From Nitrospirota bacterium (GTDB taxonomy: Bacteria; Nitrospirota; Nitrospiria; Nitrospirales; Nitrospiraceae), in NCBI GenBank assembly GCA_963701855.1, contig CAVPBK010000006.1:160001-224000 (forward strand): a stretch of 64,000 bases of DNA, read 5' to 3'. Below are positions 1 to 64,000 of the stretch, piece by piece. Under the pieces are notes generated by a model. It saw only the letters and a program-made list of their open reading frames with translations. It had not been told where the DNA came from and ran no database searches. Every line of letters begins with the position of its first letter. Position 1 is the stretch's first letter. The translations under genes and the position numbers were made by a program.

Positions 1-35
1 AACGCCAGGAGCAGATAGCGAAGAGGCCCGCTCAT
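1..35 (-). CDS. 5' end of a gene coupled to ileS ([11 protein letters not shown]...), possibly signal peptidase II; truncated by the window edge
   Basis: ATG overlaps the ileS stop (TGATG); ileS-lspA is a common gene order; only 11 codons are visible. Confidence 0.4.
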   Translation of the reverse strand, partial: MSGPLRYLLLA

Positions 36-2854
36 CACTGCACCGCCTCCACGCAACGATCGCAGAGCGTCGGATGGGTGGAGTCTTTCCCAACCGCCTC
101 TCGATAGTTCCAACAGCGTTCGCACTTGGCGTGCGTCGACTTGGTTACGGAGATTGCGAAGTTGGAGTCAGACACCGCACCGGACCGAATATCCGACGTC
201 ACCTCCGACACAATGAACAGCGTAGCTAAGTCACTGCACGCGTTTATTATCCACATGCCGGTCCTTGCATCCATCGTAAGATGGACATGCGCCTCAAGCG
301 AAGACCCAATGACCTTCTCCCGCCGCCTCTCCTCCAATACCCCTTGGACCTGGCTACGGTATTTCAACAGCCGCTCCCATCTCTCAGCTAACGCGGCATC
401 CTGCCATTGAGGCTGAACCTCCGGGAATGTACTCAGATGGACGCTGCTCACTCCGAGACGCCCCCCTGGCTGCGCGGCCAAGGTCCGCCAAATCTCCTCA
501 GCTGTAAAGCTCAACACTGGAGCCATCAACTTCGTCATCGCGACGACGATCTCGAAGAGCACCGTCTGCGATCCACGACGCAAGGGCGAATCGGCCCGGA
601 AGGTATAGAGACGATCCTTGAGAATATCGAGGTAGACGGAACTCAGATCCACCGAGCAAAAATTGTTGAGTGCATGGAAGATCGTGTGAAACTCAAACTC
701 GTCATAGGATTTCCCAACCCGCAAAATCAACTCGCTGAGCCGATGCAGAGCCCAGCGATCCAATTCAGGCAGCTGCTCATAGGAGATTCGGTCCTTCTCT
801 GGATCAAAGTCGTACAGATTACTCAGCAAGAAACGGCAGGTATTCCGAATCTTTCGATAGGCTTCTATGAGGTGGGTCAGAATTTCAGGAGAAATTCGAA
901 CATCCTCGCGATAGTCCTGCGCCGAGACCCACAGACGCAGGATTTCTGCGCCTGATTGTTTGATCACGTCCTGCGGTGCGACGACATTTCCCGCCGATTT
1001 GGACATCTTCTTGCCCTGCCCATCGAGGACAAACCCGTGGGTCAAGACAGCCTTGTATGGCGCGCGATGATCCGTAACGACACCGGTCAGCAAGGCACTG
1101 TGGAACCAGCCCCGATGCTGATCCGACCCTTCGAGATAGAGGTCAGCCGGCCACCACTTCCGAGCTTTCAACACCGCGGCATAACTGACACCCGACTCGA
1201 ACCAGACGTCGAGAATATCCCGTTCCTTCTCGAATGCCGCCCCGCCGCACTTCGAACAGGTCGTGCCCTTGGGCAACAGATCGGCAGCCGATTGCTCGAA
1301 CCATACATCGGCCCCTTTGGACTCCATCAACGTGGCTATGTGCTCGATCACGTTCGGATCAGCCAGGACAGACCGGCACCCGACGCAGGTGAAACCGGGA
1401 ATCGGCACACCCCACACGCGCTGACGAGACAAACACCAATCGGGACGGTTCTCAATCATCCCGTTGATCCGATCACGGCCATAGGCTGGAATCCATCGGA
1501 CCCGTTCGATCTCCGCCAGCGCTTCTTTCCGAAGGTCGTTTATCTCCATCGACACGAACCACTGTTCGGTGGCGCGGAAGATGACGGGATTCTTGCAGCG
1601 CCAACAGTGCGGATAGGAGTGATTCAATGACCCATGACCGAGCAAACGTCCGTTGGCCTGTAGGAACTCCACAATCTTTGGATTTGCCTTCAACACATGC
1701 TGACCGGAAAATTCTTTCACAACATCGGTAAACCGCCCGCTATTGTCGACCGGCGCCAGAATCTCCAACTTTTCCCCCGACGACGCCTTGGCATTGTGCT
1801 CAAGGACGAGGATGTAGTCTTCCATGCCATGACCCGGCGCAATATGGACACAGCCGGTTCCCTGATCGAGAGTGACAAAGTCACCAAGTAGAATCGGGGA
1901 TAGGCCGGTGGTCAGAGGCCGTTGCGTTTCGATTCCTTCGAATCCTTCGCGCCCTTTCTTCACCCCGAACACGCGAGCCCCTTCGAGCTTGCAGACCTTT
2001 GTCACGCTCTCAAGAAGCTTCTCCGCCAGGATCAACACCTCGTCGCCGACCTGGATAAACGCATAGTCGATCTCGCCATGGAGACAGACTGCTTGATTGG
2101 CCGGGAGGGTCCATGGGGTGGTCGTCCAGATCACGACCGAGACCAACTTGATACCGAGGGGGAAGGAGATGCCGGGAAAGGTCTGACTAAGCACCGTGGG
2201 CGACGTGACCAGCGGAAATTTCACATAGATCGAGGGAGAGGTGTGATCTTCGTATTCGACTTCAGCCTCGGCAAGGGCGGTTTGGTCCGCCGTGCACCAG
2301 AGCACCGGCTTCAGTCCTTTATAGACACCACCACGCTCCACGAATTTTCCGAACTCACGGATGATCGTGGCCTCATAGCCGGGACTCATCGTGAGATAGG
2401 GGTGCTGCCAATCGCCCAAGATACCGAGCCGCTGAAACTCCTCACGCTGAATCGTACAGAACTTCTCCGCATATTCCCGGCAGAGTCGGCGAATGGCCGG
2501 AGTATCGAGCGTCTTTTTCTTGTCCCCGAGTTCTTTGAGGACTTGATGTTCGATCGGAAGGCCATGGCAATCCCACCCTGGCACATAAGGCACCTGGTAA
2601 CCCGCCATTGTTTTCGATTTGACGATGATGTCCTTGAGGATCTTATTCAGCGCGTGACCGATATGAATTCGACCATTGGCGTAAGGCGGCCCATCGTGCA
2701 AGACATACAGTGGCCGGCCTTTCCCTGCCTCCTGAATCTGTTCGTACAACCGTTCCTTCTCCCATGAGGCAAGGAGTTCAGGCTCCCGCTGCGGCAAGTT
2801 CGCCTTCATGGGAAAATCGGTCTTGGGGAGATTGAGTGTGGCCTTGTAGTCCAT
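35..2854 (-). CDS. ileS: Isoleucine--tRNA ligase (type 1)
   Basis: [18 protein letters not shown] start, HIGH and KMSKS motifs, C-terminal CERC...CDRC zinc finger; start moved to ATG 2854. Confidence 0.97.
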
Positions 2855-2952
2855 AACCTGTCCGGTCTCTCGTGCAAACCTTAGAACGTGATTGGGATCA
2901 AGGGTTGGAATATACCGGAATGACAGGCGGGGCACCAGTCCTTAGCTTTGAT

Positions 2953-3077
2953 GCGGGGTCGTCAAAAACGTCTTCCAGCAAGGCCGCAGCGAGCGGACAT
3001 GCGAGGCGTACCCTTGCGGTACGTTGAGCTTGTGCGCGATGCGAGAACGACGCTGGAGGCGTTTTTCACGATCCCGC
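2953..3077 (+). repeat. Intergenic inverted-repeat (MITE-like) element, family A copy 1
   Basis: Imperfect terminal IRs; core CCAGCAAGGCCGCAG...GTAC-GTACGTTGAG...GAGAACG shared with the other copies. Confidence 0.85.
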
Positions 3078-3080
3078 CCG

Positions 3081-4184
3081 CTAACTGACGGCCATCATGC
3101 GGTCTAGCGCAACCTTCGCCCAATGCTTCTCGTCATCTGGAACGACGATGTGGTTCACAACGTGGCCGTCGGCAAGGTTTTCCATCGCCCAGCAGAGATG
3201 GGCTCCATCGATCCGGAACATCGTCGCGCACTGGCAGACCGTGGAGGAAAGGAAGAAAATTTTCTTGTCGGTGAGATCGCGCTTCAATCGATTGACCAAA
3301 TTCAATTCAGTTCCCACCGCCCAAGCCGTCCCAGCCGGCGCCGCCGTCACTGTACGGATAATAAATTCAGTGGACCCGGACAGGTCTGCCCGATTGACGA
3401 CATCCTCGTGGCATTCGGGATGGACAATCACCTTCCCAGCCGGATACTGCTTGCGGAAATTATCCACATGCACTGGCTGGAACATCTGATGCACACTGCA
3501 GTGGCCTTTCCAGAGAATGAGCTTCGCGCGCTGAATTGCCTCACGCGTATTGCCACCATTTGGTTGATAGGGATCCCAGACGATCATCTCTTCTCGCGGA
3601 AGCCCCATCTTGTTGGCCGTATTGCGGCCCAAGTGCTCATCTGGAAAGAAGAGAATTTTCTCCCGCCTGGCCCAGGACCATTCGATTACCGCCTTCGCGT
3701 TGGAGGACGTACAGGTAATCCCGCCATGTTCGCCGCAAAAAGCTTTGAGCACCGCAGCAGAGTTCACATAGACGGCCGGCATGACAGTCTCTTCCACGGG
3801 AAGAATGCGTCCTAACGTCTCCCAACATTGATCGACCTGCTCAATGGCCGCCATGTCCGCCATAGAGCAGCCTGCTGCCATATCCGGGAGGATCACCGTT
3901 TGCTTGGAACGGCTCAGGATGTCGGCGGTCTCGGCCATGAAGTGAACGCCGCAAAAGACAATATAGGGCCGCTCCGACCGCTCGGCTGCCAGTTTCGAGA
4001 GCAGGAGGGAATCCCCGCGAAAGTCCGCATGTTCGATGACTTCATCCCGCTGATAGTTATGGCCTAGAATCATGACCCGATCACCCAGCACACGTTTAGC
4101 CTCAACAGTCCGACGGAACAGTTCATCCGCAGACAGTTGCTGGTAGTCCGTGATCGGTTTCGGAAGTGTCGAGACCGTTCGCAT
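3081..4184 (-). CDS. nadA: Quinolinate synthase
   Basis: ILGHNYQ, FCGVHFMAE, AGCSMA, GHCSVH and HPEC motifs. Confidence 0.95.
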   Translation of the reverse strand: MRTVSTLPKPITDYQQLSADELFRRTVEAKRVLGDRVMILGHNYQRDEVIEHADFRGDSLLLSKLAAERSERPYIVFCGVHFMAETADILSRSKQTVILPDMAAGCSMADMAAIEQVDQCWETLGRILPVEETVMPAVYVNSAAVLKAFCGEHGGITCTSSNAKAVIEWSWARREKILFFPDEHLGRNTANKMGLPREEMIVWDPYQPNGGNTREAIQRAKLILWKGHCSVHQMFQPVHVDNFRKQYPAGKVIVHPECHEDVVNRADLSGSTEFIIRTVTAAPAGTAWAVGTELNLVNRLKRDLTDKKIFFLSSTVCQCATMFRIDGAHLCWAMENLADGHVVNHIVVPDDEKHWAKVALDRMMAVS

Positions 4185-4318
4185 AGATTCCTTGACGAAA
4201 TAGCGTACAGCATCATTCTACGTTAGGGTTTCCCGACAATCAATGAAGCAGCCGTTACAAAGAGGTCCTACACGGACGACAACCCTCTTGGCTCAACCCC
4301 AATAGGCCTAATACCCCG

Positions 4319-4347
4319 TTGACAACGCAAATGGCCGGCGCTACGAT
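4319..4347 (+). promoter_or_regulatory. Sigma70-type promoter for the thiC leader
   Basis: TTGACA-17 nt-TACGAT immediately upstream of the TPP aptamer. Confidence 0.7.
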
Positions 4348-4356
4348 TCTCCGTCG

Positions 4357-4442
4357 AAGCTAGGGGAGCCACACGGCTGAGAGTCCGCCCAAATCGGACG
4401 ACCCTCAGAACCTGACCTGGGTAATACCAGCGTAGGGAAGCG
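4357..4442 (+). ncRNA. TPP riboswitch aptamer
   Basis: GGGG...CTGAGA...CCC...AACCTGA...GGTAATACCAGCGTAGGGA consensus, upstream of thiC. Confidence 0.95.
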
Positions 4443-4470
4443 AGAACAACTGGAACTGTTGGTCTCTCTG

Positions 4471-4506
4471 CCGCACCCCCTGCTAATGGTGCGGTTTTTT
4501 ATTTTT
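4471..4506 (+). terminator. Intrinsic terminator of the riboswitch expression platform
   Basis: CCGCACC/GGTGCGG stem followed by a T-tract, between the aptamer and thiC. Confidence 0.75.
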
Positions 4507-4515
4507 GACAGCTGA

Positions 4516-6462
<1,947 letters not shown>

Positions 6463-6471
6463 GGCATGCGA

Positions 6472-6589
6472 GGATGCTCAAAACGGTCATCCAACAAGAC
6501 ACGAGGGAATCGAAACCGGAAACGTACCCTCGGGTACGTTGAGGATTTCGATGAGCCGAGAACGAAGTTGGAGGCCGTTTTCAGCATCC
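6472..6589 (+). repeat. Family A element copy 2
   Basis: GGATGCTCAAAACGG...CCGTTTTCAGCATCC termini and shared core. Confidence 0.85.
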
Positions 6590-6608
6590 GTTGAACGGAG
6601 AATCGACC

Positions 6609-7409
6609 ATGAGTAAGCCACGACCAGCCCCGCTAAGAGAAAGAGATATTACTCGACAGATCGCGCGTGAATACTATAAGGAATTCGACCAGCTCATCGA
6701 GAGCGATGTGATCATTGTCGGCGCCGGACCTTCCGGCTTGATCTGCGCCCATGATCTGGCTGCGATGGGATTTCGGACGGTCATCGTCGAACAAAGCCTT
6801 GCCCTTGGCGGCGGGTTTTGGTCAGGTGGTTATCTGATGAACAAAGCCACGATCTGCGAACCGGCCAATGAGATCCTTGAAGAGATCGGCGTACCCTGCA
6901 AGAAAATCACGGAATGCGAGGGCATGTACATGGTCGATCCTCCGCACGCCACCGGTGCGCTGATTGCTGCTGCATACAGAGGCGGCGCCAAGATCATGAA
7001 CCTCACGAGAGTCCTCGACTTAGTGCTCCGTCGAGACGGTGTGCTCGAAGGCGTGGTGGTCAACAACACGACGGCTGAAATGGCCGGCCATGACATGATC
7101 CACGTGGATCCCATCGCACTCGAAAGCAAAATCGTGGTGGACGCGACGGGCCACGATGCCGTCGTCGTGGAACTCTTGCACAAACGCAATCTCTACAAAG
7201 CCGTGCCCGGCAACGGTGCCATGTGGGTTTCTCGGTCCGAAGAAGAGGTGATGGACCGGACCGGGGAGGTCTATCCCAACTGTTTCGTCATTGGGCTAGC
7301 AGTAGCGGCAGTCTACGGTACCCCGCGCATGGGACCGGCATTCGGCTCAATGTTGCTCTCGGGGCGCTACGGTGCGGAGTTGATTAAGAAAAAGTTGAAG
7401 AACGAATAA
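6609..7409 (+). CDS. thi4: Thi4-family thiazole synthase (non-Cys, His-type)
   Basis: GAGPSG dinucleotide fold, GGGFWSGG, HVDP, DATGHD, PRMGPAFGSMLLSG. Confidence 0.92.
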   Translation: MSKPRPAPLRERDITRQIAREYYKEFDQLIESDVIIVGAGPSGLICAHDLAAMGFRTVIVEQSLALGGGFWSGGYLMNKATICEPANEILEEIGVPCKKITECEGMYMVDPPHATGALIAAAYRGGAKIMNLTRVLDLVLRRDGVLEGVVVNNTTAEMAGHDMIHVDPIALESKIVVDATGHDAVVVELLHKRNLYKAVPGNGAMWVSRSEEEVMDRTGEVYPNCFVIGLAVAAVYGTPRMGPAFGSMLLSGRYGAELIKKKLKNE

Positions 7410-7432
7410 CCTGTCCCAGCGGTACCTGAGGC

Positions 7433-7632
7433 CGATCAAAAAGGTCATCCAGCAAGGCCGCAGGGAGTGCGAACCCGGAGGAGGTACCGCCCGCACTTCG
7501 TGGGGCCGTTCGCCTGTATAATGAATCCTGGCGAACGGAAAATCCCCTCCAGTACCTCCGGCCTCCTAGAGTTTCAATTGGTACGTTGAGGAATTGCACG
7601 ACTGAGAACGAAGCTGGGGACATTTTTCATCG
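7433..7632 (+). repeat. Family A element copy 3, with internal insert X
   Basis: Shared core plus CCGCACTTC...CCGTTCGCC...TATAAT...GGCGAACGG module also found at 24.5 kb. Confidence 0.8.
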
Positions 7633-7642
7633 AAGCCGCACT

Positions 7643-8158
7643 ATGGATGTACAAGATTTTTTAGTACAAGGCGAAGGCCACGAAGAAGATAAGCGCGAAG
7701 CCTGGCAACTCTTCCAACAGGCCTATGAACGCCAGATGAAGGGCGAACTGGAAGAGGCCGTGACGCTCTACAAGAAATCGATTGAGACTCATCCGACTGC
7801 CGAGGCCTATACCTTCCTCGGGTGGACCTACAGCTTCATGGGACGACTCGACGATGCGATCGAGGAATGTCACAAGGCGATTGCACAGGACCCAGATTTC
7901 GGCAACCCCTATAACGACATCGGGGCCTACCTGATCGAAAAAAACGAACTCGACGAAGCAATTGTCTGGTTTCAAAAAGCCCTGCTGGCAAGACGCTATG
8001 AGAGCCCGGCCTTCCCTCATCTCAATCTGGGTCGGGTCTACGAACGCAAGGGCCAATGGACCGAGGCCATTGATTCCTACAAGAAAGCTCTGGCCCTCAA
8101 TCCCAGCTACGCCTTGGCAAAAAAAGCGCTGGGACGATTGATCAGCTCGTTGAACTGA
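7643..8158 (+). CDS. Tetratricopeptide repeat protein
   Basis: Repeating TPR patterns (AYTFLG, PYNDIG, PHLNLG). Confidence 0.85.
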   Translation: MDVQDFLVQGEGHEEDKREAWQLFQQAYERQMKGELEEAVTLYKKSIETHPTAEAYTFLGWTYSFMGRLDDAIEECHKAIAQDPDFGNPYNDIGAYLIEKNELDEAIVWFQKALLARRYESPAFPHLNLGRVYERKGQWTEAIDSYKKALALNPSYALAKKALGRLISSLN

Positions 8159-8166
8159 GCGCCGCG

Positions 8167-8327
8167 TTTATTTGGTTCATTTGGTTTATTCTGGTCTATC
8201 TGGTCTGGCAAAAATGTCTCGACTCGTGACGCTGATAGCGAAACTGTAGTGGCCACTTATATGACGACGAATACTCTCCAAACAAACAAAACAAACCAGA
8301 CAGACCAGATAGACCAGACAGACCAGA
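8167..8327. repeat. Opposed 9-bp tandem repeat tracts forming an 18-bp inverted repeat
   Basis: TCTGGTCTATCTGGTCTG (8190-8207) is the reverse complement of CAGACCAGATAGACCAGA (8301-8318). Confidence 0.8.
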
Positions 8328-8728
8328 AAACCATTCTCGTCGCCGTCACCGACATCTTTTTCTACACCAAAGTCCGCGACGCCCTGATGTCTAAGGGCTA
8401 CCGGATTGAGCGGGCTCGCACACAACAGGACATCGCCGAAAAGGCCTCGGCAATAGCCCCGTCTGCATTCATTTTAAATATGAACGACGAGCGACTAGAC
8501 GCCTTTCAAGCCCTGGAAATACTCAAAGCTGACGCAGGCATGAAGACCATTCCCATCCTCGCCTTTGCCAATCATGAAGAAGTCGATACGTTTAATCGGG
8601 CCAGAGCCCTGGGTGTGGCTAAGATTGTCTCGCGCAATGAGTTCTCCTCACGGCTCAAAGACCTAGTGGAGGAAACTCTCGCGGCTCCCCCTACGCCTCA
8701 CGTTTCACGCCTCACGGATTTAGGATGA
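8261..8728 (+). CDS. Single-domain atypical receiver (pseudo-receiver) protein
   Basis: CheY-like pattern (TILVAV...AFILNMN...TIPILAFA), but Asn at the phospho-Asp position; start uncertain. Confidence 0.7.
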   Translation: MTTNTLQTNKTNQTDQIDQTDQKTILVAVTDIFFYTKVRDALMSKGYRIERARTQQDIAEKASAIAPSAFILNMNDERLDAFQALEILKADAGMKTIPILAFANHEEVDTFNRARALGVAKIVSRNEFSSRLKDLVEETLAAPPTPHVSRLTDLG

Positions 8729-9816
8729 AGCACTCACCCATCCACCATCTCCACACGAAACTTGATGCAACCTTTGAAGAGGTCGCCGGATGGGAGATGC
8801 CCGCTCACTATGGCAAGTGGGTCGCGGAATATCAGGCGGTGCGCCAGGCAGTCGGACTTTCCGACCTCTCGCACCGTGGCAAGATCCGCGTCATTGGCGA
8901 CGATCGCGTGAAATGGCTGCAGGGCCTCATTAGCAACGATATTCTCCCGCTCCAGCCAGGCGAGGGCCGCTATTCAAGCTTTCTCACCCACAAGGGGAAG
9001 ATGCTCGGCTATTTTCGAGTTTATACCCTGTCTGAAAGCCTGTGGGTGGAAGATGTCGGTGAAGTCGGCGACGCCACCTTCCAAGCCCTTAGAAAGTTTC
9101 TGCTCTACGGCATCAAAGCAAAGATGGAGAACTGTGCAGAATCCTGGGGACTCTTGCTTGTCAGCGGGCCCAGGGCCTGCGCGACCGTCAGCGCCGCCTT
9201 CGGCGTCGAGATGAGCGACCTTGATCCAGTGAACGCCATCGCAGCCCAGATCGGCGGCCATGCCTCGTTCGTCCTGCGTACAGAAGAAACCGGAGAGGAT
9301 GACCTAGAGATATTACTGCCTGCCGATGCCCTCCACACGGCCTGGGAACGGCTCATGGAGGCCGGCGCAACATACGGCATCAAGGCGGTCGGCAGCCACG
9401 CTCGTGAGGCCCTCCGCATTGAAGCAGGGCTTCCAAAGGCCGGGCCGGACCTTAATGAAGAGATCGTCCCACCGGAAGCGAATCTGGAAGGGAAAGCGTT
9501 CAGCTTGAATAAGGGCTGCTATCCCGGGCAAGAAGTCGTGGCGAGGATGGATACCTACGGCAACGTACGGCGGCATTTAGTCGGGCTCGTCATGAATGGC
9601 TCGATCATCCCGCCGAGAGGCGCCAAGCTATTCAGCGGAGACCGGGAAGTCGGCTGGGTCAGCAGTGCGACGCACTCGCCACAGCTCAAGACCCCTATCG
9701 CCCTGGCATTCCCACTCCGAGACTTTTCAGCCCTCGGCACCAACCTCACCGTTGAAGTCGATGGTGTGCGCCACGAGGCAACGGTCCACGCGCTCCCCTT
9801 CTACCGCCGCGCCTAG
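8725..9816 (+). CDS. ygfZ: GcvT/YgfZ-family folate-binding protein
   Basis: GcvT-like N-terminus and KGCYPGQE YgfZ signature. Confidence 0.8.
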   Translation: MKHSPIHHLHTKLDATFEEVAGWEMPAHYGKWVAEYQAVRQAVGLSDLSHRGKIRVIGDDRVKWLQGLISNDILPLQPGEGRYSSFLTHKGKMLGYFRVYTLSESLWVEDVGEVGDATFQALRKFLLYGIKAKMENCAESWGLLLVSGPRACATVSAAFGVEMSDLDPVNAIAAQIGGHASFVLRTEETGEDDLEILLPADALHTAWERLMEAGATYGIKAVGSHAREALRIEAGLPKAGPDLNEEIVPPEANLEGKAFSLNKGCYPGQEVVARMDTYGNVRRHLVGLVMNGSIIPPRGAKLFSGDREVGWVSSATHSPQLKTPIALAFPLRDFSALGTNLTVEVDGVRHEATVHALPFYRRA

Positions 9817-9930
9817 CAGGACGCTCAAAAAGTCCGCCCGCGTCGTTCTCGCATCACTCAGAGGCTCAACGTACCGAAGCGTACGTCTCGCCTCTTCGCG
9901 TGCTGCGGCTCGTGAACAGCCTTTTTGAGG
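9816..9930 (-). repeat. Family A element copy 4, reverse orientation
   Basis: Contains CGTTCTCGCATC...CTCAACGTAC...GTACG, the reverse complement of the core. Confidence 0.8.
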
Positions 9931-9940
9931 TCCGCGATCG

Positions 9941-10423
9941 CTATTTCTCCGGATTTCTGACTGACGACACGGCGCTAGCGAAAGCGAGCAAACTCTTCCG
10001 CTCGTCGTCTTCGAGCGCCAGCAAGAGGTGGGCCTCTTCGGCATGCATCAGCCGAAGGCTCAGGAACGGTTCTTCACGGCGTTTCTCCTTGTTGTCCCAC
10101 ATCGCATCAGTCAGCTGAACTTTGTCCAGCTGACTGACCGACACAACGTCGTAGCGAAAATACGAATCGCCGATAACCATATCAAACACGACGTTGCCGG
10201 CAGTGAGCAACACCAGATTAAAGCGCCCCTGATCTTCGTAGCCCTCCGGCAAAAATTTGTTGATGTGGCAAAGCGCGACCTTGCGACTCCCCAAGGCTGC
10301 CCGGAACTTTTCCTTCAGCATCGGGTAATCGATCTGCATGGCCTTTTCATCAAGCCCAGTCGCCGCAGCTGCGGCGTTCTGAGCCATTTCAAAAATCTCA
10401 TCCGCTGACATCAACCCTGCCAT
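9941..10423 (-). CDS. Hypothetical protein
   Basis: 160-aa ORF with GAAAGGA RBS and protein-like composition. Confidence 0.75.
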   Translation of the reverse strand: MAGLMSADEIFEMAQNAAAAATGLDEKAMQIDYPMLKEKFRAALGSRKVALCHINKFLPEGYEDQGRFNLVLLTAGNVVFDMVIGDSYFRYDVVSVSQLDKVQLTDAMWDNKEKRREEPFLSLRLMHAEEAHLLLALEDDERKSLLAFASAVSSVRNPEK

Positions 10424-10450
10424 CTGTGTAGTCCTTTCATCCGAGCACAG

Positions 10451-10726
10451 TTAACTTGCCATACGCCGGGCCTTCACGGCCCTGGCCACGCCGACCAGTC
10501 CAAGAGCGGCCCACGCAAACTCAAGGAAAATGAATCCCACCCGCTGATCCACAATTGCGACGATTCCCAACAACAACGACCCAACGATGTTGAACGCGAG
10601 GTATCCCGCGTTCAACTCACGCCAGATCCCACCCTGAAGCAGACCATACGCCGACAGTACCATCAGAGCGCCCAGCACGGAAATCAGCTGCAACAGCATC
10701 ATGCACCTCGCCCCGATCTCAAACAC
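10451..10726 (-). CDS. Small three-helix membrane protein (CBU_0592-like)
   Basis: Hydrophobic helices, Y..FN..GS and LE.AW pattern; the start may be at about 10702. Confidence 0.65.
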   Translation of the reverse strand: MFEIGARCMMLLQLISVLGALMVLSAYGLLQGGIWRELNAGYLAFNIVGSLLLGIVAIVDQRVGFIFLEFAWAALGLVGVARAVKARRMAS

Positions 10727-10800
10727 AGTGCAAGCGAATGTGTACCGTAACTGGCCACCCGTCCCGAATTCAAGAGGAGCTTTTCTGCGGACTGTGACAG

Positions 10801-12282
10801 CTACCTGGCGGCCAGATGATGAGAAAACCGCGTGGCGCCGGCCTCATCGAGGACCGTCACATCGAACGAGGATTTCGTGACTCGAACTAGACCAAAATTC
10901 ATGTACCCGCCTTCATTGATCAATGTGGTCGGGTGCAACTCCACATTAGCCGGCGTCAATCGGTCGGATGCGGCGGACAATGGACCAGCCACAAACTCAT
11001 GGAAGTCAGAAATCCCGTCACCATTCGGATCGTACGCGTTTGCCTGCACATGGTGAACGTCGCCGGCCAGGAACACCACGTTCTTCATCCTCCGACCGAG
11101 AATATGGTCCACAAGGACCTGTCGCTCCCATTCAAACCCCGGATAGCCAGGCCCTCCAGCCCACCCGTCGTTCCCGGGAACGCTTGCGCTTCCTCCCTTC
11201 GAAATGGACAGCGGCACACTCGTCACAATCACTTTCCACGTCGCGGTTGACTCGGCAAGCCCGCTCAGCAACCATTGAAGCTGCTTCTCTCCCAACATTG
11301 TTTTCGCCGGGCCGTCCTGATCGACATTGCGGCTTCGATACTGCCGCGTATCGAGGATAAACACTTCGAGATCCGCCCCGGCACGCACCGTTCGATAGAG
11401 CCGATGGGGATCGTCAGCCGCCGCACGAATTGGCCAATACTCGCGTAACGACTGACGCCCAACTGGCATCCGGCTGTCGAAGGGCCCCGAAAAATCGTTC
11501 CGCACTTCATGGTCGTCCCAAATCGCATAGACTGGGGTGGTCTCCAAAAACCGGCGCAACGCCTCCGCACCCCGTTGATAGCGATGGCGTGCACGGTACT
11601 CAGCCAGGGTCGTCGCTAGAAAGTCGGCTCCGGGCTCGTTCGGAGGAGACGGACACAGGCTGTCGCTGTATATCGTATCGCCGAGAAACAAGAAGAAATC
11701 GAGCTGCTGGGCGCGCATCACATCGAAGATGGGGTATCCAGCAGCGCCACGCCTACAGCGCCCCTGGCCGCCCAGGTCGCCACTCCAGGCAAAGGTCACG
11801 GGCACATGACTTTTCGCATCCGGGAGCGTCATAAATTCTCCTCGTGCCGCCACTAGTGCTTCAGTCGATGTGCCTTCACGCCCCTTCGTGCCGACAGAGA
11901 CATACAATCGGTATCGTGTAGCCGGCGTTAACCCCTCAAGGGGAACTGCCAAGGTAAAGTCCGATTCCGAGCCGGTCATGAACAACGGCGACCGCGCCAC
12001 GGGAGCCACGGCTGTCCCCATCTTCGACGCGATATCCCAGGCTGCCACCGGCGCCCACTCCAATTGAACCATCATCGGTCCATCGGTCCGCAACCAGAGC
12101 AGCGCAGACTGGCTCGTCACGTCCCCTACCGCAATCCCCTGAGGCAGCAGATTTGTCGAAACAGCAGCCGTGTCGGCAAAGGGGCTCCCAGGGGGAAGCC
12201 CCTCTCGATATTTTGCCGCACAGCTCGAAAGGGAAACGAGTGTGGCCAAGAGTAGGAGAGGGATAGAAAGCGGACCCATCAT
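10801..12282 (-). CDS. phoD: Alkaline phosphatase D family protein, lipoprotein-like
   Basis: GIAVGDV, LGDTIYSD, WDDHEV, LDTRQYR and AGDVH motifs; LSSC lipobox; start uncertain. Confidence 0.88.
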   Translation of the reverse strand: MMGPLSIPLLLLATLVSLSSCAAKYREGLPPGSPFADTAAVSTNLLPQGIAVGDVTSQSALLWLRTDGPMMVQLEWAPVAAWDIASKMGTAVAPVARSPLFMTGSESDFTLAVPLEGLTPATRYRLYVSVGTKGREGTSTEALVAARGEFMTLPDAKSHVPVTFAWSGDLGGQGRCRRGAAGYPIFDVMRAQQLDFFLFLGDTIYSDSLCPSPPNEPGADFLATTLAEYRARHRYQRGAEALRRFLETTPVYAIWDDHEVRNDFSGPFDSRMPVGRQSLREYWPIRAAADDPHRLYRTVRAGADLEVFILDTRQYRSRNVDQDGPAKTMLGEKQLQWLLSGLAESTATWKVIVTSVPLSISKGGSASVPGNDGWAGGPGYPGFEWERQVLVDHILGRRMKNVVFLAGDVHHVQANAYDPNGDGISDFHEFVAGPLSAASDRLTPANVELHPTTLINEGGYMNFGLVRVTKSSFDVTVLDEAGATRFSHHLAAR

Positions 12283-12323
12283 GCCGTTGGACTTACCGGA
12301 ACAGGAGCGGCACGTCAAGGTTC

Positions 12324-12511
12324 GCCTGCATTATTCATGAGCGCTTCTGCTCAATCGCCGATCCGCTGCTACGACAAACCTTTGGCCGACGGGCTCGCCC
12401 CTCGGACCCTCATCGGACTCACGAGTACGCATCGGGGCCTCAGGGCTCCGCGCGCGGGTCTCGCGACGCGGCTCAGGGATTTCGCGACAAACCGTCATGA
12501 ATAATGCAGGC
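12324..12511. mobile_element. Non-autonomous MITE-like element, family B
   Basis: Perfect 17-bp terminal IR GCCTGCATTATTCATGA / TCATGAATAATGCAGGC; no transposase. Confidence 0.8.
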
Positions 12512-12571
12512 TAGCCCGATTGATAATCAGCCCATCCGTCCGGCATACTGCCAATCTAAACGGAGTACGCG

Positions 12572-12811
12572 ATGCACGATCTGACCTGCATGATCAAAGG
12601 CTGCCAAGCAAGAGTCTATGCTCCAGCTGGCACGCATAGCATCTGCCGGGAACACTTCCTCAGCTATCTTACCTGGCGCCGCCGCAAAGGCCCGCAGATG
12701 TTCATGAAGTATGCCGGGATGACGATGGAAGAACGAGACCCCTACGTCGCCGAGTGGGCCAACACCATCCGAGTAGAAGAAGCCCCCACCGCCTCAGCAC
12801 CAAACACCTAA
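12572..12811 (+). CDS. Small hypothetical protein with a CX4C...CX2H putative Zn site
   Basis: GGAG RBS; 79-aa ORF; its 3' end is repeated downstream. Confidence 0.7.
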   Translation: MHDLTCMIKGCQARVYAPAGTHSICREHFLSYLTWRRRKGPQMFMKYAGMTMEERDPYVAEWANTIRVEEAPTASAPNT

Positions 12812-12862
12812 CGTTCCACGCCCTCGCACAAGAAAATGGTTCCTGCCACCGTATTCCTACCC
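12745..12862 (+). repeat. Direct repeat copy 1 (3' end of the 79-aa gene plus downstream hairpin)
   Basis: Near-identical to 15327-15443; partial copies at 14638-14716 and 14111-14145. Confidence 0.9.
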
Positions 12863-13086
12863 CCGAAGGTCTCTCGGCATACCTGATACACGTAGTCCCG
12901 CGAGGCCCCCGAAGAACTATGCCGGTCATGGGAAGTGCGGACGGGGCGCTTGCCGATCATGATCGACGGTGCGGACGTTCCTCAGTTGACACGTTTCTTT
13001 CTCCAAAGTAGCCTACCCCATATCCTGGCGAGCTCCATATATAAGGCCACACGATCTAATGGAGTGTTGGAGAAAGGAGAGAAATA

Positions 13087-13407
13087 ATGAATAGATTGGG
13101 GTGGATGTCCTCCATCATCGTGGTAATGATGCTACTTCTGGCCGGATGCTTTTTGTCTGTGGAACAGCGCTGGGAAAAGATTGACGAGCAGATGCAGCAG
13201 GAGATCGGTGTGAAGACCAAAGACTACTATGTCAGTGAATGGGGAAACCCGGCGAAGCGAGTCAAAGCGGCGGACGGCGGATCGATCTGGACGTGGGAAT
13301 TCCGGGCGTATGGCGGCAGGGAGGGCTGGAATAAGATTCTCATCTTTACGCCTGATGGGGTGTTGAAGGAATTTCGTCGGGAATACTGGCCTAAGGAATA
13401 TCAGTGA
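13087..13407 (+). CDS. Small lipoprotein (SmpA/BamE-like motif)
   Basis: AAGGAG RBS, LLAGC lipobox, EWGNP...SIWTW. Confidence 0.75.
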   Translation: MNRLGWMSSIIVVMMLLLAGCFLSVEQRWEKIDEQMQQEIGVKTKDYYVSEWGNPAKRVKAADGGSIWTWEFRAYGGREGWNKILIFTPDGVLKEFRREYWPKEYQ

Positions 13408-13573
13408 CTCGGGGAAGACATCGGGGTGGTAGTCAGGACTCGCATCCTACATTGTACGGCGCGTGGCGGACCGGTTCCTTCTCCCCACTCTGACACAACG
13501 ATTGACCAGGCCAACCCTCAGCTTGAAGCGTTCCCTCACGACGGTTCAAAGTTAGAGTGTGCGCCAATATCGG

Positions 13574-13888
13574 ATGAGAATAATTATGGCGCGATTGTGG
13601 GTGTTAGTCTGTCTCAGTGTCTTAGTAATCAGCTGTCGCTCTTGGAGTATTCAGCATCTCGATGAGGACACGGGAAGAGCTACGCAAGATGAGATCAGGA
13701 AAAAGCTTGGACCGCCTCTGGAGGAGCGGACACTGAGCACCGGCGAGTCAATATGGCACTATCGAATCGAGAAATATAGCACCGTATCAAGGGCCACCCT
13801 TTGCAGTATCTACGATCTAACGTTTGACGCTCAGCGGGTGCTACAGCAATGGAAGAATGAGGATTGTCAAAGTGGAGAACAGAAATGA
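13574..13888 (+). CDS. Small lipoprotein, likely paralog of 13087-13407
   Basis: VISC lipobox, TQDEIRKKLGPP...SIWHY. Confidence 0.7.
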   Translation: MRIIMARLWVLVCLSVLVISCRSWSIQHLDEDTGRATQDEIRKKLGPPLEERTLSTGESIWHYRIEKYSTVSRATLCSIYDLTFDAQRVLQQWKNEDCQSGEQK

Positions 13889-14110
13889 GAAGAAGAGCCC
13901 GGTCTAGCAATCCAACATTTCTCAGCGCGTGGCGTGATCGCTACCGCTTCCTATATTGTCACTCATGTAGTCAGGTGTCCAGGGGTGAAGAAGCAACAAT
14001 AGAGAATCCTGGGCATTGTACTTCTCAAGATTGGCTTGGGCTATCGTGATGTCCGGCAGGGAAAGGGAGGACGATTCAGAGGCAGTCGATTTAGTTTATT
14101 TCGTTCTCTG

Positions 14111-14145
14111 ACAAGAATACGGTTCCTGCCACCGTATTCCTGCCC
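14111..14145 (+). repeat. Partial direct repeat: hairpin GAATACGGT-TCCTGCC-ACCGTATTC
   Basis: Perfect 9-bp stem; matches the tails of repeat copies 1 and 3. Confidence 0.75.
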
Positions 14146-14213
14146 AGAAAAGTAGCCTGCCTCATTTTTCCCTCCCTTTTCCCCTCCTCGATTTTGATAT
14201 AATTCTTCGTAAC

Positions 14214-14612
14214 ATGGCATCTGATGCACCGACTTCACAGCCGTCCGCAAAAGACCGTCGCGCGTATTTTCGCGTCAACGCCGTCCTGCCCATCAGCATT
14301 CAGGCCGAGACGGACACAACAGAGGGTGTTCTCATAGAGAAGTCCGTCAACATTAGCGGCGGGGGTATTGGCGTTACCGTGAACGTTGTCTACAAACCCG
14401 ACGAGATCCTGTCGCTCACTCTGATCCTGCCCGATCAGGTCATCTTCAAAGCCTACGCCGAAGTTTTGCGGCTAGAGCCCATCCCGCATCACGTCGATAC
14501 CTACCGCCTACGCGCCCGCTTCGTCAGGATGACCACACAGAATCAGGAATTATTGATCAGACACATCCTACGTTTTCAACGCGGCCGCCTCGAAAAACAT
14601 TATTCTGCATAA
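14214..14612 (+). CDS. PilZ-domain protein
   Basis: RRAYFR and NISGGG c-di-GMP-binding motifs. Confidence 0.85.
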   Translation: MASDAPTSQPSAKDRRAYFRVNAVLPISIQAETDTTEGVLIEKSVNISGGGIGVTVNVVYKPDEILSLTLILPDQVIFKAYAEVLRLEPIPHHVDTYRLRARFVRMTTQNQELLIRHILRFQRGRLEKHYSA

Positions 14613-14637
14613 TACGTGCACTGCCCGCTGGCATTCA

Positions 14638-14716
14638 GACTGGGCCAGCACCATCCGCGTAGAAGAAGCCTCAACCACCGCAGCACCGAAATCCTAATGT
14701 CCCACGCCGTCACACA
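14638..14716 (+). repeat. Direct repeat copy 2 (diverged 3' end of the 79-aa gene)
   Basis: Translates WASTIRVEEASTTAAPKS* versus WANTIRVEEAPTASAPNT*. Confidence 0.8.
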
Positions 14717-14835
14717 GACACTTCCTGCGCTTATAGGGCCACCCCACAAGCCAAAGCAAACTGGTCGGCACTCCTCCACCATGCTACAATGCCGACACAA
14801 AAACCAGTGCCCCTCTTCTGAAGATGGAGCCGACT

Positions 14836-15066
14836 ATGGCAACAGATACAAGAACGACGGTCTATCTGAAGCGAAAAGTGTACCGAGCTCTGAAAGCCAA
14901 AGCAGCTTCGACAGATCGAACCGTCTCAGACCTCATCAATGCCGCGGTGCTGGAAGCAATGCGGGAAGATGAGATAGATCGAGCCGCTGTCGCCGCACGA
15001 CGCAAAGAGCCCTCACGTCCGTTTGAGAAGGTGATCGAGGACTTGAAGCGTGACAGGCGCATATAG
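14836..15066 (+). CDS. Ribbon-helix-helix (CopG-like) antitoxin
   Basis: RTTVYL...TVSDLINAAV...EDEID pattern; overlaps a RelE-like gene. Confidence 0.8.
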   Translation: MATDTRTTVYLKRKVYRALKAKAASTDRTVSDLINAAVLEAMREDEIDRAAVAARRKEPSRPFEKVIEDLKRDRRI

Positions 15067-15309
15067 ACTCCTCCTTAAGAAATCCGCAGAACGTGAGCTG
15101 CGGAAAATCCCCAAAGCAGATCTTCAACGAATTACCGAACGGATCAACGAACTTGCGGCAGCCCCACGGCCTCCAGTAGCGAGAAACTGACAGGGCAGGA
15201 CTCATATCGCATCCGACAAGGCGATTATCGCGTCGTCTATACCGATAAACAATGACGAGCAACTATTGAGATCATCAAGATAGGGCACCACAGAGAAGTC
15301 TATCGCTGA
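15050..15309 (+). pseudogene. relE: Frameshifted RelE/ParE-family toxin
   Basis: Segments SAERELRKIP...PRPP / SEKLTGQDSYRIRQGDYRVVY / IEIIKIGHHREVYR* lie in different frames. Confidence 0.8.
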
Positions 15310-15326
15310 CGCAAGCCCGACTGCTT

Positions 15327-15443
15327 CGTCGCCGAGTGGGCCAACACCATCCGAGTAGAAGAAACCCCCACCACCGCAGCACCAATACCTAACGTTCCAC
15401 GCCATCACACAAGAAAACGGTTCCTGCCACCGTATTCCTGCCC
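15327..15443 (+). repeat. Direct repeat copy 3
   Basis: Near-identical to 12745-12862, with a 1-nt deletion near the stop. Confidence 0.9.
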
Positions 15444-15490
15444 GGGTCTGCTTCACAGCCGAATCATGTCACAACTGAAGGACTGGCAAT

Positions 15491-15548
15491 GCCTAACGAC
15501 TGGGTTCAGTGACGCACGGAGGCCGTCGACTAGAACTATGGGTTAGGC
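15491..15548 (-). mobile_element. Integron attC recombination site (58 bp)
   Basis: Minus strand reads GCCTAAC-ccata-GTTCTAG...CTGAAC-ccagtc-GTTAGGC (R''/L''/L'/R' with an extra-helical base); R'' contains the stop codon of the upstream gene. Confidence 0.85.
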
Positions 15549-16517
15549 ATCGACATATATCTCTGCCCGTCGTCGCGGGTTCACAGCGCACTTGACGCCT
15601 ACTTCATAGGCAGGCTGATTAGCTACCACTCGGTCGACGCTAACACCCATGACCTGCAAAGATACTATTGGCTGCGACATACAATAATTCGAGCCGAGCA
15701 AATGAACATGCATCCCAAGTTGTACTTCGGTACCGTTATCCAGCTGGGCAATGAAAGCACCTGCGCTGGCGAACGTTTTCGTCACCAGTCCAATTCGCTT
15801 TGTCTTACCAGCCTTTATGCGTTGCATCAGCAGATTCTTGGAAAAGTATGCTGCAAGCGCCCTAACAATTGCCTGTATGAGCGCGCAGTACCTCGCAAGA
15901 TTATCTTTACCTTCAAGTGTTTCCAGCACGCCGTGTGCGGCTTCATTGCGAAGCTGAACAAAGGCCCGGAGCTCGGCATCAAGCTGTTCAACAATTGCGG
16001 CCTGCTCTTGGTATAGAGCAATTATCTCTTCACTGCAGTTGAGCCAACCGCGCAGCTCCTTGAGGTTCACGCGTGAAACGAGCTTTTCAACAACGCTTAG
16101 TCGGAGATTGTGATCGTGGCGCGTGAGCGCTTCAGTAATGAATCTATATTTGTCAATACTCGTCAACGCCTCGTGATACCAAAGAATGACATTCTCGTGA
16201 GCCAGATGGCTATAACGTTCTTCGTCGAGCTTGCTGAGGACATGAGAGACCCCAACTCTATATTCCTTCTTTAGGCTATCAGAAAGATCAGAATAAGGAA
16301 TGAGCTCAGGAATCGAATCCAGGAAGTCAGAAATAATGGACTCGACAAAGCGCTCGTAAATAGCATAAAGCCGAGTCACACAGGAGGTTACCGCATAAAC
16401 TTTAATGGCACTTCGACGCTCAGTTGGCTGGGCGCGAATGAAGTCATCATGCGTTGTAATGAGAGTCTCGACCACATGAATCTGATCTATAGCATTCGCC
16501 TCCAGGCCTCCAAACAT
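15543..16517 (-). CDS. HEPN-family putative RNase (MAE_28990-like) with a C-terminal beta-barrel domain
   Basis: LYAIYERFV helix and RNEAAH (RX4H) motif; C-terminal ~85 aa is beta-rich. Confidence 0.75.
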   Translation of the reverse strand: MFGGLEANAIDQIHVVETLITTHDDFIRAQPTERRSAIKVYAVTSCVTRLYAIYERFVESIISDFLDSIPELIPYSDLSDSLKKEYRVGVSHVLSKLDEERYSHLAHENVILWYHEALTSIDKYRFITEALTRHDHNLRLSVVEKLVSRVNLKELRGWLNCSEEIIALYQEQAAIVEQLDAELRAFVQLRNEAAHGVLETLEGKDNLARYCALIQAIVRALAAYFSKNLLMQRIKAGKTKRIGLVTKTFASAGAFIAQLDNGTEVQLGMHVHLLGSNYCMSQPIVSLQVMGVSVDRVVANQPAYEVGVKCAVNPRRRAEIYVDA

Positions 16518-16520
16518 GGC

Positions 16521-17702
16521 TCACGCCTCAAGGGCCGTACGGAACAGCGTTCGGAATAAGCCGATGCGGTTCTCGAGATCCTTCTTGGTGCTGGCGCGTC
16601 CAGTTATTGCAGAGACCCCTTCGCGCACAATAAGCTCTATCGTCTTTGCCACGATGGTGTCGCGGCGCTCGATCAATCTCGGAAAATCTGGGACGAACTC
16701 CGACAACGGCACCATGATGGCGTCATACATGCCCTTTGATGCCTTCCCAGACCATTCGCCGTTCTCGTGGACTTTGAAGACGTGTTTTCCAAAGATGGAA
16801 TGCGCACAGGCAAGAGTTGATTCAAAGAGGGTGGTGAAAAATGCGATGTCTTCGTCGTTAAAGGCCTTACTGCGAATCATGTACAAATCAAGGAATCCTT
16901 GGATTCCGTACTTGTAGTGATCCATATGTCGGAGCGCAAAGAATCGGAGGACAACTTCGATATCCTCCATAGTCTTAAAGAATGCCGCCTTAAATATCGG
17001 CCGCTTGTGATTGGTCAGTTCTTCCGGATCAAAATGCGGCAGACCCCATATGTCACGAAAAAGGTCGCCTCGCGCCAGCTCGTAGAGCATTTTGTTGAAC
17101 GGACCATGACTTAATGAGTTTCTGATTTCTTGGCGCTCAAGCTTGACGCCACCCGTGTTTAATCGTTCAAACACAAGTTGGCGTAAGAAAACGGCATCCT
17201 CCTCGTCGGGAGCGGACTCCTTCAGGAGAACGATTGAAGAGATTGAGCGGCGATCAAGTCCGGCTCGGATTTTATTCGGAAGTTCTAAATATGTCAGGCC
17301 GTTAAGCTCTGGCCAGAGATCGAGCCCTTTCAGAGCGAATCGATTCTTGTAGAAATCCGCAATCGCGGTTATCCGCTGTTGCCCATCCATTACTTCGTAT
17401 GAATTGAAGGCGCGCTCATACAAGAATATGGGAGGAACTGGGATGTTTATGATGAAGGACTCGATCAACTTTGACTGTCGTTCTTCGTCCCAACGTGAGC
17501 GACGTTGATAGAAGGGGCGGACCTCCATGTACTCGGCGCGGCCCAAGGCTTCCACGAAGTTTGGAAGCTTTTCCCGATTCATTTCAGTAACGATTCGCTG
17601 TTCGCCGCGTTCGTATTTTTCATTAATCTCAGATGCAGTTGATGAACCCTTTCGGTCTTTGGGCGGAATGGCCCACATACCCCGTTCAGTCTTTGAGTAC
17701 AT
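16521..17702 (-). CDS. DUF262 (ParB/Srx-like, GmrS-type) protein
   Basis: PFYQR, LIES, DGQQR and FERLNTGG motifs. Confidence 0.88.
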   Translation of the reverse strand: MYSKTERGMWAIPPKDRKGSSTASEINEKYERGEQRIVTEMNREKLPNFVEALGRAEYMEVRPFYQRRSRWDEERQSKLIESFIINIPVPPIFLYERAFNSYEVMDGQQRITAIADFYKNRFALKGLDLWPELNGLTYLELPNKIRAGLDRRSISSIVLLKESAPDEEDAVFLRQLVFERLNTGGVKLERQEIRNSLSHGPFNKMLYELARGDLFRDIWGLPHFDPEELTNHKRPIFKAAFFKTMEDIEVVLRFFALRHMDHYKYGIQGFLDLYMIRSKAFNDEDIAFFTTLFESTLACAHSIFGKHVFKVHENGEWSGKASKGMYDAIMVPLSEFVPDFPRLIERRDTIVAKTIELIVREGVSAITGRASTKKDLENRIGLFRTLFRTALEA

Positions 17703-17778
17703 GTTGTCCCTACGCCTCGGTTTCTATTTCAGAGGGGTACCGCAATGTGGCTTTGCCGATGGCTACCAGTAAGTCTGC

Positions 17779-17814
17779 TTCATGCCGACGTGCAGCAGAG
17801 CACGTCGGCATGAA
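17779..17814. other. Perfect 15-bp-stem hairpin upstream of the DUF262 operon
   Basis: TTCATGCCGACGTGC-agcaga-GCACGTCGGCATGAA. Confidence 0.8.
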
Positions 17815-17951
17815 AACTCTGATGGAAGACAAGTCTACTTGAAAATCCAATCCTTCTTCAATGCAGCGCCCTGTTCCACTGGCCTGACAGACTACTAATC
17901 CTATAGTCTATCCAGCATCAACCCCAAGCATATCTGGCCAACGAGTCACAG

Positions 17952-18100
17952 TCAGAGGCGGTCTGCGAGGCTGCCCACTCCATGTCCGCCTCGATTGAAG
18001 ACATGTGTATAGATCATCGTCTACTGACGTACTGATGCTCAAGCAGCTCCTGAATCGTCCGAATATCATGCCGGTCTTCGAGCAAATAGGTGGCGAAGGG
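17952..18100 (-). pseudogene. intI: C-terminal remnant of an integron-type tyrosine integrase
   Basis: PFATYLLEDRHDIRTIQELLEHQYVS / frameshift / TMIYTHVFNRGGHGVGSLADRL*. Confidence 0.85.
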
Positions 18101-18113
18101 AGCAAACAGGGGG

Positions 18114-18347
18114 TCATTGATTCAGGCGGGCACGGACATTCTCAAAGACACCTTTGCCGGACACCGGCTTCACTTTTCCCTCGCGGACTTCGCGATGGCG
18201 TCTTTGCGCTTCAAGTCGCCATGCACTCTCGACGTCAACGTCAGCAGGACCATCGAGTTGAACTATCAGAGCCCGCAGCAACTCGGTCTTATCTTCGAAG
18301 CTCAGAGACCGAATCCTTGCTTCAATCTCAGCGACATCGGTTGACAC
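18114..18347 (-). CDS. Addiction-module antitoxin-like protein, orphan
   Basis: GGAGG RBS and GTG start; LS..DK..L...L...AW..EA.RR....GKVKPV pattern; no toxin follows. Confidence 0.75.
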   Translation of the reverse strand: MSTDVAEIEARIRSLSFEDKTELLRALIVQLDGPADVDVESAWRLEAQRRHREVREGKVKPVSGKGVFENVRARLNQ

Positions 18348-18412
18348 AGTGACCTCCGTGCTGCCGACTACAAGACGCGAAGGCGGGGTCATGCCTCCTT
18401 TTAAACTTTCCC

Positions 18413-18847
18413 TCAAAGATGCTGAATATCGACATCTCCCCATTTCCCCCGCAAATACTCCGCAACAAGCCGACGGTGACAATGGTGGGGAGTCGGCTCG
18501 CTGCAAAGTAAGCACGCACCGGCGACGAGATCCTTATCGATGGATGTTTCTATTCGGCGCTCCGCCATCAATGCAAAAAACTGCTTCTCGTAGGTTTCCC
18601 AGTCGCCACCGTTCTTCTTATATGCGTCCAGCATTGCTTGAGTTGGCGCTAATGCTGGCAGATGGACGTAGTCAATGTGGCCAACTTCGCGCAGGAAGAA
18701 CCTAAGGTCATCCTTCTTCGTGAACCCTGCCAACTGGGAAATATTGTTTAGCCTCGTGTCCACCACACGCTGAAGGCCGGGCTGTTTTAGGCGGGCAAAG
18801 AACTGCTCTGCATTTTTCTTTGTGAAACCAATGGTAAAAACCTTCAT
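18413..18847 (-). CDS. DUF488-family protein
   Basis: FTIGF, DTR, LAP, LLCSE...CHRR motifs. Confidence 0.88.
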   Translation of the reverse strand: MKVFTIGFTKKNAEQFFARLKQPGLQRVVDTRLNNISQLAGFTKKDDLRFFLREVGHIDYVHLPALAPTQAMLDAYKKNGGDWETYEKQFFALMAERRIETSIDKDLVAGACLLCSEPTPHHCHRRLVAEYLRGKWGDVDIQHL

Positions 18848-19458
18848 GAAGCGGATGCTCTCTCAAGCTGCTTCATATTTTCGTCCTGATACGCGACTCG
18901 CTCGCCTTGGATCGCATACGCTTCCGAAACGAATTCGTCCCGCTGTTTAAACATGTCTCCTTCCGGCAGCTTGCACACGCCAAGAAGACGAGATTCCAGC
19001 GTTCTGTGATCTTCAAGTGAGCCATCAGCATGAATATGGGTTACTTCAAGACCTGTCTCATGAAGTTTGCGTGCGACTAGCAAAGTTCTATGGCATTCCA
19101 GCGGGTCCTTTTCTGCACACATTAGAGCGATGCAATACCGCTGCATTCCCTCAATGACGTGCCTTACTCCCTCAGCGAATTGGGGCTGCCTAGCCAAACA
19201 GTCGTATTGAACCTTGCCTTGTCTATAACAGGCCGGGTCTTCACTCCTGGCACCTAGCTCTTTACCGAGAAAAACGTATGCAATACCCGCCTGCGTCAAA
19301 GCAGCCTGTAGCGGTTCGCGAGAGTATTGCGGGACATAGCGGCTGTAAGGATGCGACCGCACGTCGCCAACGGCAGTGATGCCATGTCGATGAAGAAGCG
19401 CGATGAAGGCTTCTATTGGGTGATTTGAATGGCCAATAGTAAAAATCATCTGATTCAC
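18844..19458 (-). CDS. DUF488-family protein
   Basis: IFTIGHSN, DVRS.PYS, LGAR, LMCAEKDP..CHR motifs; GTG start 3 nt after the upstream stop. Confidence 0.88.
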   Translation of the reverse strand: MNQMIFTIGHSNHPIEAFIALLHRHGITAVGDVRSHPYSRYVPQYSREPLQAALTQAGIAYVFLGKELGARSEDPACYRQGKVQYDCLARQPQFAEGVRHVIEGMQRYCIALMCAEKDPLECHRTLLVARKLHETGLEVTHIHADGSLEDHRTLESRLLGVCKLPEGDMFKQRDEFVSEAYAIQGERVAYQDENMKQLERASAS

Positions 19459-19460
19459 TG

Positions 19461-20138
19461 CTACCGTTCTGCGTGCAAGATTCCCGCGACAAGCTTGTAA
19501 AAGTAGCCTTGATATGAGTCCCCAAGACTGACGCATAGGACAGGCTTGGCGATGTCATAGTGACCATCGGCCTGTCCGAGATATTTTCGCTCTATTGTCG
19601 GATCGGTTACATCCATGCGATACATCGAACCTTGGTAGCTGAACTCGCCCCTCACAGCCCGCTTGGAATCAGGATACTCCGGAGCTTTACGACCGACTAG
19701 CAGCCGAAGACGAGCGACCGAGATGAGGTAGAGTGATGAGCCGTTTTCGCTCCCAATGGCCACACGGTTGTTGAGGCCAGCGTAGCTACCTTCTCCGGTG
19801 CCCCAGAGCGTATCCGGTTGGTCGAGCCATCCAGAAATGTCTTTCCATGCCAGGGTTCCCTGCGGAGCCCAGTAGTATCCGGGGTCAATTACATGGTTTT
19901 CGCGTTGATGCGGCAAGGGTTGATGGCTTTCGCAGGGGACAAAGACGATGTCGAGCAGCTGCGGGTCTCGTCCATCCTCGTATCGCCTTTCTTCCTCTGA
20001 GATTTCATGTGTAGGGCGCGTGCTTACTGGGCGCACCCATTCTCCTGCAGTGCCATCATGCCACTCCTTTCCAGCGATGCACCGCCCAGAGGTCTTGCGA
20101 GAATTTGCGAAGCAGACAATGGTCTTGCCGTACTTCAT
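19461..20138 (-). CDS. Dual OB-fold-like protein
   Basis: IVCFANSRK...RCIAG...WVRPV, VTDP, VSLG...YKLVAGI pattern, as in DUF488-associated DuOB proteins. Confidence 0.7.
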   Translation of the reverse strand: MKYGKTIVCFANSRKTSGRCIAGKEWHDGTAGEWVRPVSTRPTHEISEEERRYEDGRDPQLLDIVFVPCESHQPLPHQRENHVIDPGYYWAPQGTLAWKDISGWLDQPDTLWGTGEGSYAGLNNRVAIGSENGSSLYLISVARLRLLVGRKAPEYPDSKRAVRGEFSYQGSMYRMDVTDPTIERKYLGQADGHYDIAKPVLCVSLGDSYQGYFYKLVAGILHAER

Positions 20139-20414
20139 GAGCGCTCCACACTCGCCTTTGAAAAAGCCTAACTAATAAGTGAGCTAGGGGGGCCATGTCG
20201 TTCAGTGGCAGCCTACCCCAGCTGCCTTCCTATTCCTAAATGCCAGAACTTCGAGGATTATCTTCCGCTTCTGAACACGTGTCAATGAGACTTCCTGGGC
20301 AGGGTTTCCACGCGCGTCGACCAAGACTTCCTACTCTATATCTCTTCGACCAAAACGGGGTATGAACCACTAACTGTGCCCGTCGAGCGGTCCCTTCCCC
20401 CACCCTAAAACAAC

Positions 20415-20536
20415 GGGGTAGGGCCTGGGTGTGTTTCGATTGCGCGCATTGAGGGAGCACCGCCCATAATTTCACTATATCAATCATTCTTGCGTGCGCA
20501 CTCAGCGAGCACGGAAACACGCCCAGGCCCTACCCC
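20415..20536. repeat. Inverted-repeat element, family C, at the right edge of the island
   Basis: 23-bp IR GGGGTAGGGCCTGGGTGTGTTTC / GAAACACGCCCAGGCCCTACCCC with 1 mismatch. Confidence 0.75.
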
Positions 20537-20922
20537 ATCACCGCCGATCCATGATGATGTATCAGCAACCACTCATCCCCGATCCGCTCGAACAGATTTG
20601 TGGCTAACACCTGAGCCTGTTGCGGTTCGTCGGATTGATGGGTGGTGATGTTCTCCACGCAGACGACCCAGGCCAAATCTCCCGCCACCTGCACCGTCAC
20701 GTCGGTCAACTCGAACGTCATAGAAAAGGTGTTATTGAAGATCAGGACCCAGGAGTCGCGGACCGAAGGCCAATCCGACCGCAACGTCCAGCCAGGATGA
20801 ATGCAAGTCACATATTCCTGGTGCGCCCAAATCTTATCCATCTCGGCAATGTCGAGGTTGCCGAATGCGGCATAGAACGCGTGGTTCGCTTTGTTCACTT
20901 CTTCAATGCGTTGTTCCAGCAT
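20530..20922 (-). CDS. NTF2/SnoaL-like protein
   Basis: ANHAFYAAF, CIHPGW, ATNLF, HHHGS. Confidence 0.85.
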   Translation of the reverse strand: MLEQRIEEVNKANHAFYAAFGNLDIAEMDKIWAHQEYVTCIHPGWTLRSDWPSVRDSWVLIFNNTFSMTFELTDVTVQVAGDLAWVVCVENITTHQSDEPQQAQVLATNLFERIGDEWLLIHHHGSAVMG

Positions 20923-21023
20923 GCGTGGCTCCTTACTTGAAACATGAGCCGTATCATACTGCAATCACAGAGATGAGGGCGAGAGAGGAATGGGGGATGA
21001 GAGAAGCAGATAAATTCGATCTG

Positions 21024-21150
21024 GCAGGCTGCTCAAAAATCCCGCCAGCAAGGCCGCAGCCGATGAAAGCACCGGAGGCGTAGCCTCTGGGCTACGTTGA
21101 GGATGCTTTCGAGGGGAGAACGCCGCTGGTGGGTTTTTTCAGCAGTCTGC
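21024..21150 (+). repeat. Family A element copy 5
   Basis: GCAGGCTGCTCAAAAA...TTTTTCAGCAGTCTGC termini and shared core. Confidence 0.88.
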
Positions 21151-22046
21151 TAAAGGCGGGAGGTTTGCCGATCCACCACCCACACTCCGGCTAGGATCAA
21201 CGCAATGCCGAGGATTTCACTCGTGCCCACTGATTCGTTCAACATCACCGCAGATAGGACGATGGCGGCCACAGGCGTCAAATTGCCAAAGACGGAGGCG
21301 CGAGAAGGCCCAATGCCCTTCACGCCATATAACCACGCCTGTTGCGCGATAGCCGTGGCGAACAGGACCAGATACCCCAGCGCCATCCAATCCGCCGGCG
21401 ACACGGACCCGAGTCCCCCATCCAGCATCTTGCGATCCATCCACAACAAAGGAATTTGGAGAACCGTTGCGACGAGCAATGTCGTCCAATTGACAGTGAG
21501 GGCCGAGTGGCGCTCCATAAGCTGCCGGCTGCCGATACTGTAGAGGGCCCAACTGACCACGCCGAGAAAAACCAGCAGGCTGCCGAGAAGCGGCTGATCG
21601 CCCGCGGTCTGGAAGCCCGCCACTGAGACCAACCCCACCCCCGCGAAAGACAGGAGACCGCCCGCCCACAAGGCGCGCAACGGAACATCCCGAATCAACA
21701 TGGCCGAGAGCAGCGCAGTCACCACCGGACTCGATCCGATGATCACCCCGCCCACGGCCCCGCTCACATATTTGAGCCCCATCATAATGAACAGATGGTT
21801 GCCCAACACACCGAGCCCGAGCAGTCCCAACAGACGCGCATCCGCCTTGGTCAGTTTGGCCAAGGTGCCTTCCTGCCACCACCACATGGTCAGGAGAATC
21901 GCCAACCCACCGATGTCCCGCAGGACCGAAGCTTCAACAGCGGAGAATCCGCTCAGAGCCAGCTTCTGGGCCACAATCGACCCGCCCCAAAGCACAGCGG
22001 CAGCGATAATCGCTCCGTAGGCCAGGCGGTTTGTCTGAGGTGTCAT
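21150..22046 (-). CDS. EamA/DMT-family transporter
   Basis: About 10 TM helices in two EamA repeats. Confidence 0.88.
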   Translation of the reverse strand: MTPQTNRLAYGAIIAAAVLWGGSIVAQKLALSGFSAVEASVLRDIGGLAILLTMWWWQEGTLAKLTKADARLLGLLGLGVLGNHLFIMMGLKYVSGAVGGVIIGSSPVVTALLSAMLIRDVPLRALWAGGLLSFAGVGLVSVAGFQTAGDQPLLGSLLVFLGVVSWALYSIGSRQLMERHSALTVNWTTLLVATVLQIPLLWMDRKMLDGGLGSVSPADWMALGYLVLFATAIAQQAWLYGVKGIGPSRASVFGNLTPVAAIVLSAVMLNESVGTSEILGIALILAGVWVVDRQTSRL

Positions 22047-22090
22047 AATCAATGGCTACAGTCTTGTTGGTGGAGGCAAGCGATGTACGT

Positions 22091-22735
22091 TCAGGATTTA
22101 GGCCTGATGACCAAGACACCGTCCCTGATGGTGACCAGCACTGCTATGACACGCGGATCAGACGCGACCACTCGATTCAATTCTTGAATGGCCGCCGTTT
22201 TCTCGTCGGGCGCAGGCTGTTTCAGCACATCCCCGTCCCACAGGACGTTATCGATAAGAATGACCCCCCGCGGCGACAGCAAATCAAGCGATCGCCGGTA
22301 GTAGTTCACATAGTTGACTTTGTCGGCGTCGATGAAGATCAGATCGAACGGTCCCTTGAGCTGCCGCATCGTCTCAAGCGCCGGCCCCATGCGGATCTCG
22401 ATCTTCTTCCCGATCGGCAATTGCGCGAAATACTGGCGCGCGAGGGCGGCTGACTCCTCATCGACTTCGCAAGTGATCACTGTTCCATCCGCCGGTAACG
22501 CTTCTGCAAAACAGAGGGCGCTATAGCCGGTGAACATCCCGATTTCCAACACGCTGGTCGCCTGCACCAGCTGCGCCATCATCTTCAGAAAGGCTCCTTC
22601 GAGCGGCCCGACGATCATCTGCGGGGACTCCATGCGCCGCTGAGTCTCTTCCCGCAAGGCACAGCAGAGGTCCGACTCCGGCATGGAGTGGGCCTGGGCA
22701 TAGGCCTCGATGTCGACAGACAGGAGTTTACTCAT
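22091..22735 (-). CDS. SAM-dependent O-methyltransferase (caffeoyl-CoA OMT-like)
   Basis: LEIGMFTGYS, FIDADK, DNVLW. Confidence 0.9.
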   Translation of the reverse strand: MSKLLSVDIEAYAQAHSMPESDLCCALREETQRRMESPQMIVGPLEGAFLKMMAQLVQATSVLEIGMFTGYSALCFAEALPADGTVITCEVDEESAALARQYFAQLPIGKKIEIRMGPALETMRQLKGPFDLIFIDADKVNYVNYYRRSLDLLSPRGVILIDNVLWDGDVLKQPAPDEKTAAIQELNRVVASDPRVIAVLVTIRDGVLVIRPKS

Positions 22736-22846
22736 CGTTCTGTGCAACTATGGGTTTGAAAACGGATAGTTCGTTGCGTACACTACATCACAAGATGCAA
22801 ATCGGCGCGATCATAGCATGACGATTCCTGAAGGAAACACTCTACT

Positions 22847-24379
22847 GTGAAAACCCTGAAGACCGTGGAAGCCTTGACGACCAGACTCTTGGAAGTCCAG
22901 CGCATTAACAGCGCGGCCTCACTCCTCTCGTGGGATCAAGAAACCTACATGCCGGCCGGCGGGGGCGAGGCCCGCGCCGAACAGATTTCAACGCTCCAGG
23001 GCATCGCACACCAAAAGCTCGTCTCGCCGGAGGTTGAACAGTTACTCGCCAGCTGGGTCGATCCAGAGACCGGTGAGATCCGTGACAGCCCAGGTGAAAC
23101 TTGGGACGAGCCCGCTCGATCGTTACTCCGCGAAGTGTGGCGTGACTATAGCCGTGCGAAGAAACTGCCCTCGGACTTTGTCATCAAGCTCAGCCGGGAA
23201 TGTTCACTGGCGCAGCAGGTCTGGGCCGAAGCGAAGGAAAATCACGCCTTCTCGCAATTTCTTCCGAATCTCCGCACGGTCCTGTCACTCAAGCGAGAAG
23301 AGGCCGAGTATCTTGGCTACCGAGACTCGCCATACAATGCCTTACTCGATGTCTACGAACCGGATTCCACCATCGCGGCATTGCGTCCGTTGTTTGCACA
23401 AATCAAGGAGCGGCTTGTGCCGCTGCTCAAAAAAATTCAGCAGAGTTCGGTTCAGATCGACGATACGATTCTATTTCACACCTTCGATCAAGCGCGCCAA
23501 CTGGAGTTTGGCCGCATGGTCTTGATCGCCATGGGATATGATTTTGAACGGGGGCGCCTCGACCTGTCGGCACACCCCTTCACGACATCATTCCATCCGA
23601 CAGATGTGCGCGTCACGACTCGTGTGCACGAACACGACCTCCAATCCTGCCTGTTCAGTTGTATCCATGAAGGCGGCCATGGGCTGTACGACCAAGGCCT
23701 CGACCCCCGCTACTTCGGCACACCGCTGGGCGATTCGGTCTCGCTCGGCATTCATGAAAGCCAATCACGCATGTGGGAGAACTGCGTGGGCCGGTCTCGA
23801 CCGTTCTGGCGTTTCTTTTACCCCATGCTGCAGCAGACTTTTCATCATCAATTGCGCGCCCTCGACGTGGAACAATTCTACGCGGCCATTAATCGCGTGA
23901 GGCCGTCGCTGATCCGGGTCGAGGCCGATGAGCTTACCTACAATCTCCACATCATGCTGCGGTTCGAAATCGAGCAGGATCTCATTGAAGGCCGGACACG
24001 TCCGGAAGACTTGCCGGGGATCTGGAACCAAAAAATGGAGGAATACCTGGGCATCGTTCCCTCCAACGATGCGGAAGGCGTGCTGCAAGACGTCCATTGG
24101 TCGTTTGGCGCCTTCGGTTATTTCCCGACGTACACGCTGGGAAACCTCTACTCCGTTCAATTCTATGAACAGGCCAAACTGGAGATCCCCCATCTGGAGG
24201 ATGAAATTGCAGCAGGACAATTGATGGTGCTGCAGCGTTGGCTCGGACAGAAGATTCATCGCTGGGGCCGGATGTTCACACCGGATCACCTCTCCCGACG
24301 AGTAACGGGAAGGAGCCTCGATCCTGAACCGTTCCTCTCCTATGTAGAACGGAAGTATGGAGAGCTCTACCACCTCTAG
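22847..24379 (+). CDS. Carboxypeptidase, M32 family
   Basis: HPF, DVRVTTR, HEGGH, HESQ, IRVEAD, GYFPTY. Confidence 0.93.
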   Translation: MKTLKTVEALTTRLLEVQRINSAASLLSWDQETYMPAGGGEARAEQISTLQGIAHQKLVSPEVEQLLASWVDPETGEIRDSPGETWDEPARSLLREVWRDYSRAKKLPSDFVIKLSRECSLAQQVWAEAKENHAFSQFLPNLRTVLSLKREEAEYLGYRDSPYNALLDVYEPDSTIAALRPLFAQIKERLVPLLKKIQQSSVQIDDTILFHTFDQARQLEFGRMVLIAMGYDFERGRLDLSAHPFTTSFHPTDVRVTTRVHEHDLQSCLFSCIHEGGHGLYDQGLDPRYFGTPLGDSVSLGIHESQSRMWENCVGRSRPFWRFFYPMLQQTFHHQLRALDVEQFYAAINRVRPSLIRVEADELTYNLHIMLRFEIEQDLIEGRTRPEDLPGIWNQKMEEYLGIVPSNDAEGVLQDVHWSFGAFGYFPTYTLGNLYSVQFYEQAKLEIPHLEDEIAAGQLMVLQRWLGQKIHRWGRMFTPDHLSRRVTGRSLDPEPFLSYVERKYGELYHL

Positions 24380-24711
24380 CGGCTGCAGAAAAAAATCTAT
24401 GGGCACATCGGACTTCATGGAGCCGAACGTCTAGGACAAGAAGAGCATGCCACGCAGGATGTTCAAAAAGTTCGTCCAGCAAGGCCGCAGCGAGTGAAGG
24501 CCCGAGGAGGTACAGACCGCACTTCTGTGTGGGCCGTTCGCCCCTATAATGGATCTTGGCGAACGGAAAAGTCCCTCCAATGTTTCTGACCTTCGAGAGA
24601 CTCCTCCTCAACGTTGAGGATCTGACGATGCGAGAGCGCCGCATGGGAATAGGCGCGTCTCGGCGCGCCTGGGTTGGGCGGGTGAGAAGAGCGACTTTTT
24701 CAGCGTCCTGC
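24379..24711 (+). repeat. Family A element copy 6, composite (left extension plus inserts X and Y)
   Basis: Two left termini, core, and modules shared with copies 3 and 8. Confidence 0.85.
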
Positions 24712-24721
24712 CAGCGGGAGG

Positions 24722-25285
24722 CTAATATCCCATCGCTTGATTGAGCCTAGCCAGCACCGCTGTAGGCAATATGAACTCCGCCTGCACCTCAATGCGAGAC
24801 GGCACCAAGATCGTCGTATGGAAAACGATATCGCGGATCGGGATCTTAAACTCCGGTTGTTGGGGGGTGCTCAATTCGACTGACTCGACCGACAGGGTGA
24901 TCGCCCCGCTATCTTGAGGCCCATACACCGTCACGACCGCCTTCAGAATCTCTAGGACCTTCTCGTTCGTCTCAACCCCTTCAATGCCCTTTTCCAGCAA
25001 CGGAATGACCTCTTCCTGCGCCTGGTCGGACAGCGTGAAGTTTTCCACCTGTTCTTTCCGGCGCAGCGACATGAGGTCGTTATCGAGATCCTTGCTGAAA
25101 GCCCCATAGGCAAACCGAAAGAACTCAAAATGAAAACCTTTGAAGCTTTTGCCGAACATCTGCAGCTCACACAAAAAGCATAATTGTTGCAGTTTTACGT
25201 CGCTGAGCAGCCCGTAGGGCTCCGCCAGATGCAGGACGTAGAGCAAGAGAGCCCGGTCGACCGTAATCTGATTGGGTTGTCTCAT
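24722..25285 (-). CDS. Hypothetical protein with a SocA/Panacea (DUF4065)-like N-terminus
   Basis: KLQQLCFLCE...F....YGAFS resembles the KLQKLLY...YGP motif. Confidence 0.55.
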   Translation of the reverse strand: MRQPNQITVDRALLLYVLHLAEPYGLLSDVKLQQLCFLCELQMFGKSFKGFHFEFFRFAYGAFSKDLDNDLMSLRRKEQVENFTLSDQAQEEVIPLLEKGIEGVETNEKVLEILKAVVTVYGPQDSGAITLSVESVELSTPQQPEFKIPIRDIVFHTTILVPSRIEVQAEFILPTAVLARLNQAMGY

Positions 25286-25440
25286 ACTGGTAGTTGCGCG
25301 AACGTTCTGCCGCTTGGAGGGCTGCACTATAGACAGCGGCGGAGATCTCCGTCAATTCCTCCCTTTAAGGCACGTGCGGCTTGAAGCCCCTTGACCGGAT
25401 GATCAGTTTGGTCTTTAATGAGCCTCATCGGAGGCCTGTC

Positions 25441-25875
25441 TTGACAAATACACGTGTAAAAGAAATGCAGGCATTAAAGGAACACCTGGGTAAGCATCAG
25501 CTCAAGCTCACCCGCCAACGCGAATTGATTCTGAACGCCTTCCTCCGGCAAGAACACATTACAGCGGAGGCCATGTATCACCAGCTGGCTAAGTCAGATC
25601 CTCATCTGGGGCTCGCAACCATCTATCGGACACTCAATCTGTTCTGCGATGCCGGCCTTGCGCAAGCCCGGCATTTCGGCTCTCAGACGAAATACGACAA
25701 CGTCTCCCATAAAGGCCACCACGATCACCTCATCTGCACCGGATGCGAGAAGATCGTGGAATTTGAAAACGAAGAAATCGAGCGGCTCCAGGAAGAAGTA
25801 GCCACCCGGAACGGATTTACCATCAAAACCCACCGACTTGAGCTGTACGGCCTCTGTTCTCGCTGCCGTCATTGA
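25441..25875 (+). CDS. fur: Fur-family transcriptional regulator
   Basis: TRQR, LATIYRTL, HHDHLICxxC, CxxC; TTG start after GGAGG. Confidence 0.9.
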   Translation: MTNTRVKEMQALKEHLGKHQLKLTRQRELILNAFLRQEHITAEAMYHQLAKSDPHLGLATIYRTLNLFCDAGLAQARHFGSQTKYDNVSHKGHHDHLICTGCEKIVEFENEEIERLQEEVATRNGFTIKTHRLELYGLCSRCRH

Positions 25876-25901
25876 CGAACCAACTTTTTTTCAGTATCAT
25901 T

Positions 25902-25918
25902 TTGAGACAGTTTATCAA
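25902..25918. promoter_or_regulatory. Putative Fur box
   Basis: TTGAGACAGTTTATCAA dyad upstream of the iron ABC operon. Confidence 0.6.
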
Positions 25919-25942
25919 TTTCAATTCCATGAGGATCTCCAC

Positions 25943-26983
25943 ATGTTACTTACATGCTCCGTGCCCACATTATGTCGAACGATCCTCTCAAGCCTCCTTC
26001 TACTCTTTGCGGCCGGAACCTTTGTGCCCTCGGCCCAGGCTGCCGATACCCTCACGATTTACTCCGGTCGCTCGGAACGTCTCATCAAGCCGGTGCTCGA
26101 CGCCTTTACAACAAATACCGGCATTCAAATCGAGCTGTTGTCATCCGGCACGACGGAATTGGTCAATCGGCTGAAGGCTGAAGGCGATCGCACATCGGCA
26201 GATCTCTTGATCACCAATGACGCCGGCAGTTTGGAACTAGCCCGGGCAGCCGGCCTCCTCCATCCATTGAATATGCGGGAAGTTGACCGCGCCATCCCAC
26301 CCCAGTTTCGAGCATCGGATAATGCCTGGGTGGGACTTTCCGGACGATTCTGGATCGTGGTGTATAACACCACGATGGTAAAACCTGACCAAATAAAGTC
26401 GCTCCTCGACCTTGCCGATCCGAAATGGAAAGATAAGATTGCAATTCCGAATTCCGGCAGCGAGTATCTGCAAGCAGGCGTGTCGGTCATCCGCGCCACC
26501 TATGGCGATGAGAAGACCAGGCAGTTTCTGCAAGGCCTCAAAACCAATGCGGACAACCAGGTCTACCAGAAAAGCTCACAAATCGTGGATGCTGTCGCCA
26601 AGGGGCAAGTTGCCTTGGGTATCGTGAATCACTACTACGTGTACCGTCATCTGGCTGCTCAGCCAGGGGCGCCGATCGCGGTGGTGATGCCGGATCAGCA
26701 AGAAGGCGGCATGGGGGCGATCATGAACGTAGCCGGCGTCGGTATCATCAAGTCGACCAAGCGCCTCGATAGCGCCAAGCTGCTCGTGGAATTCTTAGTT
26801 GCTCAAGCAGGACAGAAGTTATTTGCGGAACTCGACAAGGAATATCCTCTCCACCAGGATGTAAAGGCAGACCCAGCGCTCGTAGACCGAAAGAGTTTCC
26901 GCGCGGCGCTGGTCCCCCTATCCAAGCTGGCTGAACTGCGCGAGCCAACTATCACATTGATCGAACAAGTGGGTCTCCGGTAA
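25943..26983 (+). CDS. Fe(III) ABC transporter substrate-binding protein (FutA/FbpA-like)
   Basis: LTIYSGR, NHYY tandem Tyr, EYPL, signal peptide. Confidence 0.88.
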   Translation: MLLTCSVPTLCRTILSSLLLLFAAGTFVPSAQAADTLTIYSGRSERLIKPVLDAFTTNTGIQIELLSSGTTELVNRLKAEGDRTSADLLITNDAGSLELARAAGLLHPLNMREVDRAIPPQFRASDNAWVGLSGRFWIVVYNTTMVKPDQIKSLLDLADPKWKDKIAIPNSGSEYLQAGVSVIRATYGDEKTRQFLQGLKTNADNQVYQKSSQIVDAVAKGQVALGIVNHYYVYRHLAAQPGAPIAVVMPDQQEGGMGAIMNVAGVGIIKSTKRLDSAKLLVEFLVAQAGQKLFAELDKEYPLHQDVKADPALVDRKSFRAALVPLSKLAELREPTITLIEQVGLR

Positions 26984-26999
26984 CTCGAAGGGACCCATC

Positions 27000-28583
27000 G
27001 TGAACACGAATCGCCACCAACTTGTTTCGCCACTGCAACTCGTTGCCTTGGCTACTGCCGGAATTATTCTCCTCCCGCTCGGCTATGTCACCGCACAAGC
27101 CCTCTCAGCCGATCCAGTTGTCTGGAGCCGTTTGTGGGCGACTCGCATTCCCGAGCTGCTGTTCAACACCGTCTCGCTGGCTGGCAGCGTGTCGGTCATC
27201 ACGCTAGTCCTCGGCGTCTCGACTGCCTGGCTGGTGACACGCGTAGAGTTTCCTGGTCGCAGACTGTGGGAGGGCGCCTTGGTCCTTCCATTGGCAATGC
27301 CGACCTATGTGCTGGCCTATGTTTATTCCTACCTCTTGGGATTCGGCGGCCCTGTCGAGCATCTCTGGCAACTACTGGCCGGACCCCAGGCGAGAATCTT
27401 TTCTCCCCATAGTTACTGGGGCGCGACACTCGTGATGGCATTGGATACCTTTCCCTTCGTCTATCTCCTCAGTCGGAGTGCGCTTCTCAGCATGAACGTG
27501 TCGTTCGAAGAGGTGGCACGGGCCAGCGGCGTTTCCCGTCTCTCGACTCTCTGGCGCGTGACGCTGCCGCTGATGCGTCCTTCGATCGCCGCCGGGGTTG
27601 CGCTCGTCATCTTGTACGTCGTGTCGGACTTCGGTGCGGTGTCATTGCTTCGCTACCAGACGCTCACCTATGCCGTGTTTCAGCAGATGACCGGACGATC
27701 CGACAATACCGCAGCGAGCATCTTGAGTCTCCTGCTGGTCGCGCTGGCACTGATTTTCCTGATCACTGAACGGTGGTTCCGACAACGGAGCCGGTTTTAT
27801 CAGACTACAGGCCGCTACCGAGCTCCTCAACGGCGCCAATATGGCTGGCTTGGCACCGCCGCCGTCACCGGCTATCTCGGGCTGATCATCGGTACAGCCT
27901 TCGCACTCCCAACCTCGCTATTGATTCAATGGAGCCTGTCGCCAGAGGCGCAGGCTACACTCGACAGCCGATTCTTCGGGTTCGTCTGGAACAGCGGCAT
28001 CCTGGCTGCCTGTGCCGCCACAGGTGGCGTATTGATCGGCTTGCCGCTGGCCTACCTGGCCAGCCGCCGCCCGACTGTGCTGAATCTGGGCTGTCTGCAA
28101 GCCGCCTATGCTGGCTATGTGCTTCCAGGACCGGTGGCGGCACTGGCTGTCCTCGTCCTCTTTACCAAGCTGGCTCCGGTGTTCTACGGCTCAGTACTGA
28201 TCCTCATCGTGGCCTACGTGATTCATTTTCTCCCAGCCGGCCTCCAGTCTCTGGAGCCGGCGCTCCAGCATATGTCGCCAAATCTGGAAGAAGTCGCACG
28301 CACACTGGGCCTTGGAATGCGTGACACCTGGCGACGGGTAACACTGCCACTTATTCGGAACGGATTTGTCGTAGCCTGGGTTTTGATATTTCTACAGACG
28401 ATGAAGGAATTACCTGCGACTCTTTTGTTGCGGCCGGTGGGATTCGACACCCTGGCCATTCGTGTCTGGATGGAAGCGAGCGAGGAATATTATCAGCTCG
28501 CCGCCCCCTCCGCGCTCCTCATTGTCTTACTAAGTCTCCCGGCACTGGTCTTGTTGGTCTCCAAAGATTGGCGCGCAGGATAG
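27000..28583 (+). CDS. Fe(III) ABC transporter permease
   Basis: Two EEVAR...G EAA loops, DFGAV, MKELPATLLLRP. Confidence 0.9.
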   Translation: MNTNRHQLVSPLQLVALATAGIILLPLGYVTAQALSADPVVWSRLWATRIPELLFNTVSLAGSVSVITLVLGVSTAWLVTRVEFPGRRLWEGALVLPLAMPTYVLAYVYSYLLGFGGPVEHLWQLLAGPQARIFSPHSYWGATLVMALDTFPFVYLLSRSALLSMNVSFEEVARASGVSRLSTLWRVTLPLMRPSIAAGVALVILYVVSDFGAVSLLRYQTLTYAVFQQMTGRSDNTAASILSLLLVALALIFLITERWFRQRSRFYQTTGRYRAPQRRQYGWLGTAAVTGYLGLIIGTAFALPTSLLIQWSLSPEAQATLDSRFFGFVWNSGILAACAATGGVLIGLPLAYLASRRPTVLNLGCLQAAYAGYVLPGPVAALAVLVLFTKLAPVFYGSVLILIVAYVIHFLPAGLQSLEPALQHMSPNLEEVARTLGLGMRDTWRRVTLPLIRNGFVVAWVLIFLQTMKELPATLLLRPVGFDTLAIRVWMEASEEYYQLAAPSALLIVLLSLPALVLLVSKDWRAG

Positions 28584-28785
28584 CAGGATGCTGAAAAACT
28601 ATGTTGAGACAGCGAGAACTTCGATAGGCACACATGTGGGGCAACAGGAAAGCATCGCGAAGGATGCTCAAAAAGACCGTCCAGCAAGGCCGCAGGCGAG
28701 TCGAAACCGGAGGCGTACCCTCTTGGGGTACGTTGAGGATTTCGGTGAGCCGAGAACGAAGCTGGCGGACTTTTTCAGCATCCTG
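28583..28785 (+). repeat. Family A element copy 7, with left extension
   Basis: GCAGGATGCTGAAAAA...TTTTTCAGCATCCTG, inserted inside the ABC operon. Confidence 0.88.
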
Positions 28786-28807
28786 GTAGAGAAAGGATCG
28801 TGATTCC

Positions 28808-29932
28808 GTGATCTCCGACCATTCCACTGCGCCACGCCCATCCGGGAAGGGCACATTCCAAGGCAACCTCTTTACACCCGCCTCCTCGATCTTGGAACTT
28901 CGCCACGTCTCCTGCGCCTACGAAACCGGCCGCCCAGCGGTCCAGGAAGTCTCATTCGCGGCAAGGGAGAGTGAAATTCTCTGCCTGCTCGGCCCCTCTG
29001 GATGCGGGAAAACGACAATTCTTCGGGCGATCGCTGGATTTGAACCAGTTCGCTCCGGCCAGATTTTCTTATCCGGCCAGCTCGTGTCGTCATCGGACAC
29101 GATGACCCCTACGGAGACCCGGCGCGTCGGGATGGTCTTTCAAGAATATGCGCTGTTTCCCCATCTGCGTGTACAGGACAACATCGCATTCGGCCTCCGC
29201 CATCTCGCTCGAAGCGTTCGCTCCGAGCAGGTCCAGGAGATGCTGCGCCTCACAGGACTAGAGGGATTCGAGCGGCGGTATCCGCACGAATTATCGGGTG
29301 GCCAACAACAACGGGTCGCGCTGGCTCGCGCCCTCGTTCAAAATCCTGTCGTGCTGCTGCTCGACGAGCCGTTCAGCAATTTGGACCCTGACATGGCCGG
29401 ACGCATGCGCCAAGAGTTGCACGACCTGTTACGCCGGACGAAAACAACGACCGTGCTCGTCACACACGATCATGACGAAGCCTTTGCCATGGCCGACCGG
29501 ATTGCCGTGCTCAACCAGGGCCGCTTGGAACAGTTCGATACGCCGGAAATCATGTACCACATGCCGGCCACGCCCTTCGTAGCCGACTTTGTCGGTCAGG
29601 CGGACTTCATTCCTGGAACCGTGTCTCAAGGCATGGTCCACACCGAACTGGGAGAGTTCCCCAACACGATCGAGTGCAAAGACGGCACCGCCGTGGTCGT
29701 CATGATTCGGCCGGACGACATTCACCTCGTCCCCACGGAAGGCGCCCGCGCACGCGTCATCTCTCGCCAGTTCCATGGCTCAGAGAATCTGTACGCGGTC
29801 AGTCTCCCATCCGGTCAAATTGTCCATAGCAGTCAAGGTTCCACGAGCGTCTATCAGGCAGGCACGACGGTGGAACTCCGTGTCTTGGCTACCCATACGG
29901 TGCTGTTTCGGCGAGAGGAATCCACCGGATAG
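28808..29932 (+). CDS. Fe(III) ABC transporter ATP-binding protein
   Basis: GPSGCGKT, LSGGQQQ, LLLDEP, TOBE-like tail. Confidence 0.92.
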   Translation: MISDHSTAPRPSGKGTFQGNLFTPASSILELRHVSCAYETGRPAVQEVSFAARESEILCLLGPSGCGKTTILRAIAGFEPVRSGQIFLSGQLVSSSDTMTPTETRRVGMVFQEYALFPHLRVQDNIAFGLRHLARSVRSEQVQEMLRLTGLEGFERRYPHELSGGQQQRVALARALVQNPVVLLLDEPFSNLDPDMAGRMRQELHDLLRRTKTTTVLVTHDHDEAFAMADRIAVLNQGRLEQFDTPEIMYHMPATPFVADFVGQADFIPGTVSQGMVHTELGEFPNTIECKDGTAVVVMIRPDDIHLVPTEGARARVISRQFHGSENLYAVSLPSGQIVHSSQGSTSVYQAGTTVELRVLATHTVLFRREESTG

Positions 29933-30063
29933 GTATCGCAGCCAATCCGACCAATCGCACGAGAGCATTGACAGGCTTTTTCACGATCTGGCATTGATAG
30001 ACCCTCACGACGGTCTCTAGCCTACCAGTTCGTGAATTACTGAGTGATAATGAGGCATCGTCT

Positions 30064-30495
30064 ATGAACGCGCTACAAAGCCTGGTCGATTATGGAGTCA
30101 TCGGACTCCTGCTAGCGCTCAGCGTCTGGACGGTCGCCATTGCGGTGGAGCGGTGGCTCTTTTACCGCCGTGTCGATCTCGCTCAATACCCCAGCAGCCT
30201 GGGATTGGAGATGGCTTTGACCAAACACCTGGTCATCATCGGCACGGTAGCCGCGAACGCCCCATATATCGGTTTGCTGGGCACCGTGCTCGGTATCATG
30301 CTCACCTTCCATACGATGGGGACCTCCGGCACCATGGCCGTCAATGCCATCATGATCGGGCTCAGCCTTGCGCTGAAGGCTACGGCGGTCGGACTGATGG
30401 TTGCAATTCCCTGCGTCGTCATGAATAACATACTCCGGCGGAAGGTGGCGGAACTTCTCGCCCGACACAAGGAACAGCATGCAGCGGGACATTGA
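30064..30495 (+). CDS. exbB: ExbB, short form
   Basis: APYIGLLGTVLGIM, ALKATAVGL. Confidence 0.9.
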   Translation: MNALQSLVDYGVIGLLLALSVWTVAIAVERWLFYRRVDLAQYPSSLGLEMALTKHLVIIGTVAANAPYIGLLGTVLGIMLTFHTMGTSGTMAVNAIMIGLSLALKATAVGLMVAIPCVVMNNILRRKVAELLARHKEQHAAGH

Positions 30496-30853
30496 CCAAA
30501 TCAACGTCATCCCCCTCGTGGACGTCATGCTGGTCCTGTTGGTCATCGTGCTGACTACCGCCACCTTTATCAGCAGCGGACAAATTCCGGTCAATTTGGC
30601 AAAAGCGAAGGAAGTCGGCAATCGTAAAGAGGCTCCCATTGTCATCACCCTGACTGCCGATGGCGCACTCTTTCTCAACAACCGCGCCGTTCTTGAAGGA
30701 GGGCTCCAGGGAGCACTGGCTGCGGAACCTCGTGAGTCGTCGGTGATCGTGCGGGCGGATAAAGTCACCCTCCTCGAACGATTCGTGTCCGTGGTCGATG
30801 AAGTGCGTGGTTTGGGATTCCAACAAGTCAGTCTAGAGGTCATTCGACTGTGA
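30479..30853 (+). CDS. exbD: ExbD
   Basis: INVIPLVDVMLVLL, RADK. Confidence 0.9.
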   Translation: MQRDIDQINVIPLVDVMLVLLVIVLTTATFISSGQIPVNLAKAKEVGNRKEAPIVITLTADGALFLNNRAVLEGGLQGALAAEPRESSVIVRADKVTLLERFVSVVDEVRGLGFQQVSLEVIRL

Positions 30854-31761
30854 TCACTACTGGGCCATATCGCTCCGTAAACCATAAGGAAGCTCACGTC
30901 CAGGGATGGCTCGTCTCCATCCTCTTGCATGGCACCATGGCGCTCGCAGCAATTCTGTTTGTGAAACAAGTCCAACTCGCGCCACAGGACGAGGCCTTCA
31001 AGTGGAACGTTGCCATGGTATCGCCTCTACAATCGGTTCAGCCAACGACATCATCCCCGAACCAAGTCCCGTCTCGGTCCATTCCACCGCCGGCTTCGAC
31101 TCCCCCACCTCCCATGCAGCAACCTGCGTCGGCACAGATGCTTCCAGCGCCCCAGCCGTTTTCGCAACAGACGAGGCCTTCGATTTCTGAGCGGACCAGT
31201 GCCGCGGTGATGACTGAATCTTCCGCACCGACCCCAACACAATCGGCTGAGCCGATCAAACATGAGACTGTGACACCGATGGTCGCCGAGTCTACATCCA
31301 CTGTGAAACCGGCCGACGCGCCGACAGCAGTCCCTGCGGAGCCTGCTGCCCAGACGGAACCAACGAGCGCGCCGCCTGCAATCCTTGAACAGACCGCACA
31401 ATCTGACGCGGCTCCGGCACCAACACAAATGGCAGCCATCTCCTCTACACCATCAAACGCGCCGAAGAAACGCGACTACGGATGGCTCTCTGAGACGATT
31501 TTACGTCGTGTGGAAGAACTCAAACGCTACCCCGCCTCAGCTCGGGTGGATCGAGCCGAGGGGAAAGTTGTGGTGAAGGCCATGATCGACGAGGATGGGA
31601 GCATCGGTGAAGTGGAAGTTTTTCAGAGTTCGGGACATCCCGGCCTCGACAAAGCTGCGATTGAAACTCTGCGACAGGCAGCCCCGTTCCACTTACCTCG
31701 TCCATTAGGACAGCCGCACATGACGATCAAGATTCCCATGAGCTATCGATTGGACCGGTAG
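30850..31761 (+). CDS. tonB: Energy transducer TonB
   Basis: S...H TM anchor, Pro-rich linker, YP...EGKV...SSG...LD C-terminal domain. Confidence 0.88.
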   Translation: MITTGPYRSVNHKEAHVQGWLVSILLHGTMALAAILFVKQVQLAPQDEAFKWNVAMVSPLQSVQPTTSSPNQVPSRSIPPPASTPPPPMQQPASAQMLPAPQPFSQQTRPSISERTSAAVMTESSAPTPTQSAEPIKHETVTPMVAESTSTVKPADAPTAVPAEPAAQTEPTSAPPAILEQTAQSDAAPAPTQMAAISSTPSNAPKKRDYGWLSETILRRVEELKRYPASARVDRAEGKVVVKAMIDEDGSIGEVEVFQSSGHPGLDKAAIETLRQAAPFHLPRPLGQPHMTIKIPMSYRLDR

Positions 31762-31788
31762 CTCGAAGGAGGAACGGAACGCATCCGG

Positions 31789-32811
31789 CTAGGGTACGCG
31801 AATCCGCTGCCTCAAGCCGGAGGAGACCAGCATGTGACCATCTTGGTCGACAATGATGGCTTCGACATCCGGCAACTGTTCGACCAATTCCATGCCTCGC
31901 GCCGGCCCCATTACAAAGATACCTGTATCGAGTCCATCGGCCCAAACCCCTTCACGAGCAATCACTGTGACACTCTGGCAACTGCGCGCTGGTTGAAGCG
32001 TGCGCGGATCGAGAATGTGATGATATCGAACCCCTTCCCGTTCGAAGAAGCGTTCATAATCCCCGGCGGTAGAAATGGCTTCGTCCTGCAAATCAATCCA
32101 GGCCAGCACCAATCCATCTTTTCGTGGGTGTTGAATGCCGACGGGAAACATCTTCCCTCCCGGCAACCGTCCGAATGTTTTGATATCCCCTGATACCGCT
32201 ACGACTCCGGCAACAGCGCCGGCTCTCCGTAACGCCTCAACGGCTTGATCTGCTGCGTATCCCTTACCGATTCCACCCACGTCGATCCGCATCCCTGCTT
32301 TCCTAAGATAGATTGTCTGGTTTCGCACATCGACATGAACCGCCTGCAGATTCACTAAGGGCCGGAGAGTCTCCAGTTCAGATTCTGTCGGTACTCGTTG
32401 GCTTTCCATCACATTCCATGCGTCCACCGCAGGACCAATGGCGATATTGAATCCACCATCGGTCATCTCCGCAACTTGAATCGCACGTTGTACGACCGTC
32501 AGCGTCTCTGGGCTTACATGGACCGGCATGATTCCCGCCGAAGCGTTCACACGAGAAAGTTCGCTCGTCGGAATCCAAGTGCTCAGGAGTTCTTCCAATC
32601 GTCGGATTTCAGCAAACCCGGCGGTCGCCGAAGCGTGCGCGACCGCCTCGTTCCGAGCGACCGCGGTGATCGTGACCAGCGTGCCCATTTGCATCTGAAC
32701 CCGTTTCACCACGACAGGCTCGGACTGCATGGGAAAGCCCGCGCACCCAACGGACAACGCCCCTAGCATAAACAACATACCACCTGATATGTGAGGGAGT
32801 GTCCGCCACAC
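31789..32811 (-). CDS. apbE: FAD:protein FMN transferase
   Basis: MGT, DVGGIGKGY, HHILDPRT, ADGLDT; lipobox. Confidence 0.92.
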   Translation of the reverse strand: MWRTLPHISGGMLFMLGALSVGCAGFPMQSEPVVVKRVQMQMGTLVTITAVARNEAVAHASATAGFAEIRRLEELLSTWIPTSELSRVNASAGIMPVHVSPETLTVVQRAIQVAEMTDGGFNIAIGPAVDAWNVMESQRVPTESELETLRPLVNLQAVHVDVRNQTIYLRKAGMRIDVGGIGKGYAADQAVEALRRAGAVAGVVAVSGDIKTFGRLPGGKMFPVGIQHPRKDGLVLAWIDLQDEAISTAGDYERFFEREGVRYHHILDPRTLQPARSCQSVTVIAREGVWADGLDTGIFVMGPARGMELVEQLPDVEAIIVDQDGHMLVSSGLRQRIRVP

Positions 32812-32820
32812 GGTCAGCGT

Positions 32821-33444
32821 CTACCACCAATGACGACGGAAATATCCTAAAATGCGGGGATAAGGCATGACTTCATACAGGCGGGCCGCTTCATGTGACG
32901 GTTCCGGAATCAGCATCACCGGAACCCTCGCATTATAAGTGGGATATGTGTCCTTGACGAACTGTCGGGCTCGCTCCTGGTCTTGCTCATCAAGAGTCAT
33001 GGATACAACGACTTGGCGTCCATATTTCGGAGAATCCACTCCGAAATGCCAGGTGCCGAGAAAAGTCATTACGTTCGGCTTGAGCACAAAGTTCGCTGAG
33101 AGCTCCGCCATGGACAAGAATGGACCTTCGCTGATCTGCACGCGACTCAGTTCATAGGTCCCAGGAGGAAGGGCAAGCGAAAAGTACTCGTCCGCGGACT
33201 GCACATCGACCTTAAATCGCTCCTGGTTCGCCATATTTATCACCTCGAAAGAACGGAGTTCCGGAGCATAGATTCGTTGCATTTCACCGGTAATGTTCGT
33301 GACAACCCGTCCCACCACCAAGGTCCCCGAAATGTCAGCCGCCGCCACCATCACGGGAAGTTCTGTGGCACAGCCTGAGAGAGTCAGGCAGAGGGCACCG
33401 ATAGACAACCACCACCGATATTGTCTCAATAATCTGTACCGCAT
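32821..33444 (-). CDS. Hypothetical lipoprotein
   Basis: LSGC lipobox; directly upstream of apbE. Confidence 0.7.
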   Translation of the reverse strand: MRYRLLRQYRWWLSIGALCLTLSGCATELPVMVAAADISGTLVVGRVVTNITGEMQRIYAPELRSFEVINMANQERFKVDVQSADEYFSLALPPGTYELSRVQISEGPFLSMAELSANFVLKPNVMTFLGTWHFGVDSPKYGRQVVVSMTLDEQDQERARQFVKDTYPTYNARVPVMLIPEPSHEAARLYEVMPYPRILGYFRRHWW

Positions 33445-33508
33445 ATGTCGATATTATAACCCAACTACGAGACCAATACCTGGCGTCCCGCTGATCAAGT
33501 CCCCCCTC

Positions 33509-33551
33509 TTGACTCCAATTGCGAAAATAGGATATTAATAATCGTTCTCAA
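33509..33551 (+). promoter_or_regulatory. Promoter overlapped by a putative Fur box
   Basis: TTGACT -35; TTAATAATCGTTCTCAA (33535-33551) followed by TTTCA, as at 25902. Confidence 0.6.
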
Positions 33552-33579
33552 TTTCATTTGAGCAGAGGAGTATCTCGCA

Positions 33580-33759
33580 ATGACGAGCACGACGTCTCCT
33601 ATGAACCACTTCGCCGACTGCGGCGAGACCCGCTGCGAGTGCGGTCAATTGATCGCCAAGGTGCGCGATCAAGGGTTGGAGCTCAAATGCAAGCGCTGTA
33701 AACGTATCGTTGTCATCCCATTCTCTTCAATCGAAGGATGGGGCACTGTTGATTCATGA
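33580..33759 (+). CDS. 59-aa Com-like zinc-finger protein, absent from the ORF track
   Basis: GAGGAG RBS; MTSTTSPMNHFADCGETRCECGQLIAKVRDQGLELKCKRCKRIVVIPFSSIEGWGTVDS. Confidence 0.75.
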   Translation: MTSTTSPMNHFADCGETRCECGQLIAKVRDQGLELKCKRCKRIVVIPFSSIEGWGTVDS

Positions 33760-33896
33760 TTCGTCTCACGAAAGGAGGCATTGGAAGTGTTGTCGCACTA
33801 TCCCATTTGCACAGACTAGTCATTTCTTCAAGAAGGCCAGAGACCATCGAGTCCCGAGTCAGACCTCAACCATCTCACTCACCACGGAGGATACCG

Positions 33897-35402
33897 ATGA
33901 AGATCCGGTCAATCCTCGGGGCTCTCGTGATTGCAGCTTTGCCGTTTACTTCGGTTTGGGCTGAGAACATGACCCCAGAGGACATTAAAAAGTTAGTGGA
34001 TGAAGCCGTGACGAAGCGGCTGCAAGAACAGGAACGCCGCGATGGCGCTCCTGAGCAGAAAGAGGGTACGGCAATACCCAAGGCCGAACCGGGAATTGGA
34101 CCGCTGCCGGAAGTCAGTAAAGACCTTCGTACGGAGACACAGCCTGCGTTGTCCTTTAGTTCAACCGGCTCAGGTCGTTTGGTCTATGCCAAGCCGTTCG
34201 TCTCCGCACCGAAGGCTATTGTCGGAGGATACATGGATATGCAGTTTCGGTCCCAACGGCAAGCCAGCATCGAAGCCGGTGATGGCCGACCCGGTGTGAC
34301 CAACAACTTCGATCAGCAACGGTTTATCCCGTTTATTTATGCCGACGTCACCGAACACGTCAAGATCGCGACCGAACTTGAAATTGAGCACGGCGTCAGA
34401 GAAAGCTCTGAGAATGAGATCGAAGTCTCACTTGAGTTTGGTTTTATCGACTACTTAATCCAAGAAAAGGTCAACCTACGTGCCGGAATCTTGCTTATGC
34501 CCCTTGGGAAGTTCAATTTGCTACACGACTCCCCACTAAACGATCTCAGTGATCGGCCGCTGGTCAGCCAATTGGTCATCCCTTCTACCATGTCGGAAAC
34601 TGGAGCGGGAATCTACGGAACGTTTTATCCCGGCCGGACCAGTAAGATGGACTACGAGTTGTACGTCACAACCGGTCCCTGCGGCTACGGGGCCAACGGC
34701 AGTCCTCTCGTCAATGAAGCGGATGGCACAAGTCAAGGGCGTCAGAGGACCTGTGCAGGGCACGATGGCGCCGATGTCAACAGTGGCAAAGCGGTCGTCG
34801 GACGCATGGCCTACAGCCCAATGCTTGGGGTGGAAGTCGCCGGATCAAGCTACTTTGGAAATGCGAACAATAATGGGAGCAATTACGCCCCTCTCAACAT
34901 CACAGCGATCGACTGGACGCTCCAGCGAGGCCCCTTTGAACTCATCGGCGAAGCTGCCTGGGCTTATGCGAGAGGAAATTCTCGAGCCGTTCAAGGAAAT
35001 ACGATTGGATTTTCTCCGGGTTCCCTGCTTATTGGTTCCCCCGACATCAGCGGCAACAGCGGTGCAGGCATCCCGCCGCAGCGCATGATGGGCTACTATA
35101 TCCAAGGCAACTATCATTTCATGCCCCAGTTCTTGACCAATTTCTCCCCAAAACGCTTCGGTCCAGGTTCGACCATGACCGCCGTGATCCGGTACGACCG
35201 GGTCAACACCAACTTGGATGACTCCAATGGAACAGGCGGCTGGGGCAATCTGGAACAGGTTTCCTTTGGCCTGAATTATCGACCGATTGAAGATACGGCC
35301 ATTAAGCTCAGCTACCAATATCAACCGATGGCGTTTAACGCGGTTACATCACAGCGTATTCACGACAGTGCCGTGGTAATGTCGATAGCAACATATTTCT
35401 AG
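33897..35402 (+). CDS. Outer-membrane beta-barrel (porin-like) protein
   Basis: GGAGG RBS, signal peptide, short coiled coil, ELEIEHG, amphipathic strands, terminal YF. Confidence 0.8.
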   Translation: MKIRSILGALVIAALPFTSVWAENMTPEDIKKLVDEAVTKRLQEQERRDGAPEQKEGTAIPKAEPGIGPLPEVSKDLRTETQPALSFSSTGSGRLVYAKPFVSAPKAIVGGYMDMQFRSQRQASIEAGDGRPGVTNNFDQQRFIPFIYADVTEHVKIATELEIEHGVRESSENEIEVSLEFGFIDYLIQEKVNLRAGILLMPLGKFNLLHDSPLNDLSDRPLVSQLVIPSTMSETGAGIYGTFYPGRTSKMDYELYVTTGPCGYGANGSPLVNEADGTSQGRQRTCAGHDGADVNSGKAVVGRMAYSPMLGVEVAGSSYFGNANNNGSNYAPLNITAIDWTLQRGPFELIGEAAWAYARGNSRAVQGNTIGFSPGSLLIGSPDISGNSGAGIPPQRMMGYYIQGNYHFMPQFLTNFSPKRFGPGSTMTAVIRYDRVNTNLDDSNGTGGWGNLEQVSFGLNYRPIEDTAIKLSYQYQPMAFNAVTSQRIHDSAVVMSIATYF

Positions 35403-35412
35403 GCGGAGTATG

Positions 35413-35444
35413 GGCGATCCCTCTCTCAACAGAGAGGGATCGCC
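35413..35444 (+). other. Perfect 14-bp-stem intercistronic hairpin
   Basis: GGCGATCCCTCTCT-caac-AGAGAGGGATCGCC, with no T-tract. Confidence 0.75.
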
Positions 35445-35470
35445 ATGACCAAGAAAGAGCAGTGTGCAGC

Positions 35471-35935
35471 ATGACAACACTCCGAATAGCTATGGTGGTC
35501 CTCGCGCTCTACTCTGTTGGATGCGCTACTCTGAGTGGAAGTCACGATCAATATTTCGTATGCTCCTATGACACTGTCTGGGATGCCGCGCTCGACACCA
35601 TGAAGGGACAATCCATCGCAACCTACGACAAAGATAAGGGAGTGATCGAGACAAACTGGCTGGACGTCCCTCCAATCTCGGAACGGTCCTACGGGATATT
35701 TGAGCGTGATAGCTTTGGGAACCAAGAACGGGCACGCTATACTGTCTCCGTCAAGCGAATGAACGACGTGTCCTCTGCAAGCATCTTAGAAACCAGGCAG
35801 CGATGGCATGCACGCGGTGGCGTCACCCAGCAAGCCTTGAGGTGGTGGCCCATCGAACCATCGGATGATGCGACGGATGTAGTCGTCAGTCGGCTCAATG
35901 CCAAGTTGAAAACCAAGGGGTGTATTCCCGCATGA
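35471..35935 (+). CDS. Hypothetical lipoprotein (BamC/NlpB-like motif)
   Basis: SVGC lipobox; YDTVWDAAL...DKDKGVIETNW. Confidence 0.7.
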   Translation: MTTLRIAMVVLALYSVGCATLSGSHDQYFVCSYDTVWDAALDTMKGQSIATYDKDKGVIETNWLDVPPISERSYGIFERDSFGNQERARYTVSVKRMNDVSSASILETRQRWHARGGVTQQALRWWPIEPSDDATDVVVSRLNAKLKTKGCIPA

Positions 35936-36609
35936 GGCTTCGATTACTTGCGCCCGCACTGGCACTTTCCTGTATCATGTCTCCGGCCATGGTCCTGGCT
36001 GAACGTGTATGGGACAAAGATCTCAAACGCTACCTCACGGACCAAGAGCTGATGCGGGCCGACGTCTTTCTGACAGAAGAAGACGCCCTCAAATTGATGT
36101 TCCCCCAATCAGAACGGATCCGGAAAGAAATTCTGAAGCTAAGCCAGGAAAAGAAACTGCAGGTTGAGGAACGCATTGGCTGGAAATTCCCGGAAGATTC
36201 ATTTGAGATCTACATTGGAGAAACGGGCACCCAGATTGATGGGTATGCCCTGGTCCAGAACACAATCGGTAAACACAAACCCATGACGTACATGGTCGGA
36301 ATAGATAACACCGGGCATGTCTTGAACGTAGAATTGTTGGTGTTTCGGGAAGCTCGCGGCAGCGAGGTGCGGACCAAACGCTTCAACGTACAGTACGAGG
36401 GGAAAACGGTCCTCGATCCGGTCCGCCTCAACAAAGACATCATCAACATCAGCGGCGCCACCATGTCGGTCCGCTCAATGACCGCAGGAATTAAACGGGG
36501 GCTGGTGTTGGTCGATGAGTTTTATTTGAAACCGGCAGGGCTCGGTAGCGATACTGTGGATTCAAAGAAATCGGAGAAGGGCATCTTCGGCTCACTCTTC
36601 GGAAACTAA
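35932..36609 (+). CDS. Extracytoplasmic FMN-binding protein
   Basis: Signal peptide; GKHKPMTY; ISGATMS flavinylation motif. Confidence 0.85.
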   Translation: MRLRLLAPALALSCIMSPAMVLAERVWDKDLKRYLTDQELMRADVFLTEEDALKLMFPQSERIRKEILKLSQEKKLQVEERIGWKFPEDSFEIYIGETGTQIDGYALVQNTIGKHKPMTYMVGIDNTGHVLNVELLVFREARGSEVRTKRFNVQYEGKTVLDPVRLNKDIINISGATMSVRSMTAGIKRGLVLVDEFYLKPAGLGSDTVDSKKSEKGIFGSLFGN

Positions 36610-36633
36610 GAGGGGTAGACCACATTTTCAGCT

Positions 36634-37152
36634 ATGCGCAACTTCAACACTCGCTTCCGTCTCCGCGACTCAGATCGGCACATCCGGCTCGTTTATACCT
36701 TCTTTCTCTTCTTGATGCTGGCTGGCTTTACCTTTTCATTTTTCTGGGCGCACAGCATGACGAGCCTTTCGCCACAAGGAATCGCCGATCATTACCGGGG
36801 ATCGGATGTCACATTCGGCGAGCCGATGTCATTCAGAGAGCTGGCAGAGATCACCCACTTCCACCTCTTCACGATGCCAGTCGTGTTTATCATTCTCGTG
36901 CATGTGCTCTATCTCACCAGCGCCAGCAGTATGCTAAAAGTCCTCACGACCTGGATCTCATTTGGTGGGGTGACGTTGGACCTGGTATCTCCCTGGCTCA
37001 TTAGCTATGTCTCCCCCGTATTCGTGTTCACCATGCTGACAGGCGATACCTTGATGACGGTGGGTTTTCTCATCATGATGATCATCCCTCTCTACGAGAT
37101 GTGGATCTTGAACCAGCCGCTATTGGCAGGGAAACACGGGAAGGAAGAATGA
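36634..37152 (+). CDS. Four-TM membrane protein, possibly heme b-binding
   Basis: Hydrophobic helices with His residues (THFHLF, LVHVLY). Confidence 0.7.
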   Translation: MRNFNTRFRLRDSDRHIRLVYTFFLFLMLAGFTFSFFWAHSMTSLSPQGIADHYRGSDVTFGEPMSFRELAEITHFHLFTMPVVFIILVHVLYLTSASSMLKVLTTWISFGGVTLDLVSPWLISYVSPVFVFTMLTGDTLMTVGFLIMMIIPLYEMWILNQPLLAGKHGKEE

Positions 37153-37259
37153 CCTAACGCGCTCTGACTTCGACACAATTAACGGCCAGAGGTTTTTCAC
37201 CCAGAGCCCAAGATCACGCGATGTGGTCTTGGGTTCTGCTTTTTTTCGGAGAAGCCACG

Positions 37260-37970
37260 ATGTACCCATATATCTCTGAACAGATTCACCCTGGAATCAT
37301 CACGATTCAGGGCATGCTCAGGAAGATCGATTGCCTTCGACTCCCTCTCGCATCGCGCCGTGACGTCGAAAGCATCCTTGTGCGGCAAGTCAGCAAAGAA
37401 ATCGATCGCGCACTCCCCTGGCAAGCTGGTCATGGCCGCCGCACTGCTGCGATTTCGTTGTTGATCGGACGAGCGGTCGGCACGACGACAGGCGAGTTGC
37501 ACGATCTGAAACTCGCCGCCTTCCTCCACGATATCGGGCTCTTGAGGCTCCCAGCCCGCCTCATCCCGGCCAAGGAACCGCTTGAATCTGAAGACTACGT
37601 CGCCATTCAGAATCATCCCCGGCTTGGTGCGACACTGCTTGAGCCATTCTCCTTCTTAAAAGAGGCTTCGATCCAAATCGCGCACCACCACGAACGGTGG
37701 GATGGATCAGGCTATCCGTATGGTATCAGAGGACAATTCATCCCTCTCGGAGCCAGAATCCTCTCGATCGCCGACGCCTTCGATGCCATCCGTATCCCTG
37801 AAGTCTCAAACCGAGCCGTGCGAAACAGGATCGCACTCAGAATTCTCCGAGTCGCAGCCGGCACCCAGTTTGACCCGGAGTTAGTCGAGGCATTGTGGCT
37901 GTTCCAAGAATCTATTCCGGGCTCAAATCTTATCGAACCAACGACGAGAAACTGTTTTGATTCACATTAG
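37260..37970 (+). CDS. HD-GYP domain protein
   Basis: LHDIG and HHERWDGSGYP. Confidence 0.88.
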   Translation: MYPYISEQIHPGIITIQGMLRKIDCLRLPLASRRDVESILVRQVSKEIDRALPWQAGHGRRTAAISLLIGRAVGTTTGELHDLKLAAFLHDIGLLRLPARLIPAKEPLESEDYVAIQNHPRLGATLLEPFSFLKEASIQIAHHHERWDGSGYPYGIRGQFIPLGARILSIADAFDAIRIPEVSNRAVRNRIALRILRVAAGTQFDPELVEALWLFQESIPGSNLIEPTTRNCFDSH

Positions 37971-37989
37971 AAGTATGGGAGGTTTCACC

Positions 37990-39747
37990 ATGTTTCCCTC
38001 TTATCGCCGCCACAGGGTCTTCGCGCATGTCGTCGGAATATCATCTTGGATCTTCATCTCGCTTCTCCTGGTCGGATGCGGAGGGGGCAGCGGCAGTTCC
38101 GCACCACCTTCAGTCGCGGCTACAGGAACACCTGGAGCCCAAGCCGACGTCGGCGAACGGCTGTTCGTCGAAACCCGCTTTGCCCAATTCTTTAAGGCAA
38201 ATCTTCTTCCAGGGGGAAATGTAAATGATCCACTGCCAGCCGGCGACCCGGTCGTAGCCAAGGTGTTACTCCCCGGCAGTACTCCACCCGGTGTCGCTAG
38301 TCCATTTGCTGGAATGTCCATGAATTGTCGATCCTGTCACTTCGTTGACGAATTTGTGGGAGTTCCTGGTGGAGGTATGCGCACCTATGCCGACTTCGCC
38401 ACCCGCAGTCCAATTCCATCTCGCCCGGATGGAAAACTCACGGCGCCGCGCAACTCTCCTCCGCTGGTGAACTCCTCACTCGATAGACCAGGAGGAACGT
38501 TATTTCACTTTGATGGAGAGTTTTCGACGCTGGAGGATCTCATCGTCGGAACCTTCACCGGTCGGAATTTCGGCTGGTTGCCGGGGCAAAAGGCGGAAGC
38601 CATCAGCCACATTGCACGAGTCATGCGCGAGGATGATGGCACGGGAGCTATCGCTCAGCAATTCGATGGACTTTCCTATAGCGCCCTGTTCACCGGAGCC
38701 AACCCAAACATTCCGGATGAACTTCGTCTGCCCACGGAATTTCGTGTGAACATCCAATCAGCCAGTGACCAGGAAATCTTCGACGCGGTCGTGAAAGTGG
38801 TCGCGGCCTACGTCAACGGCTTGCGCTTCTCACAAACCGACGACGCCGGCAATCTCATCCGTTCGCCCTTCGACGTGTTTTTGAGTCGCAACGGTCTCCC
38901 GCAAAAGCCGAACAGTGGCGAAACTCCCCTCGATTATAGCCGCCGCCTCCTGACGCTCGTGAACGGATTGGCTAGTCCTCAGTTCGTGACTGCTAACCCC
39001 AATAACCCCAGCCTGCTTGGAAAGTTCCAGTTCCACGGCACCCAGCCCTTTGCATTCGGGGCTCAGGAATTAGCAGGCCTTAAGATATTTCTTACAGAAC
39101 CGGCTACTCCGCCAACCGCTTCACCAGCAGAAGAACTCGCCGGCAAGGTCGGCAACTGCCTGGCCTGCCATGCCGCACCAAATTTCACGGACTTCAAGCT
39201 GCACAATACAGGGATTGCACAAAATGAATACGACGGCATCCATGGCAATGGGTCTTTCATGGGCCTCACGATTCCAACTCTCGCTACGAGAACCAGCAAT
39301 GATCTGCCTGCTACGGAAGACCACCCCACTGCAACGGGATTTTTCCGTTCGATCCCTGTCCTAGCCGATCCTGCCCTGACCGATTTGGGAATCTGGAACA
39401 TCTTCCTGAATCCAGACATGCCGAACCCACAAGCAAAGATCCGAGCCATTCTGTGTGACGAGCACCTTCCCGCCGCTTGTCCTGCCGACAGTGTTCTACT
39501 GGATGAAGCCATTGCGAGATTCAAAACACCTGGTCTTCACGATTTGGGGCATTCAGCTCCCTATATGCACAATGGCCAGTTCGTCGCATTGGACAATGCC
39601 GTCGGTTTCTATCTCGGCTCATCAAGCGCGGCAAGGGCAGGAACGCTTCGTAACGGCGCCAACACGTTGCGAGGAATTGCCTTGATTTCGGCAGACATCG
39701 CGCCACTTGTGGCGTTCCTTAAGTCGCTGAACGAGGACTACCAATAG
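37990..39747 (+). CDS. Di-heme cytochrome c peroxidase/MauG-superfamily lipoprotein
   Basis: LVGC lipobox; CRSCH and CLACH; RNSP; FKTPGL...APYMHNG. Confidence 0.82.
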   Translation: MFPSYRRHRVFAHVVGISSWIFISLLLVGCGGGSGSSAPPSVAATGTPGAQADVGERLFVETRFAQFFKANLLPGGNVNDPLPAGDPVVAKVLLPGSTPPGVASPFAGMSMNCRSCHFVDEFVGVPGGGMRTYADFATRSPIPSRPDGKLTAPRNSPPLVNSSLDRPGGTLFHFDGEFSTLEDLIVGTFTGRNFGWLPGQKAEAISHIARVMREDDGTGAIAQQFDGLSYSALFTGANPNIPDELRLPTEFRVNIQSASDQEIFDAVVKVVAAYVNGLRFSQTDDAGNLIRSPFDVFLSRNGLPQKPNSGETPLDYSRRLLTLVNGLASPQFVTANPNNPSLLGKFQFHGTQPFAFGAQELAGLKIFLTEPATPPTASPAEELAGKVGNCLACHAAPNFTDFKLHNTGIAQNEYDGIHGNGSFMGLTIPTLATRTSNDLPATEDHPTATGFFRSIPVLADPALTDLGIWNIFLNPDMPNPQAKIRAILCDEHLPAACPADSVLLDEAIARFKTPGLHDLGHSAPYMHNGQFVALDNAVGFYLGSSSAARAGTLRNGANTLRGIALISADIAPLVAFLKSLNEDYQ

Positions 39748-39927
39748 AGAAATTCAACAACAGCAGAAGCACTCAGCCGGTGCCCGATATACCTGCAGCG
39801 GAGAGAGAGGGGTGGTGCCCTCCCACTCCGCGGGCAAGGGGCTCCTCTTCCCTCTGAAGCCTTCCCGCCTTACTTTCCGAAGATACAACGCGGACTGGAC
39901 GAACATGGAATATACAGTGGAGATGCC

Positions 39928-40404
39928 TTAGGACTCCTTTTTGATCTGTTCAGCCAGGTAGTTCTCAAGCCCCACCTGTTTAATCGTTTCCATCTGCGTT
40001 TCGATCCAATCGATATGTTGATCCACGTCTTTGGCCATATCTTCAAGCATGTGCCGCGTGGTGAAGTCGGTCACCTTCGTACAATGCACCACACCATCGT
40101 TTAACAGACTGAGCATTTCTTGTTCCGCTTTTAGATCCAGTTTGAACTGCTCAGGAACAGTCTCCCCTACCTGCACAGTATTCATACGCTGCACGTTCGG
40201 CACACCATCCAGATAGAGAATGTGGCCAATGAGTTCATCGGCGTCTTTCATCTCGGCGATGCTCCGCTCTCGCACTTTATGATGGAGCCGTTCATAGCCC
40301 CAGTTCTCACACATCTTGGCATGAACAAAGTATTGATTGATGGCGGTGAGATCCGCAGTCAGGATCTTATTGAGGATGTTGACGACGCCTTCTTTCGCTT
40401 TCAT
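39928..40404 (-). CDS. bfr: Bacterioferritin-like subunit
   Basis: 158 aa; AINQYF.H, EM52, HIDW, GLENYL. Confidence 0.9.
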   Translation of the reverse strand: MKAKEGVVNILNKILTADLTAINQYFVHAKMCENWGYERLHHKVRERSIAEMKDADELIGHILYLDGVPNVQRMNTVQVGETVPEQFKLDLKAEQEMLSLLNDGVVHCTKVTDFTTRHMLEDMAKDVDQHIDWIETQMETIKQVGLENYLAEQIKKES

Positions 40405-40481
40405 GGCTTTCCCCTTTCTGAATTATGACAGGCCCTTAGAGCCGCTATGGGTGAAGAGACTTTCACCGCCAGATGGCTTCA

Positions 40482-40578
40482 TCTCGATTCATTATCAACA
40501 CGTCTGGGTGCTTCGTCAACTCGGTCATTCGAGTGTCCTTGAGTTTGATTTTCATCATTAGCGACACTGGTTCTCAAT
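40482..40578. promoter_or_regulatory. Cluster of Fur-box-like half-sites upstream of bfr
   Basis: Minus strand TTGAGAACCAG, ATGAAAATCAAACTCAA, TTGATAATGAAT. Confidence 0.45.
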
Positions 40579-40678
40579 CTCGTGGCATCATCATGCGACG
40601 ACGGAGGTGCAAATGCCGTGTCCCATTTTCAGGATGGAGGGGAAGGCACGATAGAATGGAGGATGGGTCAGGTCGGAC

Positions 40679-43030
40679 TTATCCTGCTTCGCGGTAGCCG
40701 CACTCTTCGCTACGGCATTGGACACTGCGGCCGACTTGCTTGCTGACTTTCTCGATAAGAAATGGGGCGCTGCAAGTTGGGCAGGTCTTGTTGATCGGGC
40801 GATCCCACAAGGCATATTCGCACGCTGGATACTTACTGCAGGCAAAGAACGAACGCCCTTTTCTTGTGCGCTTCTGGACGAGATCGCCACCACAGCCTGG
40901 CTGAGGACACTTCACACCCAACGAGAGCGGCTTGGTAGTCTTGCACTCCGGATAAGCAGAACATGCGATGAACTTTCCAAACCGCCCGGTCTTGACCACC
41001 ATCGGACTGTTGCACTTCTCGCACTTCTCATCCGTCGTCAACTCAATCTTCGGGACAATTTTAATCGTACCATCCTCGAGCTTCTCGAAGTTCTGCGTAT
41101 TCTTGCAGGGAGGCTTGTCCTTGTACGCAGGGCAGGCGAGAAACTTGCCGTTACGCCCCCATTTAATCTCCATCATTCGGCCGCATTTCTCGCAAGCAAT
41201 ATCCGTCGGCGGCTCCGGGGTGTCCTTGGGACCAGGAATCGTCTTCGCCTTCTCCAAATCCGTCGCGAAAGTCCCGTAAAACTCCCGCACCGCCGTCACC
41301 CACAGCTTGTTGCCTTCTTCGACTTCGTCCAGTTCCATTTCCATATGTGAGGTGAAATCGACGTTGATCAGGTCCGGAAATCCCTTCATCAGAAAATCGT
41401 TCACAGTCCGCCCCGTTTCGGTGGGCGCGAACCGTCCCTCCGTCTTTTCCGCATATTTGCGGTCCTGAATCGTCGAAATGATGCTCGCATAGGTGGATGG
41501 CCTGCCGATGCCTTTTTCTTCCAATTCCTTGATCAGCAAGGCTTCGTTATACCGAGGCGGAGGCTGCGTGAAGTGTTGTTTCGACAGCACGCCGTCGATC
41601 GTCTGTCCCTCCTGGGATACAAGCCGCAGCCGCTCTCCCTCGCTCAGCAGCGGAAGCTGACGCTCAGCCTCGTCCTCGACCTCCTGCTCTTTCTGTTGCT
41701 TCTGCGCAAAGAGTTCCTTGTCGATCCCTTCCATGTAGACAATCGTATGGCCGGGAAATTTCACCACGGTGCCGGTCGAGCGGAATAGAAACTTCTCTTT
41801 TGTCGCGACGGGGCTCGATTCCACTCGAGTCACATCGAGAATCGCAGGGACCATCTGTGACGCAATAAACCGATTCCAGATCAACTGGTACAGCTTATGG
41901 ACATCCGGTTCTAAATACTGCCTGATCGACTCAGGGTCGCGTGCCGCCGATGTGGGGCGAATTGCTTCGTGCGCTTCTTGAGCCGCTTTCTGCGTCTTGT
42001 ACACATTCGGCGTAACGGGCAAGTACTCTGCACCAAACCGCTCCTGAATCACCTGGCGTGCTTCTGTCATTGCCTCGTTTGAAATGCGCGGAGAGTCGGT
42101 CCTCATGTAGGTAATGAGTCCGGTCGGGCCTTCTGTCCCGATTTCGATCCCTTCGTACAGCTTTTGCGCCAGGGTCATCGTTTTCTTCGATGAGAAGTGC
42201 AGCTTGCGCGCGGCCTCCTGTTGGAGCCGGCTGGTGATGAAGGGCGCGACCGGATTTCGTTTCTTTTCTTTTCGTTCGATCGAGTCGACGGCAAACTCTT
42301 TCCCTTGAATACCCAAGACAATGCGCTGGGCATCGGCTTCGGTCGCAAGCGACGCGTCCTGCCCATTAATGCTATGCAGTTTGGCTTCGAATGGCGGGGG
42401 GTTGGCCCCAGCTAACATCACTGCAATCGACCAGTATTCCTCAGCGCGAAAGGCTTCTCGTTCCTGTTCACGTTCGCAAATTAGTCGCATCGCCACGGAC
42501 TGAACCCGACCCATGCTGAGCCCGCGACGCACCTTGGTCCATAGTAATTGACTACCTTGGTATCCGACAATCCGGTCAAGCACTCGGCGGGCCTGCTGCG
42601 CATTCACCAACTTCATATCGACTTGCCCAGGCGCCTGTAGCGCGCGCTTGATGGCCGATTCCGTGATTTCATTGAAGAGCACCCGGAACACCTTGCCCTC
42701 TGTCTTTTTCTTAGACTTTGACTTGGATTTACCGAGCAATTCCTGCTCAAGATGCCACGCGATAGCTTCACCTTCTCGGTCAGGGTCCGGCGCGAGAAAC
42801 ACCTTATCGACCTCTTCTGCCTTTTTCTTAATCTCCGCCAGAACCTTCGATTTACCCTTGATCGTCACATATTGCGGCTCGAAATCGTGCTCCAGATCAA
42901 CGCCAAGCTTACTGGTGGGAAGATCCTTAATATGCCCAACCGAGGCCATGACGGTATAGCCACGCCCCAGATACTTACTGATGGTGCGTGCTTTCGTCGG
43001 GGACTCGACAATAATAAGTGCCTTGGCCAT
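40679..43030 (-). CDS. topA: DNA topoisomerase I
   Basis: IVESPTK, DPDREGE, ITYMRTD, C-terminal Zn ribbons. Confidence 0.96.
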   Translation of the reverse strand: MAKALIIVESPTKARTISKYLGRGYTVMASVGHIKDLPTSKLGVDLEHDFEPQYVTIKGKSKVLAEIKKKAEEVDKVFLAPDPDREGEAIAWHLEQELLGKSKSKSKKKTEGKVFRVLFNEITESAIKRALQAPGQVDMKLVNAQQARRVLDRIVGYQGSQLLWTKVRRGLSMGRVQSVAMRLICEREQEREAFRAEEYWSIAVMLAGANPPPFEAKLHSINGQDASLATEADAQRIVLGIQGKEFAVDSIERKEKKRNPVAPFITSRLQQEAARKLHFSSKKTMTLAQKLYEGIEIGTEGPTGLITYMRTDSPRISNEAMTEARQVIQERFGAEYLPVTPNVYKTQKAAQEAHEAIRPTSAARDPESIRQYLEPDVHKLYQLIWNRFIASQMVPAILDVTRVESSPVATKEKFLFRSTGTVVKFPGHTIVYMEGIDKELFAQKQQKEQEVEDEAERQLPLLSEGERLRLVSQEGQTIDGVLSKQHFTQPPPRYNEALLIKELEEKGIGRPSTYASIISTIQDRKYAEKTEGRFAPTETGRTVNDFLMKGFPDLINVDFTSHMEMELDEVEEGNKLWVTAVREFYGTFATDLEKAKTIPGPKDTPEPPTDIACEKCGRMMEIKWGRNGKFLACPAYKDKPPCKNTQNFEKLEDGTIKIVPKIELTTDEKCEKCNSPMVVKTGRFGKFIACSAYPECKTTKPLSLGVKCPQPGCGGDLVQKRTRKGRSFFACSKYPACEYALWDRPINKTCPTCSAPFLIEKVSKQVGRSVQCRSEECGYREAG

Positions 43031-43105
43031 TAAGACTCCGGTTCGCTAGAATGATTGCCCACTCATCCGTATCAAAAAATACAAGTCTGTGCAACTCTTC
43101 GGCGA

Positions 43106-44224
43106 TTATGCCCGAAGGTAGCGTTGCCCCGGCAGCTGCCTGACTCGCTGTCGAAGCTCCAGGGACAAGAGCGACGCCATCACAATGGATACCGACAACC
43201 CTGTGGCAACGATCACGTCGTCCACTGTGAATGGATCATACGATAGAGCATCATACACTCGTTGTTCCTCTTTGCCTAAATGATCACCGGGCAGGTTCTT
43301 CTCCCGAGAAGGCTGCAAGCGCAGGCGCAACGCCGGTTCCAGCTGCGGCAGGACCGCGTCGATGACATCCTGCGCGCGTTCGATCAAGGCCGCACCCTCT
43401 TTGAGCAATGCATTCGTCCCGCGGCTAGTATCCTCTTTCACAAAACCAGGAACTGCAAACACCTCTCGGCCCTGCTCAGCGGCCAACTTCGCAGTAATCA
43501 GCGATCCGCTGTTGATGGCCGCCTCTGTCACAATCACGCCCAACGACAACCCACTGATAATGCGATTTCGTCGAGGAAAGTGATGGCTGTGGGGTGGCGC
43601 ACCCATCGGCACCTCGGATACAATCGCCCCCCGCTCCTCAATCTGCCGGCGTAACCGCTCATGTTCCGGCGGATAGGTCCGATCGATCCCGCAGCCCAGC
43701 ACCGCAATGGTGCGCCCCTGCGCGGCGAGCGCGCCTCGATGGGCCGCCGCATCGACCCCGCGCGCCAGCCCACTCACCACCGTCATGCCTGCTCCAGCTA
43801 AATCGTGGCTCAACTCTTCAGTCATGGCACGTCCGGCTGGCGTCGCACGCCTCGCGCCCACGATGGCCACCGCCAGTTCATCCTGCTCAGTCAATGTGCC
43901 TGTGATGTACAGGAGTGGCGGAGGGTCTGCAATCATCTTCAGCCGCGCGGGATACGCAGGATCCAAGAGACTACGGACTTCAACGCGCTCACGCTCGATG
44001 GCTTTCAGTTCCCGTTCAATACTTCGGCAAGCGGAACGATCAGGTCCTCGTCGGATCGCATCCGCCAGCTGAGAACTGCATCCCTTTTGAATCAACTCAT
44101 CACGGGAAGCTTGCAGAACAGCATCGGGAGAATGCCAGGCGCGCACTAACCGAAGCACCGTCAGGTCTCCCACTCCATCGATCGCCCGCAGGCGGAGCCA
44201 TGACTCTAATACCTGGCTTATCAT
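43106..44224 (-). CDS. dprA: DNA-processing protein
   Basis: AIVGAR, VSGLARGVD, FPRRNRII, GSLIT. Confidence 0.92.
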   Translation of the reverse strand: MISQVLESWLRLRAIDGVGDLTVLRLVRAWHSPDAVLQASRDELIQKGCSSQLADAIRRGPDRSACRSIERELKAIERERVEVRSLLDPAYPARLKMIADPPPLLYITGTLTEQDELAVAIVGARRATPAGRAMTEELSHDLAGAGMTVVSGLARGVDAAAHRGALAAQGRTIAVLGCGIDRTYPPEHERLRRQIEERGAIVSEVPMGAPPHSHHFPRRNRIISGLSLGVIVTEAAINSGSLITAKLAAEQGREVFAVPGFVKEDTSRGTNALLKEGAALIERAQDVIDAVLPQLEPALRLRLQPSREKNLPGDHLGKEEQRVYDALSYDPFTVDDVIVATGLSVSIVMASLLSLELRQRVRQLPGQRYLRA

Positions 44225-44324
44225 GGACTGAACGGAGGGAAGGCCCGCGGCCTCAGCAGAGGAATCCACACCTACAGACTCGCTGAACGATTGCATACGC
44301 CTTGTCGCACAAGAACCACAATCT

Positions 44325-45845
44325 TTAGAGGACCGCGAGGTCGTACTGTTCCAAATGCAACTGCTCATCCGGCATAACAATGATTTTCGCGGCGCACTCT
44401 CGCTCCACGGCCTCCAGACCTTGGCGCTCTTCATCTTGCAGGAGCCCGACGACCGAGGGGTGGGCGCCGATGACGATTCGCTGCATCTCAGGACTACTGC
44501 CGATCCGGCGGACATCGCGGAATATCTCATAGGCCACTGTGGTCGGAGATTTTGTATAGCCCCGCCCTTCGCAATAGTGACAGGGCTCGGAGAGAGAACG
44601 CAGGAGGTCTTCTCTCACCCGTTCGCGAGAGATCTCGATCAGCCCCAGGTCAGAGATTCTTGACACTCTGGTACGGGCCTTGTCGGTCGACATCGCATCA
44701 AGCAACGCGTGATACACCTTGTCACGATTCTTCTCTCTCTCCATGTCGATGAAATCGACGATGATGATTCCGCCGATTCCACGCAGCTTCATCTGATAAG
44801 CTACTTCTTTTGCCGCCTCCAGATTGTTACGGAGAATGGTCTCCTCCTGATCGCGCTTCCCCACAAACCGTCCAGTGTTGACATCGATGACGGTCATCGC
44901 TTCCGTATGATCGATTACGAGATGTCCACCGGACTTGAGCCAGACTTTGCGGCTGAGAGCCCGTGCCATCTCCTGCTCCACCCCCAGATGATCGAAGAGA
45001 CTTTCATCTTTATCGTACAAATGAATGCGTGACGTTTGCTCCGGCGAGAATCGCTGCACAAAATCCCGAACCGCCTGGTACTCCTCTCGCGAATCGATCC
45101 ATAGCCGATCGACTTTCTTTCCGAAGAGATCACGCACAACCCGAAAGCTCAGGCTCAGATCGGCGTGGAGCAATGCCGGCGCCCCCTTCTGTTCGCGCTT
45201 CGCCAAAATGTCCTGCCAGAGCACGTGCAAAAAATCAACGTCGGATCGCAGCTCGTCTTCTTTGACCCCTTCACTCACTGTGCGGACAATGTACCCGCAG
45301 CCCGGCTGCCGCACCCGCTTCATAATGTCCTTGAGTCGAGCCCGTTCCTCGTCTCGGGCAATGCGGCGGGACACACCGATATGTTCCACATTGGGCATGA
45401 ACACGAGATACCTGCCAGGAAGCGACACATAGGTCGTGACCCGCGAGCCTTTCGTACCGATAGGCCCTTTGGAAATCTGCACCATCAGCTCCTGCCCCTC
45501 ACTCAGCAACTGTTCGATCGGTTTGGAGCTTTGGCGCCGAGGGCCCAGCATATCCCCATCCTTATCAGCATCCTTGTCGTCCTCATCCGCATCCACGAGC
45601 GTGTCTCCTGGCTCGGAATCCAACGACAAATCAGACACGTGCATGAAAGCCGCCTTCGCGAGGCCGATATCCACAAATGCCGCCTGCATGCCAGGCAACA
45701 CTTTCGCCACTTTTCCTTTATAAATGTTCCCGACAAAGTCCTTGTGCTTCGCACGATCCCCGAAGAGATCAGTGACGACTCCGCCGTCCAATACCGCGAC
45801 ACGAGTTTCCTCGCGTGCGACTGTAATCGCAATTTCTACTCCCAT
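44325..45845 (-). CDS. rng: Rne/Rng-family ribonuclease (RNase G-like)
   Basis: GNIYKGKV...AAFVDIG, IDVNTG, DFIDM, CxxC. Confidence 0.92.
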   Translation of the reverse strand: MGVEIAITVAREETRVAVLDGGVVTDLFGDRAKHKDFVGNIYKGKVAKVLPGMQAAFVDIGLAKAAFMHVSDLSLDSEPGDTLVDADEDDKDADKDGDMLGPRRQSSKPIEQLLSEGQELMVQISKGPIGTKGSRVTTYVSLPGRYLVFMPNVEHIGVSRRIARDEERARLKDIMKRVRQPGCGYIVRTVSEGVKEDELRSDVDFLHVLWQDILAKREQKGAPALLHADLSLSFRVVRDLFGKKVDRLWIDSREEYQAVRDFVQRFSPEQTSRIHLYDKDESLFDHLGVEQEMARALSRKVWLKSGGHLVIDHTEAMTVIDVNTGRFVGKRDQEETILRNNLEAAKEVAYQMKLRGIGGIIIVDFIDMEREKNRDKVYHALLDAMSTDKARTRVSRISDLGLIEISRERVREDLLRSLSEPCHYCEGRGYTKSPTTVAYEIFRDVRRIGSSPEMQRIVIGAHPSVVGLLQDEERQGLEAVERECAAKIIVMPDEQLHLEQYDLAVL

Positions 45846-46015
45846 ACCCACTCCTTCCATTCAGTAGAACCATCACATCGACGTGCAGGATGAACGCGGG
45901 AAATCCCCAGGTTTCGGCCTCCACTCGACAACTCGTCGATCTGACGGTTCGTACCCTAGTTTTAATCTCTTGCCTCGATCCCGACTCATTCGAGACCGTG
46001 CGATGGCCCTACTCG

Positions 46016-47131
46016 CTAAAAGAAACTTAATCGACGGCGTTTGACGTTCAAAAGCAGACCCAGAGACGCCATTGTCATAATCGTTGCACTTCCGCCGTAA
46101 CTCATGAGCGGGAGGGGAATTCCCACGATGGGGAACATACCAGCCGTCATACCTATATTAATCACGACGCAAAAAGACAACATGCAGAGGATGCCGACCG
46201 CCAGCAGCGCTCCGAGCTGATCCTTCGCGCGCGCCACAATTTCTAACGACAGCCAGATCAACCCGACAAACAACAGCAAGAGAACCAGCACCCCGAGAAA
46301 TCCCCATTCCTCCGCAAATACCGAAAAGACAAAGTCGGTATGTCCCTCAGGCAAAAACTTCAATTGACTTTGCGTCCCTCCATAGAGCCCTTTCCCTGTC
46401 AACTCTCCCGCTCCAATGGCAATCCGTGACTGGAGAGCATGATATCCCTTGCCTCCAGGATCGTAAACTGGGTCGACAAACGTCATAATGCGCTGCCGCT
46501 GATAATCATGCAATGACCCCCACATCATCTCCCAGGCGAAGGGAAACAACATCAGCGAAAACAGGAGGATGACACCTATCGCCTTCGACCGCATGCCCAC
46601 CATCAGCAACATCGCCGCATAGACTGCCAAGAAGCTCAACCCGCTCCCGAGATCAGGCTGTTTCAAGATCAGGAGCAGCCCCGGCAGCACCAACAGCCCC
46701 GGGAGCACCACTCGTTGGAGCCAACCCACCCGCGGCGCCTGCGAATAGTAGTGCGCCAAAGTCAAAATGAGGATCAGCTTTGCAAACTCCGACGGCTGGA
46801 ACGCAAATGGCCCCATCGGAATCCATCGTTGTGCCCCTCGGCTGCTCTTGCCCTCAAACAGCACGACGGCCAGTAAGATTAAGATAATTACATAGGCAGG
46901 ATACGCTAACCGCGCGATACGATGATAGTCCGAGAGCCACATAACGAGAAACGCTACCGTGCCAAGTAGAATCCACACGATCTGTTTGGCGTAAAACGGG
47001 TAGACAACCCCTTGGTCATGCGTCACGCTATAAATCGACAGTACGCCGATCCCCAGGATGGCAAAGATCAGTCCGATAAAACGGAAATCGAAATTGTCGA
47101 AGCCTCGGCTCATGAACACCCGATCGATCAT
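46016..47131 (-). CDS. rodA: Rod shape-determining protein
   Basis: GAQRW, QPSEFAK, QPDLG, PEGHTDF, SYGGS. Confidence 0.94.
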   Translation of the reverse strand: MIDRVFMSRGFDNFDFRFIGLIFAILGIGVLSIYSVTHDQGVVYPFYAKQIVWILLGTVAFLVMWLSDYHRIARLAYPAYVIILILLAVVLFEGKSSRGAQRWIPMGPFAFQPSEFAKLILILTLAHYYSQAPRVGWLQRVVLPGLLVLPGLLLILKQPDLGSGLSFLAVYAAMLLMVGMRSKAIGVILLFSLMLFPFAWEMMWGSLHDYQRQRIMTFVDPVYDPGGKGYHALQSRIAIGAGELTGKGLYGGTQSQLKFLPEGHTDFVFSVFAEEWGFLGVLVLLLLFVGLIWLSLEIVARAKDQLGALLAVGILCMLSFCVVINIGMTAGMFPIVGIPLPLMSYGGSATIMTMASLGLLLNVKRRRLSFF

Positions 47132-49002
47132 CTCGTTCCCTGTCCTCCGGCATCCCCTGCCTTCGCAACAGCACCATCCTTCACGCCTGAAAGAGTGGGA
47201 AGATTCAATTTTACATAGGTCTCGATCAGCTCTTTGGCGAGAGGCGCCGAGGCAGAACCCCCGTGGCCCATATGCTCTCCCAATACTGCAACGGCGATGG
47301 TGGGCGCATCAACTGGAGCAAATGCGACAAACCAGGCATGATCGCGAAACTTTTTTGGAATATCTTTTTCCGGACCGGTGCGCAATGCCGTCATCTGAGC
47401 TGTACCTGTTTTTCCGGCGATCGTCACCAGCGCCGACTGCGCCCGCGTGCCTGTCCCCTCTTTGACCACCCCCGCCAAGGCCTCTTTAATCACCGGTAAG
47501 ATTCCAGGCCTCAGATTCAACGTGCGCTTGGGAACCGCAGACCGTTGTTGCAGTTCTCCGGTTGCTCGATCCATCACAGCCTGGACCAATCGAGGACGAA
47601 ACATGACGCCGTCGTTTGCAACGGTGCCAATCAAGCTCGCCATTTGCAGCGGGGTCACATTCACGTAGCCTTGTCCGATCGATGCCGAAATCGTTTCGCC
47701 CGGCAGCCAGGCCTCATTCTTGGCCTTCTTTTTCCAAGCCTCGGAAGGTACGATCCCAACCCTTTCAGACGGCAGCTCAATCCCTGTCTCCTCTCCCAAC
47801 CCAAACTGATGGGCAAAGGAGGCCATCGTCTCGATCCCCATCCGCTGCCCAACGGTATAGAAATAGACGTCGCACGAGTGTACGAGCGCATGCCGGAGAT
47901 CCACCGAGCCATGCCCACCAGCTTTCCAATCATGATACACGCGGCGACCGAACTGATACCCTCCATTGCAGTAGATAGATGTCGACGGCGTCACGGTCTT
48001 GGTTTCCAACGCTGCGGCAGCCATCATCACTTTGAAGACCGACCCAGGCGGGTATTGCCCTTGCGAGGCTCGATTGTTCAAGGGGCGCCCCTCGTCTTGC
48101 ACGATCTCGGCCCATTGTTTCGGCGTGAGTTCCCGCGAGAGGATGTTCGGATCGAAACCCGGACGGCTGGCCATGGCCAGCACGTCGCCTGTCCTCGGAT
48201 CAAGTGCGACGATCGCGCCAGATTCCTCCCCCAATAGGTTTTCAGCCACTTTTTGCAGCCGCGCATCAATCGTGAGGTATAAGTTGTCCCCTGCATGGGG
48301 CTGCTCCACAACTACGGTTCGTTTCTCATGACCTACCGCATCGACTTCGATGCTTTTCTGCCCGGCCTGACCGCGCACGAGCCGGTCAAAAAATTTCTCC
48401 ACGCCATATTGCCCGACAATGCTGCCCTGGTGCAGGTCGGCAAATTCAGGTTTCTCTAACTGCTCGGGCGACACTTCGCCGACATAACCCAACAGATGCG
48501 ACGCCGTTATTCCGCCAGGATAGTTCCGCTGCGATTCGACTTGCACCATCACCCCGGGCAAGTCCAGCCGGTGAGACTCGATCAACGTCGCTTCTCGAAG
48601 GGTTAAGCGATCCTTCACCTTACGCGGCAATTGTTTACTGCCGCGAGCCGTGAGCTTCTTCCTCACGAGCACCGCGTCTAGCCCCAGGAGATTACTGAGT
48701 TGATCGATGAGCAGGTCGCGATCTTTGACGTCTTCGAGCGAAACATAGAGCGTAAAGCTGGGAACATTATTCGCCAACAACACCCCATTGCGATCGTAAA
48801 TGAGCCCCCGAGCCGGCTCCATGATGACAGAACGTGTCCGATTGTTCTCCGAGAGATCGCGGTAGTAGGGGCCCTCACGAATCTGCAAGTTCCAGAGCTG
48901 CAGCCCCAGTAACGCCACGACGAGCAACAAGCCGACGCGGAGGATGATCAGTCGGCGTTGGAGTTCCCCAAGTTCAGAATCGTGCAAACCAGCTGTTGCC
49001 AT
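47128..49002 (-). CDS. mrdA: Penicillin-binding protein 2
   Basis: SVFK, SCD and KTG motifs; located between mreD and rodA. Confidence 0.94.
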   Translation of the reverse strand: MATAGLHDSELGELQRRLIILRVGLLLVVALLGLQLWNLQIREGPYYRDLSENNRTRSVIMEPARGLIYDRNGVLLANNVPSFTLYVSLEDVKDRDLLIDQLSNLLGLDAVLVRKKLTARGSKQLPRKVKDRLTLREATLIESHRLDLPGVMVQVESQRNYPGGITASHLLGYVGEVSPEQLEKPEFADLHQGSIVGQYGVEKFFDRLVRGQAGQKSIEVDAVGHEKRTVVVEQPHAGDNLYLTIDARLQKVAENLLGEESGAIVALDPRTGDVLAMASRPGFDPNILSRELTPKQWAEIVQDEGRPLNNRASQGQYPPGSVFKVMMAAAALETKTVTPSTSIYCNGGYQFGRRVYHDWKAGGHGSVDLRHALVHSCDVYFYTVGQRMGIETMASFAHQFGLGEETGIELPSERVGIVPSEAWKKKAKNEAWLPGETISASIGQGYVNVTPLQMASLIGTVANDGVMFRPRLVQAVMDRATGELQQRSAVPKRTLNLRPGILPVIKEALAGVVKEGTGTRAQSALVTIAGKTGTAQMTALRTGPEKDIPKKFRDHAWFVAFAPVDAPTIAVAVLGEHMGHGGSASAPLAKELIETYVKLNLPTLSGVKDGAVAKAGDAGGQGTR

Positions 49003-49042
49003 GCGTCACAATCAACATTCCACAACGCCCATTACAGACCTG

Positions 49043-49534
49043 CTATTCGGTCCTCAGGCGGTTAAGATCAAATCGTCGGGAGAGGAGCCAATAGAACCCC
49101 GCCCCCATCACCCCGTCAAAACATGCCTGCGGAAACACAATGGACTGGACCATCCACCACACCTGAGACACATCGAAACCCTTGAAACTCATCGCGGCAA
49201 GCAGCCCGCTCGCCAACGATACCAGCAGCAACCCTGCACCCAGTGAAATCGCGGTCACCTGCGACACTTGCCGCCCCAGGAATCCTGCCAAGAGGCCAAC
49301 GCCCCCGTTCGTGAGAAGACTCAGCCAAAGCTCGCCGGCTGAGAACAGACTCAAGACCCATCCAATTGCGAGCCCCACGAGAAGGCCTTCCAGTTCAGCG
49401 GCAAAAAGCCCGACGAGTGCAGCGGCCACAAGCCCCAAATCAGGTTTGATATTCCATACGCTCAGATGTGGCAGCAGCGTCGTCTGCAAGGGGACAAGCA
49501 GCAACACGAGTATGAGATAGAAGAGGAGTTTCAT
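49043..49534 (-). CDS. mreD: Rod shape-determining protein MreD
   Basis: Hydrophobic, PDL motif, position in the operon. Confidence 0.75.
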   Translation of the reverse strand: MKLLFYLILVLLLVPLQTTLLPHLSVWNIKPDLGLVAAALVGLFAAELEGLLVGLAIGWVLSLFSAGELWLSLLTNGGVGLLAGFLGRQVSQVTAISLGAGLLLVSLASGLLAAMSFKGFDVSQVWWMVQSIVFPQACFDGVMGAGFYWLLSRRFDLNRLRTE

Positions 49535-50412
49535 GGCGCTGACTTCTCGATCAGATCCGCTCCCGCCCCAGCCTTCGTGGCCTGTCCATACGACGTCTGA
49601 ATTACCAACACTTCCTCCACACGACCGACATCGACTTCCGGCATGAGTTCGGCGGACTGGAAAAGGGCGCCTTCCTGTTTATCGATGCTCGTGATCGTGC
49701 CGATCACGAGCCCGCGGGGGAAGTCTCCGATAAGGCCAGAGGTCACGATTCGATCACCGTCTCGGAGCGTCGACAACAACGGAATGTACTTCATCTGGGC
49801 CAGCCCTTGTTGAGTCCCTTCCACAATGCCTTCATCTCTCGTCCTCTGGATGAGACCAGCGATGGCGTTGTTCGGATCAGTCACCAAGAGCACCACCGAA
49901 GACGCCCCTGTCGTTTTCACAACGCGCCCGACAACACCGGCTGGTGTGACCACTCCCATATCCGGCTTAATCCCATCGCTCTCGCCCTTATTGAGAATAA
50001 GGGCACGATACCGATTCGTGGCATCACGCCCGACGACTTGAGCGGCTATCATTGTAGGGAGCGCCTGCTCCTTAAAATGCAGCAAGGCCGTCAATCGTTC
50101 TGTCGCGGCGGCTGATTCGCGCAACTGGCTATGTTGGCCGCGCAGCCATTCGATTTCTTTCCGTAGTTGCTGGTTCTCTTCCTGCACCCCTTGCAACGCC
50201 ACGTACCGCTCCCAACGATCGGCAATGCCGGCATCGATGGACGCAATGGTTTCAAGTGGAATACGTACCACGTATCCGACCGGCCCACCTAGATACTGCA
50301 AGAGTCCTTGGATTTGACTGGGAAACAGAAAAAGAGCCACCAGCAGGAGGGCAAAGCAGGCAAGCGCAATACGTCTGGCACCGTAGGGAGAACTAGAATG
50401 AGCCATCCACAT
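49531..50412 (-). CDS. mreC: Rod shape-determining protein MreC
   Basis: TM plus coiled coil, GVVGRV, VTSG...FP.GL.IG. Confidence 0.92.
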   Translation of the reverse strand: MWMAHSSSPYGARRIALACFALLLVALFLFPSQIQGLLQYLGGPVGYVVRIPLETIASIDAGIADRWERYVALQGVQEENQQLRKEIEWLRGQHSQLRESAAATERLTALLHFKEQALPTMIAAQVVGRDATNRYRALILNKGESDGIKPDMGVVTPAGVVGRVVKTTGASSVVLLVTDPNNAIAGLIQRTRDEGIVEGTQQGLAQMKYIPLLSTLRDGDRIVTSGLIGDFPRGLVIGTITSIDKQEGALFQSAELMPEVDVGRVEEVLVIQTSYGQATKAGAGADLIEKSAP

Positions 50413-50433
50413 AAGGAAATTCGGGATGGAACC

Positions 50434-51501
<1,068 letters not shown>

Positions 51502-51520
51502 TCAAACTCCGACAGCGCAC

Positions 51521-51979
51521 TCAGTCAGGCGACGCCAGACGACCAATATCCAACACCTGGGTACCAGCCACTTCGTCACCAAGACGCCGCCCCTGTTCGT
51601 TCCCGATAATCAATACCGCTTCGAACACAATGATTGCTGCCGACACAATCCATCCCACATACGGAACGACGAAGGCTGCCTGAGCCACTGCAAATGGCAG
51701 ATTACGGATAATGGATTCACGAAATCCTGCTGCCTCGCCCAGATTTGGAAGCACCGTCTGGAGGCCAATCAACCGCTTACCGATACTGCGCCCACCCCCA
51801 AATCCATCAGCGATCAGTATATACGCCAATCCGCCAAGAAAACCTACCGGCATGAACATTTGACCAGCTGCTGCGACGATAAGCAAATCGATCAGCTTGG
51901 CGATACCACGGTTCAGCACCTGCGCCTTGGGATAAATCCCGGCTCCGATTGAATGAACCCCTCTGACCTCCTCCGCCAA
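51521..51979 (-). CDS. RDD-family membrane protein
   Basis: R..A.LID, SIGK, RN, RLGD..AGT.V. Confidence 0.85.
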   Translation of the reverse strand: MAEEVRGVHSIGAGIYPKAQVLNRGIAKLIDLLIVAAAGQMFMPVGFLGGLAYILIADGFGGGRSIGKRLIGLQTVLPNLGEAAGFRESIIRNLPFAVAQAAFVVPYVGWIVSAAIIVFEAVLIIGNEQGRRLGDEVAGTQVLDIGRLASPD

Positions 51980-52192
51980 GGGATCTCCTTACAATTAGTG
52001 GCAAAGTATAACAAATCGGACTACCTAGCACAAACAAAGACCATTCTTCGACAGATCAGGCCTTGTGAGTGATATTTCTCGTCTTCACGAACTGCCAGCT
52101 CTACTCGATGTAGTTTTGGGGAAAGGTCGTCTCTTGCCTTTGGACAGATCCCTGAGTAGAATTCGTCCCTACAAATTTTCCGAAAGGTTGTC

Positions 52193-52891
52193 ATGCTCAA
52201 ATTGATGCGTGAAGCGTCGCATAGCTATCCCTGGCTCCTCAAGTCCATCATGGGGATCATCGCGCTCGCATTCGTCATCACCATGGGCTGGTGGGGGTTC
52301 GGTGAACAGACCGGCTCCGTCGTCGCCTCAGTCGGAGATCTCAGTGTGTCCCGCGATGAGTTCCGACGTGCCTACGAGAATACCTATCGCTTCTATAAAG
52401 ACAAAGTCCCAGGAGAATTCAAAGACGAAACGATCAAGCAATTAGTGGTGGATCAACTCATCGACAATCGGACCTGGCTCATCGCGGCAAAAAACATGGG
52501 CCTCACAGTCGCTGACGACGAACTGCGTGAAGTTATCATGCAGATTCCAGATTTTCAAAAGAACAGCACATTCGATCCAGAGGCCTACCAACGGCTCCTC
52601 GCAGCGAATCATCTGACACCCGCGACATTCGAAGCGATGGAAGCGAAAGAAGTACTGAGCAATAAAGCCCGGATGATCATCCGCGACGCCGTGGCTCTTA
52701 CCCCTGCCGAGCTTGCCGAGGCGCAAGCCCTCACACTTCGGCAAACGGAATCAGACCCGGCAAAGGCCGCAGCCGGGAAGGACCGCGCCGTGCAGGACGT
52801 CCTCTTCCAAAAACAACAACGCGCACTGATGGCCTACACTGAGTCGCTCAAAACAACCATCCCCATCAAGATCAACCGAGAATTGCTCTAG
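52193..52891 (+). CDS. SurA N-terminal-domain protein (PpiD-like, no PPIase domain)
   Basis: ML..MR N-terminus, TM helix, IPDFQ...FD...Y. Confidence 0.8.
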   Translation: MLKLMREASHSYPWLLKSIMGIIALAFVITMGWWGFGEQTGSVVASVGDLSVSRDEFRRAYENTYRFYKDKVPGEFKDETIKQLVVDQLIDNRTWLIAAKNMGLTVADDELREVIMQIPDFQKNSTFDPEAYQRLLAANHLTPATFEAMEAKEVLSNKARMIIRDAVALTPAELAEAQALTLRQTESDPAKAAAGKDRAVQDVLFQKQQRALMAYTESLKTTIPIKINRELL

Positions 52892-52985
52892 CACCCCTCG
52901 TCAGAAACCATCAAGTCCTAACGTCTCAGGCGATCTTCAGCCGGAGCTTTCGGACTTGTCGGCTTATGACTTTCAGGCTCTGTCA

Positions 52986-53229
52986 GCAGGCTGCAGAAAA
53001 ACTCAGTTTATGCACAATACGCCGTTGGAATCTGACAGAATGGTCTGATAAAAATAGCCGCAGGGTGCTCAAAAAGGCTGTCCAGCAAGGCCGCAGCGAG
53101 TGAAGACCGGAGACGTCCCCTCTGGGTACGTTGAGGATCTGAACGATGCGAGAACGCCGCATGGGAAAAGGCGCATCTCGGCGCGCCAGAGTTGGGCGGG
53201 TGAGAAAAACGACTTTTTCAGTATCCTGC
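52986..53229 (+). repeat. Family A element copy 8 (left extension plus insert Y)
   Basis: Termini and core; GCATGGGAA...CTCGGCGCGCC...GTTGGGCGGGTGAGAA shared with copy 6. Confidence 0.85.
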
Positions 53230-54248
53230 TAGAGAATCAACATCGCATCGCCATAACTATAGAAACGGTACCGTTCGCGAACCGCTTCCGCATAGGCCTG
53301 TCGAAGACATTCGGTCCCGGTCAATGCGGAGACCAGCATCAACAACGTGGTACGTGGCAAGTGAAAATTCGTGAGGAGGGCATTGACTACCTTGAACGGA
53401 AATCCTGGTGTCATAAACATATTTGTTTCTCCACGATAGGGCCGGATCTGGCCGACCGCGCAAGCTGCTGTTTCGAGTGCGCGTACGACGGTGGTCCCGA
53501 CAGCGACAATTCGTTTCCCTGTTGCTCGAACCTGCTCAATGGCACGCACCGCCTCTGCTCCGACCTCGATCCATTCTGCGCCCATCCGATGGTCTTCGAT
53601 CTGATCAACCGTCACCGGCTTGAAGGTTCCAACGCCGACATGGAGCGTGACGGTCGCAAGACCGATCCCCCGCTGTTGCAGCCGTGCCAGTAGCTGCGGT
53701 GTGAAATGGAGTCCGGCAGTCGGCGCCGCAATTGCACCCTCATGCTGCGCGAACAGGGTCTGGTACCATTCGCGATCCTGGTCGGTCGGTGCCCGTTTCA
53801 TGTAAGGTGGAAGTGGCATTCGACCATGTTGCCGCAGCCATTCAGACAACGGAATCGGACTTTCGACTCGAACCGTCGTTCTGGTCTCGCCACGCTCAAC
53901 CACCACAGCCACAGCCTCTGAACCCATCTCAATAATCTGTCCCGGTCGAAACGTTCCCTTGATCAGCACTTCCCACATCGCATCGCCGAGATCCTTCACA
54001 AAGAGGATCTCGACTTTCGCGCCGGAAGGACGCTTTAATCCAGCCACGCGCGCGGCCAATACCTTTGTGTCGTTGGCCACGAGGAGGTCGCCTGCCTGAA
54101 GAAGATCGGGCAACGCGTCGATGCGGTGATGGGCGAGCGAGCAATCGACACGCTGCAAAGTGAGCAGCCTGGCGTGATCGCGCGGGAGGGTTGGGTGAGA
54201 GGCAATCAGCGAGGAATCAAAGGGAAAGTCGAATTCTGAGAGCTGCAT
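53229..54248 (-). CDS. queA: S-adenosylmethionine:tRNA ribosyltransferase-isomerase
   Basis: PLPPY, AAPTAGLHF, TNFHLP, YRFYSYGDAM. Confidence 0.96.
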   Translation of the reverse strand: MQLSEFDFPFDSSLIASHPTLPRDHARLLTLQRVDCSLAHHRIDALPDLLQAGDLLVANDTKVLAARVAGLKRPSGAKVEILFVKDLGDAMWEVLIKGTFRPGQIIEMGSEAVAVVVERGETRTTVRVESPIPLSEWLRQHGRMPLPPYMKRAPTDQDREWYQTLFAQHEGAIAAPTAGLHFTPQLLARLQQRGIGLATVTLHVGVGTFKPVTVDQIEDHRMGAEWIEVGAEAVRAIEQVRATGKRIVAVGTTVVRALETAACAVGQIRPYRGETNMFMTPGFPFKVVNALLTNFHLPRTTLLMLVSALTGTECLRQAYAEAVRERYRFYSYGDAMLIL

Positions 54249-55477
54249 CAGAAAGACGGCGGGGTCGGAGCTTTAGTCAGTGTCATATTCTGCAATTCTG
54301 TCCCTGGATAATAATACTGAAGAATCGTGGAGAAGGGATAGCCCAATTCAGCCAATTCCTTCGCACCCCATTGGCACATGCCAACGGCGTGGCCAGCGCC
54401 GAAACCAGAAAGCACCACATCTCGGCCGATCGATTCGATAGCAAACTGCGTGCTGGGGATGATGGTGTAGCCGACGGCTTTCCGTAACTCCTCTCCACGA
54501 AGAACCAATTCTCCACCAGAGTGGAGAATACGAAGCTTCGCGACTCGCCCTCCACGGCTAAACGACAACGGGGTGATCGTTGCGATGGTGCCAACGGAAA
54601 ACCCCTGCTGCCGCAAATTCTGCTCAAGGATGTCGAGTTTAAAGGAGGACCTCCATTGATAGTAGGGCGACATAAGATCGAAGGGGCACTCCACGCCCTT
54701 GAGATAGGGATACTCTTTCGACCACACATTCATGGCATCTTCCGTCAGTCCGGCAGCCGTCGATGAGAACGCTGCATAGATCGGCGCATCCTGGTAGGTC
54801 ACAACCAGCCCACGTGTTTCTTCGACCGCGCGAAGAATTCCAGCATCAACCCCCTGCTTCCCGCGATAGACTTGGTCTTGCACCGTCGCCGCGACGTCGT
54901 ACTCTCGCGTCGCGCTCAGCATCTGCTGATAGAGTGCATAGGTCCTGGCTGCAACCGCCTGTGCTTTCAACATCTCCGGATGCCAGGTTGAACTGACCTC
55001 GGCGGGAACCACCCCTTTGACGTATTCTTCGATATCCACCAGATTAATGACCAGAAACCCGTTGCCTCTTCGCACGAGATGGACAGCACCGCTCACCGAA
55101 ATCTCTACACCGGAGTCACCCGATGACACCGCTGTTCCGTTGGGCCTCCGAGAAAAACGTGGAAAGGTCAGCGTGAGACCTTGCTCTCCAGCCTGCAGCG
55201 TCAGCTGATCCGTCTGCATGCGGACACCATTCAGCAAAAACCCCGTTTCTTCGACTGCAACCTGGACCGACGCACGCAGAGTCTGACTATGACCTTTTGC
55301 ATCCGTCGCCCACAACGGACTGTCTGCACGCATATCGAGCCCTAGCACGTCGGACGATAGCAGAACTCTGATCGACTGCGCTGCCTCGACCCCCGAAGAC
55401 AGAACAAGAACGAATGCTCCTGCCGCGATGGCCCGGCACAATCCACCTCTCAATTGCTTCACCGGCGAAAAATCCAT
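54248..55477 (-). CDS. SpoIID/LytB-domain protein
   Basis: EEYVKGVVPAE, KAQAVAARTY, GHAVGMCQWGA. Confidence 0.9.
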   Translation of the reverse strand: MDFSPVKQLRGGLCRAIAAGAFVLVLSSGVEAAQSIRVLLSSDVLGLDMRADSPLWATDAKGHSQTLRASVQVAVEETGFLLNGVRMQTDQLTLQAGEQGLTLTFPRFSRRPNGTAVSSGDSGVEISVSGAVHLVRRGNGFLVINLVDIEEYVKGVVPAEVSSTWHPEMLKAQAVAARTYALYQQMLSATREYDVAATVQDQVYRGKQGVDAGILRAVEETRGLVVTYQDAPIYAAFSSTAAGLTEDAMNVWSKEYPYLKGVECPFDLMSPYYQWRSSFKLDILEQNLRQQGFSVGTIATITPLSFSRGGRVAKLRILHSGGELVLRGEELRKAVGYTIIPSTQFAIESIGRDVVLSGFGAGHAVGMCQWGAKELAELGYPFSTILQYYYPGTELQNMTLTKAPTPPSF

Positions 55478-55713
55478 GTTATCAAGTAGAATACCAGACT
55501 TAAGATGATGCTCAGGAGCAGGCTGGTTGCGAGCGGAAATGAGAAGCTGAAGTTATCTCGTCGAATGGAGATGTCGCCGGGAAGCTTGCCGAACCAGCCC
55601 AAGAGGCTCCCAACTCCTGGAATACGGTCTGCAATTAACATCAACAAGCCAACCAACACCACGCATAGCCCGACTCCAATGATGACCTTGCCTAGATTTC
55701 CCCACTCAGTCAT
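55459..55713 (-). CDS. DUF2905-like small membrane protein
   Basis: GKLPGDI...FPLATS. Confidence 0.8.
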   Translation of the reverse strand: MTEWGNLGKVIIGVGLCVVLVGLLMLIADRIPGVGSLLGWFGKLPGDISIRRDNFSFSFPLATSLLLSIILSLVFYLITWIFRR

Positions 55714-56729
55714 CAGCCTTGAACTAAATGTTCTGCGATTTGTACCGCATTGAGCGCGGCCCCTTTGCGCAAATTATCCGCTACCACCCACAGATTGAGC
55801 CCGTTGGCGATCGATTCATCTTCGCGAACGCGGCCGACATACACCTCATCCTTCCCGGCCACCTCCAACGGCATGGGATAGATCTTGTGTGCCGGATCGT
55901 CATAGAGCAACACGCCGGGCGCGGTGGAGAGAATGGCACGGGCATCGTTGGCCGATAACTTTCGCTCCGTCTCAATATTAACCGCTTCCGAATGTCCGAC
56001 ATACACCGGGACCCGCACGGTCGTCGCCGTCACATAAATCGACTCGTCACCCATGATCTTCCTCGTCTCATGGACCATCTTCATCTCTTCCTTCGTGTAC
56101 CCTGAAGGCAGAAAGTCGTCAATCTGAGGCAAACAATTGAATGCGATCTGATAGGGGTAGACCTTGGGACTCGCCGGCTTAAAGCTCAGCAGATCTTGGC
56201 ATTCCGTCATAAGCTCATCCATAGCATCTTTTCCCGTACCAGAGACCGATTGAAAAGTCGTGACGACAATCCGCTTGATCCTGGCCTCATCATGCAAGGG
56301 TTTCAACGCCACGACCATTTGAATCGTAGAACAATTCGGATTGGCGATGATCCCCTTGTGTCGTTGAATGTCGCGTGCGTTCACCTCCGGCACCACAAGC
56401 GGCACGTCAGGGGTCATCCTCCAAGCGGCGCTATTATCAATCACCACAGCACCAGCCTTCACTGCGATCGGAGCGAACTCTCGACTAAGATCTGCCCCGG
56501 CAGAAAACAGTGCGATGTCCACGCCGACAAACGAGTCCTTCGTCAACACCTCGACGGTAACCTCGTTTCCTTCAAATGTCACCGTACCGCCAGCCGACCG
56601 AGTCGATGCGAGCGGCACCAGGCGTGCAACGGGAAACTTTCGCTCCTCAAGCACCTCGATCATTTCGGTGCCCACCGCCCCGGTGGCGCCGACGACCGCC
56701 ACGACATACCCGAACTGTTTTTTCACCAT
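55713..56729 (-). CDS. asd: Aspartate-semialdehyde dehydrogenase
   Basis: GATGAVG, NPNCST, DNLRKGAA. Confidence 0.96.
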   Translation of the reverse strand: MVKKQFGYVVAVVGATGAVGTEMIEVLEERKFPVARLVPLASTRSAGGTVTFEGNEVTVEVLTKDSFVGVDIALFSAGADLSREFAPIAVKAGAVVIDNSAAWRMTPDVPLVVPEVNARDIQRHKGIIANPNCSTIQMVVALKPLHDEARIKRIVVTTFQSVSGTGKDAMDELMTECQDLLSFKPASPKVYPYQIAFNCLPQIDDFLPSGYTKEEMKMVHETRKIMGDESIYVTATTVRVPVYVGHSEAVNIETERKLSANDARAILSTAPGVLLYDDPAHKIYPMPLEVAGKDEVYVGRVREDESIANGLNLWVVADNLRKGAALNAVQIAEHLVQG

Positions 56730-56744
56730 GAGCCTCGGCCCTAC

Positions 56745-57956
56745 CTACTGCGCGATCTCGCGAATGCAATGATTGAACGTATCAGCCACAAGCACATGCC
56801 CTGCGCGATCCAGCACGATGCCAAACGGATAGCTTAAGCCGGCTTCGAGAGCCGCGCCCCCATCGCCTCCATAGTTGGCCACACCCACACCGGCAATGCG
56901 CTCAATACGCCCGGTGATTCGGTCCCATCGCCGTACCAGATGATTGTCCGAGTCAGTTATGTAGAGATTCCCCCCTTCATCCAACGCAATTCCCGATGGC
57001 CGGGAGAGACTATTACTGGACGGTTCATCCGGCCCCTGGTACCGATATTCACCGCCGTCCCCTACCACAGTTCGTATGAGACCAGTGACAGGATCGACAG
57101 CACGGATCCTTCCATTGAAGCTATCGGAAATGAATAGTGTGCCATCTGATGCCAGCGCCAATCCGCATGGACCGGCCAGACCGGTTTCTGTCGCAGCCAC
57201 ACCGTCTCCATTATACACAGCCATTCCTGTCCCTGCGACCGTACAAATCACTCCGGTGGCCAAATCCACCGCCCTCACGCGGTTATTGTTCTGATCGGCA
57301 ATATAGAGGATGCCTCCCTCGCTCAATGCTAAAGCAGCCGGCTCATTCAACCCGGCCTCCACGGCCAATCCTCCATCACCAGAGCACCGAGCCCGGCCCA
57401 GGCCAGCGACCGTCGAGATCATCCCGGTCGCGGCATCCACCCGCCGTACCCGATGGTTTAGCGTGTCCGCAATGTAGAGATGCCCTGCCCGATCGACCAC
57501 TACCGCAGTCGGAAAATTCAACAGCGCATGATCCGCAGGACCACCATCACCACTGAATCGTGTAGCCGGTGCTGTACCGGTCGCAATGTAACGCACAGTC
57601 CCACTCAGGTCCGTCTGTTGAGTAACGGCGTGCAAATTGACGCTGCCGCACTCAGCAAAAGGATCACCATCCACTCCCTCAGCAGCCGGAACGGGCAAAA
57701 CGGGTTTCGCTCCTGCTTCAAACGCCTGAATACGGCCCGCGACCGTCTTGATACGGTTGGTCTTCCGGTCGATCTTCCGAACGACGTGGTTCTCAGAGTC
57801 AGCGATAAATAGGTTTCCCTCTGCGTCGAGGGTGAGACTCTTCGGCTCATTCAGACGAGCCGCACAGGCCGTAGCCCCATCACCGGACCAGCCTGAGTCT
57901 CCGGTACCGACAACGGTCTGGATCAATCGAGTTTTGAGATCTATCTTCATCTGCAT
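56745..57956 (-). CDS. NHL-repeat beta-propeller protein
   Basis: Repeated GDGG.A..A.L..P...G.LYIAD..N.RVR units. Confidence 0.88.
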   Translation of the reverse strand: MQMKIDLKTRLIQTVVGTGDSGWSGDGATACAARLNEPKSLTLDAEGNLFIADSENHVVRKIDRKTNRIKTVAGRIQAFEAGAKPVLPVPAAEGVDGDPFAECGSVNLHAVTQQTDLSGTVRYIATGTAPATRFSGDGGPADHALLNFPTAVVVDRAGHLYIADTLNHRVRRVDAATGMISTVAGLGRARCSGDGGLAVEAGLNEPAALALSEGGILYIADQNNNRVRAVDLATGVICTVAGTGMAVYNGDGVAATETGLAGPCGLALASDGTLFISDSFNGRIRAVDPVTGLIRTVVGDGGEYRYQGPDEPSSNSLSRPSGIALDEGGNLYITDSDNHLVRRWDRITGRIERIAGVGVANYGGDGGAALEAGLSYPFGIVLDRAGHVLVADTFNHCIREIAQ

Positions 57957-57968
57957 CGAGAGTCTAGC

Positions 57969-59042
57969 TTAGCTCAGATTACGCAGGATGGCCTCGCCCA
58001 TCTCTGTTGTGCTGACCAGGCGAGTACCCGGACTATGAATATCTTTCGTGCGATAGCCGAGATCCAGGGTTTTCATGATCGCTTGCTCGATGGCAGCGGC
58101 TTCCTTCTCCAACTTGAATCCATAAGACAGCATCATCGCCGCCGAGGCAATCGTCGCAATGGGATTTGCCACATTTTTCCCTGCAATGTCCGGCGCGCTG
58201 CCATGAATCGGCTCGAACAGTCCGACCTGCGCACCAATACTAGCCGACGGCAGCATACCGATGGACCCGGTCAACATCGCGGCCTCATCGCTCAAAATAT
58301 CGCCAAATATATTGTTGCAAAGCATCACATCGAACTGCCGCGGGTTGCGCACGAGTTGCATCGCCGCATTGTCGACATAGATATGACTCAACTCTACATC
58401 TCGATAATCATTGTGAACGTCGGTGACTACACGACGCCACAGTTCGGATGACTCCAGCACGTTCGCTTTGTCGACGGACATCACTTTTTTTCGGCGTTTT
58501 CTCGCTGCCTCGAACGCGACTTTCGCAATGCGTTGGATTTCTTCAGTGGTATAGACCTCAGTGTTGACACCCCGCTCACTCCCATTCGGCAGCTTCTCGA
58601 TCCCTTTTGGTTTTCCAAAGTAGATGCCGCCGGTCAGTTCCCGGATGACGAGGATATCAATCCCTTCGATCACGTCACGTTTCAGCGTGGAGGCATCGGC
58701 CAACATCGGGTACAACTTCGCCGGCCGTAAATTCGCGTAGAGACCCAGTTGCTCGCGCAATCCCAACAACGCGCGCTCTGGACGCAGGCTATACTCCAAC
58801 CCCTCCCACTTAGGGCCACCAACCGCACCGAGTAAGACGGCATCGCTCTGTTTGGCCAAGGTCAGCGTTTCCTGAGGGAGCGGGACACCCACTTTGTCGA
58901 TAGCCTGCCCACCGACATCACCGGACAGGAACTCAAGTGTGTGCTGGAACTTCTCGGCCACAGCTTTCAGCACCTTCACGGCCTCAGGAACGATCTCCCG
59001 ACCTACTCCATCACCAGCTAGTACAGCAATCGTTGCTTTCAC
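57969..59042 (-). CDS. leuB: 3-isopropylmalate dehydrogenase
   Basis: [26 protein letters not shown]. Confidence 0.95.
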
Positions 59043-59082
59043 AGACCACTCTCCCTCTGTATGAGATATGACCGCACAAGCT

Positions 59083-59466
59083 CTATTCCAGAACTTCCTC
59101 ATCCTCTAGTCGCCAAGCAGGATCGACCAAGCAGAGAAACTCGATGGCAGTGGTTCCACTATTTTCCAGAGACTGCTTGCCTCCAGGCGGCACATAGATG
59201 ACGGAACCTGGATTCACCTCGACGACCGAGTCGTCTATGGTCATTCGTCCCTGGCCAGCGATAATGTAGTAGACCTCTGAGGAGGTCAGCCTGTGCCATT
59301 TAGACCGAGCGCCGGGAGCCAAGGTTCCATGCGCCATACTATATCCAAGCCCGAGTGTTTGTTTTCCCGGATGCAGCAGCTCTCGCAGGAAGGTATGGTC
59401 GCCGGCCAGAAACTCCGGACGATCTGCCAAGGTGACGTGAACCACGGGGCACCTCAGATCCAACAA
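59083..59466 (-). CDS. Cupin-domain protein
   Basis: WH....EVYY...G.G, VPPG...N; start uncertain. Confidence 0.8.
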
Positions 59467-59517
59467 TATATTTCCGGTCTCATGTCGGGACCGCTGACTG
59501 TATCGTGGTGACTTTCC

Positions 59518-61065
59518 CTAAATCAAGTTCACCTTCTGTTCGCCCTGCGCCTGTTTTCCTGCCAAGTACGACAGCTTATTCAGCGCATTGAGATAGGCCC
59601 GCGCTGAGGCCATGATAATATCCGTATCCGCCCCATGGCCCGAGACGGTGCGCCCACCTTCTTGAACCCGGACCGAGACTTCGCCTTGGGCGTCAGTCCC
59701 ACCGGTAATCGCCTTGACGACATACATGAGAAGCGTACTCTTTGTCTGCGTGATGGCGGCAATCGTCCGATAGACCGCATCAACCGGCCCATCGCCTGTC
59801 CCGGTCTGCGAGATCATTCGTCCGTCGATCTCGAGTTTGACCGTGGCGGTCGGCACCTGATCCGTCCCGCTGGCCACATGGAACGACTTCAGTGTGATCC
59901 GATCGGCCATCTTGGCCAACTCTTCGGAGACAATGACTTCGAGATCCTCTTCGTAGATCTCCCTCTTCTGATCAGCCAGCTTTTTAAATCGCTCGAATGC
60001 ATGGTTGACCTCTTCGTCCGAGAGCGTATACCCTAACTCCACCAGCCTCTGTCGAAACGCGTGCCGGCCTGAAAGCTTCCCCATAACCATCTTGCTCTCA
60101 ACCAGACCAATCGTCTCCGGTCGTATAATTTCGTAGGTCGTCTTGTCCTTCAGCAGACCGTCTTGGTGAATGCCGGACGTGTGGGCAAAGGCATTGGCTC
60201 CGACAATCGCTTTGTTCGGCTGCACCACCATGCCGGTGATTTTGCTGACCAATCGACTGGTCTTCGAAATCTCTTCGGTGCGAATCTTCGTGTCTGCTTG
60301 ATAGAAATCCTTCCTGGTCCGAAGCCCCATGACAATTTCTTCCAATGCAGTATTCCCTGCCCGTTCGCCAATTCCGTTGATCGTGCATTCGACTTGGCCT
60401 GCCCCTTCGAACACCGCCGCCAAGCTATTCCCTACGGCCAGGCCCAAATCATTGTGACAATGGACGGAAATCACCGCCTTGGCACTATTTGATACCTGCT
60501 CGCGAATGCCACGAATAAGCCGGCCGAATTCTTGTGGCACTGCATAGCCGACCGTATCAGGAATATTGATCGTCCCGGCTCCTGCGGCAATCACCGCCTC
60601 GATCACCTCATAGAGATAGGCAGGATCGGAGCGACTGGCATCCATGGGAGAAAACTCCACATCGTCCACATAGCCCCGTGCCCGTTGCACCATCTCCACC
60701 GCGCGCCTCTTCGCCTCATCGCGTGTCATTCTAAACTGGTGCTTCAAATGGATATCCGAGGTCGAGAGAAACGTATGAATCCGGACCTTCTGAGCCCCCT
60801 TCAATGCCTCCCAAGCTCGATCGATATCTTCCGGACGCGCCCGCGCCAAGCTACAAATCGTCGGCCCCTCGACTTCCTGAGCAATCCGCCGCACCGCTTC
60901 AAAATCTCCAGGAGAACTATAGGCAAATCCTGCTTCGATGATATCGACCCCCAACCGTGCCAGCTGCTTCGCCACCATGATTTTCTCTTCCACATTCATG
61001 CTAGCCCCTGGCGATTGCTCGCCGTCTCGCAAGGTCGTGTCGAAAACTCGTATCATGCGTGTCAT
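59518..61065 (-). CDS. leuA: 2-isopropylmalate synthase
   Basis: DTTLRDGEQ, HCHNDLG, GERAGN, regulatory domain. Confidence 0.96.
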   Translation of the reverse strand: MTRMIRVFDTTLRDGEQSPGASMNVEEKIMVAKQLARLGVDIIEAGFAYSSPGDFEAVRRIAQEVEGPTICSLARARPEDIDRAWEALKGAQKVRIHTFLSTSDIHLKHQFRMTRDEAKRRAVEMVQRARGYVDDVEFSPMDASRSDPAYLYEVIEAVIAAGAGTINIPDTVGYAVPQEFGRLIRGIREQVSNSAKAVISVHCHNDLGLAVGNSLAAVFEGAGQVECTINGIGERAGNTALEEIVMGLRTRKDFYQADTKIRTEEISKTSRLVSKITGMVVQPNKAIVGANAFAHTSGIHQDGLLKDKTTYEIIRPETIGLVESKMVMGKLSGRHAFRQRLVELGYTLSDEEVNHAFERFKKLADQKREIYEEDLEVIVSEELAKMADRITLKSFHVASGTDQVPTATVKLEIDGRMISQTGTGDGPVDAVYRTIAAITQTKSTLLMYVVKAITGGTDAQGEVSVRVQEGGRTVSGHGADTDIIMASARAYLNALNKLSYLAGKQAQGEQKVNLI

Positions 61066-61121
61066 GCTTTCACCTCTCTGGTCTTATGAGATTGCACAAA
61101 ATGCCTTTCCAGCAATCTCAA

Positions 61122-61376
61122 ATAAAAAAGCCTCCGTCCCTACGCCCAGGGACGGAGGCTTTGAGAAGCTCCGTGGTACCACCCTGATTTAGCCATGAGC
61201 AACGTCGCTGCTCACAGCCCTTCGTTACGCCCTGTCACGGGGGCGAGACGGAATCCATTACTCAAGGTTCACGGATTCTGGCTCAGAGGCGAGTTCGGCG
61301 CCGCGCAGGCTGGTTTGCACCATTCACCAGCTCTCTCGCTGCTGTGCGTATCGCGTACTACTCCTCGTCGCAGCCA
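61122..61376 (-). ncRNA. Leucine T-box riboswitch with intrinsic terminator
   Basis: Stem I with AGUA / AGAGAG / GGUG motifs, GAA-CUC specifier (61291-61293), AGGG-UGGUACC-ACGG antiterminator, overlapping terminator with U-tract. Confidence 0.9.
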
Positions 61377-61377
61377 T

Positions 61378-61418
61378 TAGCAGGATACTGAAACGTCTAC
61401 TAGCTTCGTCTTCGCATA
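61378..61418 (-). repeat. Truncated family A end
   Basis: TAGCAGGATACTGAAA...CTTCGTCTTCGCAT resembles the start of copy 4. Confidence 0.5.
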
Positions 61419-61442
61419 CCAAAATAGTGTTTCACCAGTCTA

Positions 61443-62249
61443 TTAGTACTTCGATTCCGTCACCGACTGCTCAGGCTTAGGCGACGGACGCCTCCCAGTC
61501 ACCTTAGATAGAAGGCCGACGAGCCGTTCTGCCGGACCGAGCAAGGCGTATCCGGAAAAAATGACAAATAGCATAACTTGGGGCCAGGCGGCTACGAGCA
61601 TGAGCGCCAAAATTCCCCAGACGAGATACGTAATATGTTGACCACCTCGAAACTTCATGTCTTTAAAGCTCCGATACTTGATGGTGCTCACCATCAGGAA
61701 CGAAAGGGTCAGCGTAATAATCAGGACAAGGAGAGGTTTCACTTCCGTTCCAATCCTGACGCTATAATGGTCGAAAATCACAAGCGACGCCACAACCCCT
61801 GCCGCTGCAGGAATGGCTAAGCCGGTAAAGTACTTGCCGTCCGGAACGGATGTAGTCGAGTTAAACCGGGCCAACCGAACCGCACCCATCGCCACATAAG
61901 CAAACATCACCGCCATACCGAACATACCCTGTCCGCTCAGCGCCCAGGAATATATCAAGAGGCCCGGAGCAACTCCGAACGACACCACATCGGACAATGA
62001 GTCGTATTCAAAGCCGAAATGGCTGGTACTGTTCGTCAACCGTGCGGACTTTCCATCAAGCACGTCGAAGACCATAGCCACCAGGATGGCGACCGCTGCG
62101 ACCATGTAGTCTGCATTGAACACGGACAACATCGAAAACACGCCACACAATAGATTCCCTGTCGTAAAAAGATTCGGAATCAAGTGCATGGCGGCTTTAC
62201 GCCGCTTCCCATCTCTTCCAAATGATTGCCGAAGTCCCATGGGTTTCAC
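61443..62249 (-). CDS. pssA: CDP-diacylglycerol--serine O-phosphatidyltransferase
   Basis: DG..AR...S.FG...DS..D, RLARFN. Confidence 0.92.
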   Translation of the reverse strand: MKPMGLRQSFGRDGKRRKAAMHLIPNLFTTGNLLCGVFSMLSVFNADYMVAAVAILVAMVFDVLDGKSARLTNSTSHFGFEYDSLSDVVSFGVAPGLLIYSWALSGQGMFGMAVMFAYVAMGAVRLARFNSTTSVPDGKYFTGLAIPAAAGVVASLVIFDHYSVRIGTEVKPLLVLIITLTLSFLMVSTIKYRSFKDMKFRGGQHITYLVWGILALMLVAAWPQVMLFVIFSGYALLGPAERLVGLLSKVTGRRPSPKPEQSVTESKY

Positions 62250-62896
62250 GGTAATTCTCCCAGGATGGTTTCCCCACCTTTGACCCGGTCGCCGACTGCA
62301 ACTCTTACAGCCGTCCCGATAGGAAGAAACGTATCCATTCGCGACCCAAATCGAATCAAACCGAACCGTTCACCGCATACAGCCCGATCTCCCGGCGAGA
62401 TCCAACAAACGATCCGTCTGGCAATCAACCCGGCCACCTGTACACACAGCACCCTCACACCCTGCGCTGTCCGAATCATCAGGGCGTTTTGCTCGTTCCT
62501 CAACGTTGCATCCGGCTTGCTGGCAACCAAAAACAAACCTGGTTGGTACTGCACATCCTCGATGACTCCTTCACAGGGCATCCGATTAATGTGCACATCG
62601 AATACATTCAAGAAGATGCTGATCCTGATACTACGATCCTTGATGAATCGGGGCTCGAACTCTTCCTCGATAGCGACGACCTTCCCGTCACCGGACGCCA
62701 CGACAAGACGCGAACCTTGAGGGATCACCCGGGATGGATTACGAAAGAACCAAGAGACAAAGAGCGTCAGGAGCGCCGCCCCAACCGCCACAACCATCCA
62801 ACCCAACCATCCTGCCAGTAGTGTAACGCCGGCAGCGGCCACGATGAAGGGAATTCCTTCTTTGGCAAACGGGATGCCGACGGCACGATCCGCCAC
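62246..62896 (-). CDS. psd: Phosphatidylserine decarboxylase proenzyme
   Basis: FFRNP, DVHINR, RFGSR cleavage motif. Confidence 0.92.
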   Translation of the reverse strand: MADRAVGIPFAKEGIPFIVAAAGVTLLAGWLGWMVVAVGAALLTLFVSWFFRNPSRVIPQGSRLVVASGDGKVVAIEEEFEPRFIKDRSIRISIFLNVFDVHINRMPCEGVIEDVQYQPGLFLVASKPDATLRNEQNALMIRTAQGVRVLCVQVAGLIARRIVCWISPGDRAVCGERFGLIRFGSRMDTFLPIGTAVRVAVGDRVKGGETILGELP

Positions 62897-62910
62897 AGAG
62901 TCCTCAATCT

Positions 62911-63987
<1,077 letters not shown>

Positions 63988-64000
63988 CTATTCGTGGGCA

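Follow-up and report, generated by a model that had tools for sequence, protein, structure and literature searches.

A candidate Com-type protein-RNA switch between a small zinc-ribbon gene and a porin gene in a probable Fur-box iron-uptake operon of Nitrospira

What does a gene of only 59 codons do at the head of an iron-uptake operon? The locus lies in a 64,000-nt stretch of a Nitrospirota genome (assembly GCA_963701855.1, contig CAVPBK010000006.1, positions 160,001 to 224,000), which we call the window; positions are counted from its first base, and the features of the operon are on its plus strand. The sequence-only reading of this DNA had picked out a 59-aa ORF with a strong ribosome-binding site and an RCxC...LELKCKRC pattern as the first gene of the operon, and had suspected a relative of the phage Mu regulator Com that acts on the following porin mRNA. 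We found all of the described parts in place. The com-like gene (33580-33759) encodes a 59-aa zinc-ribbon protein with four cysteines (CxC...CxxC) in the pattern RCECG...LELKCKRCKR, and a GAGGAG (33565-33570) precedes its ATG by 9 nt.

Upstream from this gene, a consensus scan gave a promoter-like site at 33509-33536, made of TTGACT (33509-33514), a 16-nt spacer and GATATT (33531-33536); its TTGAC block is conserved in 29 loci of the genus. The -10 hexamer is overlapped by a 29-nt block (33531-33559) that is identical or nearly identical in 29 aligned orthologous loci and that resembles a Fur box, with 15 of 19 matches to the consensus by our count. A gene of the FUR family is present at 25381-25875. 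The com-like gene is followed by genes for a porin (33897-35402; signal peptide, weak Porin_O_P match), a lipoprotein (35462-35935), an FMN_bind protein (35920-36609) and a four-helix membrane protein of 172 aa (36634-37152), and then by a gene with an HD_5 domain match (ATG 37260 to 37970). The operon had been read as an iron-uptake unit below Fur, and it does sit in an iron island behind a Fur-box-like block that is invariant in the 29 aligned loci. Most likely, the 59-aa ORF opens an iron-uptake operon of Nitrospira that is under Fur-box control. No phage genes occur near the operon; the small gene may have been domesticated from phage, as had been proposed.

Is the small gene real? The gene is conserved: its protein has 527 relatives in the database and is matched in 46 of 61 related genomes. 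Variation at the first, second and third codon positions is 0.054, 0.007 and 0.270 among the best 80 of 454 loci; judged by this pattern, the gene is under strong purifying selection. Eleven residues (R18, C19, C21, G22, L24, A26, K36, C37, R39, C40 and R42) are invariant among 30 diverse family members, and C14 is not conserved among them. The AF2 model shows a three-stranded ribbon core (pLDDT 82-85) behind disordered residues 1-15. A look-up of RNA runs covering 33400-37400 listed none. The ORF and the features of the spacer behind it (see below) are real and not the product of chance.

We wondered whether the protein belongs with Com. Among the database homologues, some are named 'phage FluMu protein Com' by JGI, and Com membership was borne out at the level of homology. 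BLASTP aligned the 59-aa protein with Mu Com at 35% identity over 31 aa (E 9e-5), hhalign aligned the family with Mu Com at 93.5% (E 2.2e-7, 30 columns), and the protein matched PHROG 6417 'translational regulator' (E 3.5e-4) and PHROG 13819 'gpCom' (E 7e-3). The Pfam family was the part that did not hold: the window protein had no match to PF10122 (Zn_ribbon_Com) in a profile search to E 10 (gathering score 22.9 bits; the Mu Com control scored 36.8 bits). A paralogue in the same genome does pass this cut-off, with 23.7 bits, and 10 of the 30 family members match the profile at E up to 1, the matching relatives other than the paralogue scoring 13-20 bits. The layout is that of Com-type proteins, with about 60 aa and four cysteines in two knuckles some 16 residues apart (C19, C21, C37 and C40 in 30 of 30 members versus C6, C9, C26 and C29 in Mu Com). 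Further searches gave no convincing match: tblastn of the protein against 50,697 phage records gave nothing better than E 1, the best hit of a PDB sequence profile search was an unrelated phosphatase (E 0.013), and Foldseek of the AF2 model against viral models returned no match at E up to 0.001 (best E 0.43). On the sequence comparisons, the small protein is a remote Com homologue.

The link between the small gene and the porin gene is stable. The porin gene directly follows the com-like gene in 27 of 30 loci (two of the remaining three end at contig edges and one is a paralogue), and in 79 of 80 further Nitrospira loci, the best 80 of 454. Two other families of the order keep the arrangement in all 12 orthologue-grade loci, where the porins are 37-50% identical.

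The com-porin pair is conserved at the level of the order.

If Com-like proteins act on the mRNA that encodes them, the spacer should hold a site. The spacer measures 137 nt up to the porin ATG (33897), and the clustered GAAGGCC (33832-33838), GAGACC (33840-33845) and GAGTCCC (33849-33855) that had been noticed there are present, inside or overlapping a conserved core of 31 nt (33835-33865). This core, a candidate binding site of the Com-like protein, comprises three units of the GAG..CC type: GAGACC, GAGTCCC and GAGTCAGACC (33856-33865). In the 79 loci that could be anchored among the best 80 of 454 Nitrospira loci, 28 of its 31 positions are invariant or nearly so, a clear answer to the question of whether the spacer motifs are conserved; the free positions, 33846-33848, lie between CC and GAG. 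Outside the core the spacer is divergent or deleted across loci, and in three deep lineages its conservation peaks at the motif cluster.

The core resembles the published target of Mu Com. According to the available text of PMC6483171, the Mu Com motif consists of two GAG(N)2CC units 2-3 nt apart, as the sequence-only reading had correctly stated for the single unit, and the target is a hairpin of 3-4 bp with a closing C-G pair, whose hexaloop contains CC(N)2-3GAG. The three free positions of the core correspond to the N positions of the SELEX motif. In the genus the units are GAGACC, 3 nt and GAGTCCC, so that the first is GAG-N1-CC and not N2; the exact N2 motif occurs in other lineages (L041, L043-L045) as GAGGACC-AG-GAGTCCC and GAGGACC-CC-GAGTCCC. 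RNA folding predicts a local hairpin at 33842-33853, GAC[CATCGA]GTC, with a 3-bp stem and a hexaloop on a closing C-G pair, and folding of the Mu site predicts a hexaloop hairpin as well. The design of the two hairpins is the same, with the hexaloop CAUCGA here and CUGCGA in Mu.

The bipartite GAG..CC motif is rare: the two strands of the 4.30-Mb genome together have 23 matches to its strict form and 147 to its relaxed form. Other accounts of the spacer were tried and set aside. The core is not a dispersed repeat (its 17-nt pattern has one exact match in the genome and, at three mismatches, 7 matches against 14 for reversed-pattern controls), and a triple GAG..CC motif on contig C4 falls in a coding region of the opposite strand and is attributed to chance. 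A permissive Rfam scan of 33400-34000 gave chance-level matches only (best E 3.9), leaving the core without an Rfam family. In the 5' half of the spacer, an SD-like block, GAAAGGAGG (33770-33778), recurs in 24 of 27 genus spacers, and loci of other families have AAGGAGG, which resembles it; a small ORF behind it was rejected for want of a conserved start codon (by eye, in the alignment). An N-terminally extended porin, starting at an ATG (33756) that shares bases with the com stop, was rejected because spacer lengths of 89-137 nt differ by non-multiples of three and because the 5' half of the spacer is absent in three loci.

How could such an element reach the porin start? The porin Shine-Dalgarno sequence GGAGG (33886-33890) had been suggested to pair with a CCTC at 33864-33867. 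This suggestion failed: CCTC is not conserved (T in 20 and A in 58 of 79 loci, from the best 80 of 454). The conserved pairing is instead that of GAGTCCCGAG (33849-33858), which overlaps the second and third motif units, with CTCGGGGCTC (33915-33924), porin codons 7-10 at +19 to +28; the Shine-Dalgarno sequence and the ATG (33897-33899) lie inside the loop that this helix closes. The long-range helix is the RNAalifold consensus of 27 loci. In the 79 anchored loci among the best 80 of 454, 787 of 790 helix cells hold standard pairs; there are 10 variant cells, and pairing survives in 7 of them (five changes from U-G to U-A and two from G-C to G-U). Porin codons 5-9 each use a single codon in 27 of 27 loci, as do only 1% of 164 other conserved columns. 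The observed helix length was reached by 7 and 20 of 1000 synonymous shuffles in the genus and by 21 and 17 of 1000 in family f3, where a helix of 12-13 bp lies at the same mRNA positions with two compensatory changes relative to the genus, at +26 and +27. Both arms of the helix show conservation and constraint. Family f2 has no excess of helix length, which 429 and 271 of 1000 synonymous shuffles reach.

Other measures of the helix were weaker. Covariation, the check proposed for the spacer, came out negative within the genus, where 0 of 15 alifold pairs covary. The 106-nt region folds no better than its shuffles (z -0.25; 74 of 200 as stable), which means no thermodynamic excess for the 10-bp helix that shares bases with the motif and has the Shine-Dalgarno sequence and AUG in its loop. 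Duplex energies are moderate against synonymous shuffles: in 21 of 27 genus loci the observed value was reached by 0-25 of 300, and in others by up to 146 of 300. In addition, the synonymous-site test, on few and near-alike sequences, gave 5/7 against a background of 50% in f2 and 5/8 against 35% in f3. The MFE folds also contain a pairing of GACC (33862-33865) with GGTC at 33907-33910 (porin +11 to +14), with weaker support than the 10-bp helix.

Invariant blocks can also be sites of proteins on DNA, and the core might thus be an operator or an internal promoter of the porin gene. It has neither dyad symmetry nor helical phasing, however, and a consensus scan found no promoter-like match within 33760-33896. 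Its conservation is paired with synonymous sites 65 nt downstream, and the pair-keeping variants listed above point to RNA. We regard a DNA-level site as very improbable.

The core and the frozen codons could also form an RNA element that is read by something other than the small protein: a small RNA, RNase E, a ribosome at a standby site, or no factor at all if the structure is self-contained. The zinc-ribbon protein would then serve elsewhere, for example as a metal-handling or assembly factor of the envelope module. The failure of the window protein to match PF10122, the functional diversity of small zinc ribbons, and PDB sequence matches that are at best to unrelated proteins (E 0.013 or worse) leave room for this. 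Against it, the element matches a SELEX motif derived independently for a homologous protein, down to the free positions; related motifs follow paralogous com-like genes in different contexts; and the invariant K36, R39 and R42 flank the second knuckle, as the basic residues of Mu Com do. Another reader of the core is improbable, if less so than a DNA site.

Taken together, these results favour a switch in which the Com-type protein binds the spacer element and a change of RNA conformation sets porin translation in the probable Fur-box iron operon; we give this reading a probability of roughly 0.6. The 59-aa Cys4 zinc-ribbon protein would most likely bind the GAG..CC element in the com-porin spacer of its own mRNA. 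In one conformation, this element would form the small hexaloop hairpin of the type recognised by Mu Com; in the other, GAGUCCCGAG would pair with porin codons 7-10 and close the ribosome-binding site into a loop. Binding would decide between the two and thus control how fast the porin is translated. What the comparisons show is a real and conserved gene that is homologous to Com, a stable gene order, a conserved element that agrees with the published motif, and two constrained helix arms; that the protein binds RNA, that binding switches the conformation and in which direction it acts are our inferences.

The sign deserves scrutiny, for the same protein and RNA could act in the opposite direction. 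The Com-like protein would then be a repressor of the porin, acting through negative feedback or a delayed shut-off. The permissive state would be the long-range helix, tying up the CCUC of codons 6-7, and binding would free AUCCUC to pair with the Shine-Dalgarno sequence. When the motif was blocked in silico, GGAGGAU paired with AUCCUC in the window RNA and accessibility of the Shine-Dalgarno sequence fell there from 0.40 to 0.27; it fell from 0.65 to 0.28 in L045, was unchanged in L046 and rose slightly in L041. Blocking the motif thus gave no clear opening of the porin ribosome-binding site, and repression fits the folds as well as activation does because freed AUCCUC can pair with the Shine-Dalgarno sequence. 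AATCCTC is moreover invariant in 27 of 27 loci, and the 10-bp helix begins only at +19, the edge of the ribosome footprint. Other observations speak against repression. Mu Com is an activator in the available text of PMC6483171. Some members of the genus have GGAGGTT as the Shine-Dalgarno sequence, a poorer partner for AUCCUC, and the start region of f3 is folded into a structure of very high stability (-65.5 kcal/mol), in keeping with a requirement for an activator. Element 2 and the motifs after the paralogues overlap 5' arms of terminators (see below), where binding would relieve inhibition. We consider repression unlikely. Activation, in which binding would prevent the inhibitory long-range helix, is the sign that we favour, on the model of Mu com/mom and in view of the related motifs elsewhere that share bases with the 5' arms of inhibitory hairpins, the terminators.

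A second element lies at the end of the operon. A pattern search with alignment found element 2 at 37184-37209 (plus strand; GGCCAGAGG, 7 nt, CCCAGAGCCC), which has GGCCAGAG in common with the start of the core. Of the 61 genomes searched, 27 have a single match to this pattern: 26 of 36 from the genus and the genome of the window itself, against none of 24 from other families. Reversed-pattern controls gave no match. In its second half, element 2 forms the 5' arm of an intrinsic terminator, a stem-loop at 37202-37238 with a 17-pair stem followed by seven T (37240-37246), and then by GGAG and the ATG (37260) of the HD_5-domain gene. The terminator is stable (z -4.35; none of 200 shuffles as stable) and conserved in 27 loci, with a compensatory change in L149. 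Related motifs stand behind paralogous com-like genes, in differing gene contexts, and also overlap 5' arms of terminators. Com-type zinc ribbons of Nitrospira and its relatives could thus form a family that acts in cis on a translation-blocking helix and on terminators, as a layer below Fur that may depend on Zn or Fe. The terminators concerned would be those with a CCAGAG / GAG..CC motif in the 5' arm, at the operon end before the HD-domain gene and directly after each paralogue. We put this wider scheme forward tentatively, as one that is less likely than not.

If the wider scheme is correct, Com-type proteins would act not only in translational control but also as protein-dependent antiterminators of a new class, and iron homeostasis would have a post-transcriptional layer below Fur, one that the Cys4 site could make dependent on Zn or Fe loading. 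More generally, a phage-style protein-RNA switch seems, from the conserved sequences, to have been adopted for ordinary iron uptake, which suggests how nitrite oxidisers may tune an envelope module of iron reduction and uptake post-transcriptionally. In the literature searched, Com has been studied only as a regulator of one phage gene, mom. The present locus supplies a Com homologue long fixed in an operon of core metabolism, a candidate RNA site in agreement with the SELEX motif at the level of single positions, a candidate switch helix at base resolution, and a second candidate site at a terminator. The role of chromosomal Com-like proteins thereby becomes directly testable.

How do these elements compare with known systems? 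RNA-binding antiterminators of the BglG/SacY, HutP and PyrR types bind the 5' part of a terminator. Element 2 and the motifs behind the paralogues would resemble their targets, as the candidate motif overlaps the 5' arm of an intrinsic terminator just 5' of the next gene; the folds of these proteins and of Com-type proteins are unrelated. We know of no Com-type protein that acts on termination, and a search for Com-like regulators in Nitrospira or in antitermination returned nothing relevant within the limited literature covered. If the terminator sites are real targets, they would define a new type of antitermination factor.

The closest parallel is Mu com/mom, in which Com is an activator (PMC6483171, available text). 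Both proteins have about 60 aa and four cysteines in two knuckles, share the pattern RC..C..L..K....E.KC.RCKR, and carry basic residues around the second knuckle (K36, R39 and R42 here, all invariant); the first knuckle is CxC here and CxxC in Mu Com. In both systems the com or com-like gene lies immediately 5' of the gene that it controls or would control, on the same strand, and the motif borders on or shares bases with the 5' arm of a structure (here the candidate helix) in which the start region of the following gene takes part. The candidate site lies in the intergenic spacer here, whereas in Mu it is inside the com ORF. The candidate inhibitory helix is long-range here (-48 to -39 with +19 to +28) and leaves the Shine-Dalgarno sequence and AUG in its loop, whereas the Mu structure is a short hairpin with the GUG start inside its stem. 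The second motif at a terminator also sets the present locus apart from Mu com/mom. The setting is a chromosomal housekeeping operon for iron uptake, found order-wide, and not a phage DNA-modification gene.

Com homologues with other targets have been described. In FluMu, Pnm1 and Haemophilus influenzae biotype aegyptius they lie upstream of methyltransferase genes other than mom (PMC3299994, available text); as in Nitrospira, the com-like gene is kept and the downstream gene differs, but those cases are still within Mu-like prophages. In Pseudomonas, genes for bacteriocins (llpA), tailocin cargo, lysis and levansucrase are preceded by Com-like genes, for which a part in regulation is assumed; Ghequire and De Mot (2018; PMC6240691, available text) call the many chromosomal homologues unexplored. 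There too, short and often unannotated genes of the PF10122 type stand directly upstream of chromosomal genes other than mom. The Pseudomonas cases are tied to phage-derived or antagonism genes, and the available text of PMC6240691 reports neither an RNA site nor a structure for them. In Nitrospira the candidate target belongs to an envelope iron module under probable Fur control, and both a candidate RNA site and a candidate switch helix are defined.

The com-like gene, an ORF of 59 aa first in the operon (33580-33759, plus strand), lies upstream from the porin gene, as the sequence-only reading had reported, and a GAGGAG (33565-33570) stands 9 nt 5' of its ATG. A protein collection yielded 527 relatives, of which the top 120 share 78-100% identity with the window protein and are mostly 59 aa long. 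JGI labels some relatives "phage FluMu protein Com"; one is a Nitrospira entry from NCBI. Com-like matches were found in 46 of 61 related whole genomes (31/36 in the genus Nitrospira; 10/10, 3/9, and 1/5 in three further families of the same order). In the best 80 of 454 Nitrospira loci, the minor-allele fractions at codon positions 1, 2, and 3 were 0.054, 0.007, and 0.270 (residues 16-52), a pattern that marks a translated gene evolving under purifying selection. R18, C19, C21, G22, L24, A26, K36, C37, R39, C40, and R42 are invariant in an alignment of 30 diverse members and C14 is not conserved. In the AlphaFold model the core is a three-stranded ribbon (pLDDT 82-85) and the N-terminus is disordered.

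We wondered how the protein relates to phage Mu Com (reference sequence from NC_000929). It matched the PHROGs "translational regulator" (E 3.5e-4) and "gpCom" (E 7e-3) families; BLASTP aligned it to Mu Com with 35% identity across 31 residues (E 9e-5), and hhalign, comparing the family alignment with Mu Com, gave a probability of 93.5% (E 2.2e-7). The proposed likeness to Com is supported by these comparisons, but membership in the Pfam Com family is not: at a permissive threshold the window protein hit Zn_ribbon_4 alone (E 0.043) and not PF10122. PF10122 was touched by 10 of 30 family members, and its cut-off (22.9 bits) was passed only by a paralogue on another contig of the same genome (23.7; Mu Com scores 36.8). 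The first knuckle is CxC, versus CxxC in Mu Com. We read the protein as a divergent branch of the Com superfamily that, by Pfam's own rule, is no member. That it senses metal is pure conjecture.

Of 30 loci, 27 have a porin homologue directly 3' of the com-like gene; among the remaining three, two end at a contig edge and one is a paralogue. The order recurs in 79/80 further Nitrospira loci and in all 12 orthologue-grade loci of two other families, where porin identity is just 37-50%. In 29 loci, conservation upstream from com covers a TTGAC at the -35 and, across the -10, a block of 29 nt (33531-33559) that resembles a Fur box. The region 25381-40404 is an iron island: besides the com-porin operon and an HD_5 gene, it contains a FUR-family gene (25381-25875), a ferric-type ABC transporter (25838-29932), ExbB/ExbD/TonB (30064-31761), ApbE (31789-32811, minus strand), a di-haem protein resembling CCP/MauG (37957-39747), and ferritin (39928-40404, minus strand). 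A divergently transcribed gene for a predicted 207-aa lipoprotein with no family match (32821-33444, minus strand) separates ApbE from the Fur-box-like promoter and may share a regulatory region with the com operon.

The spacer from the com stop to the porin ATG (33897) is 137 nt in the window and contains every motif that had been described there: GAAGGCC (33832), GAGACC (33840), GAGTCCC (33849), CCTC (33864), and the Shine-Dalgarno GGAGG (33886). Spacers diverge strongly (89-137 nt), with the 5' half absent from three loci, yet a 31-nt core (33835-33865) is fixed: among the 79 loci, out of 80, where it could be anchored, 28 of its 31 positions are (nearly) invariant, and only the three positions separating GAGACC from GAGTCCC vary freely. 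Motif conservation, proposed as a check on the sequence-only reading, holds for the core; the CCTC, suggested to pair with the ribosome-binding site, is not conserved across loci. The core occurs once in the source genome and matched no Rfam family; bipartite GAG..CC motifs are rare there, with 23 strict and 147 relaxed matches when both strands of its 4.30 Mb are counted. A Shine-Dalgarno-like block, GAAAGGAGG, was also seen at 33770-33778, ∼12 nt 3' of the com stop; it is kept in 24/27 genus spacers (AAGGAGG in another family), with no conserved start codon 3' of it among the spacers compared.

In minimum free energy folds of 27 genus loci, GAGUCCCGAG (33849-33858) pairs with CUCGGGGCUC (33915-33924, porin codons 7-10) and GACC with GGUC at +11..+14, enclosing the Shine-Dalgarno and AUG. 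This long-range helix is the RNAalifold consensus and the longest ungapped helix in 26/27 loci. Standard pairs fill 787 of 790 helix cells (79 loci); among 10 variant cells the pair is kept in seven (five U-G to U-A, two G-C to G-U) and broken in three. Porin codons 5-9 each use one codon in 27/27 loci, though porin identity falls to 47%; such single-codon usage marks just 1% of 164 other conserved-residue porin columns. Synonymous shuffling rarely reached the observed helix length: 7 and 20 times per 1000 in the genus, 21 and 17 times per 1000 in one other family (f3). The f3 helix, of 12-13 bp, is placed identically on the mRNA and carries two compensatory changes (+26, +27). In a second family (f2), the helix was no longer than chance by the same shuffling (429 and 271/1000). 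Covariation was absent within the genus (no RNAalifold pair), and the helix region was no more stable than shuffled sequence (z -0.25).

A related motif, element 2 (GGCCAGAGG, 7 nt, CCCAGAGCCC; 37184-37209), lies at the operon end between membrane-protein and HD_5 genes, overlapping the 5' arm of a strong terminator (stem-loop 37202-37238 plus T run, z -4.35). Its pattern occurs exactly once in each of 27/61 genomes (26/36 of the genus and the window's own), in 0/24 genomes of other families, and never in controls. By coordinate comparison, 18 matches share a contig and strand with com and lie 3.3-3.6 kb 3' of it; a com paralogue directly precedes element 2 and an HD gene in two genomes, and in seven com is on a different contig or was not found. 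The HD_5 gene 3' of the terminator ends at 37970. Its mechanical ORF start, ATG 37221, falls inside the terminator loop; relatives' starts align with ATG 37260 (GGAG 37249-37252), the likelier start.

The PF10122-passing paralogue (C5:292904-293020; locus L058:2469-2657) has another TonB gene upstream. TCCAGAGCCC runs into a terminator 3' of com paralogues in six of nine paralogue loci read. In L058, L051, L052, L056, and L057 that terminator is strong and intrinsic, with a secreted-protein gene of no Pfam family beyond it. The terminator overlaps at element 2 and after paralogues suggest that Com-type proteins may act in antitermination. In two relatives, a further com paralogue lies 3' of the CCP-like gene: L055 (G010:C58:15631-15744) and L052 (G032:C111:3316-3429). 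The L055 copy reads KCKCFRR instead of KCKRCRR, displacing one knuckle Cys, and may be decaying.

The spacer motif fits either a small hairpin or the long-range helix, which are mutually exclusive. From this, and from Mu, where the Com hairpin adjoins the stem containing the mom start, we propose that the com-like protein would select between the two and so control porin translation. Blocking the motif in silico freed an AUCCUC that pairs with the Shine-Dalgarno, and accessibility did not rise in 3/4 representatives. We tentatively favour activation, because Mu Com is an activator (PMC6483171) and the related motifs overlap structures that are certainly inhibitory. In the literature searched, with its limited coverage, no Com-like gene was reported in Nitrospira, iron operons, or antitermination. 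Com-like genes before non-mom genes are already on record: before bacteriocin, tailocin, and levansucrase genes in Pseudomonas (PMC6240691), a review in which their role "remains to be explored", and before methyltransferase genes in Mu-like prophages (PMC3299994). The Mu Com SELEX motif has a pair of GAG(N)2CC units spaced by 2-3 nt, with a crucial GA dinucleotide, and Com recognises CC(N)2-3GAG in the hexaloop of a 3-4-bp hairpin with a C-G closing pair (PMC6483171). The window core reads GAGACC, 3 nt, GAGTCCC; the predicted folds are GAC[CAUCGA]GUC for the core and AUGC[CUGCGA]GCAU for the Mu site. Family f2 carries the motif in two tandem copies, and other lineages match the Mu motif exactly: GAGGACC-AG-GAGTCCC at one com-like locus (L041) and GAGGACC-CC-GAGTCCC at three more (L043-45).
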